From assembly GCA_963801355.1 (NCBI GenBank), contig CAWDEM010000004.1:1344001-1408000 (forward strand): a stretch of DNA of 64,000 bases, in the 5' to 3' direction. Source of the DNA: Ignavibacteriota bacterium. Its GTDB lineage: Bacteria > Bacteroidota > Ignavibacteria > UBA10030 > UBA6906. The notes under the pieces are model-generated. The model saw only the letters and a list, made by a program, of their open reading frames with translations, was not told where the DNA came from and made no database searches. The translations under genes and the position numbers were made by a program. Below are positions 1 through 64,000 of the stretch, piece after piece. Every line of letters begins with the position of its first letter. The first letter of the stretch is position 1.

Positions 1-7
1 TGTCCCA

Positions 8-1906
8 TCAAAGTCCCTTCAGCACGCGCACATCTTCGTGCCGCTCGGTGAACCCATTCCTGTCCAGGTATTCCAGCAGGGGAACTACATACTTGCGTGT
101 CATTGCCAGATGCTGCCGGAGCTCACTGGTTGTGCCCTTGCCATGGATGCGCAGGTACTCGCCCAGACGTTTTTGTGCCTCTGTGATGCCGTTCCTGTGC
201 ATCAACAGGCCCTCTTCGAGGTGAATCAGATCCCCGCATTCCGTGATGTGTGTGACCAACTTCTCGGCGCCCTTCCCCAGTTCGGCCACAATTTCCCCGG
301 TATCAGGTGGTGTCAGCAGATTCGTGAGGTACTTCTGCAGAATCATGTCCCTGAGTCTTTTCTGGTCGGCGGAGAGGGATACGGTGTGCCCTTCACAAGC
401 GAGCTGCTCTCCATGTTTGACGATACGTGATTCTTTCAGGAGTTCGTCTACGATGATTGCGAGGAGCCGCTTGTCAATGGCCGGTTTGATGCGAGAAGCC
501 AATTCGGGGGCGGGGACACCCACGCGGAGAGGGTTCTCCTGATGAAAACGCGTCAGCGCATCCAGCACGTGCGTGCGGAGGGTCAGCTTGTTGCTGAGGG
601 CAAACCACGTCTTGCCTTCGAGGCAGAGCACGCAACGGCGCTCCTCGAGGACGTGGAGATACTGCAGGCATGTCTCCAGAGGGATCGCTGCTGTCCTAGC
701 AAGCTCAGCTGCGGTTACAGGTGCAACGGCAAATCGCTGGAGTTGCTGCAACACATGTTCTGCTGGGTCGCCTTTGACCGCCTGCTGCAGGCGTTCAAGC
801 ACATCGCCCTGGAATCTCCGGTGTTTTCCGGGCCTGACGTCCAGGACCGTCCCGCCTCCAAGAGTTTGAAGAGGCGAATAACTCCTGAGGACATACCGGT
901 CTCCATCGTCGGCCACGATGGGCCGCTCAAAGTGGAGCTGGACAAAACCCTCCTTCCCGGGCTTCAGCTCTTCCTGGTCGAGAAGGAGGACCCGTGCGAT
1001 GACTTCCGTAGTCCCCAAATGGATGCGGACGCGCGTGCGGTGCTGCAACGGCCCCGGTGCAGTGGCGAGGTAGAGAAGATGAGCATCCACCATGGACGTC
1101 GGGTGGTAGTATCCCGGGGTCCCAAGCACGTCGCCGCGTTCCACAACTTCACGTTCCAGCCCTTGCAGATTGACTGCCGTGCGAAGCCCAATGCTGCTTT
1201 CCTGGACGGTCTGATCGTGGACCTGGATTCCCCGAACGCGAAGAGGTCTGCCGATGGGGAGGAGTTCAACCGTGTCATCCACGCGGATACTGCCCGAAGC
1301 GATCGTTCCCGCGACTACCGTCCCGAAGCCCTTGATGGAGAAGACTCTGTCGATGGGCATCCGGAAGACCCCTTTGTCGGTCCGCTGGCGGACCAACCCG
1401 GCTTCCCGGAGGATGGCGCGGTGCAGCTCGTCTATGCCCTCTCCGGTCACGGCGCTCACCCTGTACAGAGGAGCTCCGCCGAGGAAAGTACCCTTCACCA
1501 GCTGCGCAATATCGGCGCTGACCAGGTCCAGCCACTCCGGTGCCACAATGTCCACCTTGTTCAGCGCTATCAGCCCGCGGGGAATCTTCAGGAGACGGAG
1601 GATTTCCAGATGCTCCCGGGTTTGAGGCATGACGCCGTCATCCGCCGCAACGACAAGAAGGGCAAAATCCACCCCGGTCACACCGGCCACCATGGTTTTG
1701 ACGAACCGCTCGTGTCCCGGGACGTCGATGATGGCCACCGAGTCTCCCAGGAATGCGAACCCGAGGTCGGTGGTCATCCCGCGTTCCTTCTCCTCTTTCA
1801 GGCGGTCCGTATCGATGCCGGTGAGCCTTTTGACAATTGCAGTCTTTCCGTGGTCGATATGTCCCGCCATGCCCATGACTACATGTCGTGTGTGAGGGCT
1901 ACCCAT
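8..1906 (-). CDS. selB: Selenocysteine-specific translation elongation factor SelB
   Basis: GHIDHGKT P-loop, [26 protein letters not shown], and C-terminal winged-helix [13 protein letters not shown]. Start moved to ATG 1906 (MGSPHTRH), overlapping the selA stop. Confidence 0.96.
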
Positions 1907-3305
1907 GGTGCACGACTTCCTGAAATGCCTTGGCAACGAGCTGCACGTCATCGTCGGCAATCGTTCTGCAGTCGAGCAGAAGTGATTGATCCCGTATGCG
2001 TCCGATGACCGGAGTGCTTGACAGGCGGAGCTCACGGGCAAGGCCGTCGGGCGACAGGCCCTCGATGGTGCACGCGACTACTGATGTCGGGAGGGTGGCT
2101 GCGGCGAGCGATCCGCTGCCTACTTCGGCGGTATCTTGTTCCACAGAACATTTCCCGCGGCTCCCAAGAATCGGGGTGAGGAGATCAAGCAGGTGCACAG
2201 CGCGGGCTTTCACGGTATCCTGTGACGCGGTGAGGGAACGGAACACAGGGTGCTCCCGCGCCAGACTGCCTTCATCAAGAAACAGACGGAGTGTCGCCTC
2301 CAGCACTGCAAATGTCATCTTGTCACATCGCAACACCCTGATGAGCTGGTTGCTTTTGAGACGGTCTACAAGTGCACGCTTACCGAGGATGATGCCGCAC
2401 TGGGGCCCGCCAAGAAGCTTGTCGCCACTGAAGCACACGAGGTCGGCCCCGCCGGCAATCGACTCCTGAACCATCGGTTCATGAGGCAGACCCCAGCGGC
2501 GGAGGTCAAGAAGGGCGCCACTGCCGAGGTCGTCGATGGCGATGAGGTTGTGCTGGTGTGCGAGCTCGGACAATTCGTGTATCGAAACCTGGCTGGTGAA
2601 GCCGACGATATGATAGTTGCTCTGGTGAACTTTCAGTATCACTGCGGTTTCGGGGGAGACGGCGGCCCGGTAGTCTTTAAGATGGGTACGATTCGTTGTG
2701 CCCACCTCAACAAGTCGTCCGCCGCTGCGTCGGAGGACATCAGGTATGCGGAAAGAGCCTCCGATCTCCACCAGCTCACCGCGTGACACAATGACTTCAC
2801 GCCCCTCCGCAAACGTGTTCAGTACCAGAAGTGTGGCCGCTGCGTTGTTATTTACGACAACGGCCGCTTCTGCTCCGGTGATCTTCCGGAGCAGATGCTC
2901 GACACTCCGGTAGCGGTCGCCGCGTTTGCCGGTGTCGAGATCCAGTTGCAGAGTGCAGTAGCTGCGGACTGCATCTGTCAGGGCGCGCTGCGCGCTGCGT
3001 GCCAGCGGGGCGCGCCCGAGGGCTGTATGAAGAATTACGCCGGTCGCATTGACGGCCTGCCGGACTCCCGGCAGGAGATTGCGTTGAGCCCGGTCCATGA
3101 TCTCGCCCAGGATCGCATCGTAGGAACCTACTGTTTGCAGGTGTCCGTCGCGGATGCGCTCGCGAAGACTCTCGAGGTATGTGCGGATTTCATCTGCCAC
3201 AAGTTCACGCGGATAGTGTTCCAGCAGAGGAGCCAGTCGCCCATCCTCGAGGAGGAGATCAACCTTGGGCAGCTGTTGAAACAGATCGTTCCGGGCCTCG
3301 CTCAT
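1899..3305 (-). CDS. selA: L-seryl-tRNA(Sec) selenium transferase SelA
   Basis: NATGVILHTALGRAP, VVNNNAAA, SRGELVEIGGSFRIPD, EVGTTNRT and the PLP lysine motif FSGDKLLGGPQ. Start taken at ATG 3305 (MSEARND). Confidence 0.97.
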   Translation of the reverse strand: MSEARNDLFQQLPKVDLLLEDGRLAPLLEHYPRELVADEIRTYLESLRERIRDGHLQTVGSYDAILGEIMDRAQRNLLPGVRQAVNATGVILHTALGRAPLARSAQRALTDAVRSYCTLQLDLDTGKRGDRYRSVEHLLRKITGAEAAVVVNNNAAATLLVLNTFAEGREVIVSRGELVEIGGSFRIPDVLRRSGGRLVEVGTTNRTHLKDYRAAVSPETAVILKVHQSNYHIVGFTSQVSIHELSELAHQHNLIAIDDLGSGALLDLRRWGLPHEPMVQESIAGGADLVCFSGDKLLGGPQCGIILGKRALVDRLKSNQLIRVLRCDKMTFAVLEATLRLFLDEGSLAREHPVFRSLTASQDTVKARAVHLLDLLTPILGSRGKCSVEQDTAEVGSGSLAAATLPTSVVACTIEGLSPDGLARELRLSSTPVIGRIRDQSLLLDCRTIADDDVQLVAKAFQEVVHHG

Positions 3306-4197
3306 GAGAAATGCCCCAGGTGACGGAGACATGTTTGCACACCGTACACTTCAAGCAACGGATACAGTCGGGCGAATTCGGATCATCCGAAATTTTGATG
3401 TCCACCGGGCAGACCTTCACGCAGAGATCGCAGTCCGCGCATTTGCCTTCGACATGCATGCGCATAAGACTGACACGATTGAAGTAGGCATAGATTGCGC
3501 CCAGCGGGCAGAGTGCGCGGCAGAAAGGTCGTTTGATCAGGATGAACAAGACGAGGAAGATGCCGAGAATAGACAACTTCAGGACATAGAGCCATCCCAC
3601 CATATCGGGTTCGATCACCGGGGCTCCCAATGCAGGATCGACAGGGTTCCAGAGCATCCAGGGAATCCCGGCGATGAGTGTCCCCCAGGGGCAGATGCGG
3701 GAGAACCAGTGGTCCTCTGTGAGCAGGGGGAGGAGAATTGCGAGGACGGCGAGCGAAAGAAACTTGCCGGATTTGAAGAATCGGGGCAGGCGTAACTTCA
3801 CACTCGGGATCTTGTGGATGGTGTCCTGAAGCCAGCCGAAGGGACAGAGCCATCCACACGCCGCGCGTCCGAACAACATGCCAATTGAACCGAGCATGCC
3901 GAGCAGGAAGAACGGCACTTGCCTGATTGCGACAAACGACTGCAGGATACCGATGGGGCAGGCCATGAAGGCTGACGGACAGGCGTGACAATTCAGAAAG
4001 GGCACACACCCCTGTTTGAGGGGGCCCGCATAGATCTGCTTGGTGAACGCGACGGGGTAGTAACCGTTGGAGAGGATGAGGCCGATGCCCACAACAATGA
4101 AGAGCCGGATCTTACGGAGTCTGGAGTAGAGCGGCCTGCTCTCTCTGGTTGTTGCGGGATGTTCCGGGATCAACTGATCCCGATGCAGTCCAGTCAT
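3259..4197 (-). CDS. Membrane 4Fe-4S-binding protein (NapH/YccM/RdxA-like polyferredoxin)
   Basis: Several TM segments with NCHACP..ACPIG, CGWLCPFG and FCRALCPLG motifs, plus C-terminal CADCDLCVKVCP and CIRCLKC ferredoxin motifs. Start is ATG 4197 or TTG 4173. Confidence 0.88.
   Translation of the reverse strand: MTGLHRDQLIPEHPATTRESRPLYSRLRKIRLFIVVGIGLILSNGYYPVAFTKQIYAGPLKQGCVPFLNCHACPSAFMACPIGILQSFVAIRQVPFFLLGMLGSIGMLFGRAACGWLCPFGWLQDTIHKIPSVKLRLPRFFKSGKFLSLAVLAILLPLLTEDHWFSRICPWGTLIAGIPWMLWNPVDPALGAPVIEPDMVGWLYVLKLSILGIFLVLFILIKRPFCRALCPLGAIYAYFNRVSLMRMHVEGKCADCDLCVKVCPVDIKISDDPNSPDCIRCLKCTVCKHVSVTWGISHERGPERSVSTAAQG
4165..4182 (-). promoter_or_regulatory. Bacterial SECIS-like hairpin
   Basis: CGGGAUC-AGUU-GAUCCCG is a perfect 7-bp stem starting 11 nt after the UGA, with GU at loop positions 2-3. 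Confidence 0.8.
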
Positions 4198-4328
4198 AGC
4201 GTGGCGCTTTCGATGCGGATCAACGTCAAGTCTCCGCCCACGATTCCCAGCGCCAGCAACGTGATGAAGAGCAGCATCAGGACGATGCGCACTCCCCAGT
4301 GCACGAGCAAAAGGCCGGCCATCTTCAT
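4170..4328 (-). CDS. Small membrane selenoprotein, UxxC form of the CD1871A-like CxxC peptide family (52 aa, Sec at TGA 4196-4194)
   Basis: Reading through the TGA gives [52 protein letters not shown], then TGA. This matches the C-L-x-C-I-G-I C-terminus of small CxxC peptides found before such 4Fe-4S genes. A SECIS-like hairpin and selA/selB lie downstream. Confidence 0.85.
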
Positions 4329-4352
4329 GGCGATCTCGCTCTGTGTGGAGGA

Positions 4353-4381
4353 AAAGTACGAAACGGCAAATACACACGCAA
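4353..4381 (-). promoter_or_regulatory. Sigma70-type promoter of the selenoprotein-4Fe-4S-selA-selB operon
   Basis: TTGCGT, 17 nt, TACTTT on the minus strand; predicted transcription start about 18 nt before ATG 4328. Confidence 0.55.
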
Positions 4382-4453
4382 GTTGCATCTTGTTGCGGCC
4401 TTCCGCACTTTATTATAGAGAACAGACCCTTTCACATGGGCGGGCCAATTTCG

Positions 4454-6487
4454 ATGCCATTTACGCTCATTTCCGACTATTCGCCGTCGGGTGACCAGCC
4501 GGATGCAATCCGCCAGTTGAAAGAAGGCGTGATGCGCGGTGACAAACACCAGACCCTCCTGGGTGTGACCGGCAGCGGCAAGACATTTACCATCTCCAAC
4601 GTCATTGCACAGTTGGACAAGCCGATCCTCGTTCTGTCGCACAACAAGACTCTTGCGGCGCAGCTGTACGGCGAATTCAAGAATTTCTTCCCGCGAGACC
4701 GTGTGGAGTTCTTCATCAGCTACTACGACTACTACCAGCCGGAGGCGTACGTCCCCTCCACGGATACGTACATCGCCAAGGATGCTTCCATCAACGATGA
4801 AATTGACAGGCTCAGACTGCGGGCGACCAGCGCATTGTTGAGCGGTGACCGGAACGTCCTTGTGGTGGCTTCGGTGAGTTGCATCTACGGCATCGGCGCG
4901 CCGGAGGAATGGGCAAGCCAGATTGTCGTGGTGCGGAAAGGTGAAAGGATCGACCGGAACACGCTTCTGCGCAAGCTCTTGAATATCTTCTACATGCGAA
5001 ACGACTTCGAGTTTGTCCGTGGCACCATGCGCGTGCGGGGCGACGTGGTGGAGGTCATACCGGCGTACGAGAACGAAGAGGCGGTGCGCATATCGTTCTT
5101 CGGCGATCAAATCGAACGCATTTCCTACATCAACAAACTCGACGGAAAAGTGCTGGGAGACACGGACTATGAGGTCATCTATCCGGCAAAACAATTCGTG
5201 ACCTCGCGGGAAACCATAGACGAGGCGGTCAAAGGCATTGAAATCGAGCTCGAAGAGCGGCTCGCGGAACTTCGCACCCTCAACAAACTGCTTGAGGCAC
5301 AGCGTCTCGAACAACGCACCCGGTTTGATCTCGAAATGATGAAAGAAGTGGGGTACTGTTCCGGGATTGAGAACTACTCCCGGCACCTTGCCGGAAGGCC
5401 GCCGGGCTCGCGGCCGGCGTGTCTGCTGGACTATTTCCCCAAGGACTATCTGGTTGTGGTGGATGAGTCGCATGTCACGATTCCGCAAATCGGGGGCATG
5501 TATCACGGCGATCGCTCGCGCAAGGTGACACTCGTCGAACACGGCTTCCGGCTTCCGTCCGCCCTTGACAACCGTCCGCTGACCTTTGACGAATGGGAAC
5601 ACCTGGTTCCCCAGGTCATCTATGTGAGTGCGACACCGGCCGACTATGAACTGGCGAAGAGCAAAGGCGTCGTGGTCGAACAGGTCATTCGTCCGACGGG
5701 ATTGATTGATCCCTCCGTGGACATCCGGCCCGTAAAAAATCAGATCGACGACCTGATTGCGGAGATCCGCACGCGGGCGGCCACGAAGGAACGCGTCCTC
5801 GTGACCACACTCACAAAGCGCATGGCGGAAGACCTCACGGACTACCTGACCGAAATCGGCATTCAGGTGCGGTACATCCACTCCGAGGTGGATGCGCTGG
5901 AGCGCGTAGAGATCCTCCGGGATCTTCGGCTCGGCGACTTTGATGTACTGGTGGGAGTGAACCTGCTGCGCGAGGGACTTGATCTCCCTGAGGTCTCCCT
6001 GGTGGCGATTCTGGACGCAGACAAGGAGGGGTTCTTGCGGTCCGAACGATCGCTCATACAGACCGCCGGGCGCACGGCCCGGAACGTCAACGGCCGTGTC
6101 ATCATGTATGCCGACAAGATCACCGGTTCGATGCAGCGCATGATCGATGAAACAAACCGGCGGCGGGAACGACAGGTGGCCTACAACACCGAGCATGGCA
6201 TCAACCCGGCGACTATTTTCAAATCGGTGAATGACGTGCTTGCCTCAACCGCGGTCGCCGATGTCAAGGCACAACGCGATGCCCGGCGCGAGCGCTCGAA
6301 GATGCCGAAAGTCGCCGAACAGGTTGTCCGCTATCTCACACCCGACCAGCGTGCCGACCTGATCGATGAGTTGCGGAAGGAAATGCAACAGTCGGCTAAA
6401 GACCTGGAGTTTGAGCGCGCGGCAAACCTCCGTGACGAGATCCAGAAACTGGAAGCCCTGCAGGGTTCGAAGCACAAAATGGACTAG
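4454..6487 (+). CDS. uvrB: Excinuclease ABC subunit B
   Basis: [44 protein letters not shown] and C-terminal UVR domain. Start at ATG 4454. Confidence 0.98.
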
Positions 6488-6548
6488 CGTTACCGCAAAA
6501 TTCTCCGTTCCGGGGTACTAATGGGAGAAATAGGAACGGAGGTATGCG

Positions 6549-7277
6549 ATGAACAGCGGTATTGCACGGGTCGGCGTTCTCATCGGGGAGTTTGCCGACT
6601 TTCTTTTCCCACCTCTGTGCTATGGTTGCGGTTCTCTCCTCCCCCCACGGTTTAAGATACTCTGTCCCGCGTGCATCGCCCCGTTACAGGCTCTCGACGC
6701 TGCAGACCCTCTGTACCTCCTGGCACGCGAACGGCTCTGTGCCGACGGCCTGGTAGACGATCTGGTGTCCCTCTACAGGTTCGAGAAAGGCCACGAGTTG
6801 CAGATGCTTCTGCACCAGCTGAAGTACCGGGGCTCCGCAGGCATCGGCCGGTGGTTCGGGGAGCAGGTTGGCAACGCCGTTCGGAGCTCGGCGCATCCCG
6901 GCCGATTCAATGCAATCATCCCGGTGCCGTTGCACAAGGCGAAGAAGCGGGAGCGGGGATACAATCAGAGCGAGCAGATCGCGAGGGGGATGGCGAAAGC
7001 TCTGGGGCTGCGGGTGAGACCGGATGTGGTCAGGAGGGTTCGCTACACTTCCACGCAGACCGCCCTGGATAGCGATGCGCGAAAAGCCAACATGGAAGGT
7101 GCGTTCGCGGTGATGCCGGGGCGGATCGAGGCAATCCGGGACAGGGGGGTCTTGCTCGTGGACGACGTGATCACCACGGGGGCCACCCTGGGTGCCTGCG
7201 CGATGGCTCTGCGGCGTGCAGGCGCCCGGCAGATCGTTGCGTGCTCGGTGGGAGTAGCCGACCGGAGGAATCTGTAA
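6549..7277 (+). CDS. comF: ComF family amidophosphoribosyltransferase-like protein
   Basis: N-terminal CYGC..CPAC zinc ribbon, RGYNQS and LLVDDVITTGATL PRPP motif; GGAGG SD. Confidence 0.9.
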   Translation: MNSGIARVGVLIGEFADFLFPPLCYGCGSLLPPRFKILCPACIAPLQALDAADPLYLLARERLCADGLVDDLVSLYRFEKGHELQMLLHQLKYRGSAGIGRWFGEQVGNAVRSSAHPGRFNAIIPVPLHKAKKRERGYNQSEQIARGMAKALGLRVRPDVVRRVRYTSTQTALDSDARKANMEGAFAVMPGRIEAIRDRGVLLVDDVITTGATLGACAMALRRAGARQIVACSVGVADRRNL

Positions 7278-7278
7278 G

Positions 7279-7337
7279 ATGAAAGGGTCATGAATGAAAG
7301 GGTCATGAATGGAAGGGTTGAATGAATGAAAGGGTTG
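7279..7337 (+). repeat. Imperfect tandem repeat, about 4 copies of ATGAAAGGGT(C/T)-ATGA (about 15 bp)
   Basis: atgaaagggtcatga / atgaaagggtcatga / atggaagggttgaatga / atgaaagggttg read directly. Confidence 0.85.
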
Positions 7338-7347
7338 CGCAGTTTTC

Positions 7348-7376
7348 TTGACAATGAGGCGCAACGTTGCTAAATT
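7348..7376 (+). promoter_or_regulatory. Strong sigma70-type promoter of gap
   Basis: TTGACA, 17 nt, TAAATT with an extended -10 TG. Confidence 0.75.
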
Positions 7377-7378
7377 AA

Positions 7379-8431
<1,053 letters not shown>

Positions 8432-8449
8432 GTGGTGTTGCATGATCAC

Positions 8450-8493
8450 GCGGCTGCCGTGTCCCCTACGGAAACGGTGGCCGCATTTTTTTT
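8450..8493 (+). terminator. Intrinsic terminator between gap and pgk
   Basis: GCGGCTGCCGT...ACGGTGGCCGC stem (with G-U pairs) followed by T8. Confidence 0.75.
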
Positions 8494-8511
8494 CAACAAG
8501 GACCAAACGCC

Positions 8512-9708
8512 ATGACCACGAAAACGATTGACGATCTGAGTCTCCGCGGCAAAAAGGTGCTCGTCCGCGTCGATTTCAATGTCCCCATGACGTCCGATCT
8601 GAAGGTCTCCGACGACAAACGCATCATCGAATCCCTCCCGACCATCAGGAAGATACTCGCGGACGGTGGAGCAGTGATCCTCATGAGCCATCTCGGACGG
8701 CCGAAAGGGAAACCCACGCCCGAGTTCTCTCTGCGGCCCGTGGCCGCACACCTTGCTACGGTGCTGGGCAGGGAGGTGAAATTCGCAGACGATTGCATCG
8801 GCAAGCCAGCACACGCCGCAGCCGATGCCCTGAAGCCGGGTGATGTCCTCTTGCTTGAGAACCTCCGTTTCCACGGCGAAGAAGAAAAGAACGACGAAGG
8901 ATTCGCCAGGGAGCTGGCCTCACTGGGCGATGTGTTCGTGAACGATGCATTCGGGACGGCACATCGCGCGCATGCATCCACGGAAGGAGTCACGCGATTC
9001 CTGAAACCGGCGGTTGCGGGGTACCTGATGAAGAAGGAAATCGATTACCTGACCAAGGCCGTGAGCAACCCCGAGCGCCCCTATGTGGCAATTCTGGGCG
9101 GGGCGAAGATCTCCGGGAAAATCGACGTCATTCAGAACCTCCTGCCCAAAATCGATGCACTCGTTGTCGGCGGCGGCATGGCGTTCACGTTCTTCCGGGC
9201 TCAGGAAATGGAAGTAGGCGACTCTCTCGTCGAGCAGGAAAAGATACTCCTTGCGAAGCAAATCCTGGATGAGGCCAAGACCAAGCACATGCGGCTGATA
9301 CTGCCGGTGGATTGCGTCGTGGCGGACAGATTCGACAATGACGCGCAGCGCAAGGTCGTGCCCGTCAACAAGATTCCGCCGGGATGGCGGGGGCTCGATA
9401 TCGGTCCGGAAACGGTGAAGATCATCAATATGGAACTGCGCCGGGCGAAGACGATCGTGTGGAACGGTCCGATGGGAGTGTTCGAAATGCCCAACTTTGC
9501 CAACGGTACTATGGAAGTCGCCAAGCTGCTCGTTGATGCAACACGCAACGGGGCGACGACCATTGTCGGAGGCGGGGATTCCGCGGCAGCGATTGCGCAA
9601 GCGGGTTATGAGAAAGAAGTGTCGCATGTGTCCACCGGAGGCGGGGCATCCCTCGAATTCCTCGAAGGGAAGATCCTTCCGGGACTGGCCGCGCTCGACA
9701 CGAAGTGA
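8512..9708 (+). CDS. pgk: Phosphoglycerate kinase
   Basis: [42 protein letters not shown]. Confidence 0.98.
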
Positions 9709-9756
9709 ACCGGCCGCGCGCGCGAGGTGTTATTCCGTAGATGAAGGAACAGGACG

Positions 9757-10695
9757 ATGGCGTACTACAACCCCGGTGATTCTGGCGGCTCCTACCGGCC
9801 ACGGTTTGGCGGGTTCAGCGTCTTTCCGCCTGTCATCAAAGGTCTCATTCTCTCGAACGTCATTGTCTGGTTGCTCTTCGACTTTCTGCTGCGGTCGTTC
9901 ACATATTCGGGTATTCCCATCTTTGAGGTTCTTGCCGGGTATCTGGCGCTCTGGCCGATCGGAACCCATTTCTACCCCTGGCAGCTCTTGACCTACATGT
10001 TCATGCATGCCGGGTTCCTGCACATCTTCTTCAATATGCTGGCGCTCTGGATGTTCGGCATGGAGCTTGAGAATGTCTGGGGCTCAAAGAAGTTCCTGAT
10101 CTACTACTTGATGTGCGGGATAGGCGGCGGTCTGTCGAATCTTCTCGTCGGGCTGATCATGGGACAGGGCGCACCCACGGTGGGTGCTTCGGGTGCGGTC
10201 TTCGGTGTGCTGCTGGCGTTCGGTATGCTGTTCCCCGACCGTCTGATCTACATCTATTTTTTCCTGCCGATCCGGGCCAAGTACATGGTGATCCTCTGGA
10301 TCGGTCTGGAACTCATGTATGGTGTCACCGGCACAACAGACGGCGTCGCGCACTTCGCACATCTGGGTGGAGCCTTCGTGGGTTTCATCTTCATGGCGGT
10401 GGACCTGAATCTTATCCCCGTCCGGCGCTGGTTTGAGGGCCTCACCGGCCGGCAACACAATGTTCCCTCCTACAGGGATTCCGGGCGGGTCCGCCGGATG
10501 GATGCGCCGGTCCGGGACGCGGAGTTCCTCGATATTCAGACCGGCCGCCCTGCAAACCGCGACCGCAGCAGCTCCCGGGAGGTCACACAGGAAGCGATTG
10601 ATGCGATTCTCGACAAGATCAGTTCAGGCGGCTACCAGAGCCTGACCGATGAAGAGAAGAGCATGCTGAACGAAGCCAGCAAGCGGATTCATTGA
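9757..10695 (+). CDS. Rhomboid family intramembrane serine protease with C-terminal cytoplasmic tail
   Basis: HIFFNM, catalytic Ser in GASGA, catalytic His in AHFAHLGG, and C-terminal IDAILDKISSGGYQSLT motif. Confidence 0.93.
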   Translation: MAYYNPGDSGGSYRPRFGGFSVFPPVIKGLILSNVIVWLLFDFLLRSFTYSGIPIFEVLAGYLALWPIGTHFYPWQLLTYMFMHAGFLHIFFNMLALWMFGMELENVWGSKKFLIYYLMCGIGGGLSNLLVGLIMGQGAPTVGASGAVFGVLLAFGMLFPDRLIYIYFFLPIRAKYMVILWIGLELMYGVTGTTDGVAHFAHLGGAFVGFIFMAVDLNLIPVRRWFEGLTGRQHNVPSYRDSGRVRRMDAPVRDAEFLDIQTGRPANRDRSSSREVTQEAIDAILDKISSGGYQSLTDEEKSMLNEASKRIH

Positions 10696-10707
10696 CATAC
10701 AGGTCCC

Positions 10708-11829
10708 ATGGAAATTCCAATTGTCAATCTCGCTGATACACCGGCAGGCCGCCAGACGGCGAAGTCCGGCGTACGGCGCATGACCCGCCAGGTAAACATC
10801 GGCGGCATCAAAGTGGGAGGAAACGCACCCATTTCCGTCCAGACGATGACGAAAACCAGAACCGCCGATATTGCCGGGACGGTTGGGCAGATTGTCGCGG
10901 CCGCGGAAGCGGGTTGCGACATCGTACGTGTCACCGTGAACGACAGGGAAGCCGCCGATGCCATTGCGGAAATTGTCCGGCTATCCCCGGTGCCGATCGT
11001 CGCCGATATCCACTTCAATCACATCTTTGCACTCAAGGCAATCGAGGGGAACGTCGCGAAGGTGCGGATCAACCCCGGGAACATCGGCAATCGGGACCGT
11101 ATCCATCAGGTCCTCAGTGCGGCGAAAGACAAGGGGATTCCCATACGCATCGGGGTGAACAGCGGTTCGCTCGAAGAGGACATTCTCGAAAAGCACGGGT
11201 ATCCCACTGCCGAGGCGCTGTACGAGAGCGCGATGCGGCATGTGCAGATCTGTGATGAGTTCGGATTCAAGGATGTGGTGATCTCCGTGAAATCTACGGA
11301 TGTGCGGCTGATGATCGATGCCTACCGGCTGGTCGCACAGCGCACGGATATCCCGCTGCACCTCGGCGTGACCGAAGCCGGACCGACACGCACGGGCACC
11401 ATCAAGTCTGCGGTCGGCATCGGTGCCCTGCTTGCCGAGGGGATCGGCGACACCATTCGCGTATCATTGACCGACGAGCCTGTCAAAGAAGTGGAGGTAG
11501 GGAAGGAGATCCTCCGGTCGCTCGGACTCGCCACCCGGAACGTGGAGCTGATTGCATGTCCGACCTGCGGCCGGCTGGAGGTGGATCTCTTCGCGATCAT
11601 GGCCGAGCTCGAGAAACGGCTCGAGGGGATCAAAAAACCGGTGAAAATCGCGGTGCTCGGATGCGTGGTGAACGGACCCGGAGAAGCCAGCGAAGCGGAC
11701 ATCGGCATTGCAGCGGGAAAAGGCATGGGGATTCTCTACCGCAAGGGGGAAATGATCCGCAAGGTGAAGGAAGCCGACATTGTCGATGTGATTGTTGAAG
11801 AGGTCAGGAACTTCCAGCCCAACCTCTGA
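10708..11829 (+). CDS. ispG: (E)-4-hydroxy-3-methylbut-2-enyl-diphosphate synthase
   Basis: VADIHF, RINPGNIG, RIGVNSGS, HLGVTEAG, CPTCGR and GCVVNGPGE. Confidence 0.97.
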   Translation: MEIPIVNLADTPAGRQTAKSGVRRMTRQVNIGGIKVGGNAPISVQTMTKTRTADIAGTVGQIVAAAEAGCDIVRVTVNDREAADAIAEIVRLSPVPIVADIHFNHIFALKAIEGNVAKVRINPGNIGNRDRIHQVLSAAKDKGIPIRIGVNSGSLEEDILEKHGYPTAEALYESAMRHVQICDEFGFKDVVISVKSTDVRLMIDAYRLVAQRTDIPLHLGVTEAGPTRTGTIKSAVGIGALLAEGIGDTIRVSLTDEPVKEVEVGKEILRSLGLATRNVELIACPTCGRLEVDLFAIMAELEKRLEGIKKPVKIAVLGCVVNGPGEASEADIGIAAGKGMGILYRKGEMIRKVKEADIVDVIVEEVRNFQPNL

Positions 11830-12626
11830 TGCCCTCATCCCTGAATATCCTCTTTGTGGGCGACATCGTCGGCACACCCGGCCTGGATCTCGCCACGTCC
11901 CTCCTGCCAGGGCTCGTCAAGAAATACTCGGCCGACCTGGTCATTGTCAACGGCGAAAATGCCACCGAGGGCAAAGGCATCTCCGAGGAACACGCGAAGC
12001 GGATCTTCGAACTCGGCGTGCATGTCATCACTACCGGGAATCATGTGTGGGATCGCTGGGACAGCCGGAAACTGCTGGGCAGCGACAAGCGCATCCTCCG
12101 TCCGCTCAACTATCCCAAGGATAACGGCGGGAACGGTTTCATCGTGGTGGATCTGGGGGAGAAGGGGAAGGCAGGCGTGCTGAGCGTCCAGGGGCGCGTG
12201 TACATGCAGCCCATTGATGATCCCTTCAGGGCCGCAGAATGGGCGGTCGGGAAGATGGCGGAAGAGAGCAAGATCATCATCGTGGATTTTCATGCCGACG
12301 CCACAGCAGAGAAGATGGGCATGGGATGGTTCCTCGATGGCAAGGTCACCGCGATGGTGGGCACGCACACCCACACGCCCACGGCCGACGGTCGCATCCT
12401 CCCCCGGGGAACGGCGTTCATCACCGACGTGGGAATGACCGGGCCGTTCGATTCCGTGCTCGGGATGAAGAAAGACGCGGCCCTCCGGCGGATGATGCTG
12501 GGTACCCCGCACAAGTATGAAGTTGCCAGCAATGATGTGCGGCTGTGCGCGCTTCATATCCGTGCCGATGCCGATACCGGCAAGGCCGTCTCCATGGAAC
12601 AGATCATCTTCCCTCAATTTGGATGA
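11829..12626 (+). CDS. YmdB-like (TIGR00282) metallophosphoesterase
   Basis: GDIVG, NGEN, TTGNHVWD, DFHADATAEK, GTHTH, TDVGMTG. Confidence 0.93.
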   Translation: MPSSLNILFVGDIVGTPGLDLATSLLPGLVKKYSADLVIVNGENATEGKGISEEHAKRIFELGVHVITTGNHVWDRWDSRKLLGSDKRILRPLNYPKDNGGNGFIVVDLGEKGKAGVLSVQGRVYMQPIDDPFRAAEWAVGKMAEESKIIIVDFHADATAEKMGMGWFLDGKVTAMVGTHTHTPTADGRILPRGTAFITDVGMTGPFDSVLGMKKDAALRRMMLGTPHKYEVASNDVRLCALHIRADADTGKAVSMEQIIFPQFG

Positions 12627-13516
12627 CAACAATGGCAGCGACGCTCATTGACGGCAGGAAGATAGCTGCGGATATCAGGAGCGAAGTCCAGAAGGCGGCG
12701 GCAGTAATTGCGAAGGACCGGAACATCGTTCCGGGGCTCGGGTTCATACTGGTCGGGGAAAACGCCGCCTCACAGTCGTACGTACGGTCCAAGGGGAAAG
12801 CCTGTGCGGAGATGGGGTTTCACTCCGAAACCCTGCAGCTGCCCGAAAGCACGAGCGAGAAGGAAATCCTGTCTCTCATTCGGGCATGGAACACTGATCC
12901 CCGGATCCACGGCATTCTCGTCCAACTGCCGCTTCCCCCCCACATTAATGAACAGCATGTCATTGAGGCTATCGATCCCCAGAAGGACGTGGACGGATTT
13001 CACCCCGTGAATGTCGGCCGGCTGGTCATTGGACTGGAGTGCTTCGCGCCCTGCACGCCCGCGGGGATTCAGGAGTTGTTGACGCGAAGCGGCAATGACC
13101 CGGCGGGGAAGCACGTGGTGGTCGTGGGCCGGAGCAACATCGTGGGCAAGCCAGTTGCAAACTTGCTGTTGCAGAAGCGGATGGGGGCCAATGCTGTCGT
13201 CACTGTTGCGCATACCGGTGCACGGGACATTGCTCACTTCACGAAGGACGCCGACATTTTGATCGCCGCGGTGGGAAGGGCCGGGATGATCACCGGCGCC
13301 ATGCTCAAACAGGGGGCGGTGGTCATCGACGTGGGGATCAACCGTGTTCCTGATCCGACCACGAAGAGCGGATCCAGGCTGGTGGGTGACGTGCACTTTG
13401 CGTCCGCGGTGGAAGTCGCCAGTGCAATCACCCCGGTGCCAGGCGGTGTGGGGCCCATGACCATTGCAATGTTGATGCGCAACACCCTGCTGGCAGCCGA
13501 GCGTTCGTTGGATTGA
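12623..13516 (+). CDS. folD: Bifunctional methylenetetrahydrofolate dehydrogenase/cyclohydrolase
   Basis: YVRSK, GILVQLPLP, KDVDGFHP, PCTPAG, GRSNIVGKP, TPVPGGVGPMT. Start is 12623 or 12632. Confidence 0.97.
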   Translation: MTTMAATLIDGRKIAADIRSEVQKAAAVIAKDRNIVPGLGFILVGENAASQSYVRSKGKACAEMGFHSETLQLPESTSEKEILSLIRAWNTDPRIHGILVQLPLPPHINEQHVIEAIDPQKDVDGFHPVNVGRLVIGLECFAPCTPAGIQELLTRSGNDPAGKHVVVVGRSNIVGKPVANLLLQKRMGANAVVTVAHTGARDIAHFTKDADILIAAVGRAGMITGAMLKQGAVVIDVGINRVPDPTTKSGSRLVGDVHFASAVEVASAITPVPGGVGPMTIAMLMRNTLLAAERSLD

Positions 13517-13517
13517 C

Positions 13518-13545
13518 AAGCCTGGGGAAAAAGCCAGGCTTTGTT
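13518..13545 (+). terminator. Hairpin or possible terminator after folD
   Basis: AAGCCTGG-N8-CCAGGCTT followed by a short T-rich tract. Confidence 0.5.
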
Positions 13546-13589
13546 CCCTGACTTTATTGTCTGACTTCACAACTCACCGAGAGGTACCA

Positions 13590-15149
13590 ATGGCCATCAC
13601 AAAATTCAAAAATGAAGCGGTCCTGAACTTCAAAACGGCTGCGAACCGCAAGAAACAGCAAGCAGCAATCGAAAAAGTACGCGCTGCATTGGGGAAAGAG
13701 TACCCCATTCTCATCGGCAACGAGCGCATCACCATGTCCCAGAAGTTCAATTCGTACAACCCCTCGAAGCCGACTGAGGTGGTCGGTGTCTTCCAGAAGG
13801 GGGATGTCACGACTGCGAACAAGGCAATGGAGGTTGCCCAGGCGGCATTTGAGGAGTGGAAGCGCGTCCCGCCGGCGAAACGGGCTGACTTCTTGTTCAA
13901 AGCCGCGAAATTGATGCGCAAAAAGCGATTCGAGCTCAACGCCCTCGAGATTTTTGAGGTTGGCAAAAGCTGGCCGGAGGCGGACGCGGATGTGGCCGAA
14001 GCCATCGATTTCCTGGAATACTACGGCCGGGAGATGTTGCGGTACGGCGTCAATCACCCGGTGGTCAAGAATCCCGGTGAGAGGGGAAAGCTGGTGTACA
14101 TCCCTCTCGGGGTTGGCGTGGTCATCCCACCGTGGAATTTTCCGCTGGCAATCCTTGCGGGGATGACTTCTGCCGCCGTGGTGACAGGCAACACCGTGGT
14201 GCTGAAGCCCTCCAGTGATTCCCCGCGGATCGGGTGGGCCTTCGTGGAAATTATGCAAGAGGCCGGACTGCCTGCGGGCGTCATCAATTTCGTCAGCGGG
14301 CCCGGTGCAGCAGTGGGTGACACGCTTGTCGCGCATCCCAGAACCCGCTTCGTGTCCTTTACGGGATCCAAAGAAGTCGGTATTCATATCAACGAGGTGG
14401 CGGCCAGGGTACAACCCGGTCAGATCTGGCTGAAACGCGTTGTCGCTGAAATGGGGGGCAAAGACAGCATTGTCGTGGATGAAGGAGTGAATATCGAAGA
14501 AGCGGCACAGGGCGTACTCGTGTCGGCGTTTGGTTTTCAGGGGCAGAAGTGTTCTGCCTGTTCGCGTGCGATTGTGGTGGAAAAGGAGTATGACCGCTTT
14601 GTCGGTATCCTTGCGAAGAAGGCGGAGGCGCTTACTGTTGGTGATCCCACCGATCCGGCGATGTACATGGGACCGGTAGTGAATGAAAAATCGTTCCAGA
14701 GTATCATGGCGTATATACAGAAGGGGATCGCCGAAGGCGGGCGCTGCGTGGCGGGAGGAGTGCGTGCGGCTGAAGGAGGATATTTCATCCGTCCCACGGT
14801 CATTGCCGACGTCGAACCCAGGGCAACGATATCACAGGAGGAGATTTTTGGACCCGTCCTGGCTGTCATCAAAGCGAGAGACTTTGACCATGCCCTGGAG
14901 ATTGCCAACAATACCGAATTTGGCCTGACGGGCGCGGTGTACTCCAGGAACAGGAAACACCTGACCGCAGCGGACGAGAATTTCTTTGTCGGCAATCTGT
15001 ATCTTAACAGGAAATGCACCGGCGCGCTGGTAGGCGTGCATCCCTTCGGGGGATTCAATATGAGCGGGACGGATTCCAAAGCGGGTGGCAAGGATTATCT
15101 GTTGCTGTTCCTTCAGGCGAAATCGGTTGCCGAATTGATCAAGCACTAA
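13590..15149 (+). CDS. pruA: L-glutamate gamma-semialdehyde (1-pyrroline-5-carboxylate) dehydrogenase, RocA-type
   Basis: EADADVAEAIDFLEYY, PWNFPLAI, FTGS, AEMGGKD, FQGQKCSACSR, EEIFGPV, SGTDSKAGG. Confidence 0.94.
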   Translation: MAITKFKNEAVLNFKTAANRKKQQAAIEKVRAALGKEYPILIGNERITMSQKFNSYNPSKPTEVVGVFQKGDVTTANKAMEVAQAAFEEWKRVPPAKRADFLFKAAKLMRKKRFELNALEIFEVGKSWPEADADVAEAIDFLEYYGREMLRYGVNHPVVKNPGERGKLVYIPLGVGVVIPPWNFPLAILAGMTSAAVVTGNTVVLKPSSDSPRIGWAFVEIMQEAGLPAGVINFVSGPGAAVGDTLVAHPRTRFVSFTGSKEVGIHINEVAARVQPGQIWLKRVVAEMGGKDSIVVDEGVNIEEAAQGVLVSAFGFQGQKCSACSRAIVVEKEYDRFVGILAKKAEALTVGDPTDPAMYMGPVVNEKSFQSIMAYIQKGIAEGGRCVAGGVRAAEGGYFIRPTVIADVEPRATISQEEIFGPVLAVIKARDFDHALEIANNTEFGLTGAVYSRNRKHLTAADENFFVGNLYLNRKCTGALVGVHPFGGFNMSGTDSKAGGKDYLLLFLQAKSVAELIKH

Positions 15150-15167
15150 TCAGCCGGGAATCATCCG

Positions 15168-16328
15168 ATGAAAGTTCACGAACACCAGGCGAAGGATATC
15201 CTCAAACGGTTCGACGTCGCCGTGCCTGCCGGTCAGGTCGCGTTTTCTGCAGAGGAAGCAGTGCGTGTTGCGATGGATCTGGGAGGGTCGGTATGGGTGG
15301 TCAAGGCCCAGATCCATGCCGGAGGCCGGGGAAAAGGTGGCGGCGTCAAGGTTGCCCGGTCACTCGACGAGGTGCGAACGATCGCCGGCCAGATGCTCGG
15401 CATGTATCTTAAGACACACCAGACCGGACCGGAAGGGCGTCTGGTCAAACGCCTGCTCATCGAGCAGGGCATAGCGATCGCACGCGAGCTCTACGTCGGC
15501 ATTACCCTCGACCGCGCGACATCACAGAATGTGGTGATGGTATCCACCGAGGGGGGGGTGGAGATCGAGAAAGTGGCGGCGGAGACGCCCGAGAAGATCC
15601 TCAAGGCGCACATTGACCGCGGCGCGGGATTCCGGCCGTTCCAGGCGCGTGCACTGGTGTTCGGGCTGGGCCTCACCGGCGAAGTGCAGAAGAACGCCGC
15701 AAGATTTTTGCTGGCCCTGTACCGGGCATACGAAGCCATGGACTGCTCGCTGGCGGAAATCAACCCTCTCGTCGTCACGGCGGACGGGCGTGTGCTTGCC
15801 CTCGACGCAAAGATGAACTTCGATGACAATGCCCTGGACCGGCATCCCGACCTTTATCCGTTGCGTGATCTTGATGAAGAAGATCCCCTTGAGGTGGAAG
15901 CGTCGAAATCAAACCTGAACTACATAAAACTTGACGGAAACGTGGGATGCATGGTGAACGGGGCAGGCCTGGCCATGGGGACCATGGACATCATCAAACT
16001 TGCAGGGGGGCAGCCGGCCAATTTCCTCGACGTGGGAGGCGGTGCAAGCGCTGAGACGGTGGAGGCGGGGTTCAAGATTATCCTGGCCGACCCGCACGTG
16101 AAAGCGGTGTTGATCAATATCTTCGGCGGGATTGTGCGCTGTGACCGTGTCGCCGCAGGTGTTGTTGAGGCCGCCCGCACGGTGCAGGTGCACATCCCCG
16201 TCGTGGTGCGCCTGGCCGGGACGAACGCGGAGATGGCTGCGGAGATCCTTGCCCGCTCCGGGATGAACTTCCTGGTCGCCTCGAGTCTGAAAGAAGCGGC
16301 ACTCAAGGTTACGCAAGCGATCGCATGA
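15168..16328 (+). CDS. sucC: Succinyl-CoA ligase beta subunit
   Basis: [51 protein letters not shown]. Confidence 0.97.
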
Positions 16329-16371
16329 TGTGGCTCTCCGCCAAAAGCTCAGGGGTGAAGGGTTTCCGGTT

Positions 16372-17856
16372 ATGTCTCTGATGACGTCGACCCCGTATGA
16401 GCCGGTAATCGGGCTGGAAGTGCACGCGCAGTTGTCGACCGAAAGCAAGGCGTTCTGCGGTTGCTCCAGCCGGTTCGGCGGTGAACCCAACACAAATGTC
16501 TGTCCGGTCTGCCTGGGTATGCCGGGCACTCTTCCCGTGCTGAACCGGGCGCTGGTGGAGTTCATCCTCCGGATGGGTCTGGCCGTTCATTGCACGGTCG
16601 CACCCCGGTCAATCTTTGCCCGCAAGAACTACTTCTATCCGGATCTCCCCAAGGGGTATCAGATTTCCCAGTACGAAGAACCGATGTGTTCCGACGGGAT
16701 GGTGGAGATTGATCTTGACGAACGCACGCGAAAGCGGATCCGCGTCAAACGCATTCATATGGAAGAAGATGCGGGCAAGTCCATCCATGATCAGGGGGCG
16801 GATACGCTGGTGGATGTGAACCGCTGCGGCGTGCCGCTCATCGAGATCGTCACAGAGCCCGACATCAGCTCTTCCCGCGAAGCGTACCTCTATCTCCAGC
16901 AGATCCGGCAGCTTGTCACGTACCTCGGCATCTGCGACGGCAACATGGAAGAAGGCAGCCTCCGGTGCGATGCGAATGTGTCGGTCCGGAGACGCGGCGA
17001 TACCCGCCTGGGAACGAAGACGGAAGTGAAGAATATGAACTCTTTCCGGAATGTCGAGCGGGCCCTCGAGTTCGAGATCCATCGCCAGGTCGCGTTGATC
17101 GATGACGGCGGAAAGGTTGTGCAGGAGACCTTGCTCTGGGATGCCGATGCCGGAGTGGCGATCCCGATGCGCAGCAAAGAGGAAGCGCACGACTACCGGT
17201 ACTTCCCGGATCCTGATCTCGTGCCGGTGGTCGTCGATCAAGGATGGGTGGACGCGGTCCGGGCCTCACTACCCGAATTACCGCGTGCCCGGCGGGAGAG
17301 GTATTGCGAACAGTTTGCACTTCCCCGGTACGATGCCGATGTGCTGACGTCGGAGAAAGTTGTTGCGGACTACTTCGAGGCGACGCTGGATGCCTTACAT
17401 GCGATCTCCGGCGCGGACCTCCAGGGGAATGCAAAGACAGTGAGCAACTGGGTGATGACCGACATCCTCCGGGTGATGGCAGAGCGCGCGAGTGAACCGG
17501 AAGCCTTCCCGGTGCAACCTGCCCGGCTCGCCGCGATGATCGGGTTGATTCAGGAGGGGACCATCAGCGGGAAGATCGCGAAGGAGGTGTTTGACGAGAT
17601 GCTCTCATCCGGGGAGGAGCCCGCTGCGATCGTCAAGCGGAAGGGACTGATGCAGGTGTCCGACGAAGGGGCGATTGCAGGAATCATCGACGGGATGCTT
17701 GCCGCACATGCGGGGCAGGTCGAGCAATTCTTCTCGGGGAACGAGAAGATCTTCGGTTTTTTTGTGGGCGAGACGATGAAGTTGACGAAGGGCAAGGCGA
17801 ATCCCCGTCTCGTGAATGAACTCCTCAGAAAGAAGCTCTCCGCACGGAAGGGATAG
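16372..17856 (+). CDS. gatB: Asp-tRNA(Asn)/Glu-tRNA(Gln) amidotransferase subunit B
   Basis: [52 protein letters not shown]. Start is 16372 or 16381. Confidence 0.97.
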
Positions 17857-17858
17857 CC

Positions 17859-18770
17859 ATGTACGAAATCCGCAATATCCTGGTGCCGACCGATTTTTCC
17901 TACCATGCGGACGACGCCCTGGAGCATGCTATAAATCTGGGGGCCCGCCTGAATGCTCACATCACCGTTTTGCATGTCGATGAGTTTTCCGTGTCGCCGC
18001 TGGGTGCGCGGGAGATTGACGACGAATCGGTACGCATGTTCAAGAAACGGCAGGCGGCGTTTTTTGAAGAACATTTTGCCAGGATCCGGGAGGGCGTGAA
18101 GGGATACACGGTGACGGTGAACACGATGGTGCTGCCGGGACGCTCGTACAAAGTCATCGTGGAAGAGAGCGAGCGCAAGGAATACGATCTCATCGTTCTT
18201 GCGACCAGGGGTTTGTCCCACCTCGCCCAGCACCTCATCGGGTCGACAACCGAACGGGTTGTACGCCTTTCGCGTCAGCCGGTTCTCAGCATCCAGCAGG
18301 CCCCTAAACAGGAGGGAGTCATTGGTTCGGTGCTTTGCCCGACCGATCTCTCGCCCGCCGGGAACGCCGCGTTAGCCTATGCAATCTCGATTGCACGGCA
18401 ATCGCATGCAAGACTGTTTATCCAATGCATTTCGGAGCTGGAGAAACCCGAGCCCCGTGATCAGCTGCTGAAACAGCTCACACCACTGACCGAACACCAT
18501 CCCCAGGCGGATGAAGTGGCCTGGGAATTGATTTGCGACCGGGATGTCGAGCCCAGCAATTCCATTATCAGATTTGCGGAAGATCGGGACGTCTCTCTCA
18601 TCGTGATGTCGGCTCACGGGCGCAAGGGCTTGCGGCGCGCGTACATCGGGAACAATACTGCGGAAGTCGTTCGCCAATCCACCCGACCCGTGCTGACCGT
18701 CAGGCACCCGTTCCATCGCAGGATTTTTTCACACCCGTTGACGGAACAATCCCGGTCACGGGTTCCTTGA
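17859..18770 (+). CDS. Universal stress protein with two tandem USP domains
   Basis: ILVPTDFS...IGSTTERVVR and VLCPTDLS...IGNNTAEVVR. Confidence 0.92.
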   Translation: MYEIRNILVPTDFSYHADDALEHAINLGARLNAHITVLHVDEFSVSPLGAREIDDESVRMFKKRQAAFFEEHFARIREGVKGYTVTVNTMVLPGRSYKVIVEESERKEYDLIVLATRGLSHLAQHLIGSTTERVVRLSRQPVLSIQQAPKQEGVIGSVLCPTDLSPAGNAALAYAISIARQSHARLFIQCISELEKPEPRDQLLKQLTPLTEHHPQADEVAWELICDRDVEPSNSIIRFAEDRDVSLIVMSAHGRKGLRRAYIGNNTAEVVRQSTRPVLTVRHPFHRRIFSHPLTEQSRSRVP

Positions 18771-18801
18771 TCAAGAACAATAGCGAGTCAGGAACACACA
18801 C

Positions 18802-19563
18802 ATGCGAACAATGATTATCGCCGGCAACTGGAAGATGTACAAGAATCTGCAGGAAACGACGGATCTCCTGTCGCAACTCAAAGCCGCAGTGCCACAATTG
18901 CCGCCCAACGTGATATCCGTTGTCTGTCCGCCGTTCACGTCCCTGCAAGCGGCGGCGGCAGCCCTGAAGGGATCAGCCTTCAAACTCGGCGCGCAGAACA
19001 TGTCGCAGCATGACGAAGGCGCATTCACCGGTGAAATCGCCGGCATAATGCTCAAGTCTGCGGGGTGTGAGTATGTAATTCTCGGGCATTCCGAGCGCCG
19101 GCAGTATTTCGGAGAGACGAATGAAGTTGTCAATCAGAAGGCCAAGAAAGCCCTGTCGCTCGGCCTGAAACCCATCGTCTGCGTGGGGGAGACGTTGCAG
19201 GAGCGGGAGGCAGGGATAACAGGGCAGGTGGTCACCACCCAGATTAAAGGATCGCTGCTCGGCATAGGGCCGCAGGATATGGTGAGCGTGATTATTGCGT
19301 ACGAACCGGTCTGGGCGATTGGCACCGGCAGAGTCGCCACGCCGCAGCAGGCTCAGGAGGTCCACCAGATCATCAGAAAACAGATCGCGCAGCTCTACGA
19401 TTGGGCTCTTGCCGAGAAAATCGTTATTCAATATGGCGGGAGCGTGAAGCCTGACAATGCGACAGATATACTCACGCAAAATGACGTAGATGGGGCACTT
19501 GTTGGAGGAGCATGCCTGAAAGCCGACTCATTTGCGGCGATTATGAGGGCTGCGAAACCGTAA
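18802..19563 (+). CDS. tpiA: Triosephosphate isomerase
   Basis: AGNWKM, GHSERR, AYEPVWAIGTG, YGGSVK, LVGGA. Confidence 0.98.
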   Translation: MRTMIIAGNWKMYKNLQETTDLLSQLKAAVPQLPPNVISVVCPPFTSLQAAAAALKGSAFKLGAQNMSQHDEGAFTGEIAGIMLKSAGCEYVILGHSERRQYFGETNEVVNQKAKKALSLGLKPIVCVGETLQEREAGITGQVVTTQIKGSLLGIGPQDMVSVIIAYEPVWAIGTGRVATPQQAQEVHQIIRKQIAQLYDWALAEKIVIQYGGSVKPDNATDILTQNDVDGALVGGACLKADSFAAIMRAAKP

Positions 19564-19578
19564 AACCTAGATTTTCCG

Positions 19579-19607
19579 TTGCTTTGGCGCCATTTTCTCT
19601 GTATATT
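19579..19607 (+). promoter_or_regulatory. Sigma70-type promoter of the GH2-like-smc operon
   Basis: TTGCTT, 17 nt, TATATT. Confidence 0.6.
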
Positions 19608-19644
19608 GTGGAGAAGGTTTCGATAACCTCCTGAAAACCAAACT

Positions 19645-22257
19645 GTGAGATTGACATCAGTTCGTGGGTTGGCTGCGTTGGTCCTGGCCTTCCTCTCCTT
19701 TGAACTCTTCCATTCTCCGTGTTCTTACGCCGAGACCACCAGATTTCTCGAAAGAACCACCCCCGGTTTCGCGGATGAGCATGGAAGCTCGCTGTCTTCT
19801 ACCCCCACAAGGAAGAGAATCGACCTGGTCGGCCCTTGGACGTACGTTCTGGAGAACGGCGAGGCAGGGACGGTCCAGGTTCCGAGTTCCTATGACTTCG
19901 TCGGCACTGTGGATTTCCAGCGTACCTTCGAAATCAGCAGCAAGGGTCTGGATATCTATCGATATTTCCTTGTTGTCGAAGGCGCAAACTACAGTTGTGA
20001 CGTCAGCATCAACGGGGAGTTCATCGGGAATCATGCGGGGGGATGCACACCCTTCACCATACAAATCCCTCCCGAGGATCTCCAGGCGTCCAAAGACAAC
20101 ACCATCCGGCTGCGGGTGAACAATGAGCTGGATGCACGGGCAACGCTGCCTCTTCGTCCACTCACCTGGGGTGCCCGCAACTATGGGGGGATTCACCGCG
20201 ATATCTACATTCTTGCGACGCCGAAGGTCTTCCTGCGCGATGCCTCGATTGAGAGCCGGCTTCCGGCTGTGACCGGCGGCCCGGGACGCGTGTTCGTCAC
20301 GCCGCAGATTGAAGGGGTTCTTACAGTTGATTCCGCCGGGACGGCATTTGGATTTGCGTGTGAAGTCGTGGAGGCGGTCACCGGCCTGTCGGTGGGTCGC
20401 AGCGCGGTGGTCCCTTTGCAGGAAAAGGATAATGCATGGAGTGCGGCCCGCAAGGCGGAAGTTGTGATTGCGGCACCCCGGCTCTGGTCGCCTGATACCC
20501 CTGATCTGTACATTGTGAAATGCCAGCTGGTCCGGCTGCGCGGCAAGGATACCTCGCTCATAGACGAATACCGGCTGCCGTACGGTCTCTGTTCGGTTGA
20601 GCTTCGCGACGGCGATATCTTTATGAACGGCAAACGGTTAGTCGTGCGCGCGGTTTCGTGGTACGAAGCCCATCCCAACTGGGGGAGTGCAATTCCCCCG
20701 GAAGAACGGGAACGGGACATCGTGCAGATCAAGAATCTGGGTGCGAACGCCATCCGGTTTGTGGGGTGCGCACCGGACCCGATCATGCTGGATTTGTGCG
20801 ACCGGTACGGCTTGTGCGCGATGGAAGAGCTGCCCCTGGCCCAATGCCCCGCCGGGATTCTTGGCACAGAAACCTATCAGGATCTGGCAGCCGGGATGAT
20901 GCGGGAAATGGTCCTCCGGGATCGGCATCATCCTTCGGTGCTGGCATGGGGAATAGGCGATGAGCTACAGTGCGAGCCTCACCACGGCGGAGCGTTCATT
21001 ACCCGGGTGCTGGAGAGCCTTCATGCACTGGACGGACGTCCGTCATACCGCGGACTGCGTCTGGGGGTTGTAGACAGCTGCCGGGGAGTGACGGATATCG
21101 AGGTGGTCAACGTGTACGTATCGGATGCGAAGCAGACGAAGGCAGCTCTTGAGGAGTGGCGGGCAGAACGCAGGGATATTGTCACGTTTGCCAGGTTCGG
21201 CTACGAAGTAGATCATGAAAACCTGAAAGGGTTCAACGATCCGCTCTCGCAACAGGCGCAGGCGCGCTTCCTCATGCAGCGCCTTGAGTATCTCCGGACG
21301 CTCGACTTCGATGGAGCGATAATCTGGTCGTTCAACGATTGGCAGGGTGACCGCCCGGCGCTGACGGTGCACACCGGAGATCCCTGGAAGCACTCCATGG
21401 GTCTGGTGAGCGATCGTCGTGAGCGGAGGTTATCCTACGAGGCCGTGCGGGCAGGCTTCCGCGGGGAGAGGGGTGCTGCGCTCTCAGCCGGCTCCTATGC
21501 ACCGCGGGCCCCGATTATTTATGTCCTCGTCGGGTTTGTCGCCCTGATCCTGGTGGCCTATGTCTACAACGCCAACCGGCGATTCCGTGAGCACGTCAAC
21601 CGTTCCCTTTTGAACAGCTACAACTTCTTTGCGGACGTGCGGGATCAGTACGCTGTGTCCGTTGTCCACACCACGTTCCTCGCGCTCATTGTCTCGGTCG
21701 CGACAGCGATCGTGTTATCGAGTGTAGCCCTGCATTTCCGGGACAGCCTGTTCCTGGACAACCTTCTCTCGTACGTACTGGTATTCGATGATGTGAAAGC
21801 GGCTATGGTGCGCCTGATCTGGGATCCCCTCCGGTTCATCGGTGTCCTGACGCTGATCCTGTTTGTGTTCTTTCTTCTCCTCTCCGGCCTAGTCCACCAG
21901 GCGCGGCTGGTCATGAAAGCACGGGTGTTTGCCTTTCATGCCTACACAGCCACGATCTGGTCCGCAACACCCTTGCTGGCGTTGATTCCGGTCGGGATGA
22001 TCCTGTACCGCGTCATGGAAGGGCCGGTGTATGTCGCGTCATCGCTCATCGTTGTTGCAGTGCTGTTTGTCTGGGTTCTGCTGCGGTTCATGAAGGCCGT
22101 GTCGATTGTGTATGACGTATATCCTCCGAAAATGCTTGCCATAGGATTTCTCGTGCTTGCGGCGTGCTGCGGTTTCGCGTACCTCTATTTTGACCGCGTG
22201 CAGTCGGCGCCGATGTATCTGTCATTCCTCTACTCGATGGTGGGTGCGGGCCGGTAA
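19645..22257 (+). CDS. Glycoside hydrolase family 2-like exported domain fused to a C-terminal multi-TM domain
   Basis: Signal peptide, YGGIHRDIY, LWSPDTPDLY, NGKRL, RDRHHPSVLAW and WSFNDW; about 6 hydrophobic helices after about 21510. Confidence 0.8.
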   Translation: MRLTSVRGLAALVLAFLSFELFHSPCSYAETTRFLERTTPGFADEHGSSLSSTPTRKRIDLVGPWTYVLENGEAGTVQVPSSYDFVGTVDFQRTFEISSKGLDIYRYFLVVEGANYSCDVSINGEFIGNHAGGCTPFTIQIPPEDLQASKDNTIRLRVNNELDARATLPLRPLTWGARNYGGIHRDIYILATPKVFLRDASIESRLPAVTGGPGRVFVTPQIEGVLTVDSAGTAFGFACEVVEAVTGLSVGRSAVVPLQEKDNAWSAARKAEVVIAAPRLWSPDTPDLYIVKCQLVRLRGKDTSLIDEYRLPYGLCSVELRDGDIFMNGKRLVVRAVSWYEAHPNWGSAIPPEERERDIVQIKNLGANAIRFVGCAPDPIMLDLCDRYGLCAMEELPLAQCPAGILGTETYQDLAAGMMREMVLRDRHHPSVLAWGIGDELQCEPHHGGAFITRVLESLHALDGRPSYRGLRLGVVDSCRGVTDIEVVNVYVSDAKQTKAALEEWRAERRDIVTFARFGYEVDHENLKGFNDPLSQQAQARFLMQRLEYLRTLDFDGAIIWSFNDWQGDRPALTVHTGDPWKHSMGLVSDRRERRLSYEAVRAGFRGERGAALSAGSYAPRAPIIYVLVGFVALILVAYVYNANRRFREHVNRSLLNSYNFFADVRDQYAVSVVHTTFLALIVSVATAIVLSSVALHFRDSLFLDNLLSYVLVFDDVKAAMVRLIWDPLRFIGVLTLILFVFFLLLSGLVHQARLVMKARVFAFHAYTATIWSATPLLALIPVGMILYRVMEGPVYVASSLIVVAVLFVWVLLRFMKAVSIVYDVYPPKMLAIGFLVLAACCGFAYLYFDRVQSAPMYLSFLYSMVGAGR

Positions 22258-25200
22258 TGTATCTTTCGCGATTGGAAATTCAGGGCTTCAAGTCATTCGC
22301 GCAGCGCGTGGCGCTGCGCTTTGACAGCGGCATCTCCGCGATTGTCGGCCCCAACGGATGCGGGAAGACCAACATCGTCGATGCAATTCGCTGGGTACTG
22401 GGGGAGCAACGGTACAGCGCGCTCCGCAGCGAAAAAATGGAAGACGTGATCTTCAATGGCACGAAGACGCGGAAGCCGCTCGGCATGGCGGAGGCGTCGC
22501 TCGTCATCGAGAATACCAAGGGCATTCTCCCTTCCGAATATTCCCAGGTCACCGTCGGGCGCAGAATCTACCGTTCAGGGGAAAGCGAATACCTGCTGAA
22601 CGGCGCGCCCTGCAGGTTGAAGGATATCCTGGACCTCTTTATGGACACGGGGATGGGGGCGGATGCGTACTCGGTGATCGAGTTGAAGATGATCGAGATC
22701 ATTCTCAGCGACCGGACGGACGAGCGCCGCCGCCTGTTTGAGGAGGCCGCGGGAGTAACGAAGTACAAGCACCGCCGGAAAGCCGCCTACCGGAAGCTTG
22801 AAGCGGTCCAAGCAGATCTCATACGGGTGAACGATCTCGTTTCTGAAGTGCAGAAGGCAGTCTCTTCGCTGGAGCGCCAGGCCCGGCGTGCCGAACAGTT
22901 CAACGGCGTGAAAGAGCGGCACCGGGCGCTGGAAATAGACCTCCTTGAACGCGAATTTGCACAGGTGCACTCCCGGCTGGCGCCCCTGCTCGCGCGCAGA
23001 CAGACCCTGCAACAGGAGCGTTCGGTGACGGACGAGGACCTGAGCCTCATCGAAGGACGACTGGAGGAGTTGCGCACCCTGGTTCTGACTTCCGAGAGGG
23101 AGCTGGCGGAAGCCCAGCGTGATGTGGTGCTTCAGCGCGAGGCGATACACGGGGTTGATGAGAGGAATCTTGTCGCGGCGGAACAGGCGAAGGCCGGCCG
23201 TGCACTTATCGCCCGTCTTGCCGGTGAGGATCAGGAACTGGAGCGGGAGCGTGTGCGGCAGGAGACACTGCGAGAAGAGTCCCAGAGCGCGCTGACAACT
23301 CTTGCCGTCCGTGAGACTGCTATCACCCAAGAGAGCGCTCTGCGTGAGCGCGAGTTGGAGGAAGCGGCACAGCTGGTCGAAGAGAAGAAAGTGGAAGTGC
23401 GCAGCTTGAACGGGCTCTTGCTGGCGGCGGTCCAGCGCAGCGCGGAGCGTCAGGCAGAACACGACCGTCGCAGGGGGCATCTGGAAGTCCTCAAATCGAA
23501 CCTGGGAGAGGTCGATGGGGATACTGCCGCATACGCCGCGGACCTGGTCCGGCTGGGCGAGAATTTTTCTGGATTGACAGACGAGGACCATCAGCTCCGC
23601 CGGTCGTTCGCGGAAGCAGAAATGCAGTTCTACGATGCAGAGCAGAAGAAACGCAATTTGCGGGACCGTGCGGATGAGCTGCACCGCCGGGCAACGGAAG
23701 TCCGTGCGGAGATGGAGCGGGCTGCCGGCCGCATGGAATTTCTCCAGGGGCTGATCGAGAGCCGGGAAGGCCTTCCGGAGAGTGTGCGGTTTCTCGGTGC
23801 GAGCGAGCAATGGTCGTCGCGCGGAACGCTGACTGTTGCGGATGCAGTGCATGCGGAAGACGAATACCGGGTGGCGATTGAAGCTGCCTTGGGAGACGCG
23901 GGAAGTCTCGTGGTCGTCAACCGGGCCGAGGATGCGGAGCAGGGGATCCTCCTTCTCAGGGAGCAGGGGAAAGGGAAAGCGACGTTTGTTTGTCTTGACC
24001 GTCTGCCGCTCATCAACCGACGTTACGAGATTCCGGAGGTACCGGGAATACGCGGCTGGGCGCTTGACGTGGCCCGTTTTGACGAGGAGCTTGCGTCACT
24101 ATTCGGCTTCCTGCTGGATCGCGTGCTGCTCGTCGACACAATCGAGACGGCCCGGCAGGTGACGCGTGACCATGTGGGCCTGCGGTGTGTAACACTTGAT
24201 GGCGAGATCGCGACATCCGTGGGTGTGCTGCGTGGTGGCAGCCGCCGCCATGAGGAAGGCGGGGCAATCGGCAAGCGGCATCAGATTGAAGAGCTCCGCG
24301 AACAGATGGCGGGGTTCGAAGCCCGGCTGTCGTCGATCGCCGCCGAACGAGATGCCGTGGTTGCCGAGCACGATGGGCTCGACCTCAAGCGGCATCAGGA
24401 TGCCGTGAAGGCAATCGAGCGGGAAATGCATGCGATCGAAATGCGGATCGCGCAGGTGGCGTTTGAGAGGAAGCGTGCCGATGAGAGCATCGCCGCGAGC
24501 AAGGAACAGCAGGCGAGGCTCCTGACGGAAATCGCATCGGTTGAGACCGAGATTGCCGGCGATGAGCCCGCCCTTGCCGCGGTCCGGGCGGAGCAGGAGG
24601 GGATCGACCGGCGGTTGCAGGACGCGCGTGCCGCGCTGGATCGGCTCGAGCAGGAATTGGCACAACGCGCACGGGTGACGCAGGATATCGAACTTGATCT
24701 GGTGCACCTGCGCAATGAGACCCAGGCAGTCACGGCAAGTCTTGCGCGCGCTACGCAGAGCCTCGAGACGATTGTCGAAACGCTTGAGAAACACCGTGCG
24801 GACGCGGAACGGACCCTCCAGGCAATTGGCGTCGTCGAGACGGGTGTGGAAGTGAACCGTCTCGAACTCGAACGTCTCTATCAGGAACGGACTCTCCGCG
24901 AACAGCGGAGAGCGGAGATAGAGGCTACGGCGACGCGCCAGAAGAATGAAATGCATGCGGCGGAACTCCGCATTCGGGATCAGCGGCGGGTGCATGACGA
25001 TGCTCTGCGCATCCTTCATGACACCGAGCTGAAGATTGCCGATCTCCAGGCCCGCGCGGAACACCTGACCGGCCGTGCCCAGGAGGAATTCGAAATCAGT
25101 CTTACATTGAAGACCTACCCTGATTCGGAATTCGTCGACTTTGCCCAATTGCGCGAAGAGATCCAGGGCTTGAAGGAGAAGATCAAGTCGCTGGGGAATA

Positions 25201-25826
25201 TCAACTTCGCTGCGTTTGAGGAGTATTCAACCGAAAAACAGCGCCTGACCTTCATGGTAGGACAGCGCCAGGACCTGCTGGACGCGGAAAAAACCCTTCT
25301 GGCCACCATCGAGGAAATCAACGCGACGGCGCAGAAGAAATTCCTCGACACGTTTGACCTCATCCGGACAAATTTTATCGAGACCTTCAAGAGTCTGTTC
25401 GATCCCGGAGATGAGTGTGATCTCAAACTCGAGGAGGGAGTCGATCCGCTGGAGGCCCGCATTGAAATCGTCGCGAAACCCCGTGGAAAACGCCCGACCT
25501 CAATTGATCTCCTCTCTGGAGGCGAAAAGACTCTCACGGCCACCGCCCTGCTCTTTGCAATCTATCTTGTGAAACCCAGTCCGTTCTGCATTCTGGATGA
25601 AGTAGATGCGCCTCTGGATGATGCGAATATTGACCGTTTCACCCGCATTTTACGTAAGTTTTCCGGAAACACGCAGTTTATCGTCGTCACGCACAACAAA
25701 CGGACGATGGAGGCGGCGAACGCTATGTACGGCGTCACCATGGAGGAAGAGGGGGTCTCAAAACTCGTGACGGTGCGTTTCAACCAGGAGTCGCAAATTG
25801 CATCTGCGACGGTGGCGATTGCGTGA
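22257..25826 (+). CDS. smc: Chromosome segregation protein SMC
   Basis: GFKSF, GPNGCGKTN, long coiled coils with hinge, LSGGEK, LDEVDAPLD, IVVTH. Confidence 0.97.
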   Translation: MYLSRLEIQGFKSFAQRVALRFDSGISAIVGPNGCGKTNIVDAIRWVLGEQRYSALRSEKMEDVIFNGTKTRKPLGMAEASLVIENTKGILPSEYSQVTVGRRIYRSGESEYLLNGAPCRLKDILDLFMDTGMGADAYSVIELKMIEIILSDRTDERRRLFEEAAGVTKYKHRRKAAYRKLEAVQADLIRVNDLVSEVQKAVSSLERQARRAEQFNGVKERHRALEIDLLEREFAQVHSRLAPLLARRQTLQQERSVTDEDLSLIEGRLEELRTLVLTSERELAEAQRDVVLQREAIHGVDERNLVAAEQAKAGRALIARLAGEDQELERERVRQETLREESQSALTTLAVRETAITQESALRERELEEAAQLVEEKKVEVRSLNGLLLAAVQRSAERQAEHDRRRGHLEVLKSNLGEVDGDTAAYAADLVRLGENFSGLTDEDHQLRRSFAEAEMQFYDAEQKKRNLRDRADELHRRATEVRAEMERAAGRMEFLQGLIESREGLPESVRFLGASEQWSSRGTLTVADAVHAEDEYRVAIEAALGDAGSLVVVNRAEDAEQGILLLREQGKGKATFVCLDRLPLINRRYEIPEVPGIRGWALDVARFDEELASLFGFLLDRVLLVDTIETARQVTRDHVGLRCVTLDGEIATSVGVLRGGSRRHEEGGAIGKRHQIEELREQMAGFEARLSSIAAERDAVVAEHDGLDLKRHQDAVKAIEREMHAIEMRIAQVAFERKRADESIAASKEQQARLLTEIASVETEIAGDEPALAAVRAEQEGIDRRLQDARAALDRLEQELAQRARVTQDIELDLVHLRNETQAVTASLARATQSLETIVETLEKHRADAERTLQAIGVVETGVEVNRLELERLYQERTLREQRRAEIEATATRQKNEMHAAELRIRDQRRVHDDALRILHDTELKIADLQARAEHLTGRAQEEFEISLTLKTYPDSEFVDFAQLREEIQGLKEKIKSLGNINFAAFEEYSTEKQRLTFMVGQRQDLLDAEKTLLATIEEINATAQKKFLDTFDLIRTNFIETFKSLFDPGDECDLKLEEGVDPLEARIEIVAKPRGKRPTSIDLLSGGEKTLTATALLFAIYLVKPSPFCILDEVDAPLDDANIDRFTRILRKFSGNTQFIVVTHNKRTMEAANAMYGVTMEEEGVSKLVTVRFNQESQIASATVAIA

Positions 25827-26557
25827 GCAACGCACTGAAACTGTTCCTTGACTTTGATGGTACGATCGCGCGCGGCGATGTGGGGAATGCGTTCTTCCGC
25901 CACTTTGGCGGAGGAAATTGTGCGCAATGGATTACACGCTACCGCGAAGGCATCATTTCAGCCCGCGCCTGTTTTGAGGGAGAGCGTGAGGCTATGGGGC
26001 GCGTGCGGCGCGAAGATGCCGAAGCGTTCCTCCAGACGTGCCAGACCGACCCCGGTTTCACCGCCCTGATCAGGTTCTGTGAGGGGGCGGGCATCCCCGT
26101 GACGATCCTGAGCGATGGTCTGGACTTCTATATCGCGCCGTTGCTGCACAACGCGGCGCTGGATGACATCCCGTACTATGCGAACCGGCTGCGGTGGGAA
26201 CCCGCAGGCGATGATGGACGCGCGGCCCCGATTCTCGAATTCCCTTTTGGCAATGCCGAGTGTGACCGATGCGCGTGCTGCAAGCGGAATATCATGCTGA
26301 CTGCATGCGGGGAAGAGGACGTCATCGCCTATGCGGGGGATGGGTACTCCGACCGGTGTCCGGTTGAGTACGCGGATATCGTCTTCGCCAAGGGAGCGCT
26401 GCAGGCGTGGTGCCAGAAACAGAACATCAGCTATTTTCCCTACAACGATTTGCACGATGTCCGGTCTCGACTGGAAGCTCTGGCGCACCGTCGCACCATA
26501 CGCCGCCGTCCCCGGGCGGAACAACGGCGCAGAGAGGCATTTGCAGCGGAAGCATGA
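25823..26557 (+). CDS. MtnX-like HAD-IB family phosphatase
   Basis: DFDGTI, ILSDG, C-x2-C..CK and GDGYSD motifs. Confidence 0.85.
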   Translation: MSNALKLFLDFDGTIARGDVGNAFFRHFGGGNCAQWITRYREGIISARACFEGEREAMGRVRREDAEAFLQTCQTDPGFTALIRFCEGAGIPVTILSDGLDFYIAPLLHNAALDDIPYYANRLRWEPAGDDGRAAPILEFPFGNAECDRCACCKRNIMLTACGEEDVIAYAGDGYSDRCPVEYADIVFAKGALQAWCQKQNISYFPYNDLHDVRSRLEALAHRRTIRRRPRAEQRRREAFAAEA

Positions 26558-27156
26558 GCACCGACCACAGCATACGCGCATGGATGTTCAAGTACCGGAG
26601 CTATACACCCATTCCGTTTCTCCTCGCGATGCTGGCGTTTGCGCGACCGTCGATTGCCAGCCTCTGCATCGGCCTTGCTGTCGTAGCCCTCGGGGAGGCG
26701 ATCCGATTCTGGGGAGTGTCGATCGCGGGCTCGGAGACACGCACAACGGGATCCGTGGGGGGGACGTACCTGATTACCACGGGACCCTTTGCGTACGTGC
26801 GGAACCCGCTGTACCTCGGGAACATGCTCCTGTACGCCGGTGTCGGCATCATGTCGATGGCGCTTTTCCCATGGCTGCTCATTGCGGCGCTTCTCTGGTT
26901 CGTGTGCCAGTACACCCTGATTGTGCTGCAGGAAGAAGAGTACCTTGCCGGCCACTTCGGACCGGCATACGCGGAGTACAGGCGGAATGTCCACCGGTTT
27001 CTTCCGCGGCTGTCGCCGTATCGTGATGCATCGCCTGCACCGAAACGGGTGAGTGTCGGCGAGGGCCTCGCCTCGGAACGGCGCACCCTGCAGGCAATCG
27101 GGCTTGTGATCCTTGTGCTGACAGCGCTGTTCGTATGGCAATCGGTGAGAGGGTGA
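26554..27156 (+). CDS. Isoprenylcysteine carboxylmethyltransferase/PEMT-like membrane methyltransferase
   Basis: LITTGPFAYVRNPLYLG, EEEYL, Y-x-x-Y-x-x-x-V-x-RFLP. Start at ATG 26554. Confidence 0.88.
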   Translation: MSTDHSIRAWMFKYRSYTPIPFLLAMLAFARPSIASLCIGLAVVALGEAIRFWGVSIAGSETRTTGSVGGTYLITTGPFAYVRNPLYLGNMLLYAGVGIMSMALFPWLLIAALLWFVCQYTLIVLQEEEYLAGHFGPAYAEYRRNVHRFLPRLSPYRDASPAPKRVSVGEGLASERRTLQAIGLVILVLTALFVWQSVRG

Positions 27157-27157
27157 C

Positions 27158-28294
27158 GTGGAGGTCAAGCGGGTGATGATGATCGCGGGCGACCCATCGG
27201 GAGACCTGCACGCTGCAGGAGTCGTGCGGGAGTTGAGGCGGCTTGTCCCTTCCATCGAGATCTTCGGTATGGGCGGCGGCGAGATGGGGCGGGAGGGCAT
27301 GGACCTGACGGTACACATGTCCCACATGGCGTTCATGGGATTTGTGGAAGTCGTCCGTCATCTGCGCACGATCATGCGTGTCCAGCGCGCACTCGAACAA
27401 CAGATGGACCGCCGGCGTCCCGATGTCGTGCTCCTCATCGACTATCCGGGGTTCAATTTGCGGTTTGCACAGGCTGCGCACCGGCGCGGCATCCCGGTGC
27501 TGTACTATATCAGCCCGCAGGTCTGGGCCTGGCACAGGAGCCGCGTGAAGCGGATGAAGCGGCTGGTCGACAAGATGCACGTGATTTTTCCGTTTGAGGA
27601 GGAAATCTACTCAGCCCAGGGTATCCCCGTGGAGTTTGTCGGTCATCCGCTTGTGGAACGACTGAAGGTCAGATCCAACCGCGAAGAATTCTTTCACTCG
27701 CACGGGCTGATTCCGGATAAGAAGTTGCTCGGCCTGTTCCCGGGGAGCCGGGTGCAAGAAATTGAACGCATTTTGCCAACGATGGTCACGAGCGCACAGA
27801 CACTGAGCACCATGATGGACCTGCAGGTGGCGATCGGCGTTGCTCCTAATCTTGGCCGCGCGGTGGTGTCGTCATTCGTGCCGGCGTCAAGCGGGTTCCG
27901 ATTGATCGAGAATGCGACGTACGATCTCATGCGGCATGCCGACGCGGCGATTGTGACCTCCGGAACCGCCACGCTGGAAGCCGGATGGTTCGGGACACCC
28001 ATGGCAGTGGTGTACAAGACCTCTCCGGTCACCTATGCGATCGGCCGCATGCTTGTCGATGTCCGCCATATCGGATTGGTCAATATTGTCGCAGGTCGCG
28101 GCATCGTACCTGAATTGATACAGGGGCAATGCACCCCCGGACGGCTTGTGGCAACCATGACACCGTACCTTACGGATGCGGCTGCGGCCTCCGCGATGCG
28201 CGCAAGCCTCTCGGTGGTCCGTGATCGGTTGGGGGCTGGTGGCGCCTCGATGAGAGTGGCGAAATCCATCCTTGCATGGAGGGCTGCAGCATGA
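27158..28294 (+). CDS. lpxB: Lipid-A-disaccharide synthase
   Basis: AGDPSGD, IDYPGFN, YISPQVWAW, FVGHPL, PGSR, SGTATLE. Confidence 0.96.
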   Translation: MEVKRVMMIAGDPSGDLHAAGVVRELRRLVPSIEIFGMGGGEMGREGMDLTVHMSHMAFMGFVEVVRHLRTIMRVQRALEQQMDRRRPDVVLLIDYPGFNLRFAQAAHRRGIPVLYYISPQVWAWHRSRVKRMKRLVDKMHVIFPFEEEIYSAQGIPVEFVGHPLVERLKVRSNREEFFHSHGLIPDKKLLGLFPGSRVQEIERILPTMVTSAQTLSTMMDLQVAIGVAPNLGRAVVSSFVPASSGFRLIENATYDLMRHADAAIVTSGTATLEAGWFGTPMAVVYKTSPVTYAIGRMLVDVRHIGLVNIVAGRGIVPELIQGQCTPGRLVATMTPYLTDAAAASAMRASLSVVRDRLGAGGASMRVAKSILAWRAAA

Positions 28295-29124
28295 ACCGGC
28301 GACTCTTCGCTGGGATGTTCCTTGTGCTTGCCGTCATTTCGGGTTGCGGACCGACAGCGGAAATCCCGCGTCCGGAACCGGCGCCCACGCTGGTGAGCCG
28401 TGAGGAGCTTTACCGGGCAGGACACCAGCTGTATCTGGAGTCGCAGTATGACAGCGCCGCGGCGCTACTGCGACGGGCATACAAAATGGACACGAGTGTT
28501 GTTGAACCCGTCAGGGATCTGGCCCAGCTGCACTATGAATGGGCTATGCGGGCGCCCGAGAAGAGCCGCGAACGCACGCAGCGTTTGCGCACGGCACGGA
28601 TGTACTTTGTGCGACTTGATGCTCTCGGTGACCGGACATCGGATGTGTACGAGCGTTTGTGCGAAATCTCCATGAGTCTGAATGACGACCGCTCCTTCGT
28701 GCGGTATGCCAGGAAAAACGCCGAGCTCTATCCGTACGACCGCCAGTTGTTCAACCTCGCCCGGGCGTATTTTGAAGTCGAAGACTTCCAGAGCGTCATC
28801 AAGTCCACGAAGGAATCGATCGATCGGTTCAAGAGCTCGCCGTATATCACCAGTTATTACCGGTTGCTCGGCCGTGCCTACATGAAGATCGGACGCGACC
28901 AGACCGCCGAGAAGACTCTGGCTGCGGGCGTGAAGGAAGCGGAGGCCCGGCTTGCCGCACTCCGCACTCAGGGTGCCGGTGAGGGAACCGACCAATGGCG
29001 GCGGGCACATGACGATAAGATCAATATGTTGCTCGCACTCAAGCAACTCCATACGACGTACCGTGCCGACGACAAACTCGGGCGGGTGGAGCAACAGTTG
29101 AAGGAGGAGGGGTACGGCAAGTAA
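28291..29124 (+). CDS. Putative TPR-like lipoprotein
   Basis: Lipobox-like LAVISG-C after a basic and hydrophobic N-terminus; helical TPR-like repeats. Confidence 0.7.
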   Translation: MNRRLFAGMFLVLAVISGCGPTAEIPRPEPAPTLVSREELYRAGHQLYLESQYDSAAALLRRAYKMDTSVVEPVRDLAQLHYEWAMRAPEKSRERTQRLRTARMYFVRLDALGDRTSDVYERLCEISMSLNDDRSFVRYARKNAELYPYDRQLFNLARAYFEVEDFQSVIKSTKESIDRFKSSPYITSYYRLLGRAYMKIGRDQTAEKTLAAGVKEAEARLAALRTQGAGEGTDQWRRAHDDKINMLLALKQLHTTYRADDKLGRVEQQLKEEGYGK

Positions 29125-29125
29125 G

Positions 29126-30166
29126 GTGTTGCTCCCTCTTTCGTGGGTGTACGGTGCCATCATCGCGGTTCGCAATGCCGCGTTCGACACCGGCATCTTC
29201 CGGTGTCGCAGTGTCGGCGTCCCGCTCATTGCCGTCGGAAACATGACTGCGGGAGGTACGGGGAAGACACCGGTTGTTGAGATGCTGGTGCGGTTGCTGC
29301 GCCAACGTGGATTGTCTCCCGGTGTCATCAGCCGCGGATACGGGCGGACGGGCAGGGGGGTGGTGGTCGTTGCGGACCGTGAGCGCGTGTATGCGGATGC
29401 CGGGACCGGCGGGGATGAACCCGTGCAAATCGCCCGGAAGTTCCCGGGAGTGCCGGTCGTAGTGGGTGAGCGACGGTTCGATGCCGCGGTCACGGCTGTT
29501 CGGCAGTGCGGGGCGCAGATCGTCATCTCCGACGACGGCTTTCAGCACCGCTGGCTCCACCGGGATTGCGATCTGGTGGCGGTGGATGGATCGAGTGACC
29601 TTGCCGCCGAACCCCTGCTGCCGGCAGGGTTGCGTCGTGAGCCGATGCGCGCTCTGCGGCGGGCGCACATGGTTGCCCTGACCGGGTGCCGTGACGCCGG
29701 GGAAGCGACGGAGCGGGGCAATGCATTGCGGAGGTGGTTCGCCGGCCCCATCGTGTCCATCGAACGCTCGTTGGAGGCTCTCGAGGAACCCCATGCAGGG
29801 GAACGCTACTCCGCTGACCGCTTGCGTGGAACAGCGTGTTATGCATTCAGCGGCATCGGTAACCCGTCGCGGTTTGCCGCGGACCTGATCCGTGCGGGGG
29901 CCCGTCTGGCGGGCGAGCGCAGGTTTCGTGATCATCACCGGTTCACACATGCTGAATTGACGGAGATCATGGCGGGTGCGCGTGATGTGCGGGCGGATGT
30001 GCTTGTGACGACGGAGAAAGATGTCATGCGGATACGCGCTGACCGGGGCGCGATGGATCTGTTGCGCGGAGGAATGCCGCTCTGGGTTCCGCTGCTGGAG
30101 GTGCGCGCAATGCCGCCGGAGCCACTGGACGCGATGATCACCGGGTTGATGACAGGAGTTCAGTAA
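29126..30166 (+). CDS. lpxK: Tetraacyldisaccharide 4'-kinase
   Basis: VGNMTAGGTGKTP, SRGYG, GDEP, DDGFQH, LLPAGLRRE, TTEKD. Confidence 0.95.
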   Translation: MLLPLSWVYGAIIAVRNAAFDTGIFRCRSVGVPLIAVGNMTAGGTGKTPVVEMLVRLLRQRGLSPGVISRGYGRTGRGVVVVADRERVYADAGTGGDEPVQIARKFPGVPVVVGERRFDAAVTAVRQCGAQIVISDDGFQHRWLHRDCDLVAVDGSSDLAAEPLLPAGLRREPMRALRRAHMVALTGCRDAGEATERGNALRRWFAGPIVSIERSLEALEEPHAGERYSADRLRGTACYAFSGIGNPSRFAADLIRAGARLAGERRFRDHHRFTHAELTEIMAGARDVRADVLVTTEKDVMRIRADRGAMDLLRGGMPLWVPLLEVRAMPPEPLDAMITGLMTGVQ

Positions 30167-30867
30167 TGCTTCATGTTGCGCTGACGGATGCCATGGGCTC
30201 CGCGGTGAAAAAAGCCCGCTACACAGCATGGATGGAGCGTTGGATCCCGGATGTGGAAATCCACCTGCTTTCGTATACCCGGGACAATAGTGCGGAAGTG
30301 GTGCAGTGCGCAGGGCTAGTGCTCTCGGGCGGCGGTGATGTGGACCCTCTCCTGTATCACCGTCCCGATGCGGTGCCGATCGCACAGGAAGTCGACAAGA
30401 AGCGGGATGCGTTTGAAATGCGCGTCATCGAGTCGGCATTGCGGCGGCGCATGCCGGTATTCGGCATCTGCCGCGGAACACAACTCTTCAACGTGTTCCA
30501 TGGAGGTTCGTTGCTGCCCGATATCGAAGCCGCCGGCTATCAGTCGCACAGGGGCGATGGGGGAGACCGGCGTCACGGCATCGACATTGTGCCCGGCAGC
30601 AGTCTGCATGCACTGTGTGGAGTCGTGTCAGGGGATGTGAACTCCTCTCATCACCAGGCCATCGAGCGGGTCGGACAGGGAATGCGGGTTGTGGCGCGAT
30701 CACCCGAAGGTGTCATCGAAGCCGTGGAATGGGAAGACCCGCAGGCACACGCGTTCGCCCGGCTCGTACAGTGGCATCCCGAGCGCATGGATGACTCGGA
30801 AAACCCTTTGATGTATGCACTTATTCAAAACTTTACAGCAGCTATTCAACACTTTATCACTTCTTAA
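30166..30867 (+). CDS. Gamma-glutamyl-gamma-aminobutyrate hydrolase family (peptidase C26) glutamine amidotransferase
   Basis: SGGGDVDP, nucleophile in GICRG, VNSSHHQA, QWHPE. Confidence 0.9.
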   Translation: MLHVALTDAMGSAVKKARYTAWMERWIPDVEIHLLSYTRDNSAEVVQCAGLVLSGGGDVDPLLYHRPDAVPIAQEVDKKRDAFEMRVIESALRRRMPVFGICRGTQLFNVFHGGSLLPDIEAAGYQSHRGDGGDRRHGIDIVPGSSLHALCGVVSGDVNSSHHQAIERVGQGMRVVARSPEGVIEAVEWEDPQAHAFARLVQWHPERMDDSENPLMYALIQNFTAAIQHFITS

Positions 30868-30876
30868 GGACGTTGC

Positions 30877-33690
30877 ATGAAAAAGTACGTGTATTACTTC
30901 GGTAAGGGAAAAGCGGAAGGCCGCGCAGAGATGAAAGAACTCCTCGGCGGCAAGGGTGCAAACCTCGCAGAGATGGCCAGGCTGGGCATTCCCTGCCCCG
31001 CCGGCTTCACCATCACGACGGAAGTGTGCACCTATTACTACGACCACAAGCGGACCTATCCGGTCTCGCTGCAGAAAGAGGTCAACGGTGCGCTGAAACG
31101 CATCGAATCGGTTATGGGCATGAAATTCGGCAACCCCGCCAACCCCCTGCTTGTGTCGGTCCGTTCTGGCGCGCGCCGGTCGATGCCCGGGATGATGGAA
31201 ACCGTTCTGAACGTCGGGCTGTGTGCTGCGACAATCCCCGGCTTGATCGCCAAGACGAAGAACGAACGTTTTGTGTGGGACGCCTACCGGCGGTTGATCA
31301 TGATGTACTCCGACGTGGTCATGGAGAAGGCCGCGAGCATCGAGCCGGCTGAAGGCAAGGGCATCCGTGTGCAGCTCGACAAGATGCTGCACGAGCTGAA
31401 GACCGGAAAGGGCTATGCATCCGATGCCGACATCTCTGCTGCGGACCTGAAGGATCTATGCGAGCGGTTCAAAGCGCGTGTGAAGGAAGTCCTCGGCAAG
31501 GAATTCCCCGATGATCCCCGCGAACAGCTCTGGGGGGGGATCGGCGCAGTCTTCTCTTCCTGGAATGGCAAGCGGGCAGTATCGTACCGCCGCATCGAGC
31601 GTATTCCGGACGAATGGGGTACGGCAGTGAGCGTCCAGGCGATGGTGTTCGGGAATATGGGCGACAGCTCGGCGACCGGTGTGGCCTTCAGCCGCAACCC
31701 TGCCACCGGCGAGAACAAATTCTTCGGTGAGTGGCTCGTGAATGCGCAGGGCGAGGACGTGGTGGCCGGCATCCGCACTCCCAACCCGTTGAATGAATCC
31801 ACCAAGAGCGAGTACAACCGTCATCTCCCGTCGCTTGAAACGGCGATGCCCGGCCTGTACAGGGAACTGGATCACATCCGCGTGAAGCTGGAGAAGCACT
31901 TCCATGACATGCAGGACATCGAGTTCACGATCCAGGAAGGGCATCTGTGGATGCTGCAGTGCCGGGTGGGGAAGAGAACCGGTACGGCCGCTCTCAACAT
32001 GGCGATGGACATGCTGGGAGAGAAACTGATCGACGAGAAGACTGCAGTGAGCCGTCTGACACCCGATCAGCTTGATGAATTGCTGCACCCCATCGTCGAT
32101 CCGAAGGCGGAGAAGCAGTCCGAGCCCGTTGCAGGCGGGTTGCCGGCGGGTCCGGGGGGCGCATGCGGGCAGATCGTCTTCACGGCGGCCGATGCGGTGG
32201 AGTGGGCGAAGCAGGGGAAGAAAGTGCTCCTGGTGCGGGAGGAGACGAATCCGGAGGACGTCGAGGGTATGCGTGCGGCCGAAGGTATTCTGACGGCCCG
32301 CGGCGGCATGACAAGCCATGCCGCGCTTGTCGCCCGCGGCTGGGGGAAATGCTGCATCGTCGGCTGCGGTACACTGCACATTGATGCGCATGCCAGGACC
32401 ATGACCGTAGGTGAGAAGGTCTACCGGGAAGGGGATTGGTTCACACTGAACGGCACGCGCGGGTATGTGTATGCCGGCAAGCTGGCGATGGTCAGCTCCA
32501 CGGAGAATCCGCAGTTCGTGCACTTCATGAAGATCGTGGACAAGTTTCGCACGATCGGCGTGCGCACCAATGCGGACACGCCGTCCGACGCCCAGAAAGC
32601 GCGCGAGTTCGGCGCGGAGGGCATCGGCCTGTTCCGCACCGAACACATGTTCTACGGCAAGCACTCCGAACAGCCGCTTTTCATCCTGCGGAAGATGATC
32701 ATTTCCCGCACGGAAGGGGAGCGCCGCGCGGCGCTGGCCGAACTCTATCCGTTTGTCAAGAAAGACATCAAAGACACGCTTGCGGTGATGGATGGACTGC
32801 CGGTCACCGTGCGTTTGCTTGATCCGCCGTTGCACGAATTCGTGCCGAAAGGCGCGGAAGAACGCAAGAAGCTGGCATCGGCACTCGGCATCACGGTGGA
32901 AGACATCGCCATGCGCGCGGATGCGCTCCATGAGAGCAACCCGATGATGGGTCATCGTGGTGTCCGTCTGGGCATCACGTATCCCGAAATCACCGAAATG
33001 CAGGTGCGTGCCATCCTGGAATCCACAGCCGAGCTCAAGGCCGAGGGCAAGACGGTGCTTCCGGAAATCATGGTCCCGGTGGTCGGCATCAAGAATGAAC
33101 TGGATCATCAGCGTGCCATCGTCGATGCCATTTATGCGGAGGTATGCGCGAAGTACTCCCTGAAGAAGATCGACTATCTCTACGGGACGATGATCGAAAT
33201 TCCGCGTGCAGCATTGACGGCGGACAAAATCGCCGAATCAGCGGAGTTCTTCTCCTTCGGAACGAATGATCTCACCCAGATGGGTTTCGGGTTCTCCAGG
33301 GACGACATCGGCAGCTTTGTGCCGGAATACCTGAAGCTGAAGACGCTGCCGGCGGATCCATTCCAGATACTGGATCAGGAGGGCATTGGTCAGCTTGTGC
33401 GTATGGCCATTGAGAAGGGACGGGCGACGCGACCCAAGTTGAAGATCGGCATCTGCGGCGAGCACGGCGGCGAGCCGTCGTCGGTGGCATTCTGCTACCG
33501 CGTCGGGATGAATTATGTCTCCTGTTCACCGTTCCGCGTGCCGATTGCCCGGCTGGCGGCGGCGCAGGCCGCGATTGCCGGCGGTGCCAGCGCGGCAACC
33601 GGAACAAAGCCGGCGCGGAAGAAAGTCCGGAGCGCCGCGAAGAAAGTCCGGAACGCCGCGAAAAAAGCAACTCCACGGAAGCGAAAATAA
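30877..33690 (+). CDS. ppdK: Pyruvate, phosphate dikinase
   Basis: LGGKGANLAEM, SVRSGA, NAQGEDVVAG, phospho-His in GGMTSHAA, GIGLFRTEHMF, GICGEHGG. Confidence 0.98.
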   Translation: MKKYVYYFGKGKAEGRAEMKELLGGKGANLAEMARLGIPCPAGFTITTEVCTYYYDHKRTYPVSLQKEVNGALKRIESVMGMKFGNPANPLLVSVRSGARRSMPGMMETVLNVGLCAATIPGLIAKTKNERFVWDAYRRLIMMYSDVVMEKAASIEPAEGKGIRVQLDKMLHELKTGKGYASDADISAADLKDLCERFKARVKEVLGKEFPDDPREQLWGGIGAVFSSWNGKRAVSYRRIERIPDEWGTAVSVQAMVFGNMGDSSATGVAFSRNPATGENKFFGEWLVNAQGEDVVAGIRTPNPLNESTKSEYNRHLPSLETAMPGLYRELDHIRVKLEKHFHDMQDIEFTIQEGHLWMLQCRVGKRTGTAALNMAMDMLGEKLIDEKTAVSRLTPDQLDELLHPIVDPKAEKQSEPVAGGLPAGPGGACGQIVFTAADAVEWAKQGKKVLLVREETNPEDVEGMRAAEGILTARGGMTSHAALVARGWGKCCIVGCGTLHIDAHARTMTVGEKVYREGDWFTLNGTRGYVYAGKLAMVSSTENPQFVHFMKIVDKFRTIGVRTNADTPSDAQKAREFGAEGIGLFRTEHMFYGKHSEQPLFILRKMIISRTEGERRAALAELYPFVKKDIKDTLAVMDGLPVTVRLLDPPLHEFVPKGAEERKKLASALGITVEDIAMRADALHESNPMMGHRGVRLGITYPEITEMQVRAILESTAELKAEGKTVLPEIMVPVVGIKNELDHQRAIVDAIYAEVCAKYSLKKIDYLYGTMIEIPRAALTADKIAESAEFFSFGTNDLTQMGFGFSRDDIGSFVPEYLKLKTLPADPFQILDQEGIGQLVRMAIEKGRATRPKLKIGICGEHGGEPSSVAFCYRVGMNYVSCSPFRVPIARLAAAQAAIAGGASAATGTKPARKKVRSAAKKVRNAAKKATPRKRK
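33613..33669 (+). repeat. 21-bp tandem repeat encoding the basic PPDK tail (ARKKVRS/AAKKVRN/AAKKA)
   Basis: gaagaaagtccgga occurs twice with a 21-nt period, followed by a degenerate third copy. Confidence 0.75.
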
Positions 33691-33707
33691 TCATCGCCCG
33701 ACACGTC

Positions 33708-33745
33708 CCCCGCGTGCCCCCGGTTGGTCCGGGAGGCGCGCGGGG
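33708..33745 (+). terminator. GC-rich hairpin after ppdK
   Basis: CCCCGCGTGCC-CCCGG-ttggt-CCGGG-a-GGCGCGCGGGG; no clear U-tract. Confidence 0.45.
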
Positions 33746-33775
33746 AGTTGTTGATCAATCAGGAGTGTATGCAGC

Positions 33776-34813
33776 ATGAAACTTTCCGACTTCCGCTACC
33801 CCTTGCCGCGGAACCTGATTGCCAAGTACCCGGCAAACCCGCGTGATAATGCGCGCCTCATGGTGTTGAACCGTGCCGACGAATCCATCGAGAGCATGCG
33901 GTTTCACGATATCACCAGATTCTTCAAGAAGGGGGATTGCCTGGTGGTGAATGAAACCAAGGTGTTCCCGGCCCGGCTGTTCGGCCGGAAGGAAAAGACC
34001 AACGCGAAAATCGAGGTCTTCCTCCTGCGAGAGCTGAACAAGGAGGAAAACATCTGGGATGTGATTGTCGACCCCGCCCGCAAAGTGCGCATCGGCAACA
34101 AGATCTTTTTCGATGAGGGGCGGTTGTGGTGTGAAGTCATCGATAATACGACTTCGCGTGGCCGCACCGTGCGCTTCAATGTCAGCGGTGATTTTTTTAG
34201 AATCATTGAGCGCATCGGCAAGATGCCGCTGCCGTACTATATCAAGCGTGAATCCACCGAGAAGGACAAGGAGTCCTATCAGACCGTGTTCGCAAGATCC
34301 CTCGGCGCCGTCGCGGCTCCGACGGCGGGATTGCATTTCACCAAACGGTTGCTGGCGACGCTCAAACGGAAGGGTGTGCGCATCGTGCCGGTGGTCCTGC
34401 ACGTCGGCCTCGGATCATTCCGGCCCGTTGAAGTGGAAGACCTGACCAAGCACAAGATGGATTCCGAGTACTACGAGATTCCCGACGTGACCGTCGACGC
34501 GGTGAACAAGACCATCGATGCCAAGGGCAATGTATTCGTGGTCGGCACAAGCACCTGCCGGGCCGTGGAATCGAGCGTGACCACCGACGGCCATCTGAAA
34601 GCCAACAGGGGATGGACGGACAAGTTTATCTTCCCTCCGTACGAATTCAAGATTGCCGACCGGCTGGTCACGAATTTTCACATGCCGGAATCGACGTTGC
34701 TCATGCTCTCGTCGGCCTTTGCAGGCCGTGATTTCATGATGAAGGCGTACAAGCGGGCTATTAAAGAGGGGTACAGGTTTTTCAGCTACGGCGATGCAAT
34801 GCTGCTGATGTAG
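33776..34813 (+). CDS. queA: S-adenosylmethionine:tRNA ribosyltransferase-isomerase
   Basis: NETKVFPARL, PLPYYI, YQTVFA, AVAAPTAGLHFT, LHVGLG, TNFHMPEST, FSYGDAML. Confidence 0.97.
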   Translation: MKLSDFRYPLPRNLIAKYPANPRDNARLMVLNRADESIESMRFHDITRFFKKGDCLVVNETKVFPARLFGRKEKTNAKIEVFLLRELNKEENIWDVIVDPARKVRIGNKIFFDEGRLWCEVIDNTTSRGRTVRFNVSGDFFRIIERIGKMPLPYYIKRESTEKDKESYQTVFARSLGAVAAPTAGLHFTKRLLATLKRKGVRIVPVVLHVGLGSFRPVEVEDLTKHKMDSEYYEIPDVTVDAVNKTIDAKGNVFVVGTSTCRAVESSVTTDGHLKANRGWTDKFIFPPYEFKIADRLVTNFHMPESTLLMLSSAFAGRDFMMKAYKRAIKEGYRFFSYGDAMLLM

Positions 34814-34835
34814 CCGTCGCCCGGCGTGCGTGTCC

Positions 34836-36671
34836 ATGAAACTCGCCCTTCTCATACTTGTCAACGTCGCAGTGATCGGGCTCTTCGTGCGGCTGTTCCG
34901 CACGAAGAACCTGCTTGCCTATTTCAGCGGCGGCCGGTGGTGGCTGACGTGGCTTTCCATCGCCGTGATCACGCTGATGGACGAGCTTACCTCGATTTTC
35001 TACGCTCCCAGCGAGGCCTTCCGCTTCATCGGGTCCTACGCCATTCCCTTCATCGCGATCACCTCGCTGCTGATGCGTTTCCTCTCGACCCGCATGGTGG
35101 AGATCGCGGAGATTCTTGACCACCACAAGATCCGCGGCGGGGGCGTGTATTCATTCTCCTACCTTACACTGGGGCCGACGTTCTCGTTCATCGCCGTGGC
35201 GTCGATCATGGTCGATTACGTGCTGACGGCATGCATCTCGACTGTCAGCGCCGTGGAGAACGGCCTGACCTTCATTGCACTCGGCCCGGTCACGAAGATG
35301 GGGATCCAGTTTGCCGTGGTGTGGGGGATTGCCGGACTGAACATCATCGGGATCAAGGAAAACGCCCGGTTCACGTTCGGCATCTTCTTTTTTGTGGCGC
35401 TCGTCTTGCTGACCCTGCTCGCCTCGGCATTGTACGAAGCCCCCGCTTCTTCCTGGCAGCAAATCGGCGCAAGCTATGCCAATGTCGGCACCTTTTTCCG
35501 GGACCACTCGCTCTGGAGCGGCTACGGCTTCGTTGTGGTCTGCGTCGCAGGATGCATACTCGCGTACTCCGGGATAGAGTCCGTTGTGCAGACTGCAGGA
35601 CTCACACGCAGCTGGAAGGATACGGGCAAGGCGTATATCTTCCTTGCGCTCACCACCGGAATTTTCACCCCGATGATCTCCATGCTGGTATTGAGTTCAG
35701 GAATCGATCCTGCGCATCATGAAACAGATCTCATTACGCAGTTTGCTGCCCGGTTGAATGGCATCCCGTTCGGCTTCATCGTGGGGGGGGTGGCCAGCAT
35801 TGCACTCATCATGGCCGTGAACACGGCATTCGTGGCCTCCAGCGAACTTATGGAGCGTGTGGCGCACCGGTACAGCTTTCGCTGGATCATCAAGACGAAT
35901 GACCGCCAGTCATTGTACCGCATCCATGTGCTCAATGCGATCTTCTTTTCGGTGATCATTCTTCTGACCTCAGGAAGCCAGAGGATGCTGGCGGAGATGT
36001 ACGCCCTCGGGCTCGTCGCAAGTTTTGCCATCAACATGGGCAGCCTGCTGTACTACCGGTATTTTACGGGAACGAAGGAGATCCGTGAATACCATACGTC
36101 GCGGTTCGGTACCCTCGTGCTGTTTGTGATTCTCCTGAGTTGCTTCATCTATCTCGCGATGAGCAAACCGTACGGCATCGCGCTCTGGTCGGTGGTGTCG
36201 GTGTTCTTCCTGTTGGTGGGATTCCGCGTCGCGCGGCGGCGCGCACCCGAAATCGTGCAGGTGGCACAGACCGATACGCCCATGCAGATGGTGTTCGCTC
36301 TGGCGGACGCCCCGGGCGATACCATTGACATTTTCTTCAAGCGGCCCCAGGAAGAAGGATTGCTTCCCAACCCCGTGGTGGCCTTTGTTACATTCTACTC
36401 ACCGCGGACGGGCATACCACCCCGCATGTCCGAAAACCACTATCGTTTTGCGCAAACCGGTCAATCGCTGTTCGATAGCATCACGGAGCTGCTGTACGTG
36501 CTGAAATACGAGCTTCCGCATAAGCAGGTGACCATTCACATCGGATGGCCGCGCTCGTCGTGGATCGATCGATTCTCCATCGGCGTGATGGTATTCAGCA
36601 TGATGCGGTTACCCGACATGTTTCCCGAATTTCATTTCATGATTGAATATTTCCCGAAGAAGAATGCGTGA
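34836..36671 (+). CDS. APC-superfamily amino acid/cation permease
   Basis: About 13 TM helices; GGGVYS, DYVLTACIS, LAYSGIES and YALG motifs; short soluble C-terminal domain. Confidence 0.8.
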   Translation: MKLALLILVNVAVIGLFVRLFRTKNLLAYFSGGRWWLTWLSIAVITLMDELTSIFYAPSEAFRFIGSYAIPFIAITSLLMRFLSTRMVEIAEILDHHKIRGGGVYSFSYLTLGPTFSFIAVASIMVDYVLTACISTVSAVENGLTFIALGPVTKMGIQFAVVWGIAGLNIIGIKENARFTFGIFFFVALVLLTLLASALYEAPASSWQQIGASYANVGTFFRDHSLWSGYGFVVVCVAGCILAYSGIESVVQTAGLTRSWKDTGKAYIFLALTTGIFTPMISMLVLSSGIDPAHHETDLITQFAARLNGIPFGFIVGGVASIALIMAVNTAFVASSELMERVAHRYSFRWIIKTNDRQSLYRIHVLNAIFFSVIILLTSGSQRMLAEMYALGLVASFAINMGSLLYYRYFTGTKEIREYHTSRFGTLVLFVILLSCFIYLAMSKPYGIALWSVVSVFFLLVGFRVARRRAPEIVQVAQTDTPMQMVFALADAPGDTIDIFFKRPQEEGLLPNPVVAFVTFYSPRTGIPPRMSENHYRFAQTGQSLFDSITELLYVLKYELPHKQVTIHIGWPRSSWIDRFSIGVMVFSMMRLPDMFPEFHFMIEYFPKKNA

Positions 36672-37344
36672 CATCGCGGTCATCATTCCCGCCGGCGGAA
36701 CGGGGAGGCGCATGGGGGGGCGTGTACCGAAGCAATTCCTCCGTCTCATTGACCGGCCGGTCCTCGTTCACTCTGTGCGGGTGTTTGAACGGATCCCTGC
36801 GGTGCGGCAGATTGTTATCGCCGTTCCGGCGGACTATGTCGCCCGCACACAGCGTCTGCTGCGCAAAGAGGGATGCCGGAAAGTGACAATGGTCGTGGAA
36901 GGCGGTCGCGAACGGCAGGTGTCCGTCCGGAGGGCACTCGGCAAACTGAAGGGGGAGCCTTCACTTGTGCTGATTCATGACGCCGTGAGGCCCTTGGTTT
37001 CCCTGCAGGTCGTTAGAGAAGTCATCAATGCGGCAGAACGATGGGGGGCGGCGGTGGTGGGAGTCCGCCTGAACGATACGGTCAAAATAGAAGGTAATCG
37101 CGGTTTCTACGGTTCTACCCTTCCGCGTCACCTTCTCTGGGCCGTTCAGACCCCCCAGGGGTTCCGGACGCATCTCATTATAAAGGCCCACCAGCTGGCT
37201 CTGAAAGCGCATTTCGCCGGAACCGATGACGCTTCCCTGGTCGAAAGAATGCGAATTCCGGTCCGTATTGTCCAGGGAAGCCCTCGAAATTTGAAGATTA
37301 CGACAAGAGACGACCTCCGTATCGCCAGACTCCTCTTGTCGTAG
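36664..37344 (+). CDS. ispD: 2-C-methyl-D-erythritol 4-phosphate cytidylyltransferase
   Basis: PAGGTGRRMG..PKQF, GGRERQVSV, IHDAVRP, QTPQGF, TDDAS, NLKITT. Confidence 0.96.
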   Translation: MRDIAVIIPAGGTGRRMGGRVPKQFLRLIDRPVLVHSVRVFERIPAVRQIVIAVPADYVARTQRLLRKEGCRKVTMVVEGGRERQVSVRRALGKLKGEPSLVLIHDAVRPLVSLQVVREVINAAERWGAAVVGVRLNDTVKIEGNRGFYGSTLPRHLLWAVQTPQGFRTHLIIKAHQLALKAHFAGTDDASLVERMRIPVRIVQGSPRNLKITTRDDLRIARLLLS

Positions 37345-37354
37345 GTCGGCCGTG

Positions 37355-37383
37355 TTGCGCGTGGTTTTCCATTTTGGTATATT
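37355..37383 (+). promoter_or_regulatory. Sigma70-type promoter of plsY-gpsA
   Basis: TTGCGC, 17 nt, TATATT with an extended -10 TG. Confidence 0.6.
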
Positions 37384-37415
37384 ACAACCTCCATTTCCAT
37401 TATGCACAGGATTCC

Positions 37416-38111
37416 ATGCTTCCCATTAGCATCATAGCTGCGCTGAGCTATCTCATCGGGTCTATCCCCACGAGCATCATCGTTGCCCGAAAGGCCCGGG
37501 GAATCGACATCCGCCACTTCGGAAGCGGCAATGCCGGTGGGACGAACGTGATCCGCGTGCTTGGCTGGAAAGCGGGTGCGTTCGTGATTGCGATGGATAT
37601 GGCAAAGGGACTTGTGGCGACCATGATTGTTGCGCGGTTCATGTATGGCGCCCTGCCGTTTTCCAATGCGACGCCTTTCGATGACCTCACGGTGGTACGC
37701 ATCATTGCCGGCTGCTCGGCGATTCTCGGTCACATCTGGACAGTGTTTGCGGGGTTCAAGGGGGGGAAGGGTATTGCCACGGCCGGAGGTGTGTTGATCG
37801 GGATTGCCCCGGTTGAGGTGGGGGTCTCGTTCGCCGTGTTTGCCCTCGTTTTCATGCTTACCCACTATGTCTCGCTGGGTTCTCTCAGTGCCGCGGTCAC
37901 ATTCCCGCTGACGATGTTCTTCCGCGAGAATGTGTTCATGGTGGAGGTGGAAGGGTACGGGACGTTGATCTTCTTCAGTATCGGCATCTCGTTGTTGATC
38001 ATCTTCACTCATCGTTCAAACATCAAGCGTCTGTTGCGGGGAACGGAGAATCGGATTACGACACTCCGGTTTTTCCGGAAAAAGTCCGAACTCCCCTCGC
38101 AGGCCGGTTGA
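37416..38111 (+). CDS. plsY: Glycerol-3-phosphate acyltransferase
   Basis: YLIGSIP, GSGNAGGTN, DMAKG, GFKGGKGIAT, HRSNIKRL. Start at ATG 37416. Confidence 0.96.
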   Translation: MLPISIIAALSYLIGSIPTSIIVARKARGIDIRHFGSGNAGGTNVIRVLGWKAGAFVIAMDMAKGLVATMIVARFMYGALPFSNATPFDDLTVVRIIAGCSAILGHIWTVFAGFKGGKGIATAGGVLIGIAPVEVGVSFAVFALVFMLTHYVSLGSLSAAVTFPLTMFFRENVFMVEVEGYGTLIFFSIGISLLIIFTHRSNIKRLLRGTENRITTLRFFRKKSELPSQAG

Positions 38112-38132
38112 TTCTTCTCACCCTTCGTTCGT

Positions 38133-39134
38133 ATGCGCATTGCAATCCTCGGTGCGGGCGGCTGGGGAACCACCCTGGCCATCCTGCTGTCGGAGAATTC
38201 CCATTCCGTCATGCTCTGGTCGTATGACGAAAAGGACGCACAGAACATCCTGCGCACGCGGAAGAATCCGGCCTACCTCCCGGGCATAAGCCTTCCGGAG
38301 TCCATCACCGTCACCACCAACCTTGTCGAGGCAATTCGTGACAGGGATATGCTCGTCGTAGCCATCCCCTCCCAATTTATCCGCCGTTCGCTGGAGAAGT
38401 GCCGTGACATGGCGTTCGACGACGTGTTGCTGGTCAATGTCGCCAAGGGTATCGAAAACGGCACGCTCATGACGATGTCGGAGATGTTGCACGACACGTT
38501 ACCCCGCCTTACGCCGGACCGCATCGCGACACTCTCCGGACCGAGCCATGCGGAAGAGGTGAGCCGGCACATCCCCACAACCGTGGTGGTGGCTTCCGCT
38601 TCACTGGAAACCGCGCGCCTCGTGCAATCGGTGTTCATGACCCCCTACTTCCGGGTATACGCCAGCAATGATCTCCGCGGCGTGGAGATCGGGGGCGCAC
38701 TGAAGAATGTCATCGCCATCGCGGCGGGTATCATTGATGGTGCACAACTCGGTGACAACACCAAGGCAGCGCTCATGACGAGAGGCATTGCAGAGATCGC
38801 CCGGATCGGCGTGGCACTGGGTGCCCAGGAGCGCACGTTTGCGGGACTTTCGGGAGTCGGCGACCTGATGGTTACTTGCATGAGCCATCACAGCCGCAAC
38901 CGGCACATCGGCGTCGAAATCGGCAAGGGGAGGAAGCTACCGGAGATCCTGGCAGGCATGGTGATGGTCGCCGAGGGGGTCGCTACGACGCAGTCCGCTC
39001 ACGATCTGGCGAAGCGTGTGGGAGTGGAAGTTCCCATCATAGAGCAGGTACACAAGGTTCTCTTCGAAGGGAAGGATCCGCTCCGCGCCTGCTCCGATCT
39101 CATGACGCGGGACCCGAAAGGTGAGATATGGTGA
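38133..39134 (+). CDS. gpsA: NAD(P)H-dependent glycerol-3-phosphate dehydrogenase
   Basis: GAGGWG, KGIE, SGPSHA, GGALKNVIAI, GDLMVTC, SRN. Confidence 0.97.
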   Translation: MRIAILGAGGWGTTLAILLSENSHSVMLWSYDEKDAQNILRTRKNPAYLPGISLPESITVTTNLVEAIRDRDMLVVAIPSQFIRRSLEKCRDMAFDDVLLVNVAKGIENGTLMTMSEMLHDTLPRLTPDRIATLSGPSHAEEVSRHIPTTVVVASASLETARLVQSVFMTPYFRVYASNDLRGVEIGGALKNVIAIAAGIIDGAQLGDNTKAALMTRGIAEIARIGVALGAQERTFAGLSGVGDLMVTCMSHHSRNRHIGVEIGKGRKLPEILAGMVMVAEGVATTQSAHDLAKRVGVEVPIIEQVHKVLFEGKDPLRACSDLMTRDPKGEIW

Positions 39135-39167
39135 CCGGGGAGTGAACACCGATGGTTCGCGGAGAAA

Positions 39168-39206
39168 GCACAACCCCGCCGGAGTTCACCTCCGGCGGGG
39201 TTGTGC
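39168..39206. terminator. Perfect 17-bp hairpin between convergent gpsA and hppA, probably a bidirectional terminator
   Basis: GCACAACCCCGCCGGAG-ttcac-CTCCGGCGGGGTTGTGC. Confidence 0.75.
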
Positions 39207-39226
39207 ACATGTACGGGCGCTGCGTC

Positions 39227-41395
39227 TCAGATGAACAGGGGCGCCAGCACCAGCGTGATGGTGCTCAAGAGCTTCACCAGCACGTGCAGCGAAGGTCCGG
39301 CCGTATCCTTGCACGGATCTCCGACCGTGTCTCCTACGACGGCTGCTTTGTGGGGATCCGAGCGTTTCCCGCCCAAGGCGCCGGTCTCAATGTACTTCTT
39401 GGCATTATCCCATGCGCCTCCCCCGTTGTTCAAGAAGAGGGCCATGAGGATGCCGGTGATTGTCCCCACCATGAGCAAACCGCCGACAACTTCCGGACCG
39501 CTCGCGCCGAAGGTCGGCCGGCCGGCGAGCTCGTAGATCCCCCGGAAAACAAGGCCCACGGCGACCGGCATGCCGACGGCAAGCAGACCCGGCGCGACCA
39601 TTTCGCGCAAGGCGGACTTCGTGGCGATATCCACACACTGGGCATAATCCGGTTTTGCCGTGCCCTGCATGATGCCGGGGTTGTTCTTGAACTGCTCACG
39701 GACGTTGGTAATGATGGCGCCGGCAGCTCTTCCCACCGCTTTGATGGCGAGTGATGAGAAGAGGAAGACGAGGACCGCGCCAAGCAATGCACCCACAAAC
39801 ACTTCAGGCTTGTTCAGATCGATCGCACCGGAAAACGAGGGCATATACGCTTTTACCTCGTCCAGGTACGCGCTGAAGAGGAGGAATGCCGCGAGGGCCG
39901 CGGAGCCGACAGCATAGCCCTTGGTCAGAGCTTTCGTGGTATTGCCTACCGAATCCAGGCGGTCGGTGCGGTCGCGCACCTCTTTCGACTGGTGGCTCAT
40001 TTCCGCGATGCCGCCGGCATTATCCGTAATCGGGCCGAATGTATCCATCGCCAGGACGTAGGCGGCAGTTGAAAGCATGCCCATGGTGGCAACAGCGGTC
40101 CCGAACAAACCGGCATGTGCCAGACCGGAGGCGGTGCCAAGGAAATAGGCGCCTATGATGGCTGCTCCGATGACGAGCACCGGGTAGCCTGTGGATTCCA
40201 TGCCGACTGCGAGGCCGGTAATGATGTTGGTTGCAGGACCGGTTTTTGATGCTTCGGCGATGGAGAGGACCGGCCGGAATCTGTAGTCAGTGTAGTAGAT
40301 CGTCAGGAGCACAAATGCGAGCGACGTCAGCACGCCGACAAGGCCGCACAGAAAGAAGTTGAAATAGTATTCGGCGCCGAGCAGCCACCGGGATGCCACG
40401 AAGAATCCTATCATTGCGAGAATTGCGCTGACATAGAATCCCCGGTTCAGCGCTTTCATCGGGTCTTCTTTGTCGTTTGTCTTCACGGAAAGGATGCCGA
40501 TAGCCGAAGCGATGATGCCGAACGCACGGGCGACCAGGGGGAACATGATGATGCCGGCGAGCGGGAGGCCATTGGCGGCGAAGGTATCCTTGTTGGCGGC
40601 AAAGAGGCCGGCCGCCAGAATCATTGCGCCGATGTTCTCTGCTGCCGTCGACTCAAACAGATCCGCACCGCGGCCTGCACAGTCGCCCACGTTATCACCC
40701 ACCAGATCGGCGATGACCGCGGGATTGCGCGGGTCATCCTCCGGGATCCCGGCTTCCACCTTGCCGACAAGGTCCGCGCCGACGTCGGCAGCTTTGGTGT
40801 AGATGCCGCCGCCCAGCTGGGCAAACAGCGCCACAAAGCTTGCGCCGAATCCATAGCCGACGATGAGCAGGGGGATCTTTTCAATACTCTCAGTGACCCC
40901 GGCCGCTTCCACGGCGGCAAACAGCCCGGCGACACCGAGCAGACTTAATGCCACGACGAAAAACCCCGATACTGCGCCACCACGGAGCGCCGGCTGCAGC
41001 GCGCTGTTCATGTCGCGCGTCGCCCCTGACGCCGTGCGGATGTTGGCGCGAATAGCGACCCACATCCCCATGTAGCCGGCCGCTGCGGAGCAGAGCGCGC
41101 CCAGAACGAACGAGAGCGTTGTCCAGAGCGCCAGTTCCGACGGCGCCGCCGGGTCGTTCGCCGAGTGCGCCCGCACAAATGCATAGAGGATGTAAATGAG
41201 GCACGCCAGGGCCACCGCAAGATAAATGATTGTGCGGTATTGCCGGCTGAGGAAAGCCTCCGCGCCCGCCTTGATGGCGTCGGAGATCTCCCGCATTTTC
41301 TCTGTGCCCGTATCGCGTTTCAGAACATCGCGCATCAGGTAGAGTGCAAACAACAGCCCCAGAATACTTATGCCAAAAATGAGCGTGAGTTCCAT
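39227..41395 (-). CDS. hppA: Membrane-bound H+-translocating pyrophosphatase, K+-independent type
   Basis: GGGIYTKAADVGADLVGKVE, EDDPRN, DNVGD, GPITDNAGG, GDTVGDP. GNTTKA has Lys at the position that marks K+-independent enzymes. Start at ATG 41395. Confidence 0.95.
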   Translation of the reverse strand: MELTLIFGISILGLLFALYLMRDVLKRDTGTEKMREISDAIKAGAEAFLSRQYRTIIYLAVALACLIYILYAFVRAHSANDPAAPSELALWTTLSFVLGALCSAAAGYMGMWVAIRANIRTASGATRDMNSALQPALRGGAVSGFFVVALSLLGVAGLFAAVEAAGVTESIEKIPLLIVGYGFGASFVALFAQLGGGIYTKAADVGADLVGKVEAGIPEDDPRNPAVIADLVGDNVGDCAGRGADLFESTAAENIGAMILAAGLFAANKDTFAANGLPLAGIIMFPLVARAFGIIASAIGILSVKTNDKEDPMKALNRGFYVSAILAMIGFFVASRWLLGAEYYFNFFLCGLVGVLTSLAFVLLTIYYTDYRFRPVLSIAEASKTGPATNIITGLAVGMESTGYPVLVIGAAIIGAYFLGTASGLAHAGLFGTAVATMGMLSTAAYVLAMDTFGPITDNAGGIAEMSHQSKEVRDRTDRLDSVGNTTKALTKGYAVGSAALAAFLLFSAYLDEVKAYMPSFSGAIDLNKPEVFVGALLGAVLVFLFSSLAIKAVGRAAGAIITNVREQFKNNPGIMQGTAKPDYAQCVDIATKSALREMVAPGLLAVGMPVAVGLVFRGIYELAGRPTFGASGPEVVGGLLMVGTITGILMALFLNNGGGAWDNAKKYIETGALGGKRSDPHKAAVVGDTVGDPCKDTAGPSLHVLVKLLSTITLVLAPLFI

Positions 41396-41470
41396 AATAC
41401 AGAAGTCACTCCTTTCTAAGTGAGTGAGGAGCAGCACATGGAGAGTGAATGAACGGTTTGAACGACGGCG

Positions 41471-42124
41471 CTACGAAGCAGAAGTGCCATTCTTCTGGAT
41501 TTGCCCGGCGGCCTGCTCACGGCGCCTGGCCGAACGATGCCGCAGGTACTTGTATAGCAAGGGAAGAATGGAAACGAAGATAACGATTGCGATGACATAT
41601 TCTATACGCTTCTCAATCCCGGGAATGGACCGGCCGAGAAAGTATCCCAGCAGTGTCATGCTTGAAATCCAGACGATGGCACCGCCAACATTGAACATGG
41701 CAAAACGGCGGTACTTCATATCTGCGACCCCCGCCACCACGGGAGCAAACGTCCGTGCAAAAGGCATGAACTGTGCGAGGACAATCGTAATGCCGCCGTA
41801 TTTTTCGTAGAACTCGTGGGTTTTGATCAGGTGGTCCCGCCGGAACCAACGTGTCTGGGGTCGATTGTACAGGGCCTGCCCGGCCTTATGGCCAATGAAG
41901 TATCCGCTGGCATTGCCGGTTATCGCAGCAACACAGAGGAGGGGAACCAGTATCGTGATGTCAAGCTGACCCCGTGCAGCAAACAGCCCTGCCGTCACCA
42001 GCAGGGAATCGCCGGGAAGGAAGAATCCGACGAGCAGTCCCGTCTCAGAAAACACGATGGCAAAGAGGCCGATGTACCCACCCCATATGATAATTTCCTC
42101 AAGCGTCGGCAGCTGTTCGAGCAC
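41471..42124 (-). CDS. DedA/VTT domain membrane protein
   Basis: FSETGLLVGFFLPGDSLL..AG and F-x-P-x-x-RTFAPVVAG; GTG start at 42124 with GAGAGGG SD. Confidence 0.93.
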   Translation of the reverse strand: MLEQLPTLEEIIIWGGYIGLFAIVFSETGLLVGFFLPGDSLLVTAGLFAARGQLDITILVPLLCVAAITGNASGYFIGHKAGQALYNRPQTRWFRRDHLIKTHEFYEKYGGITIVLAQFMPFARTFAPVVAGVADMKYRRFAMFNVGGAIVWISSMTLLGYFLGRSIPGIEKRIEYVIAIVIFVSILPLLYKYLRHRSARRREQAAGQIQKNGTSAS

Positions 42125-42190
42125 AGTCCCTCTCGACTGAATGAATTTCAAACAAGATACGACGTTTGGCGATAAGAGACAACCGGAAAC

Positions 42191-42219
42191 TTGCGTGTGG
42201 ACGTGCTCAATCGTATCTT
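42191..42219 (+). promoter_or_regulatory. Sigma70-type promoter upstream of the uORF and recG
   Basis: TTGCGT, 17 nt, TATCTT. Confidence 0.55.
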
Positions 42220-42251
42220 GCTTCAACCACCGCATCCAGGAAGGAGACTGA

Positions 42252-42362
42252 ATGGCTGATCCTGTCGCAAGTTCGCCCGCCTGGACCTCCCGGCTCGTGC
42301 GCCATCCCGGTTTTCCCCCGGCAATTTGGAAACGAACGATGCTGCGATCCGCACACTCATGA
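42252..42362 (+). CDS. Putative 36-aa upstream ORF translationally coupled to recG
   Basis: AAGGAG SD 5 nt before ATG 42252; MADPVASSPAWTSRLVRHPGFPPAIWKRTMLRSAHS; its TGA overlaps the recG ATG (ATGA). Confidence 0.4.
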   Translation: MADPVASSPAWTSRLVRHPGFPPAIWKRTMLRSAHS

Positions 42363-44563
42363 CACCCGGCACACCGTTCCTCTCACAGCCTGTGCAGTTC
42401 CTGAAAGGCGTCGGCCCTCGCAAGGCGGAGACCCTGGCCGGAGTAGGGATATCTACGGTGGGAGACCTGCTCTTCTACGTGCCGCGGCGGTATCTCGACC
42501 GGACATCCGTGCAGACCATCGCCCAACTGCGTTCATTGCCGGATAAGGGAGACCTTGCGTCCGACGCGGAGATCAGGCGGGAAGCAACAGTCGTGGGCAC
42601 CGTCCGCTCATATCGTGTGCTGGGAGTGGGCCGGAAAGCCCGCTTTGTACTTGTCCTCGGTGACGACACCGGTTCACTCCAATGTATCTGGTTCGGGGGG
42701 GTACACTATTGGAAGACCCGGTTCACCATCGGGGACACGCTCGCGGTCTCCGGACAGCCGACCTGGTTCAGCAATGTCATGCAGTTTGTTCACCCGGATG
42801 TTGATTGGATCGGGGGGACCGGCGGGGAGGACGGCACAATCGACTGGAGCCGGGCACTGCACGCGGGGGGACTGGTTCCGCTCTATCCATCCACGCAACA
42901 GCTTTCCGGGGTGGGATTGGACAGTGCCGGGTTCCGGCGCCTTCTGGGGAACATTCTCCGCGCGCACGCGGACCAGATTCCCGATCCGCTGCCGCAGGTC
43001 CTGCGCGAGGGGCATCAGTTTGTCTCGTTGCGCGAAGCTCTTCAGCATGTTCATTTTCCGCCGGGGCCGCGTGAGCTTCAGGAGGCGCTGCGGCGGCTGA
43101 AGTACGAGGAGCTGTTCGAATTTCAGGTGAAGCTTGCGTTGCGGCGCCAGATGATGCAGCACGAAGTGCCAGGTATCGCCTTTGCGGTGCAGAGCCGTCT
43201 TGCGCGTCAGCTGGTGGATGCACTCCCGTTCTCGCTCACGCACGCCCAGGCCCGTGTGATTCGTGAAATTCTCGCCGACATGGCATTGCCCAGACCGATG
43301 AACCGCCTCCTTCAGGGAGACGTCGGGAGCGGCAAGACCATCGTTGCACTTGTCGCGATGCTGGTTGCGGTGGAGAATGGATACCAGGCGGGATTCATGG
43401 CGCCCACCGAAATCCTGGCCGAGCAGCACTACAGGACCATTGCCTCCCTTCTGGGAGCGCTTCCGGTGAATCACCGGTTGCTTGTGGGAGCCCAGCGGTC
43501 AAAGCTCCGCCGTGACGTTCTGGAAGACATGCGGCGCGGATCGGCTCAGATTGTTGTGGGCACACATGCACTATTCGAGAAGGAGGTCTCGTTCGCCCGG
43601 CTCGGCGTGCTGGTCATCGACGAGCAGCACAGATTCGGGGTCCTGCAGCGCGCACAGTTGCGTGCGAAAGGGGAGAACCCGGATGTGCTGGTGATGACTG
43701 CAACCCCGATCCCGCGCACACTCTCGCTCACGGTGTTCGGCGACCTGGATGTCTCGGTGATCGATGAATTGCCTCGAGGGCGGAAGCCGGTGCGGACCGT
43801 TCTGAAGTATGAAGACGAGAAGGATTCGGTGTACGCGTTCGTTCGCCGGGAGGTTCAGAAGGGGAGACAGGCATATTTTGTCTATCCCCTCATCGACGAA
43901 TCGTCGAAGGTCGACCTGAAGGCGGCAACGTCCCACTATGAAGCCCTGCAGGAGCGGGTTTTCCCGGATCTCCGGCTCGGATTGCTGCACGGGCGGATGG
44001 CCAGTGACGAGAAAGAGGCCGTTATGGGCCGCTTTAAGGAGCGGGAGCTGGACATTCTCGTCGCGACCACCGTGATCGAGGTGGGCATTGATGTACCGAA
44101 TGCGTCTGTGATGGTGATTGAGAATGCGGAGCGATTCGGCCTGTCGCAGCTGCATCAGCTGCGCGGGCGGGTGGGGCGGGGGGGCGAGCAGTCGTACTGT
44201 GTGCTTCTCGCCGAGCGATGGCTGGCGCGCCGTGTCCGCGGTGTGCAGGAGAACGCCGAGGAACGCCATGCGGCGGAGCGCCGGCTTGCCACTATGGTGC
44301 AAACCTCGGACGGCTTCCGCATCGCCGAGGTCGATCTTGAGATTCGCGGTCCGGGGGACTACTTCGGCACGCGGCAGAGCGGTATGCCTGAGTTCAGGGT
44401 GGCGAACATCGTGACGGACACCGCGGTGCTCGCGCAAGCGCGCGACGATGCCTTCGCACTTGTCGCAGCTGATCCTCATCTCCGTCACGACACTCATCGC
44501 GCTCTCGCCGACCATCTTCGATCGCGCTTCGTCGAGGAGATGACATTGCTTCAAGTCGGTTGA
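42359..44563 (+). CDS. recG: ATP-dependent DNA helicase RecG
   Basis: LKGVGP, RLLQGDVGSGKT, APTEILAEQH, DEQHRFG, MTATPIPRTL, QLHQLRGRVGRG. Confidence 0.97.
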   Translation: MTPGTPFLSQPVQFLKGVGPRKAETLAGVGISTVGDLLFYVPRRYLDRTSVQTIAQLRSLPDKGDLASDAEIRREATVVGTVRSYRVLGVGRKARFVLVLGDDTGSLQCIWFGGVHYWKTRFTIGDTLAVSGQPTWFSNVMQFVHPDVDWIGGTGGEDGTIDWSRALHAGGLVPLYPSTQQLSGVGLDSAGFRRLLGNILRAHADQIPDPLPQVLREGHQFVSLREALQHVHFPPGPRELQEALRRLKYEELFEFQVKLALRRQMMQHEVPGIAFAVQSRLARQLVDALPFSLTHAQARVIREILADMALPRPMNRLLQGDVGSGKTIVALVAMLVAVENGYQAGFMAPTEILAEQHYRTIASLLGALPVNHRLLVGAQRSKLRRDVLEDMRRGSAQIVVGTHALFEKEVSFARLGVLVIDEQHRFGVLQRAQLRAKGENPDVLVMTATPIPRTLSLTVFGDLDVSVIDELPRGRKPVRTVLKYEDEKDSVYAFVRREVQKGRQAYFVYPLIDESSKVDLKAATSHYEALQERVFPDLRLGLLHGRMASDEKEAVMGRFKERELDILVATTVIEVGIDVPNASVMVIENAERFGLSQLHQLRGRVGRGGEQSYCVLLAERWLARRVRGVQENAEERHAAERRLATMVQTSDGFRIAEVDLEIRGPGDYFGTRQSGMPEFRVANIVTDTAVLAQARDDAFALVAADPHLRHDTHRALADHLRSRFVEEMTLLQVG

Positions 44564-44578
44564 AATTGCACTTTTTCC

Positions 44579-44606
44579 TTGACAACCTCTCCAAATTGCG
44601 TATATT
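44579..44606 (+). promoter_or_regulatory. Strong sigma70-type promoter of the ATP-grasp/GNAT/KamA cluster
   Basis: TTGACA, 16 nt, TATATT. Confidence 0.7.
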
Positions 44607-44681
44607 ACAAACCATAATGAGTTCGTCGAACATTGCGGAGAGGTTCTGGTACATTTATACTCACGGCCTACGTCATCATCG

Positions 44682-45800
44682 ATGACGGTTGCGCTCGTCT
44701 TCAACGCCAAAGCGGAAGCACCACCCACCTCAGCGAACATCCCCGAGCAGGCAGCAGAACCACCATCCAGCTCATCACCCGTTGACGTCACATCACATGC
44801 CGCGCGCACGAATGATGTGTTTGCCGAGTGGGACACCTACGAGACGATTCATGCGGTGCGTGATGCGATCGCCGAACGCTATGACGTCGAGTTGATCGAA
44901 GCGAATGAGGATGCCTTCGAGCGTCTCCGCCGGTTGCGGCCCGCATTTGTGTTCAACATTGCCGAAGGTCTGCACGGCGTGTCACGCGAGGCGCAGGTAC
45001 CCGCGATGTTGGAGCTGTTGCGTATCCCCTACCTCGGTTCCGATCCGCTCACACTCACGGTCTGTCTTGACAAGGCGCGGGCGAAGGAGATCCTGGCGTA
45101 CCACGGTGTCGCCACGGCACCCTTTGTCGTGATTCACGGGATGGACGAATTTGAAGACGCGCGCGTGAAGTTTCCGTCGATCGTCAAACCGTTGCATGAG
45201 GGATCGAGCAAGGGCATCTACAACTCGTGCGTCGTGCGGACGCCCGATGAACTCGAGCGCGAAGTGCAGACCGTGCTCACGGTGTACCATGAGCCCGCCC
45301 TGGTGGAGGAATTTCTGCCCGGACGCGAATTCACGGTGGCACTCATGGGCAACGGTGACGAGGTGCGGGTGTTGCCCATCGTGGAAATCCGCTTTGATGC
45401 GTTGCCCCCCGGCATGAACCCGATCTATTCGTATGAAGCGAAGTGGATTTGGGATACCACGGACAAACCGCTCGAGATCTATGCGTGTCCCGCGCCGCTG
45501 CGGCCGGACGAAGCGGAGGCGATCGAGGAGCTCTGCAGGAAGTCGTACCGCATTCTTCGTTGCCGTGATTGGACCCGGGTTGATGTGCGTATGGATGCAC
45601 GCGGGCGTCCCTGTATCCTGGAACTGAATCCCCTCCCGGGCATTCTGCCGCGTCCGGAGGACAATTCCTGTTTTCCAAAGGCAGCCCGGACAGCGGGCAT
45701 GAGTTACAATGAGTTGATCAACGCCGTTCTGGATATCGCGATGCAGCGCTGCGGTGTCCCCGTCCGCACTCCTGCGCTGGCGTCCACGATGTCACAATAA
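44682..45800 (+). CDS. D-Ala-D-Ala-ligase-like ATP-grasp protein (copy 1)
   Basis: FNIAEG, LDKARAK, KPLHEGSSKGI, EEFLPGREFTV, YSYEAKW, RVDVR, ELNPLPG; lacks the canonical Ddl N-terminal GGxSxE motif. Confidence 0.85.
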   Translation: MTVALVFNAKAEAPPTSANIPEQAAEPPSSSSPVDVTSHAARTNDVFAEWDTYETIHAVRDAIAERYDVELIEANEDAFERLRRLRPAFVFNIAEGLHGVSREAQVPAMLELLRIPYLGSDPLTLTVCLDKARAKEILAYHGVATAPFVVIHGMDEFEDARVKFPSIVKPLHEGSSKGIYNSCVVRTPDELEREVQTVLTVYHEPALVEEFLPGREFTVALMGNGDEVRVLPIVEIRFDALPPGMNPIYSYEAKWIWDTTDKPLEIYACPAPLRPDEAEAIEELCRKSYRILRCRDWTRVDVRMDARGRPCILELNPLPGILPRPEDNSCFPKAARTAGMSYNELINAVLDIAMQRCGVPVRTPALASTMSQ

Positions 45801-45810
45801 CGGATATATT

Positions 45811-46908
45811 ATGGCAAGAAAATTACGAATTTCAATACTTTATAACGAGCCTGTGGTGGGAGACGCAGCAGCCCGGCAGTACATAGCTGAGAACGGCCGC
45901 CTCCTGGAGGGCACTATTGCTCCTCCCCGCGGCCCGGCTGTGCAGGACATGCCATTGCCTCTGGATCTCTCCGAAGTGGGCGTCATGGAAGAGATGGAAG
46001 ACATCAAGACGGCATTGGTCACGCTCGGCTACAAAACACAGATTTTCAATGTTAACAGTGACATCTTCCGTCTGATCGATTATCTGCGCACGGAAAAACC
46101 GGACCTGATTTTCAACCTCGTGGAGTGCCTCGAGAACGAATCCCTCCAGGAGATGAACGTTGCGGGCCTGTACGAACTTCTCAAAATTCCGTACACCGGA
46201 GCGGGTCCTCTGGCCCTCGGGACCGCACTGCACAAGCCCCGCGTCAAGGAAATCCTTCGCGCGCGCGGCATCGCCACCCCGGAATCGCACGTGTTCCGCG
46301 CTGCCGACCGGATCAGCCTTAAGGACGGGCTGACGTTCCCGCTGATCGCCAAACCCGCACATGAAGACGGGAGCGTGGGCATCAGCGATGCATCCATAGT
46401 CACTACTCTCGCCGAGCTGCGCAAACAGGTTCTCCATATCCACCGAGAATTCGCTCAACCCGCACTGGTGGAACAGTACATCGACGGACGAGAGCTGAAT
46501 GTGGCAATCCTCGGCCACAAACATCCTCAGGTGTTGCCGATCTCCGAAATTGATTTTTCGGGACTCCTTCCCGGCATGCATCACATTGTGAGTTATGAAG
46601 CCAAGTGGATGAACGGCACCATCGCCTACCAGGGCACGCAGGGCGTCTGCCCGACAAAGCTTCCCTCCGGCAAAGACGCCGAGCTCAAGCGCGTCGCGCT
46701 CGAGTGCTTTCACCTGATAGGCTGCCGTGACTATGCACGGATTGATTTCCGGCTCACACCCGGCGGGGATGCGTACGTGCTCGAGGTCAATCCCAATCCC
46801 GATATCTCCGACGACGCAGGATTTGCCCGTTCCGCCCGGACCGCGGGTTTGTCCTTCCCGGAGACCATCGGCAAAATCGTGGAATCCGCACTGGAGCGCG
46901 CGCAATGA
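45811..46908 (+). CDS. D-Ala-D-Ala-ligase-like ATP-grasp protein (copy 2)
   Basis: FNLVE, PYTG, KPAHEDGSVGI, EQYIDGRELNV, SYEAKW, ARIDFR, EVNPNPD. Confidence 0.85.
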   Translation: MARKLRISILYNEPVVGDAAARQYIAENGRLLEGTIAPPRGPAVQDMPLPLDLSEVGVMEEMEDIKTALVTLGYKTQIFNVNSDIFRLIDYLRTEKPDLIFNLVECLENESLQEMNVAGLYELLKIPYTGAGPLALGTALHKPRVKEILRARGIATPESHVFRAADRISLKDGLTFPLIAKPAHEDGSVGISDASIVTTLAELRKQVLHIHREFAQPALVEQYIDGRELNVAILGHKHPQVLPISEIDFSGLLPGMHHIVSYEAKWMNGTIAYQGTQGVCPTKLPSGKDAELKRVALECFHLIGCRDYARIDFRLTPGGDAYVLEVNPNPDISDDAGFARSARTAGLSFPETIGKIVESALERAQ

Positions 46909-47399
46909 GCGGGAATGCCGCTACGGTTATCCGGCCGCTGCGCCGTGACGACCGGGAACCCCTCCAACGGCTTGTGGAAGCGACCGGCGTTTTTTCCCCG
47001 GACGAAGTCACCATCGCGCTCGAATTGATCGATACCGTATTGGACGAACCCGGTCAACAAGACTACTGCATCGCTGTGAGCGATGAGGACGGAACGGCCG
47101 TGGGCTACTATTGCCTTGGTCCGACACCGGGAACGACCGGCACGTATGATTTGTACTGGATTGCAGTCGCACCATGGCATCATGGCAGGGGCGTCGGATC
47201 CGCCCTCGACGCGCACGCTGAAGCGTTCGTCCGCTCATCCGGCGGACGTCTCATCGTCGCCGAGACATCTTCGACCCCACGTTACGATGCCACGCGGGCT
47301 TTCTATCACCGGCGCGGATATGCCGAGCTGGCCCGCATACGGGACTACTACAGCCCCGGTGATGATCTTGTGGTATTCGGCAAATATCTTGTCCCATGA
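46905..47399 (+). CDS. GNAT family N-acetyltransferase
   Basis: LYWIAV..HGRGVGSAL acetyl-CoA motif A and FYHRRGY. Confidence 0.9.
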   Translation: MSGNAATVIRPLRRDDREPLQRLVEATGVFSPDEVTIALELIDTVLDEPGQQDYCIAVSDEDGTAVGYYCLGPTPGTTGTYDLYWIAVAPWHHGRGVGSALDAHAEAFVRSSGGRLIVAETSSTPRYDATRAFYHRRGYAELARIRDYYSPGDDLVVFGKYLVP

Positions 47400-47420
47400 C
47401 ACGGAGGATGAAAGGCACGT

Positions 47421-48566
47421 ATGGAACTCTGGCAGGAGATGCTGCGACAGAGTGTGGACAGCGGTAAAGACCTCGTAGAGCGTTTCGGGTTCGACAAGGA
47501 GCTGGCGGACCGGCTGAACGGTTTGTTCCACATTCGGATCAACCCCTACTATCTTAGTTTGATTCGGTACCCGGGTGATCCTATCTGGCTTCAATGTATA
47601 CCCGACGCGAAGGAGCTCGAGGAAGATGGTCTCCCGGAAGACCCCCTCGCCGAAGACTCCCACAGTCCCGTGCCGAGCATCGTTCACCGGTATCCGGATC
47701 GCGTGCTGTTCCTGACGACAAGTCAGTGTTCGATGTACTGCCGGTTCTGCACGCGGAAACGGAAAGTGGGCAATTCGAGCAAGATCAATATGAAGTACAT
47801 CCAGGACGGGATTGACTATATCGCCGCCCATCCCGAGGTGCGCGATGTGATCCTGTCCGGCGGTGATCCGCTGATGCTCACCGATTTCATGCTGGAGAGG
47901 ATCCTTGCAGGCCTGCGGGCCATCCCCCACGTGGAGATCATCCGCCTGGGCACGAAGATGCCGTGCGTGCTGCCGCAACGGTTCACGCCGAAACTGATGC
48001 GCATGCTCCGGAAGTACCATCCCCTCTACATCAACACGCATTTCAATCACCCGTGGGAATGCACCCCCGAAGCCAAACGGGCCTGTGAAATGATTGCCGA
48101 CGCCGGCATCCCCCTGGGGAACCAGTCGGTGCTGATGAAGGGGGTGAATGACGATGCCGATACCATGCTCGAACTCATGCGCAAACTTCTTGCCATGCGC
48201 GTGCGCCCTTACTACCTCTACCAGGCGGATATCACCAAGGGTGCCAATCATTTCCGGACGCCGGTGAGCGTCGGGCTGGATATCATGGACAAGTTGCGCG
48301 GGCATACATCCGGTCTCGCCATTCCTTCTTTTGTCATCGACGCACCCGGAGGGGGAGGGAAGATCCCGCTCCTTCCGCAGTATGTGCTCGGACGGAACGG
48401 CAACCAGATCATTCTCCGCAACTACAAGTACGACATCTTCACCTATCCAGATGTCGAGGAAGAACCGAAGATTCCCACGCCGACCGTCGAGCGCCGGTAC
48501 ACGCGCCGCAAGGCCCGCCCTGCCCGCGTGCGTCCCCAATACATCGGGGAGGATGTACAGGTCTGA
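47421..48566 (+). CDS. KamA family radical SAM aminomutase (lysine 2,3-aminomutase-like)
   Basis: HRYPDRVL, CSMYCRFC (CxxxCxxC), SGGDPL, HFNHP, NQSVLMKGVND, PYYLYQAD and the PLP lysine motif DAPGGGGK. Confidence 0.93.
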   Translation: MELWQEMLRQSVDSGKDLVERFGFDKELADRLNGLFHIRINPYYLSLIRYPGDPIWLQCIPDAKELEEDGLPEDPLAEDSHSPVPSIVHRYPDRVLFLTTSQCSMYCRFCTRKRKVGNSSKINMKYIQDGIDYIAAHPEVRDVILSGGDPLMLTDFMLERILAGLRAIPHVEIIRLGTKMPCVLPQRFTPKLMRMLRKYHPLYINTHFNHPWECTPEAKRACEMIADAGIPLGNQSVLMKGVNDDADTMLELMRKLLAMRVRPYYLYQADITKGANHFRTPVSVGLDIMDKLRGHTSGLAIPSFVIDAPGGGGKIPLLPQYVLGRNGNQIILRNYKYDIFTYPDVEEEPKIPTPTVERRYTRRKARPARVRPQYIGEDVQV

Positions 48567-48670
48567 GTGTTCTGTCGGGTTGTTGAACAGGCATCGCGCC
48601 GGCCGGGATTCCACCGCGCCGGCGCCGCCGTTTTATTGCCTCTCTCTCTCGCAATCCGTAGATTATTCTC

Positions 48671-50542
48671 ATGCGCATTCCAGACGACAAGATTGAGGAA
48701 GTCCGCAACGCCGCCGATATCGTGGACATCGTCGCTTCCACCGTGCGGCTCAAAAAACGCGGGCGCAGCTATGTCGGTCTCTGCCCTTTTCATCAGGAGA
48801 AGACCCCCTCCTTCACCGTCAGCCCGGACAAACAGATGTTTCACTGCTTCGGGTGCAGCAAGGGAGGCAATGTCTTCACGTTCCTGATGGAGCGCGACAA
48901 GCTCACATTCGTCGACGCCGTTAGGTTTCTGGCCGACCGCGCGGGCATCCGCCTCCCCTCCGCGGGCGGAGAACAGCGCGAGGGTGATGCCGAACAGGAA
49001 CAACTCTTCGAGATCTGCAGAACCGCCGGGCTGCATTTTCAGGACAACCTCCTCAATCACGTCGAGGGTCAACTGGCCCTCGAATACCTGCGGCACAGGG
49101 AGTTTACGGATCAGACGATCCGCGCATTCGGACTCGGCTACTCTCTGAACTCCTGGGAGGATCTCCTCCAGTTCTCCCGGAGAGAGCATCGTGATCCCGC
49201 CCTCGTTGAGAAGGCCGGGTTGCTGGTGCGAAGGGAGGACGGCACCGGCTACTACGACCGTTTCCGCGGCCGGGTGATGTTTCCCATCCTCTCGGCCAGC
49301 GGACGGACGATTGCCTTCGGCGCCCGCAAGCTCCGCGAGGACGACACCCTGGGCAAATACATCAACTCCCCCGAAACGCCGATCTACAACAAGAGCAGGG
49401 TGTTGTACGGTCTGTATCAGGCCAGGGAGTCGATACGCGACAAGGAGTTCGTTGTGCTCGTGGAGGGTTATGCCGACCTGATCAGCGTCGTTCAGGCAGG
49501 GATCGGAAATATCGTTGCGTCAAGCGGGACGGCGCTCACCGATGAGCAGATCCAGCTGATCAGCCGCTATGCGCGGAAGGTGACACTGGTCTACGACGCG
49601 GATTCCGCGGGATCCAAGGCGACCCTGCGGGGGGGCGACCTTATCATCGAGCACGATCTGGATGTCCGTGTAGCGGAATTGCCGGCAGGGGAAGACCCTG
49701 ATTCCTTCATCCGGAAGAACGGCGGGAAGGCTTTTGCCGCTCTTCTCGAGGGGGCCGAATCTTTTGTGGATTTCCGCGCACGTCAACTTCGCGCCGGCGG
49801 TTTGTTTGCCACCCCCGAAGGGAAAACCCAGGCAATCAGGTCGCTGGTCGAGACCATCGCGAAGTATCCCGATGAGCTCAAACGCACCTTCTATCTGAAA
49901 CGCATCGCGCAGGAATACGACGTGTACGAAAGCGTGTTGCAGCGGGAAATGGAGAAGTTCATGCGACGTCCCGCGTCCCAGCAACGCTTCAGCCGGAAGC
50001 AGGAAACCCTGCCCGAGGCGCCGTCCCCCCCTGTAACCGAAACGGCCCCGCATCAGGACCTGCCCATCCCGGCTGCTGAGTGCGAACTCCTCCGTCTGAT
50101 TCTCGAACAGAAAGGCGCGATGCTGCGCTATATCTTCTCGCGCATCGACAAGGACCTGCTCACTTCGGGGGCTGTGCGGCGTGTCATCGAGGCAGTCGAC
50201 GCCCATGAAGAGGGAGGCGAACCGTGGGAACCCGGCACACTCATAGACGAGCTGGACACAGAGGATACCAAACAGCTGGTTGCACGCCTGATCATGCCCC
50301 GGCACGAACTGAGCAAGGGTTGGAGGGAAATGGGAACGGACCCTCCGCCACCCGACCCCTACGCAATTGCCAATGACTGCATACTGTTGCTTCATCTGCA
50401 ACGTCTGGACGAGGGAATGCGGCAGGTGTACCGGAAGATGAAAGATGCGGAGTTGCGGGGAGAGGATACAGCGTTGTATCAGGAAGAAATACTCGCCCTG
50501 CAAAAAGAAAAACGGGGACTCAGACCGAAACCCGCGGGCTAG
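48671..50542 (+). CDS. dnaG: DNA primase
   Basis: CHC2 zinc finger CPFH..CFGC, DRFRGRVMFPI, KYINSPET, and TOPRIM VEGYAD and YDADSAG. Confidence 0.97.
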   Translation: MRIPDDKIEEVRNAADIVDIVASTVRLKKRGRSYVGLCPFHQEKTPSFTVSPDKQMFHCFGCSKGGNVFTFLMERDKLTFVDAVRFLADRAGIRLPSAGGEQREGDAEQEQLFEICRTAGLHFQDNLLNHVEGQLALEYLRHREFTDQTIRAFGLGYSLNSWEDLLQFSRREHRDPALVEKAGLLVRREDGTGYYDRFRGRVMFPILSASGRTIAFGARKLREDDTLGKYINSPETPIYNKSRVLYGLYQARESIRDKEFVVLVEGYADLISVVQAGIGNIVASSGTALTDEQIQLISRYARKVTLVYDADSAGSKATLRGGDLIIEHDLDVRVAELPAGEDPDSFIRKNGGKAFAALLEGAESFVDFRARQLRAGGLFATPEGKTQAIRSLVETIAKYPDELKRTFYLKRIAQEYDVYESVLQREMEKFMRRPASQQRFSRKQETLPEAPSPPVTETAPHQDLPIPAAECELLRLILEQKGAMLRYIFSRIDKDLLTSGAVRRVIEAVDAHEEGGEPWEPGTLIDELDTEDTKQLVARLIMPRHELSKGWREMGTDPPPPDPYAIANDCILLLHLQRLDEGMRQVYRKMKDAELRGEDTALYQEEILALQKEKRGLRPKPAG

Positions 50543-50562
50543 CCCGGGTGGGCGCCGTCAGG

Positions 50563-50591
50563 TTGCGGTTCTACCGGGTGTACGGTATATT
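50563..50591 (+). promoter_or_regulatory. Sigma70-type promoter; probably a near-leaderless transcript for the GT9 gene
   Basis: TTGCGG, 17 nt, TATATT, with ATG 50600 only 8 nt downstream and no SD. Confidence 0.5.
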
Positions 50592-50599
50592 GTAATCTT

Positions 50600-51646
50600 A
50601 TGCTGACAGGCAAGTCTCGTGCGGGCGGTTCCCGGAGAATTCTCGTTATCCGGACGGACAGGCTTGGCGACGTTATCCTCACGTTGCCCATGCTTCCGTT
50701 GCTGCGGGAGTGGTTTCCGGATGCACACCTGGCGATGATGCTGAACCGTTACACAGGTGAAGTGGTCCGTGGCAATCCTTCCCTGAATGAGATCATTTGG
50801 GATGATGTCGGGGGCCGCCAGGAAAGCTTTCCCCGGTTACTCTCGGCGATCAGGGCGCAGAATTTTGACACGGCATTCGTGGTTCACCCGACCCCTCGCC
50901 TGGCCTGGCTTGTCGCGCGTGCGGGCATTCCTATACGGATTGGTTCGGGATATCGCGCGTACAGTTTTCTTTTCAACCGGAAAATCTTTGAACACAGGAA
51001 AGACGCCCGGTTTCACGAACTGGAATACAACCTGCATATGCTGGGGGCTGTACAGCCGGGATTTACGGGCGAGGGGATACGCCCCCGCTTTGACATTCAA
51101 ATTGATCCCATTGCCAGGTCGGCCGTGCGCGGGCGTCTCGGCCCATCTTCTGCCGGCAAGCCTCTCATAGTACTGCATCCGGGGAGCGGAGGATCAGCCA
51201 GAGACTGGCCTCCGGGTCATTTTGCCCGGCTGGCGGCGGCGATTGCTGGGGAGGGCAGGTATCGGCTGGCCGTCACCGGCGGGAAAGCGGAAGCGGATCT
51301 GGTCCGCATGGTCGGCGAAGCGGGGAAGACGGAGTTGATGTTTGCGGGGACATTGTCGATTCCGGAGCTGGCGGCACTGCTCGCGGACGCGAAGGTGGTC
51401 GTCGGGAACTCCACCGGGCCGCTTCACCTTGCCGCTGCGGTTGGCACCCGGGTGGTCGGACTCTATCCGCAGCTCAGGGCCATAAGTGCCGCCCGATGGG
51501 GTCCGTATACGGAACGAAAACGGGTGTTTGTCCCGGCGAAGCCCGTGGATTGCCGGGAGTGCGCGGATGGCAGGCCCTGCGCATGCATGGAGAGCATTCC
51601 GGTCGAACATGTGTGGCTTGCGGTGAAAGAACAGGCAGATGAATAA
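50600..51646 (+). CDS. Glycosyltransferase family 9 (ADP-heptose:LPS heptosyltransferase-like)
   Basis: ILVIRTDRLGDVIL, HPGSGG, NSTGPLHLAAAVG. Confidence 0.9.
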   Translation: MLTGKSRAGGSRRILVIRTDRLGDVILTLPMLPLLREWFPDAHLAMMLNRYTGEVVRGNPSLNEIIWDDVGGRQESFPRLLSAIRAQNFDTAFVVHPTPRLAWLVARAGIPIRIGSGYRAYSFLFNRKIFEHRKDARFHELEYNLHMLGAVQPGFTGEGIRPRFDIQIDPIARSAVRGRLGPSSAGKPLIVLHPGSGGSARDWPPGHFARLAAAIAGEGRYRLAVTGGKAEADLVRMVGEAGKTELMFAGTLSIPELAALLADAKVVVGNSTGPLHLAAAVGTRVVGLYPQLRAISAARWGPYTERKRVFVPAKPVDCRECADGRPCACMESIPVEHVWLAVKEQADE

Positions 51647-52601
51647 GCTCGCAGTATACTCTGTGATCATCGCTGTCGGCCTTGCGGCTGCACTTCCGGG
51701 TTTGGCGGAGGCGCAACTGAAGACAAAGAAGAAGACGGCCAAGGCGGTCCCGTCGCAGGCGCAGTCTGCCTCCCGCGCAGACAGCACTGCGCGCTGGCGG
51801 GCTGACTCCCTGCATGAAGCTTCGCGGGCCCGGGCCGTTGCGGATTCCCTTGCGCGGAAGCGCACCGCAGATTCTCTTGCCGCCCATCAATTGCGCCGCA
51901 TCAACAACGAGGCTTTCGGCGTGGGGGAACGTCTGGTCTTTGACGTGAACTACGGGTACATCACAGCCGGCGAGGCGGTGATGGCAATCCCCAGATTCGA
52001 CACCGTTGAGGGACGAAAGACATTCCGGGTTCAGTTCACCGTGAACTCGCTTCCGAGCTTCTCGTGGATTTACAAAGTGGAAGATCGGTATCTGACGTTC
52101 ATCGATGCGGAGGCGATTGCACCTTTACGTTTCGAACAGCATATCCGCGAGGGATCCTACAGCAGGGATTTCATCGCCGAATTCGACCATATCAAGAAGA
52201 TTGCACGGACCAGCGAAGGCCAGCATCCGATTCCTGCGTACGTGCACGACATTCTCTCCGCGTTCTATTATGTGCGAACTGTCGATCTCACGGCGTACAA
52301 AACCGGCGATATGATGCTGTTGCAGAACTTCTACAAGGATACGAGCTATGAGCTCGGTGTGAAGATCCTGGGAAGGCAGGAACTTGAGGTAGCGGCGGGA
52401 ACCTTCCGCACCATCGTCGTTGAGCCGCTTGTCAAGGAGGGTGGATTATTCAAGAGCGAAGGGAGAATCGTCATCTGGCTGACCGATGACGCCATGAAGA
52501 TGCCGGTCCGTGTGAATACGAAAGTCGTCATCGGCTCGATCGACACAGAACTGCGGGAATATTCCGGCCTGATCGGACCCGTGACGGCACGCGTGCGATG
52601 A
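51639..52601 (+). CDS. Exported DUF3108-like protein
   Basis: Signal peptide, low-complexity ADSL linker, and GERLVFDV, HDILSAFY, VAAGTF and IWLTDD..PVR motifs. Confidence 0.75.
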   Translation: MNKLAVYSVIIAVGLAAALPGLAEAQLKTKKKTAKAVPSQAQSASRADSTARWRADSLHEASRARAVADSLARKRTADSLAAHQLRRINNEAFGVGERLVFDVNYGYITAGEAVMAIPRFDTVEGRKTFRVQFTVNSLPSFSWIYKVEDRYLTFIDAEAIAPLRFEQHIREGSYSRDFIAEFDHIKKIARTSEGQHPIPAYVHDILSAFYYVRTVDLTAYKTGDMMLLQNFYKDTSYELGVKILGRQELEVAAGTFRTIVVEPLVKEGGLFKSEGRIVIWLTDDAMKMPVRVNTKVVIGSIDTELREYSGLIGPVTARVR

Positions 52602-52626
52602 ACAACAGCCCTCGGGGGCCTCTTCT

Positions 52627-53646
52627 ATGAAACCTGTTAAGAAACGACCGCCACCCAGGCCCGGAACCGGCCAGCATCTCACGGCGGTGACTGCAAATCC
52701 GCGCGTGGACCTCGGGAAGGTGCGTACAATCCCCATCCGTACGAGAAAGAGCAAGGTCCATTCCGCCCAGTTCGCCGGCGTCTTCGACGCCCGGCGTGAT
52801 TCATTCAAGGCATTTGCCCGCACGTTCCCGGACATTCTCGCCGCCCGGGATCTCCGGATTGCGGTTGACGACATCCTGCGGGCCCGCCACCGGGGCAAGC
52901 CCGTGATGCTCTTGATGGGCGCACACGTCATCAAGGTCGGACTGGCGCCGGTGCTCATCGACCTCATCAGTTCCGGGATTATCACCTCGGTTGCGATGAA
53001 CGGCGCATCGGCCATCCATGACGCTGAAGCGGCGCTGTGGGGGCGGACATCCGAGGATGTGGCGGAGAATCTGGTCGACGGCACATTCGGCATGGCCCGG
53101 GAGACGGGGGACTTCATCAACGGTACCCTGGCGGCCGCCGTTCATCAAACGTCGCTGGGCTACGGGGAGGCGCTCGGGAGGAAGTTGCTCCAGCTCAGGG
53201 CACCCCATCGCCGCGCCAGTCTCCTGGCGACATGCGCGGCACTCCGCGTGCCTCTTACGGTTCATGCCGCCATCGGTACGGACATCGTGCACCAGCAACC
53301 CACCATGGACGGCGGAGTCACGGGGGAAATGTCGTTCCGGGATTTTCGAACACTGTGCGCGCTCTGCTGCAGACTGACCGGCGGAGGGGTCGTGCTGAAC
53401 GTCGGCAGTGCCGTCATTATGCCGGAGGTCTTCCTGAAAGCGCTGACCGTTGCGCGCAATCTGGGAGCCAGGGCACGCGGGTTCACGACGGCAGTGTTCG
53501 ACATGAATGTGCACTACCGGCCGGTGGTCAACGTCCAGCGGCGCCCCACACAGGACGGAGGAAGGGGTTTCTATTTCACCGGGCATCACGAGATCATGAT
53601 ACCGCTGGTTGCGGCGCTCATCAAAACGAGACTCCGGAATGGATGA
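52627..53646 (+). CDS. Conserved hypothetical protein, deoxyhypusine-synthase-like fold
   Basis: MGAHVIKVGL, MNGASAIHD, VHAAIGTDI, GSAVIMPEVFLKA, GHHE; the fold is inferred from motif resemblance only. Confidence 0.6.
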   Translation: MKPVKKRPPPRPGTGQHLTAVTANPRVDLGKVRTIPIRTRKSKVHSAQFAGVFDARRDSFKAFARTFPDILAARDLRIAVDDILRARHRGKPVMLLMGAHVIKVGLAPVLIDLISSGIITSVAMNGASAIHDAEAALWGRTSEDVAENLVDGTFGMARETGDFINGTLAAAVHQTSLGYGEALGRKLLQLRAPHRRASLLATCAALRVPLTVHAAIGTDIVHQQPTMDGGVTGEMSFRDFRTLCALCCRLTGGGVVLNVGSAVIMPEVFLKALTVARNLGARARGFTTAVFDMNVHYRPVVNVQRRPTQDGGRGFYFTGHHEIMIPLVAALIKTRLRNG

Positions 53647-54538
53647 CTTCACAGTGACACCGCCGCCGCGGGAGCCGTTTTTCCGGAGAATCTCTCCCGT
53701 TGCGTTCGCTCTCCTGACTCTCCTGATCGTCTTTGTCCTCTATCAGCTGATCGCGGGCGCTGCCACACTCTTGCTCGTCGGCTGGATCCCCACGCAGGAG
53801 ACGGCAGCCTGGATGCGTCTGGCGACGGCCGCCGGACAGATTCTCTGTATCTTTCTTCCGACGGTGCTCCTTGCACGCGCCCGGTACGGCCGCGTCGTTG
53901 AACCGCTCCGTCTGAAGCTTCCCCGGCCACTTGACATCCTCATCGTCGGCATAGCGGTGGTTGCGCTGCAGCAGGTCCTGCAGGGCTACATGATCGCCCA
54001 GGATGCGATTCCGCTCCCGCCGCAGCTGCAACGCTTCGCTGAGATGTTCAAGAACCTGATTGAGCAGACGTATTTGATGCTGGTGACGGCAAAATCTCCA
54101 CTGGAGTTCGTTGGTGTCGTGGTGACGGTTGCCCTGGTGCCGGCAATTGTCGAGGAGCTCCTGTTCCGCGGTCTTGTTCAGCGCGACCTTGAACAGGTGG
54201 CAGGCGGGCTGCGTGCTGCGGTCATCGCGGGGATCATATTCGGTATGTATCATTTGAATCCCTTCAGCATCATCCCCCTTGTCGTTCTTGGTGTGTTCTT
54301 CGGGTTTGTTGTTTACCGGTCACAGAATGTCGTGCTTGCAATGACCGCTCATTTTTTGAACAACTTCATCGCGTGCTGTGTGGTCTACCTCGATCTGGGC
54401 GAGAACTACCTGGTGTTTGCCCCCGGCGGCGGGACAAACGCTACGATGGTGTACTTCAATACATTCGCGTGTGCGGTGGTCTTTGTCGCAGCTACGTACT
54501 ACTTCGTGCGTGCTACTGCACCTGACGAGGCCGCCTGA
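53639..54538 (+). CDS. CPBP (CAAX/Abi) family intramembrane metalloprotease
   Basis: EELLFRG, FGMYH and AHFLNN motifs; multiple TM helices. Confidence 0.92.
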   Translation: MDDFTVTPPPREPFFRRISPVAFALLTLLIVFVLYQLIAGAATLLLVGWIPTQETAAWMRLATAAGQILCIFLPTVLLARARYGRVVEPLRLKLPRPLDILIVGIAVVALQQVLQGYMIAQDAIPLPPQLQRFAEMFKNLIEQTYLMLVTAKSPLEFVGVVVTVALVPAIVEELLFRGLVQRDLEQVAGGLRAAVIAGIIFGMYHLNPFSIIPLVVLGVFFGFVVYRSQNVVLAMTAHFLNNFIACCVVYLDLGENYLVFAPGGGTNATMVYFNTFACAVVFVAATYYFVRATAPDEAA

Positions 54539-54549
54539 ACGGCGCACCT

Positions 54550-55500
54550 ATGCCCATCAGCAATCTGACAATAAGAACACTGGTTGCACTTGTCGGCATC
54601 CCACTGATCGTCTTCATGACCCTGTGGGGGGGGTATCTCTTTTTCTTCTTCATTGCCGTGATTGCAGCGGTCGGACTCCTCGAACTGTACGGGCTGGCCC
54701 GCGCCAGGGGGACCTCACCTCAGACTGCCACGGGCCTGCTGTTCGGCCTTTGCCTGCTCGCGGTGTTCATGTACGACAAGCTTCACGTTGTGATGATCGG
54801 GGGATTCACTTCCATGGGCATGGCAGTGCCTTTCCCGTCGATGTCGCAGCAATTTCTCATCTCCGTGCTGATATTCCTTCCGGTGATCCTCGGCGTGGAG
54901 CTCTTCCGCAACAAACCCGGCGCGCTGGCGAACATCGCCACGACCCTTTTCGGCAGTCTCTATGTGGCGTTATCGCTTGGATCCCTGATCGGGATCCGGG
55001 AACTGTTCGTGCCGGCTGATTTCCCGGTGTACGCCCACTTCGCGGTGACCGGGGCCTCGATCCCGGATGCAATCGTGGCCGAGATCTATCGGTGGGGAGG
55101 GTACTCCGTCCTCGCTGTCTTCGCCGCGATCTGGGCATGCGATTCCGCGGCGTTCTTTGCCGGCCGGGCATTCGGGCGCCACAAGCTCTTCCCCCGTGTG
55201 AGCCCGAACAAGACCTGGGAAGGTGCCGTTGCAGGGTTCATAGCTGCGATCCTTGTGTTCCTGCTGTCCCGGCAACTGCTCCTTCCGTATCTTGCTGTCC
55301 GCGACGCGCTGGTGTGTGGCGGGATCATCGGCATCTTCGGACAGATCGGGGATCTCGCCGAATCACTCTTGAAACGGGATGCGGGGGTCAAGGACTCCTC
55401 GACGCTCATTCCCGGTCACGGAGGCGTGTTGGATCGCTTCGACAGCATTCTGTTTGTTGCTCCACTGCTGTTTGTCTATCTTGACTTCATTGTCTTCTGA
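54550..55500 (+). CDS. cdsA: Phosphatidate cytidylyltransferase
   Basis: DSAAFFAG, SPNKTWEG, GDLAESLLKRDAGVKDS..PGHGGVLDRFDS. Confidence 0.96.
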   Translation: MPISNLTIRTLVALVGIPLIVFMTLWGGYLFFFFIAVIAAVGLLELYGLARARGTSPQTATGLLFGLCLLAVFMYDKLHVVMIGGFTSMGMAVPFPSMSQQFLISVLIFLPVILGVELFRNKPGALANIATTLFGSLYVALSLGSLIGIRELFVPADFPVYAHFAVTGASIPDAIVAEIYRWGGYSVLAVFAAIWACDSAAFFAGRAFGRHKLFPRVSPNKTWEGAVAGFIAAILVFLLSRQLLLPYLAVRDALVCGGIIGIFGQIGDLAESLLKRDAGVKDSSTLIPGHGGVLDRFDSILFVAPLLFVYLDFIVF

Positions 55501-55507
55501 GGTGCAC

Positions 55508-56821
55508 ATGGCGGGGACGAAGGGAACGAGGGGCAGGAAGCCGCGTGTGCACATCATCACGATGGGCTGCGCCAAGAATACCGTGGACTCCGAAAAACTC
55601 ATGGCGCAGTTGCGGCTGAACAACATTCCTCTCGCCGACGACATCACCGATGCCGATATCGCGGTCGTGAACACGTGCGGTTTCATTGACGCGGCGAAGG
55701 CGGAATCGCTCGAGATGATCATTGCGACAGCGGGGCACAAGCGTGAGGGCCGCCTGCGCCGGGTCTACGCCATGGGTTGCCTTGCTGAACGCTATCGCAT
55801 CGACCTGGAGAAGGACATCCCGGAGGTGGACAGGTTTTTCGGCACGCACCAGCTTGCTGACGTGCTCGAAGAGCTTGGCGGGCATCTGAAAAAGGAGCTG
55901 CTGGGAGAGCGTGTGCTCACGACCCCGGGGCACACCGCATACCTGAAGATCTCGGAAGGGTGCGACCATCCATGTTCTTTCTGTGCGATCCCCCTGATGC
56001 GGGGGAGACATCTCAGCAGGCCGTTAGGCGACGTGCTCGAAGAAGCCCGGGGCCTGGCGCGGAGCGGCGTGCGCGAGCTGGTGGTGATTGCGCAAGATAC
56101 CACGGCGTACGGTGTCGACCGCGACGGAAGGCGTCGTCTTCCGGAGCTTCTCGATCGGCTAGCCGACGTTGAAGGGATCGGGTGGGTGCGGTTGATGTAC
56201 GCGTACCCGGCCCACTTCCCTCTTGAGCTGCTCGAAGTCATGGCCAGACACCCACGGATCTGCAAGTACATTGATATTCCTGTGCAGCATGCCTCCGAGC
56301 GCGTGTTGAGATCCATGGCGAGGGGTATGTCGGCGCGGGCACTCCGGGAGCTTATCGGCACTATCCGCGACCGCGTTCCCGGCATCGCTCTCCGGACAAC
56401 ACTCATCGTGGGGTACCCGGACGAGGGGGAGGCAGAGTTTGAGGAGTTGCGGTCATTCGTCGAAGAGCAGCGATTTGAACGCCTGGGCGTCTTTACCTAC
56501 TCATCGGAGGAAGGAACGGCGGCTTTCCCCCTGGGAGATCCGGTTTCGGTGGAGGAGAAAGAGCGTCGCCGCGGCGTGATCATGGAACTCCAGCAGGATA
56601 TTTCCGAGGCACGGAACGCAGCGCTGGTGGGCACGCGCCAACGGGTCCTGGTCGACCGGGCGGAACAGGGCCGATTCACCGGCCGGACGCAGCATGACGC
56701 CCCCGAAATCGACAACGAAGTGCATCTTGTCAGCGATTTTCCCCTTCAGGTAGGGACCTTTTATGATGCGGAAATCGTTGAATCTTATGAATATGATCTT
56801 ATGGGAAAGGTGTTACCATGA
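55508..56821 (+). CDS. rimO: Ribosomal protein S12 methylthiotransferase
   Basis: GCAKNTVDSE, VNTCGFI, YLKISEGCDHPCSFCAIP and TRAM domain APEID. Confidence 0.95.
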   Translation: MAGTKGTRGRKPRVHIITMGCAKNTVDSEKLMAQLRLNNIPLADDITDADIAVVNTCGFIDAAKAESLEMIIATAGHKREGRLRRVYAMGCLAERYRIDLEKDIPEVDRFFGTHQLADVLEELGGHLKKELLGERVLTTPGHTAYLKISEGCDHPCSFCAIPLMRGRHLSRPLGDVLEEARGLARSGVRELVVIAQDTTAYGVDRDGRRRLPELLDRLADVEGIGWVRLMYAYPAHFPLELLEVMARHPRICKYIDIPVQHASERVLRSMARGMSARALRELIGTIRDRVPGIALRTTLIVGYPDEGEAEFEELRSFVEEQRFERLGVFTYSSEEGTAAFPLGDPVSVEEKERRRGVIMELQQDISEARNAALVGTRQRVLVDRAEQGRFTGRTQHDAPEIDNEVHLVSDFPLQVGTFYDAEIVESYEYDLMGKVLP

Positions 56822-58131
56822 ACCGGTTCAGCAGATCTCTTCTTGCAGGACTCCTGCTGTTTTCCGGGGGGCTGGTGTCCGCAGTCGCTCAGGTGGAAGT
56901 CAGCGGGGTGACGCCTGATCGGGGAGCCCCCTCAATATTCTTAGACGCAGTCAGTTTTGCCGCTCAGAACGGTCCCGACAGCCGCCTGGATGTCTTCGTC
57001 CAGGTGGGGTACGAGAACCTGAGTTTCGTGAAACAAGGCGAACTGTATGCTGCAGCCTATGAAATGACCCTCTCGCTATTTGACTCCTCGAAAGTCCTCC
57101 TGAATGAAAAACTCTGGACGGAAAACGTGACAGGGGTCCCGTTTGAACGGTCGGCTTCGCCCAGTGCCTTCAGTTTCACCCAGCGGAGTTTTCAGGTGCC
57201 GCACGGCCGGTACGCCCTTCGGGTCGTTGTACGGGACAAGGAAAGCGGTTCATCGTACACGCTCTCGGAGCAGGTCACGGTGCCCGACTTTGCCGGGGGA
57301 GATTTCCTGTTGAGCGACATTCTGGTGCTGAGTCGTGTCAGCACCACGGGAGAGAAGCGATCGATCGTGCCGAATATACCCGCGAACGTCGGCGCAATAC
57401 CCGATGCCTTTTCGGTCTATCTGGAGGCCTACAACACACGCGGGTTGGACTCTGTGCGGTTCACCATGGATATCAGTGCCCTCAAATCGGACAAAAAATT
57501 GTCCGCGGACACCGTTGCAGCCCTCAAACCGGGGCGCGGCGAATACATTCTCAGGGTGCCGCATGGGACGCTGCCTCTCGGTGACTACAAGCTGACGATA
57601 TCCGCACGTTTGCCCGGTGCACCGATGGAGGGAGACGTGAACGTCCTCGCACGTTCCAGCAGGTCCATCAGTGCCCGCTGGTATGGATTACCGCGGTCAG
57701 TGCAAGATCTCGACCTGGCAATTGATCAGCTCAAATATATTGCGAAAGACGATGATCTCTCCCCGATGCAGGATGCCACGACCGCCGATGCGAAAATGGC
57801 CGCGTTCCTGGAGTTCTGGAAGAAACGCGATCCCAATCCCAATACTCCGCGCAATGAGAAAATGGAAGAGTATTATGCCCGCGTGGATTACGCAAACAAG
57901 CATTTCAGTCATTATATTGCCGGATGGCGCACTGACATGGGAATGGTCTATATCATGTTCGGCGCTCCCAACAATGTCGATAGACACCCGTTCGATGTGG
58001 ATTCAAAGCCGTATGAAATCTGGGCATACTACGAACTGAACTATTCATTTGTATTCGTCGATCAGACGGGCTTTGGCGACTACCGGCTTGATACACCAGT
58101 CTGGGAAGTGTGGAATCGGGTGCGCAACTGA
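56818..58131 (+). CDS. GWxTD domain-containing exported protein
   Basis: Signal peptide; FWKKRDP, EYYARVDYAN, GWRTDMGMVYIMFG. Confidence 0.9.
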   Translation: MNRFSRSLLAGLLLFSGGLVSAVAQVEVSGVTPDRGAPSIFLDAVSFAAQNGPDSRLDVFVQVGYENLSFVKQGELYAAAYEMTLSLFDSSKVLLNEKLWTENVTGVPFERSASPSAFSFTQRSFQVPHGRYALRVVVRDKESGSSYTLSEQVTVPDFAGGDFLLSDILVLSRVSTTGEKRSIVPNIPANVGAIPDAFSVYLEAYNTRGLDSVRFTMDISALKSDKKLSADTVAALKPGRGEYILRVPHGTLPLGDYKLTISARLPGAPMEGDVNVLARSSRSISARWYGLPRSVQDLDLAIDQLKYIAKDDDLSPMQDATTADAKMAAFLEFWKKRDPNPNTPRNEKMEEYYARVDYANKHFSHYIAGWRTDMGMVYIMFGAPNNVDRHPFDVDSKPYEIWAYYELNYSFVFVDQTGFGDYRLDTPVWEVWNRVRN

Positions 58132-58132
58132 C

Positions 58133-59917
58133 GTGCGTCTCCTTGCGTGCACGGCTACCCGTTTCGCCGGACGGTTGGCTGCGCTGCTGCTCGTCGCGAC
58201 GCTGATCATATACCCTCACCGGCTCCCGGCGATGTCCTCTCCCGTGGTGGGAGATGTGACCATCGAGGGAGCTACCGCGTTTACCCCCCGGGAAATCCTC
58301 GCCTGGACAACGCTGCGCTACGGCGCGCCGTATTCCTCTGCGGCCCTGCGCAACGATGTACAGCTCATTGTCGAACGGTTCCGTATCGAAGGTTACCTCA
58401 ATGTCTCTGTGGGTGTGAAGGAGCACTTCACACCGGACAGTTCCACCGTGGACCTCATCTTCCTGATCAAGGAACACCGGAGAATCCTACTGGGAACAGT
58501 GGAATTCCACGGGAACTCCACGATTCCTTCAGAGGATTTGCACGGTCTGCTGGATTCGCGCACGGGTTCGCCCCTGGACCAGGGACTTCTGGAGTCCGAT
58601 GTCGCCGCAATTCTGGCGCGTTATGAACGACAGGGGTATCCGATGGCCCGCTGTACGATCGATTCGCTCGCGGTGATCAGCGGTGCGACAACCGATACGC
58701 TTTCCCTGGCGGTCATGGTCGACGAGGGACCGCGAGTGAGCATTCAGGAGGTGCGCGTTGAAGGCAACCGCGAGACCGCGGCCGGAGTGATACTTCGCGA
58801 GTCGCGCATACGGATGGGCGAACTCTATGATCCGGATCGCATGCAAGCCGTCCGCCAACGTCTCCTCCGGCTGAACATCTTCTCCTCAGTGTCCGAACCT
58901 GAGCTCTACCTCCGGCGGGATGCCGGAGGGGTGCTTCTCCGGGTGCAGGAGGGGAGCACAAATACCTTCGATGGCGTTGCGGGGTACATGCCCGGTACCG
59001 GGTCTGACGACGGGGGATATTTCACCGGTATGGCCGCGTTTTCCATGCGGAATCTCTTCGGTACCGCCCGGAAATTGAATTTCCGGTGGCAGAAGGAAGA
59101 CAGGCATTCGCAGCAGCTGGGCATCGGGTATCTGGAACCGTGGGTACTGGGTATGCCTTTGAACGCGGGCCTTGAATTCCAGCAACGGCGGCAGGACACA
59201 AGCTACGTCAAGCAGGGAGGGAATCTGCGGGCGGAATGGATGCTCTCCGAAGAGCTGGCGGTGAGCATGATCGGCAGTACAGAAAGCGTTATTCCCTCCG
59301 CGGACAGCGCGAGCGCGCGCGTGCCCCGGAGTTCCACGATGGGTGTGGGAGTGGAGGTGATGTACGATACACGTGACGACATCTACAGTCCAGCGAGCGG
59401 GGTCCGCTACCGCGCAGACTACAATTACGGGCGGAAGACGGTGACGACACCCGGGGGGGGTGAAACGGTGTCGGGGGGGGTGCAGCGATTCACGGTGGAT
59501 CTGGACTCCTATCTCTCGCTCTTTTCGCGGCAGGTCGTTGCGCTCGGCATTCATGGCCGGCAGGTGCAGGGGGCCACAGTTGATGAGAGTGAGCTCTACC
59601 GATTCGGGGGCACGAATAGTCTGCGCGGATCACGCGAGCTGCAGTTCGCCGGCACGCGGGTTGGCTGGGTGAATGCGGAGTACCGCTTGCTCCTTGCCCG
59701 CCGGTCATTCCTGTACACGTTTTTCGATGCGGGGTACTACTTCCGTCCTGCAGCCACCCGGCAGGGAATTGCACCCGGACAAGCATTCCAATTCGGTTAC
59801 GGCATCGGTCTCCGGTTTGATTCGCCGGTCGGGAATCTGGGTGTCAGCTTCGCGCTTGGCAGGGGTGATTCATTCGCCCAGGGGAAGATACACGTCGGGA
59901 TACTCAATGAATTCTGA
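58133..59917 (+). CDS. BamA/TamA (Omp85) family outer-membrane protein with POTRA domains
   Basis: About three POTRA-like repeats, [20 protein letters not shown] and C-terminal Phe. GTG start at 58133 gives a signal peptide. Confidence 0.88.
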
Positions 59918-60545
59918 AGCTCCTCTCGGTTTCGAGCAACTCCTCTGGGGTCGGGGAGTGCAGCACGTTGCGGGCATCGATGAAGCCGGCCGCGGGCCGC
60001 TCGCCGGGCCGGTCGTTGCGGCGGCCGTCATCTTCCCGGCGGGTTGTGTCGTCGAGGGGGTAGATGACTCGAAACGGCTTTCGCCGGCAAGGCGGGAGGA
60101 AGCATTCTCGCGTATTTGCCGGCACGCGCTTGCGGTCGGCATCGGCATCGTCGATCACCGGGTGATTGACGAGATCAACATCTTGCAGGCGACATTGAGA
60201 GCGATGCACATCGCGGTTGACGGGCTGAACCCGCGGCCCTCTCATCTCCTGGTCGACGGCAACCGTTACGCAGGCGGCGACATTCCATTCACGACCATCG
60301 TCGATGGGGATGCACGGTGCCACGCCATCGCTGCGGCATCGATCATTGCAAAAGTCACCCGCGATCGGATCATGGTGGAGCAGGATGTGTTGTACCCGGC
60401 GTACGGATTCGCCCGCCACAAAGGCTATGGCACCGCGCAACACCGGATGGCGATCGAACAGTACGGCCTGTGTCCCATTCACCGCCGCAGCTTCTGCCAC
60501 CTGCACGGAGAGCATAACGATGAGCGTACTTGGCAACTTCGGTGA
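59907..60545 (+). CDS. rnhB: Ribonuclease HII
   Basis: [47 protein letters not shown]. Confidence 0.96.
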
Positions 60546-60867
60546 GGAGCTTGCGCGAGAGTACCTTGAAGAACTGGGCATGCGCATTCTTGAGACCAAC
60601 TACCGGTTCCATCATGCGGAGGTGGACATCATCGCTGAGGAAGGCGACCTCCTGGTGTTTTGTGAAGTCAAGACGAGAAGTGACGATCACTTCGGCACTC
60701 CGGAACAGGCGATCACCTCGATGAAAGCCCGCCGGATCCGGAAGGTGGCCTGCGCGTACCTTGCGGCGCAGCGGATTCGCGACCGCCAGTGCAGGTTCGA
60801 TGTCATCGGGATCGTAACACACCGCGGCGTGGCGCGCCTGAACCACCTGCGAAACGCCTTCTGGTAA
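60520..60867 (+). CDS. YraN family (UPF0102) protein
   Basis: GEELA, EVDII, FCEVKTR, RFDVI; typical neighbour of rnhB. Confidence 0.92.
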
Positions 60868-60960
60868 TGCTTGCAGTTCCCGTCTTTTTCTGCAATATTT
60901 CAACGGCGTTGATGAACCTGCACGGACCGGATTTTCCATCCCAGTCGAAGGAATCTTCAG

Positions 60961-62808
60961 ATGCATGCTCTCCCGTTGATACTCATCGCTCTCTGCGTCA
61001 TGAGTATTGCCTACCGGTACTACAGCGCATTCATTGCAGCGAAGTTGTTGGTCCTGGATAACTCACGGGTCACTCCCGCCCACCGCTTTCATGACGGGCA
61101 GAATTACCAGGCGACGAATAAATGGGTGCTCTTCGGCCACCACTTTGCCGCCATTTCGGGAGCCGGTCCGCTCATCGGTCCGGTCCTCGCCGCCCAATTC
61201 GGGTTTCTCCCGGGCTTCCTCTGGCTTGTCGCCGGCGTTGTGATCGCCGGCAGCGTGCATGACTTCACCGTCCTTGTCGCTTCCACCCGCCACGACGGCA
61301 AATCACTCGCCGAGATCGCCCGGAATGAGATCAGCCCCCTTGCCGGTCTCATAGGTTCGATAACGATACTCATTATCCTTGTCATCGCGCTTGCGGGTTT
61401 GGGACTGGCGGTGGTCAACGCCCTGAGCGAAAGCTCATGGGGAACGTTCACGATTGCCATGACCATTCCCATCGCATTGTTCATCGGACTCTGGATGTAC
61501 CGCATCCGTCCCGGGAGAATCGCCGAAGCCAGCATCATCGGTGTGACTGCCGTTGTGGCCTGTGTGGTGCTCGGGAGCTATGTTCCGGGCTCGTTTCTCG
61601 CGCCCTACTTCACCCTCTCCCGGAACGGGATTGTCATCGCCCTCATCGTGTATGGATTTTTTGCCTCGGTCTTGCCTGTCTGGCTGCTCCTCGTGCCGCG
61701 CGATTATCTGAGCTCGTACATGAAAATCGGCACCATTGCCGCCCTCGTGGTCGGCGTGATAGTCGTGAACCCTGTGCTGCAGATGCCCGCGATGACGCCC
61801 TTCGCCGATGGAGGAGGGCCGATCATCGGAGGCAAGCTCTTTCCCTTCCTTTTTGTCACTATTGCCTGCGGCGCGATTTCCGGGTTTCACGCCCTCATTG
61901 CGTCCGGAACTACACCGAAGCTGTTGAACAAAGAGACCGATGCGCGCTTCATCGGCTACGGGGCGATGCTGATGGAGGGATTGGTAGGCATCGTCGCCCT
62001 CATCGCCGCCTGTTCGCTGCACCCCGCAGACTACTTTGCCATCAACCTTCCCGCCGAAAAGTTCGCGCTGCTCGGTATGGTTCCTGTGAATCTTGACATG
62101 CTGTCACGCGAAGTGGGGGAGACGGTGGCCGGCCGGACAGGCGGGGCCGTGTCGCTGGCTGTGGGGTTTGCCCAGATCTTTACCGGCCTGCCGGGCCTGG
62201 CGAAGTTGATGTCATTCTGGTACCACTTCGCCATCATGTTCGAAGCCCTGTTCATTCTTACGACGATCGACGCGGGTACGCGTGTGATGCGCTTTATGGT
62301 GCAGGAGTTTTCCGGCCGGCTCTGGACGCCGATGGAACGCACCAACTGGCTTCCCGGCAATATCATTGCCACGTCAATCGTCGTTGCATCATGGGGGTAC
62401 TTCCTCTGGACGGGAAACATCAGCACCATCTGGCCGATGTTTGGCACCGCCAACCAGCTTCTCGCCGCGGTGGCTCTCTCCGTGACCACGAGCGTGCTGA
62501 TCAACTCACGCAAACAGCGCTATGCGTGGGTGACAATGATCCCGATGGTTTTTGTGGCCGTCACCACGCTGACAGCCGCGGTGCTGAATATCACAGACAC
62601 CTACTGGCCGATGACGGGGAATCCCGCCACGGCAGTGCAGGGGTACGTGAATTGCGCCTTTACCATCGCCATGATTGTTTGTGCGGTTGTGGTGCTGGTC
62701 GAAGCGGGGAGGAGGTGGTACGCGGCGATCGTGTTGGGGCAGTACGAAGTGAAAGTGCAACCCCGTGCGCATTCACATTCCGATCCGCCCATCGTGGGAT
62801 GCTGCTGA
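60961..62808 (+). CDS. cstA: Carbon starvation protein A family peptide/pyruvate transporter
   Basis: [44 protein letters not shown]; ends in ...PPIVGCC. Confidence 0.95.
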
Positions 62809-62897
62809 TTGTGCGCCCCGGCGTTTCTCCTGCCGGGGATGCTGCACATGATGTCAGGGGTGAAAGCGTTTGCGGGGGTTTCCCGGATGCCCGATCG

Positions 62898-62928
62898 TGC
62901 GCGTTGCTGCAAGGCAATGCGCATTTTT
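62898..62928 (+). terminator. Intrinsic terminator after cstA
   Basis: TGCGCGTTGC-tgcaag-GCAATGCGCA followed by TTTTT. Confidence 0.7.
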
Positions 62929-63083
62929 GTTGTTGTACCGCTTCACCAGCACGCAATATACCGCCTGCTCGCGTCTGCACGCTCCCGAGGCATCGTTGGG
63001 AGCAAATGCCGCATGTTCACATGTGTAATCGCAGAATGCGGGATGCTGAGGTGTGTGATGTCGGGGCATGGCCATTCAGCATG

Positions 63084-64000
63084 CTATATGTTGACGACGT
63101 TTCTTTTCTCCCCCCGTTGAAACGCTCTTATGTTCTCCGCCACTTCGTTCAATAGCCGGGCTCTGGCGGCAGTGCTGGCCCAGGCGAAGTGCGGAGTGAT
63201 CGAACAGTTCCTGGCCTGCAGGAGGGGTTCCGTCGCCGGCGGCGGTTCTTCCGGGAGGACATCCAATCCGGCTCCGGCGATGGAGCCGCTGTTCAGCGCC
63301 TCGGCGAGGGCATTGCTGTCCACCAGGGGTCCCCTGCTGGTGTTGATCAGATAGGCGGTGGGTTTCATCGAACGAAGTCGATCCCGGTTCACAAGCGCCA
63401 TCGTCGCGGGAGTCAACGGGCAATGGAGCGTGACGACATCGCTTGCCGTAAACAGCTCTTCGAGAGAGACCAGGCGAACCCCCTCAGGAGTCAGGCGGCT
63501 CGCAGCGGGGTCGTAGGCAATCACCTTCATACCGAACGCCAGTGCAATTCCGGCAACAGCGCTGCCGATGCGGCCGAGACCCACTATCCCGAGGACGAGT
63601 CCGGAGAGTTCCATCAACGGGGAATCCCAGAAGCTGAAGTCGGGATTTGACGTCCAGCGGCCGTTCCGCACGGCGGCCGTATGATGGGCCATGCCGTGCG
63701 TGAGGTTGAGGAGATGGGCAAAGACGACCTGTGCCACGGACATTGTGCCGTAGGCGGGGACGTTGGTGACCGGGATCCCCCGTTTCCCCGCCGCTTCCGT
63801 ATCAACGATATTGTAGCCGGTTGCCAGCACCCCGATGTAGCGGAGATCCGGAAGTGCATTGATGGACGCCCCGGAAATCGGAGTCTTGTTCGTCAGGAGC
63901 ACGTCGGCAAGGGCGCTGCGTCCGAGCACCTCGGAGGGTGCCGTCCGGTCAAATATGACGCAGTCGCCAAGAGTAAGCATGACATCCCAGCTGAGGTCGC
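63084..64000 (-). CDS. D-2-hydroxyacid dehydrogenase (glycerate dehydrogenase/hydroxypyruvate reductase-like), 5' end outside the window
   Basis: GLGRIG, LHCPLT, INTSRG, GLDV, ITPHFAW. The frame is open to the window edge (DLSWD upstream of the listed Met). Confidence 0.92.
   Translation of the reverse strand, partial: DLSWDVMLTLGDCVIFDRTAPSEVLGRSALADVLLTNKTPISGASINALPDLRYIGVLATGYNIVDTEAAGKRGIPVTNVPAYGTMSVAQVVFAHLLNLTHGMAHHTAAVRNGRWTSNPDFSFWDSPLMELSGLVLGIVGLGRIGSAVAGIALAFGMKVIAYDPAASRLTPEGVRLVSLEELFTASDVVTLHCPLTPATMALVNRDRLRSMKPTAYLINTSRGPLVDSNALAEALNSGSIAGAGLDVLPEEPPPATEPLLQARNCSITPHFAWASTAARARLLNEVAENIRAFQRGEKRNVVNI

Follow-up and report, generated by a model that had tools for sequence, protein, structure and literature searches.

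Does the small minus-strand gene that heads a selenocysteine (Sec) biosynthesis cluster in the window (the whole 64,000-nucleotide stretch of Ignavibacteriota DNA analysed here, from genome G000) end at its first TGA, or is this codon read as Sec? The open reading frame reads GCC ACG CTA TGA (4196-4194) and then CTG GAC TGC ATC GGG ATC AGT TGA; direct reading confirmed the claim of the initial annotation that a small ORF ending at the first TGA continues in frame to a second one. With TGA decoded as U, the product has 52 residues and ends ...IESATL-U-LDCIGIS, with a single transmembrane (TM) helix, a tail of ~24 residues and the Sec position 8 residues from the C-terminus. Judged by sequence comparison, this product is in all likelihood a true selenoprotein with Sec at the UGA. 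It is, with similarly high confidence, the putative Sec (UxxC) form of the small CD1871A-type peptides that carry a CxxC tail. The explanation that we favour, a Sec-form peptide together with an inferred membrane relay to exported redoxins, seems highly probable as a whole; its functional part is graded separately below. The features concerned are collected in Table 1.

Table 1. Positions of the peptide gene, its putative recoding signals and its neighbours in the window.
Feature	Positions	Strand	Remarks
Candidate selenopeptide gene	4170..4328	minus	ATG start 4328; terminal stop TGA 4172-4170; read-through homologues in 15 other loci
UGA, putative Sec codon (residue 45, first position of UxxC)	4194..4196	minus	Cys-aligned homologues
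SECIS-type hairpin CGGGAUC-AGUU-GAUCCCG	4165..4182	minus	11 nt after UGA; 18 nt from UGA to loop
Partner, NapH/MauN-like with CxxxCP motifs	3259..4197	minus	start uncertain: ATG 4197 or TTG 4173
selA (L-seryl-tRNA(Sec) selenium transferase)	1899..3332	minus	directly downstream of partner; TIGR00474 584.6 bits, cutoff 267.9
selB (Sec-specific elongation factor)	8..1906	minus	TIGR00475 360 bits, cutoff 242.25

Conservation across the UGA

Homologous loci were gathered through the neighbouring partner gene, which encodes a NapH-like 4Fe-4S membrane protein, so that adjacency of peptide and partner holds by construction. Among the 66 surveyed loci with a partner relative, the peptide lies upstream of the partner in 20, as a UGA form in 15 and as a Cys form (TGC or TGT in place of the TGA) in five (L057-L061). 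Further UGA homologues had been predicted, and with the window these 15 loci make 16 genomes, from several phyla, in which the UGA, the 7-codon tail and a hairpin at an unchanged distance are all retained. The tail behaves as coding sequence. Over its seven codons (14 sequences), mean entropy at the first, second and third codon positions is 0.21, 0.05 and 1.01 bits, in phase with the sequence upstream of the UGA (0.78/0.65/1.50 bits), and it reaches 1.72 bits beyond the hairpin. Partner coding cannot account for this conservation, because in one genome (G007, locus L045) the partner begins after the second stop and stands in a different frame relation to the peptide.

These patterns bear directly on the simplest alternative, namely that the UGA is an ordinary stop, leaving a 44-residue peptide, and that the sequence and hairpin behind it form a non-coding coupling or mRNA-stability element. 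Gene callers do end the ORF at the UGA, TGA is the commonest ordinary stop in the genome (1018 of 1849 long frames), and ATGA overlaps are common translational coupling devices. This reading is nevertheless very improbable: three-base periodicity persists for exactly 7 codons past the UGA and then ceases, the same tail is translated in Cys-form homologues, and the internal codon is invariant (TGA in 16/16) whereas the terminal stop varies (TGA 11, TAA 3, TAG 2). In addition, the hairpin is missing where the codon is Cys, and it lacks a U-tract. A terminator was excluded on the same ground, and the terminator scan made no call. The same comparison weighs on the idea of a decaying CD1871A-type gene, in which the first Cys codon would have suffered a nonsense mutation. 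Although one base substitution turns TGC or TGT into TGA, an identical TGA in 16 genomes, from several phyla and two separate clades of the partner tree, together with purifying selection on the tail and a co-evolving hairpin, leaves this idea a negligible probability; the comparative data effectively refute it.

Searches that started from the peptide itself returned little. A word-index protein search with the 52-residue product retrieved the window's own truncated ORF only. A two-sequence peptide profile run over 401 genomes of the phylum matched G000 and, weakly (E 0.0036-0.1), 24 genomes; none of the weak-match loci checked (six scanned by motif, two translated) has the tail.

The hairpin downstream of the UGA

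The initial annotation had described a perfect hairpin starting 11 nt after the UGA, and this is what the window contains: an 11-nt spacer (4193-4183), CGGGATC (4182-4176), AGTT (4175-4172) and GATCCCG (4171-4165), forming a perfect 7-bp stem. The spacer of the E. coli fdhF SECIS is reportedly 11 nt as well. Gly-Ile is encoded by the 5' arm; the true stop, along with non-coding bases, falls in the loop and 3' arm. Folded alone, the hairpin is moderately unusual (MFE -16.4 kcal/mol, z -2.03, 9 of 200 shuffles folding as well); its significance comes from comparison across genomes and not from single-sequence folding. This comparison, covering both conservation and covariation, came out in favour of the annotation. 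The hairpin starts 11 nt past the UGA in all 16 UGA forms, with compensatory changes, and no such hairpin was found in the five Cys-form loci checked. Its core stem is paired in 90.6% of cells over the 16 sequences, against at most 66.7% when the register is slid, and 1 of 500 shuffles reaches 90.6%; stem variants include GGGAUC/GAUCCC, GGAAUC/GAUUCC, GGGGUC/GACUCC and GGGCCU/AGGCCC. Compensatory change affects two stem pairs, with five cells altered on both sides, and the covariation score, which rests on few independent events among related sequences, is nearly equal in the true register (0.254) and in the register slid by -1 (0.240).

The bSECIS model asks for a loop of 3-9 nt with a G in its first two positions, a stem of 4-16 bp, 16-37 nt from UGA to loop and an MFE of -7.5 kcal/mol or lower (PMC13188914). 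The window hairpin lies within each of these ranges (loop AGUU, 7 bp, 18 nt, -16.4 kcal/mol); across the 16 UGA forms, three hairpins fold weakly, at or above -7.5 kcal/mol in 45-nt folds (L052 -6.4, L075 -6.7, L053 -7.5), with an internal stem mismatch in L052 and L053. As in the fdhF-type/bSECIS consensus (PMC13188914), the hairpin stands immediately 3' of the UGA and has a small apical loop with an early G(U/G); unlike the fdhF-type element, its stem is short and simple, with no bulged U. The SECIS of selD in the same genome is similar (7-bp stem, loop AGGUU). Since the putative Sec lies only 8 residues from the C-terminus, the SECIS of the peptide spans the stop codon; with the ORF ending in the loop, half of the element is non-coding. 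An E-value scan of positions 4050-4400 against Rfam gave no relevant family. In the proposed mechanism, SelB carrying Sec-tRNA(Sec) would bind the hairpin 11 nt downstream, UGA 4196-4194 would thereby be recoded to selenocysteine, and translation would end 7 codons further on, at the stop inside the hairpin.

Could the UGA be read through without Sec, by near-cognate Trp or Cys insertion or by a local change of the code? Near-cognate UGA read-through is known when Sec is limiting, and one homologue record (P0015) was called with TGA as W. Such decoding is extremely improbable here: TGA is not reassigned genome-wide, a SECIS-type hairpin persists at the canonical spacing, the UGA forms track selA, and the position is that of the redox Cys of a CxxC motif, a classical Sec/Cys site.

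Relation to the CD1871A family

An exhaustive HMMER search gave 32 matches, of which 15 stop precisely at ...TL/...SL, 14 belong to the Cys form and finish in C(L/M)(E/D)C(I/V)G(I/L)(G/S), and one is the public record P0015 with its TGA read as W. Several expectations of the initial annotation are borne out by these matches together with the surveyed loci: standard callers, which stop at the first TGA, do miss the tail (15 database entries end there), Cys homologues align to the UGA (five loci and 14 database proteins), and the (C/U)xxCIG tail is conserved, the peptides not ending at ...ATL. With these results the Sec form appears, with great confidence, to be established as far as sequence comparison can reach.

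The proposed CD1871A-type identity fared less evenly. Whole-length homology holds: aligning the UGA clade with the Cys forms in hhalign gives 99.3% (E 4.4e-20, 46 columns), with the UGA column on the first Cys, a score raised at that one column by entering U as C. By contrast, the window peptide reaches only 11.7 bits (E 0.18) on the family profile NF040920, below its 32-bit cutoff, in an alignment that spans profile positions 2-37 of 38, whereas 13 of the 14 database Cys forms pass. The UGA clade lies below this cutoff and is therefore missed by the curated model; a six-frame scan of G000 with NF040920 likewise missed the locus and returned noise only. The peptide and the family are nevertheless alike in being small, in having a single TM helix that contains a conserved Gly, and in sharing an acidic turn, a C-terminal tail of fixed length, (C)x(E/D)C(I/V)G(I/L)(G/S), and, in the loci gathered through the partner, a position just upstream of a NapH-like 4Fe-4S membrane protein gene. 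They differ in the first Cys, which UGA encodes in the peptide, and before the motif, where the peptide has ...(I/L)ES(A/G/S)TL and CD1871A has ...KAxx(I/L). The partner adjoins the peptide in 20/20 loci, a circular count given that all were found via the partner, and the 14 Cys forms from the database have no genomic context attached. The statement of the initial annotation that single-TM peptides with a CD1871A-type CxxC tail precede this kind of 4Fe-4S membrane protein agrees with these same loci. A literature search on the CD1871A family found no paper in the library covered.

The Sec family has no entry in the table in which a 2026 review lists the selenoprotein families known or predicted in prokaryotes (PMC13188914), nor was it found in the deep-Sep paper, in the BSepDB paper with the covered part of its supplementary list, or in NCBIfam release 20. 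It is very probably an uncatalogued selenoprotein family, and one that standard annotation systematically truncates, as the database entries ending at the UGA illustrate. The peptide would also be among the smallest selenoproteins, with a SECIS that contains the true stop codon, and it offers a first way into the function of the uncharacterised CD1871A/NapH-like gene pair.

Selenocysteine genes and the island

In the window, peptide and partner head a sel cluster. The order of the island is peptide, partner, selA, selB (whose product is the factor expected to bind the hairpin), double-cubane reductase, activase, selD and tRNA-Sec, and the order peptide, partner, selA recurs in L044-L051. The presence of selC and selD in the genome had been named as a check, and both are there: selD has its own UGA, tRNA-Sec scores 67.9 bits, and selA, selB, selC and selD all lie in one cluster with the peptide. 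The island is patchy (2 of 41 related genomes), and in the window's lineage the peptide/partner pair would have become its first two genes. The double-cubane reductase class is said to be linked to selenium statistically, not mechanistically. UGA homologues were also expected only in selABCD-positive genomes, in agreement with the detection of selA in 14/16 UGA-form genomes vs 1/5 Cys-form genomes; the two UGA-form genomes with no selA detected are a single-cell assembly and a fragmented MAG. This compact, patchy island couples the Sec biosynthesis genes with probable clients and the double-cubane reductase.

The position of the peptide in front of selA and selB invites another reading, that of a Sec-sensing leader in which the efficiency of UGA decoding sets the site of termination and hence the translation of partner, selA and selB. 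The peptide is indeed the first gene of a selA-selB operon in the window and in L044-L051, and in the window start codons overlap both stops, ATG 4197-4195 the first TGA and TTG 4173-4171 the second. The overlap of the UGA with an ATG of the next gene, to which the initial annotation had drawn attention, is thus present, but it is found in only 5 of 16 homologous loci (the window, L048, L075, L102 and L104) and is incidental. In addition, homology to Cys-form proteins, which cannot sense Sec, covers the full length of the peptide, the UGA forms of L052-L054, L102 and L104 are not beside sel genes, and the tail is under selection at the amino-acid level. A sensing leader is improbable as the explanation of the UGA; the peptide ORF may have a secondary regulatory role in the window's clade.

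The membrane partner and a possible redox relay

The partner resembles NapH, MauN, NosR-C and CcoG in having a multi-TM core that carries CxxxCP motifs (Fer4_5) and, after it, a 2x[4Fe-4S] ferredoxin domain at the C-terminus, and it scores 55.7 bits on Pfam Fer4_5 (cutoff 22), its Pfam matches being of the Fer4 type only. It differs from NapH-type proteins in scoring far under their cutoffs (56.3 bits on TIGR02163, cutoff 213.05; 54.9 on the NapH equivalog, cutoff 234) and in an additional conserved Cys-rich loop (GCVPFLNCHACP...CP), which follows TM1 as GCVPFLNC(H/Y)(A/S)CP...CP, with invariant Cys columns; what it shares with them is the architecture only. The partner is not associated here with nap, mau, nos or cco genes. 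A search of PDB sequences turned up solved structures related to the C-terminal ferredoxin domain only, and an AlphaFold2 monomer built from a 13-sequence alignment (mean pLDDT 57.3) was too weak to use.

In L052, L053, L054 and L057 the pair is directly preceded by redoxin genes of the same strand, and the motifs of redoxin and peptide match, both being UxxC in L052-L054 and both CxxC in L057. Next to the partner in an archaeal locus (L089), a fusion combines a TM+CLSCI module with a thioredoxin domain. In the window's own clade, no redoxin gene adjoins the pair; G000 encodes two exported UxxC redoxins at a distance of 7-14 kb from the island. The neighbours in L102 and L104 are different again. 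The recurrence of the pair with exported redoxins and the joint CxxC/UxxC switch point to a membrane-spanning redox relay, which we propose tentatively as the function, at somewhat less than even odds. The peptide would adopt an N-in/C-out topology that places its UxxC tail on the outer side of the membrane; N-termini carry 104 K/R vs 20 D/E and tails 50 K/R vs 83 D/E. It would partner the co-encoded NapH-like protein, and the pair would pass reducing equivalents from the cytoplasmic ferredoxin domain outward to exported TlpA/AhpC-type redoxins, themselves UxxC selenoproteins in Sec-using genomes.

UxxC selenoproteins with a thioredoxin fold are known as Prx-like, TlpA-like and Redoxin families (Table 1 of PMC13188914). 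Like the peptide, they carry Sec in place of the N-terminal Cys of CxxC, have common Cys homologues and a bacterial SECIS just after the UGA, and, as described above, such redoxins accompany it, co-encoded in L052-L054 and close to the island in G000. Unlike them, the peptide has no thioredoxin fold, only a membrane anchor and the ~24-residue tail. The G000 redoxins were picked by eye, together with selD, from a crude genome-wide SECIS-pattern scan (299 and 73 candidates, not discriminating alone) and then examined with Pfam, so that other selenoproteins may be missed; their discovery led us to drop the idea that the peptide is the island's sole client selenoprotein.

DsbD and CcdA are membrane modules that supply electrons to exported TlpA/ResA/Etrx-type redoxins. 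The proposed role would be similar, that of a membrane module reducing extracytoplasmic thioredoxin-fold proteins encoded beside it, but this is a functional analogy, "works like" and not membership: DsbD/CcdA runs a thiol cascade within one protein, whereas the route proposed here would go via 4Fe-4S clusters, CxxxCP motifs and a separate CxxC/UxxC peptide. A further-reaching version is on present evidence rather unlikely. In it, peptide and partner would form a new kind of Fe-S-based transmembrane conduit, a DsbD/CcdA counterpart feeding exported TlpA/AhpC-type redoxins; all three or four genes of the relay would change over together from Cys to Sec in Sec-using lineages, and in Ignavibacteria-type genomes the conduit would have come to head a mobile Sec island that includes a double-cubane reductase. 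If this version were true, the island would bring its own selenoprotein clients along with the Sec machinery, and perhaps also a reductive route for acquiring selenium. A Pfam scan did not find DsbD_TM (PF02683) in the partner; DsbD/CcdA-type proteins are also encoded in G000, with DsbD_TM matches elsewhere, on C8.

The UGA, the coding tail and the hairpin

The initial annotation had proposed a small UxxC selenoprotein with a SECIS hairpin, and its UGA, in-frame tail and hairpin proved correct to the base on direct reading. After the internal TGA the frame runs on as CTG GAC TGC ATC GGG ATC AGT before a further TGA, and with TGA read as U it gives a 52-residue product, MKMAG...IESATL-U-LDCIGIS. 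We consider it very probable that this UGA is decoded as selenocysteine (Sec). The true stop codon sits within the loop and 3' arm of the hairpin, which agrees with the published bSECIS model in each of its four constraints (Figure 2 legend of PMC13188914). By itself, this hairpin stands out only moderately (MFE -16.4 kcal/mol, z -2.03; 9 of 200 shuffles equal its folding). A terminator reading was rejected, because no U-tract follows 3' and a terminator scan made no call. The hairpin is similar to the SECIS of selD in the same genome (7-bp stem, loop AGGUU, start 14 nt past the UGA). At the four Sec-UGA sites of this genome (peptide, selD and two redoxins) every stem is 7 bp long and every apical loop contains G-U-U (AGUU, AGGUU, AGUUG, GUU), which may be a SelB recognition signature of the lineage. 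No sigma-70-type promoter match occurs in the intergenic region shared with uvrB, as expected for a Bacteroidota-type lineage.

Features of the peptide gene, the Sec cluster and related loci (bare positions refer to the window; L numbers are loci; C4 is the contig of the window's genome, G000)
Feature	Position	Strand	Evidence or remark
Peptide ORF	ATG 4328; internal TGA 4196-4194; terminal TGA 4172-4170	-	direct reading
Hairpin CGGGAUC-AGUU-GAUCCCG	4182-4165	-	perfect; begins 11 nt past internal TGA
uvrB	4343-6487	+	divergent from peptide gene; shared region ~120 bp
Partner, NapH/MauN-like membrane protein	directly downstream of peptide	-	CxxxCP motifs, C-terminal 2x[4Fe-4S]; Pfam Fer4_5 55.7 bits
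selA	downstream of partner	-	584.6 bits
selB	downstream of peptide/partner	-	360 bits
Double-cubane reductase	L112:8716-10011 (G000:C4), just beyond window, between selB and selD	-	NF040772 390.5 bits (cutoff 350)
Its ATP-dependent activase	L112:7914-8732 (G000:C4), between selB and selD	-	TIGR00241 231 bits
selD with own in-frame UGA	just outside window	same as peptide	7-bp SECIS stem, loop AGGUU
tRNA-Sec (selC)	just outside window	same as peptide	67.9 bits
Two signal-bearing AhpC/TSA-Redoxin proteins	L113:4866-5663 and L113:1944-2684 (G000:C4), 7-14 kb beyond island	-	UGA at first position of UxxC
Thermoplasmatota ORFs adjoining partner	L089:3315-3908; L091:3315-3980; L063:1800-2414	+	longer ORFs
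Partner fused to ferredoxin domain	L054:1895-3400	+	N-terminal fusion, also in L055
Partner, 538-residue form	L102:2105-3718; L104:2039-3652	+

Evidence that the tail is translated

TGA is the commonest ordinary stop of the window's genome, closing 1018 of its 1849 frames of 400 or more codons (selB, gap and pgk among them), and there is no general reassignment of this codon. In G007, a genome of another genus among 40 relatives, the partner gene (65% identity) is preceded by ...RIESGTL-TGA-LDCIGIG-TGA; from the first TGA on, 21 bases in a row match the window exactly. Coding overlap with the partner cannot account for this conservation, since the first TGA of G007 has no overlapping ATG and its partner begins only beyond the second stop, with another frame relation. 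A partner-profile scan of all species genomes gave 66 loci; rescanning them with a peptide HMM, TGA read through, recovered UGA forms at 15 (L044-L054, L056, L075, L102 and L104; L045 is the G007 locus), Cys forms at five (L057-L061) and no convincing peptide at the other 46. The internal codon is TGA in all 16 UGA forms, window included, while the terminal stop varies (TGA 11, TAA 3, TAG 2). In 14 main-clade sequences, the seven-codon tail has mean entropies of 0.21/0.05/1.01 bits at codon positions 1/2/3, in phase with the codons upstream of the UGA (0.78/0.65/1.50 bits), and the mean climbs to 1.72 bits past the hairpin: this in-phase pattern across the UGA is the hallmark of a translated tail.

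Further UGA homologues had been expected only in selABCD-positive genomes. Of the 16 genomes with a UGA form, 14 have selA (the window's own, eight by adjacency, five elsewhere in the genome). It was not found in the L052 single-cell assembly, where the best selB-like match is below cutoff, nor in the L075 genome, a fragmented MAG with a contig that breaks off at the place expected for selA; among Cys-form genomes one of five has it. In three Asgard archaeal loci (L100, L101, L103) the partner homologue has, upstream and on the other strand, an EF-Tu/SelB-like gene whose product aligns with the SelB of the window over ~390 residues at ~35% identity; it may encode either a general or a Sec-specific elongation factor.

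Conservation of the hairpin

The hairpin begins 11 nt past the UGA in 16/16 UGA forms. The commonest stem is GGGAUC/GAUCCC; variants are GGAAUC/GAUUCC (L049, L050), GGGGUC/GACUCC (L051), UGGGAUC/GAUCCCA (L047) and GGGCCU/AGGCCC (L102, L104), the last unrelated in sequence to the others, and the loops are AGUU, GGUU, GGGU, GGAU, CGGGUA and CGUGU. Changes at the third, synonymous position of the Gly codon go together with changes at a non-coding base past the stop. Over the 6-bp core stem 90.6% of 96 cells are paired, falling to at most 66.7% when the 3' partner is slid; two-sided changes occur at two pairs and in five cells, and the observed pairing was reached by one shuffle in 500. Counting seven pairs in 15 sequences, 85.7% are paired. 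The set comprises related sequences with few independent events, and its covariation score is nearly equal in the true register (0.254) and slid by -1 (0.240). The hairpins of L052 and L053 contain an internal mismatch, and for three of the hairpin regions the folding energy is -7.5 kcal/mol or weaker. None of the five Cys forms has a hairpin at the corresponding position.

Relation to CD1871A-type peptides

The Cys homologues L057-L061, from Clostridia, Melainabacteria-type and Riflebacteria MAGs, have TGC or TGT at the UGA column and end in ...IC(T/L)(Q/S)CIG(I/L)(G/Q). HMMER, run exhaustively against 1.84 billion representatives, gave 32 matches: 15 are predicted proteins ending exactly in ...TL or ...SL (profile position 44), 14 are Cys forms that run on past the equivalent of ATL to C(L/M)(E/D)C(I/V)G(I/L)(G/S), two are long proteins left out of these classes, and one is the public protein P0015, evidently with TGA called as W. 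As deposited, this 61-residue homologue has W at both TGA codons, an annotation artefact of the TGA=Trp code.

Membership of the CD1871A-type family, as initially suggested, holds at the level of profiles and not by the curated model: 13 of the 14 Cys forms pass NF040920 (cutoff 32 bits), whereas the window peptide scores 11.7 bits and three further UGA-clade sequences give no match. Yet the profile of 13 UGA-clade peptides aligns end to end with that of 17 Cys forms (99.3% probability, E 4.4e-20), the UGA column falling on their first Cys, so the peptide is a divergent branch of the family in Sec form, one that NF040920 misses. Judged from sequence, this is very probably a new family of selenoproteins, in which CD1871A-type peptides take a Sec form and the SECIS is of the canonical bacterial type. 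A full-text literature search gave no paper on CD1871A or NF040920, and no model in NCBIfam release 20 or Pfam captures the peptide. In their accessible parts, the Haft & Gwadz preprint is silent on the family, no such entry stands in Table 1 of a 2026 review (PMC13188914) or in deep-Sep (PMC12013277), and PMC5029168 offers nothing informative on it; nor is there an entry in the accessible BSepDB article and supplement (PMC13326102), the BSepDB site, RefSeq and closed supplements lying outside the search.

A Sec island and a possible redox relay

With partner, selA, selB, double-cubane reductase, activase, selD and tRNA-Sec following on one strand, the peptide gene is the first of a contiguous Sec cluster. 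The order peptide-partner-selA is kept in L044-L051, with selB next in seven of these eight, and in the genomes of L044 and L045, too, the double-cubane gene comes after selB; the available text of the Haft & Gwadz preprint reports a statistical tie between this class and a different selenoprotein system, no link to selenium being known. Of 41 related genomes just two have selA, the same two that have the peptide/partner pair, and all four same-genus genomes (93-97% complete) lack both; the cluster is thus patchily distributed and looks like a horizontally moving island.

Across 32 peptides, N-termini are basic (104 K/R vs 20 D/E) and tails acidic (50 vs 83), which by the positive-inside rule would put the (U/C)xxC tail on the extracytoplasmic side. 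The partner, which scores only 56.3 bits on TIGR02163 (cutoff 213), has an invariant Cys-rich loop following TM helix 1, a pair of CxxxCP motifs and a ferredoxin domain, this last being the only part covered by solved relatives. Four loci unlinked to sel genes have redoxin (AhpC/TSA-Redoxin) genes immediately upstream in the same orientation, two each in L052 and L054 and one each in L053 and L057; read through, 5/5 in UGA-form loci are UxxC and the one in the Cys-form locus is CxxC. In G000, a crude scan for SECIS patterns picked up selD plus two redoxins with Sec in the redox motif, whose Pfam domains span the UGA (54.5 and 59.2 bits), whose UGAs are each followed by a SECIS-like hairpin, and which correspond to both redoxin types of L052 and L054. 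In the archaeal locus L089, a TM+CLSCI module adjoining the partner is fused to a thioredoxin domain. We tentatively propose, at somewhat below even chances, that peptide and partner form a membrane redox relay: electrons would pass from the cytoplasmic Fe-S domain through the partner to the peptide UxxC and on to exported redoxins, a functional analogue of DsbD/CcdA feeding TlpA-type proteins. Two caveats are that G000 also encodes DsbD-type proteins and that the structure model of the partner monomer is poor. By title or abstract, no relevant paper tied NapH-type proteins to exported redoxins.

Added interest lies in the peptide heading a Sec island and in the redoxin-peptide-partner module, which appears to switch from Cys to Sec in a coordinated way. 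In a partner tree of 19 rows, nine UGA-form partners form one clade (95/97) and L102 and L104 group beside the Cys-form L057 (92/89), so that at least two Cys/Sec switches are needed under its midpoint root. In L102 and L104 the partner gene has a DUF6029 porin-like gene before it, and after it come lipoyl-synthase-like radical SAM and MFS genes. The Thermoplasmatota ORFs of L089, L091 and L063 open with a peptide-like TM helix and a CL(G/S)CI module.

Follow-up and report, generated by a model that had tools for sequence, protein, structure and literature searches.

A conserved operon of two Ddl-like ATP-grasp ligases, a GNAT and a KamA-family aminomutase, and its candidate role in making an acetylated β-lysyl compound

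EF-P is β-lysylated by EpmA/EpmB, one of the known roles of KamA-family enzymes: such an enzyme supplies the β-lysine, and an amide is then formed. In pyrrolysine biosynthesis lysine is first rearranged by the radical SAM enzyme PylB, and the ATP-grasp ligase PylC then couples what results to an amine, as a pseudo-peptide. NRPS-independent ATP-grasp peptide pathways and that of NAGGN, an acetylated dipeptide osmolyte, build a small amide with one or more ATP-grasp ligases and an acetyltransferase. The kamA-yodP genes of Bacillus form an AblA/AblB-type pair. AblA/AblB make Nε-acetyl-β-lysine in methanogens, and for Pelobacter carbinolicus such an aminomutase/acetyltransferase pair has been proposed to make an osmolyte (PMC3543383). 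The operon described here shares with AblA/AblB a lysine 2,3-aminomutase-like enzyme and a GNAT, with β-lysine as the likely intermediate, but its GNAT is not AblB and two ATP-grasp ligases are integral to it. Its working logic is that of PylB/PylC, with the differences that the mutase is a PLP-dependent KamA, the ligases are of the Ddl type and a GNAT is added. It departs from the NAGGN and NRPS-independent systems in its ligase subfamilies and building blocks, and in its housekeeping-like spread over bacteria and archaea; across the loci compared, the cassette has no recurrent gene for transport, regulation or resistance.

The operon lies between recG and dnaG in the window (the whole 64,000-nucleotide stretch that was analyzed), and its four ORFs, all on the + strand, are located where the preliminary description had placed an ATP-grasp/ATP-grasp/GNAT/KamA cluster. 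Its features are as follows:

44579-44606, + strand: sigma-70-type promoter, TTGACA-16-TATATT, with 11 of 12 consensus matches
44620-44681, + strand: conserved 5' leader upstream of the ligase 1 ATG
44682-45800, + strand: ligase 1, a Ddl-fold ATP-grasp and conserved core enzyme (AEWD, NIAEG, R102-E103, EGSSKG, NPLPG, S329)
45811-46908, + strand: ligase 2, a paralog of the Ddl-fold ATP-grasp type, whose ATP/Mg residues are intact and whose acceptor side is predicted to be acidic (D186, D331, D335)
46905-47399, + strand: GNAT, a small acyltransferase, homologue of the uncharacterized PDB 2R7H protein, not AblB
47421-48566, + strand: KamA, a KamA-family radical SAM/PLP 2,3-aminomutase with lysine 2,3-aminomutase as best match
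48596-48625, + strand: GC-rich hairpin followed by GCCGTTTTATT, 3' of kamA, a possible terminator (region z = -3.9)

The ligase 2 and GNAT ORFs overlap by 4 nt, and the 3' hairpin is not among the calls of a terminator scan of the region. The activity, expression and pathway product of the operon are predicted from its sequence, and a literature search found no paper on this cluster. The 2009 survey of Iyer et al., which lay outside that search, reportedly covered the gene neighborhoods of ATP-grasp amidoligases and may already mention this one.

The promoter is the top of 5 sites within 7.5 kb. An equivalent site (score at least 9) is present 5' of ligase 1 in all 71 relatives tested, in 62 of which it reaches 11/12, against an average of 0.15 at 11/12 in shuffled sequences. 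The dedicated promoter first described is thus near-consensus, and its supposed strength is an extrapolation from the consensus. The leader contains an SD-like GGAG (44637-44640) 5 nt 5' of an in-frame CTG (44646-44648), which lies 12 codons 5' of the ligase 1 ATG and may be a candidate non-canonical (CUG) start of ligase 1. The GGAGAG of the leader could alternatively pair with a CTTCC-like stretch downstream; this hand-set helix pairs in 82.7% of cells versus 40-64% when slid, with covariation not above that of shuffles. RNAalifold returned 0 pairs on the leader, and an Rfam search of the region matched no known RNA. An upstream ORF in another frame shows conservation without being universal.

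KamA is the sole member of its family in the whole genome. Its C103/C107/C110 and K314 align with C125/C129/C132 and K337 of Clostridium subterminale LAM (PDB 2A5H), giving the CxxxCxxC motif and the PLP lysine, and it is devoid of the Cys268 zinc ligand. R112, D270 and D307 align with R134, D293 and D330 of the same enzyme, which we take to be its substrate residues; the two Asp residues for the lysine side chain noted in the preliminary description are therefore indeed kept (D270/D307). Among family models the best match is the lysine 2,3-aminomutase equivalog TIGR03820, with 459 bits, ahead of the glutamate (409) and arginine (336) aminomutase models; nevertheless, at 459.1 bits KamA falls below the 525.4 cut-off of that model and clears only the broader KamA subfamily model TIGR00238. 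The family and the substrate residues fit an enzyme that would convert lysine to β-lysine. The sub-threshold score might instead reflect action on arginine, ornithine or a diamino acid, with the same ligase chemistry and a product that is not β-lysyl. The module does occur with a single ligase and a KamA that has Gln at the D293 position and arginine 2,3-aminomutase as best family match, implying that it is able to switch substrate. As the operon KamA retains R112, D270, D307 and K314, and its scores rank lysine over glutamate and arginine, we consider such a substrate quite improbable here.

Both ligases match Dala_Dala_lig_C and neither matches Dala_Dala_lig_N (PF01820); with 192.7 and 158.5 bits versus the 243-bit cut-off of PRK01372, both remain under Ddl cut-offs, consistent with their initial description as divergent Ddl-like ligases. 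The omega loop YEAKW is found in both. The canonical GGxSxE motif is absent, as originally stated, but its Glu seems to be positionally kept (E49 in ligase 1 and E55 in ligase 2), in a region that follows a disordered insertion and that one alignment placed differently. As in DdlA/DdlB and Van, the ATP/Mg residues (Ddl K97, K144, E180, E187, R255, D257, E270 and N272) and the omega-loop Lys are kept in both ligase alignments. In contrast, Ddl His63 is Glu in 35/35 and 31/31 ligase sequences (66 in total) and Tyr216 is Trp in the operon ligases; in ligase 2, Gly276 is replaced by Asp (31/31 sequences) and the equivalent of Ser281 is Ala. We infer that ligase 1 keeps the Ser which in Ddl binds the acceptor carboxylate, and that the acceptor pocket of ligase 2 is acidic, with D186, D331 and D335; these predicted roles come from sequence alignment to Ddl and from the Ddl literature. 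Structure comparisons recover the Ddl fold for ligase 1 (TM 0.83-0.85 by target), and for ligase 2 give Z 30-35 for Ddl enzymes (34.5 among them) versus 23-24 for RimK/LysX, with the PylC structure 4ffl at rank 26 (Z 19.4), far below Ddl. Both ligases are thus nearest in fold to small-molecule Ddl enzymes.

This fold, together with dispersed GNAT copies found next to mreBC and glutamate racemase, might be read as an alternative Ddl making D-Ala-D-X or a β-lysine dipeptide for peptidoglycan. However, a separate canonical ddl, whose presence the preliminary description had asked to be checked, is encoded elsewhere in the genome, so that the operon ligases, which do not lie in a dcw cluster, are rejected as the canonical or sole Ddl. 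They differ from Ddl at His63, at Tyr216 and in the signature of the N-terminal domain, and KamA occurs with both ligases on archaeal-type loci, one ligase 1 cluster having a member named Nitrososphaerales archaeon. We regard the alternative Ddl as extremely unlikely. Of the three product options first offered (small peptide, osmolyte, cell-wall modification), the last is the weakest, given the archaeal-type loci that carry the module and the genome's own Ddl.

Of 80 related loci, 70 share the gene order ligase 1-ligase 2-GNAT-KamA, and 5 of the remaining 10 stop at a contig break; one locus (L082) has no GNAT. The phyletic counts that follow are from genomes that are relatives, not independent samples. 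In the operon's own phylum (201 genomes) 60 genomes are ligase-positive and 58 of these have KamA, with a contig end accounting for one of the two that do not, and the GNAT is matched in 49 genomes, all 47 strong matches (E < 1e-27) being in two-ligase genomes. Among 201 genomes of a second phylum, to which G201 belongs, 61/62 GNAT-positive genomes have a ligase and 62/62 have KamA; among the 111 ligase-negative genomes, the GNAT occurs in 1 and KamA in 54. The full gene set is found in about a quarter of the sampled genomes of one phylum and about a third of the second, and the operon is present in many bacteria and some archaea. Its genes are retained even where they are dispersed across the genome (family f33, G137 and G201-G203); dispersed GNAT copies adjoin mreBC or glutamate racemase, and dispersed KamA adjoins ybeY. 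Plasmid relatives adjoin KamA and diamino-acid or β-alanine genes. Fusions among 150 representatives join KamA to ligase 1 in both orders (n=3), ligase 1 to ligase 2 (n=17) and a ligase-2-like protein to a GNAT of another family (n=4), and in L179 ligase 2 is fused to a GNAT of the operon's own family. In 9 fusions ligase 1 is intact and the partner domain is without most catalytic residues. The core of the system is ligase 1 plus KamA, with ligase 2 and the GNAT as an add-on travelling together; where KamA has just one ligase as partner, the GNAT is missing. The support for a putative heterodimer of the two ligases comes from these fusions.

These patterns bear on the possibility that the aminomutase and the adjoining acetyltransferase represent an ablAB-type osmolyte pathway, as in the Pelobacter proposal. 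The GNAT, with 164 aa, does not match the AblB model TIGR03827 (266 positions), nor does any other protein in the genome; it tracks ligase 2 rather than KamA, and KamA is fused to ligase 1 and not to the GNAT. We consider the ablAB pattern very unlikely as an account of the operon, and the AblB-based osmolyte route was set aside for this genome. The statement that the window has no lysine-fermentation genes or epmA can be extended to the whole genome, in which none is over cut-off: EpmA is not found, and the β-lysine 5,6-aminomutase alpha model (PF09043) gives a partial, sub-threshold match of 24.2 bits, with no control genome matching either. This negative is therefore a tentative one, and lysine fermentation is taken as unlikely. 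An EpmA-independent modification of EF-P might be entertained in a genome where EpmA is missing, but KamA scores 235 bits against the 369-bit cut-off of the EpmB model, the genome's EF-P has PGN (Asn) at its tip, and among 30 genomes tips of both kinds, PGK and PGN, are found in module-bearing and module-free genomes alike. This route was rejected, and its probability is close to nil. Together, the failure to find EpmA, AblB and fermentation genes and the Asn tip of EF-P render the known uses of β-lysine, including a simple AblAB osmolyte, unlikely.

Contextual links to polyamine metabolism are seen at the 10 closest deltaproteobacterial ligase loci, 9 of which carry agmatinase and pyruvoyl arginine decarboxylase genes and the tenth a deacetylase-GNAT fusion. 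Such neighbors are found at 0/76 Ignavibacteria-type loci, 0/13 more distant deltaproteobacterial loci and 7/80 metagenome loci; the link is lineage-limited. In several deltaproteobacterial loci, homospermidine genes of the SpeY (DHS-homologue) type lie directly 5' of the ligase pair; homologues of them exist in this genome, the connection to the operon being one of gene neighborhood only. In the main text of PMC13625781, on the SpeY homospermidine pathway, the words "ligase" and "aminomutase" occur 0 times. The DHS/SpeY family is present in 153/201 genomes and missing in the module-positive G040, and hence does not discriminate; the DHS profile is uninformative and lends no support to a genome-wide dependence on homospermidine synthesis. 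A further candidate component is encoded away from the operon:

G000:C4:432255-433190 (the operon's own genome): third ATP-grasp, RimK-like, unlinked

In the operon's own phylum this protein is present in 41/48 two-ligase genomes (missing in the other 7) and in 0/153 others; it is inside the operon in 4 loci, and it occurs in 1/201 genomes of the second phylum. It probably takes part in the pathway in this lineage.

A RimK-like partner is also what might be expected if the operon attached a β-lysyl, then acetylated, tag to a macromolecule (such as an envelope polymer, a lipid, or some conserved protein that is not EF-P) in the manner of RimK, LysX or tubulin ligases. The conserved near-consensus promoter, the housekeeping-like context (recG/dnaG, and mreBC, glutamate racemase or ybeY beside dispersed copies) and the lack of a recurrent transporter, regulator or resistance gene would suit such a role. 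Against it, both ligases are nearest to small-molecule Ddl enzymes, no target gene recurs beside the cassette in 80 metagenome loci, and EF-P is excluded as the target; we see the tag as possible but unlikely.

On balance we favor, with some reserve, the reading of the operon as a stand-alone pathway in which β-lysine from KamA is converted to an amide by the two ligases and acetylated by the GNAT, yielding a small soluble acetylated β-lysyl compound. The overall interpretation in the preliminary description is in this respect supported by the conserved cluster, the separate ddl, the ligase fusions and the failure to find EpmA, AblB and fermentation genes. In the proposed mechanism, KamA would first convert L-lysine to β-lysine. 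Ligase 1, invariant as the core enzyme, would then activate β-lysine as an acyl phosphate, use E49 and E95 to hold its two amines, and join it to an acceptor, which would be an amino acid in light of the retained Ser, the residue contacting the acceptor carboxylate in Ddl. Ligase 2, likely as a heterodimer with ligase 1, would form a second amide with a carboxylate-free amine, most likely a diamine, a polyamine or a lysine side chain, as indicated by its acidic pocket and the polyamine-gene neighbors. Finally, the GNAT that travels with ligase 2 would add an acetyl group to this product or to an intermediate. Judging from the conserved consensus promoter and the housekeeping neighbors, the compound would be a cell metabolite made constitutively, much as polyamines are, and not an antibiotic for export. 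More speculatively, and in our estimation improbably, the module might represent a hitherto undescribed core pathway of ancient origin, by which anaerobic bacteria and archaea couple β-lysine to polyamines. The ligase heterodimer and, in Ignavibacteria, the RimK-like third ATP-grasp would then make an acetylated β-lysyl-polyamine conjugate, a weak CUG start of ligase 1 would set the output, and sister modules would use β-arginine.

The operon ligases are currently mis-annotated as extra D-Ala-D-Ala ligases, and the third ATP-grasp is a candidate fifth gene that may be needed for heterologous expression. Identification of the product would give a function to the structural-genomics orphan PDB 2R7H, explain the Ddl-like genes of archaea without peptidoglycan, and bring the uses of β-lysine to four, after fermentation, EF-P modification and the AblAB osmolyte.

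The operon consists of two Ddl-fold ATP-grasp ligases, a GNAT acetyltransferase and the aminomutase KamA, with the following features (positions in the window):

44579-44606, plus strand: promoter TTGACA-16-TATATT, top of five consensus-like sites within 7.5 kb
44682-45800, plus strand: ligase 1, ORF of 372 aa
45811-46908, plus strand: ligase 2, ORF of 365 aa
46905-47399, plus strand: GNAT, ORF of 164 aa
47421-48566, plus strand: KamA, ORF of 381 aa

The cluster is flanked by recG and dnaG, does not differ from these flanks in GC content, and is followed by a GC-rich hairpin 3' of kamA (region z = -3.9). In the 71 Ignavibacteria-type loci with sufficient upstream DNA, the promoter site upstream of ligase 1 scores 11/12 in 62, 10/12 in eight and 9/12 in one (shuffled-sequence means: 0.15 at 11/12 and 4.15 at 10/12), with TATATT as the -10 element in every case. 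The leader (44620-44681) is also conserved, carrying a TGTT-N-AACA motif that resembles a palindrome and an SD-CTG, in frame and with constant spacing, and could represent a CUG start, an operator or an SD-sequestering hairpin. Of 79 scored loci, some of them near-duplicates, 25 have a CTG in frame 13–14 codons ahead of the first strand and preceded by GGA; in seven of these 25, ATG, GTG and TTG are all absent within 20 codons. CUG is a plausible start for ligase 1, and a hairpin might form over the same leader bases. A membrane pyrophosphatase-like ORF upstream of recG (39227-41437, minus strand), identified by eye, appears unrelated to the cluster.

The cluster, previously proposed as a candidate beta-amino-acid peptide pathway, is conserved beyond this genome: all four genes occur in identical order at 70 of the best 80 loci of at least 566 confirmed relatives. 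Of the remaining ten, five reach a contig break, one (L082) has no GNAT, and the genes are split at four non-Ignavibacterial loci, whose genomes contain KamA in 4/4 and GNAT in 3/4 cases. In 201 genomes of the same phylum the ligase family is present in 60, KamA in 83 and GNAT in 49; these profile counts are given without statistics because kin genomes are not independent. KamA accompanies the ligase in 58 of the 60, the exceptions being one with a contig-end break (G128) and one with just a methyltransferase-ligase fusion (G015). All 47 strong GNAT matches are in genomes with both ligases, and two weak ones are in ligase-negative genomes. Eleven genomes combine a single ligase with KamA and lack the GNAT, the two genes being adjacent at five of nine fetched loci, while in family f33 and genome G137 all four genes are dispersed and retained. 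In 201 genomes of the phylum of a deltaproteobacterial record (G201), the ligase is found in 90, KamA in 132 and GNAT in 62, with the GNAT-positive genomes having the ligase in 61/62 and KamA in 62/62. Metagenome loci of archaeal type, so labelled from the name of one cluster member and neighbours recognised by eye, encode KamA and ligase 1 plus ligase 2 in convergent orientation, with a GNAT of another family directly upstream of KamA in the four inspected. In three deltaproteobacterial genomes (L163-L165) ligase 1 is separated from the KamA-ligase 2 pair by an inserted two-component system.

Both ligases (36% identical) match the Ddl C-terminal domain, show no match to the Ddl N-terminal domain, and score under every Ddl and Van cut-off shown. 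AlphaFold predicts the Ddl fold for each (pLDDT 88 and 86), the first strand being followed by a disordered insertion. Across ligase 1 (35 sequences) and ligase 2 (31 sequences), compared to a DdlB reference, K97, K144, E180, E187, R255, D257 and N272 are invariant, E270 is Asp in four ligase 2 sequences and Glu in all others, and His63 is replaced by Glu in 66/66. R102-E103 is invariant in ligase 1, which in most sequences retains G276 and S281. In ligase 2, Asp replaces G149 and G276 throughout (31/31), H280 is usually Asp and S281 usually Ala. The counterpart of Ddl Glu15 is E49 in ligase 1 and E55 in ligase 2 in one alignment, the other leaving the region unsettled. In a 46-row tree ligase 2 falls in a supported clade of 13 rows (96/90) and the nearest ligase 1 sequences in a separate one of 8 rows (99/98), the broader ligase 1 grouping being less supported (93/73); named ligase 1 relatives are chiefly Ignavibacteria/Bacteroidota MAGs. 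The genome, 100% complete by marker count, also has the separate canonical ddl (G000:C4:328955) that the preliminary description had called for checking, and a role of the module in the cell wall seems very improbable. An unlinked ligase-2-like paralog (G000:C8:1307213-1308292; L006:8214-9293) retains its catalytic residues and has neither KamA nor GNAT close by; many relatives likewise give a third match.

The single KamA-family member of the genome scores 459, 409 and 336 bits against lysine, glutamate and arginine 2,3-aminomutase, each under its cut-off. Relative to the Clostridium subterminale lysine 2,3-aminomutase (PDB 2A5H), R134, D293, D330 and K337 are retained and C268 is not; the earlier observation that both Asp residues for the lysine side chain are kept is thus upheld, and action on another substrate appears improbable. 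The only close solved relative of the GNAT is the uncharacterised 2R7H (E 3e-35). AblB was not found in the genome, beta-lysine 5,6-aminomutase gave a sub-threshold match only, and production of the AblAB osmolyte is a distinctly poor prospect. No EpmA scored above cut-off in this genome; its single EF-P (L088:1489-2052) has Asn at the tip (PGNW), and in 30 chosen genomes both tip types, PGK and PGN, are seen whether or not the module is present, modification of EF-P having a negligible likelihood. PGN and PGK tips alternate among near relatives.

Fusions were surveyed in the best 150 of 1202 representatives (E up to 1e-30). These include 17 ligase 1-ligase 2 fusions, 12 with a ligase-1-like partner N-terminal to ligase 1, three of KamA with ligase 1 in both orders, and four of a ligase-2-like domain with a RimL-type GNAT. 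In nine, an intact ligase 1 follows an N-terminal ATP-grasp remnant that retains no more than 3/8 catalytic residues, suggesting a physical partner able to lose its catalytic role. This pattern, with the nearly invariant ligase 1 signature, singles out ligase 1 as the core enzyme. In L170 (8138-10399, 753 aa) a histone-deacetylase-family domain is fused to a C-terminal copy of the module GNAT directly preceding ligase 1, ligase 2 and KamA, which suggests reversible acetylation. Separate uncharacterised subfamilies join related Ddl-like domains to a SAM methyltransferase or M20 peptidase (L109:4815-6782, L182:4470-6383, L102:5432-7360).

Of the ten deltaproteobacterial loci whose ligase 1 is nearest to ours, nine have genes for agmatinase and pyruvoyl arginine decarboxylase, frequently accompanied by a DHS-like gene, and the tenth has the deacetylase-fused GNAT. 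The agmatinase and decarboxylase genes do not adjoin the ligases at 13 more distant deltaproteobacterial and all Ignavibacteria-type loci, and in our genome these two and the DHS-like gene lie elsewhere; the DHS family (153/201 genomes) does not discriminate module carriers. In L167, L196, L202 and L209 a third ATP-grasp (~308 aa, weakly RimK-like, of no named family) lies within the operon, flanked by ligase 1 and the arginine decarboxylase gene. Within the phylum it is present in 41/48 two-ligase genomes, including those with scattered genes, and 0/153 others, and is missing from both module-negative members of family f7. Its neighbours vary by lineage, and the homologue here (C4:432255-433190; L263:2256-3191) is unlinked. 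It is a candidate fifth gene, and at most a lineage-specific partner because it occurs in 1/201 genomes of the second phylum. Plasmid relatives have ectB/sbnA/sbnB-like genes or panD alongside KamA, which is missing from two of four regions opened; the Thioflavicoccus plasmid cluster (L090:2557-8038), with diaminobutyrate transaminase, SbnA, SbnB-like protein, Ddl-like ligase and KamA, probably makes a different diamino-acid amide. A single-ligase two-gene module (L104-L106, L108, L110) has D293 of KamA replaced by Gln, with arginine 2,3-aminomutase as top family match in both proteins tested, and is possibly a beta-arginine version.

By membership tests the module falls outside Ddl, AblAB, EpmAB and lysine fermentation; its logic presumably resembles PylB/PylC and other ATP-grasp amide pathways. 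The gene set, conservation, co-retention, fusions, folds and residue patterns are direct observations. Beyond these, KamA would supply beta-lysine, ligase 1 would activate it and transfer it to an amino acid, ligase 2 would form a second amide with an amine that has no carboxylate, and the GNAT would acetylate, giving a soluble, constitutively made product. We judge this complete scheme to have slightly better than an even chance; attachment to a macromolecule as a tag is an appreciable if unlikely alternative. The literature searched, most subscription papers being beyond its reach, held no published description of the operon. The pathway is real and widespread, and apparently uncharacterised.
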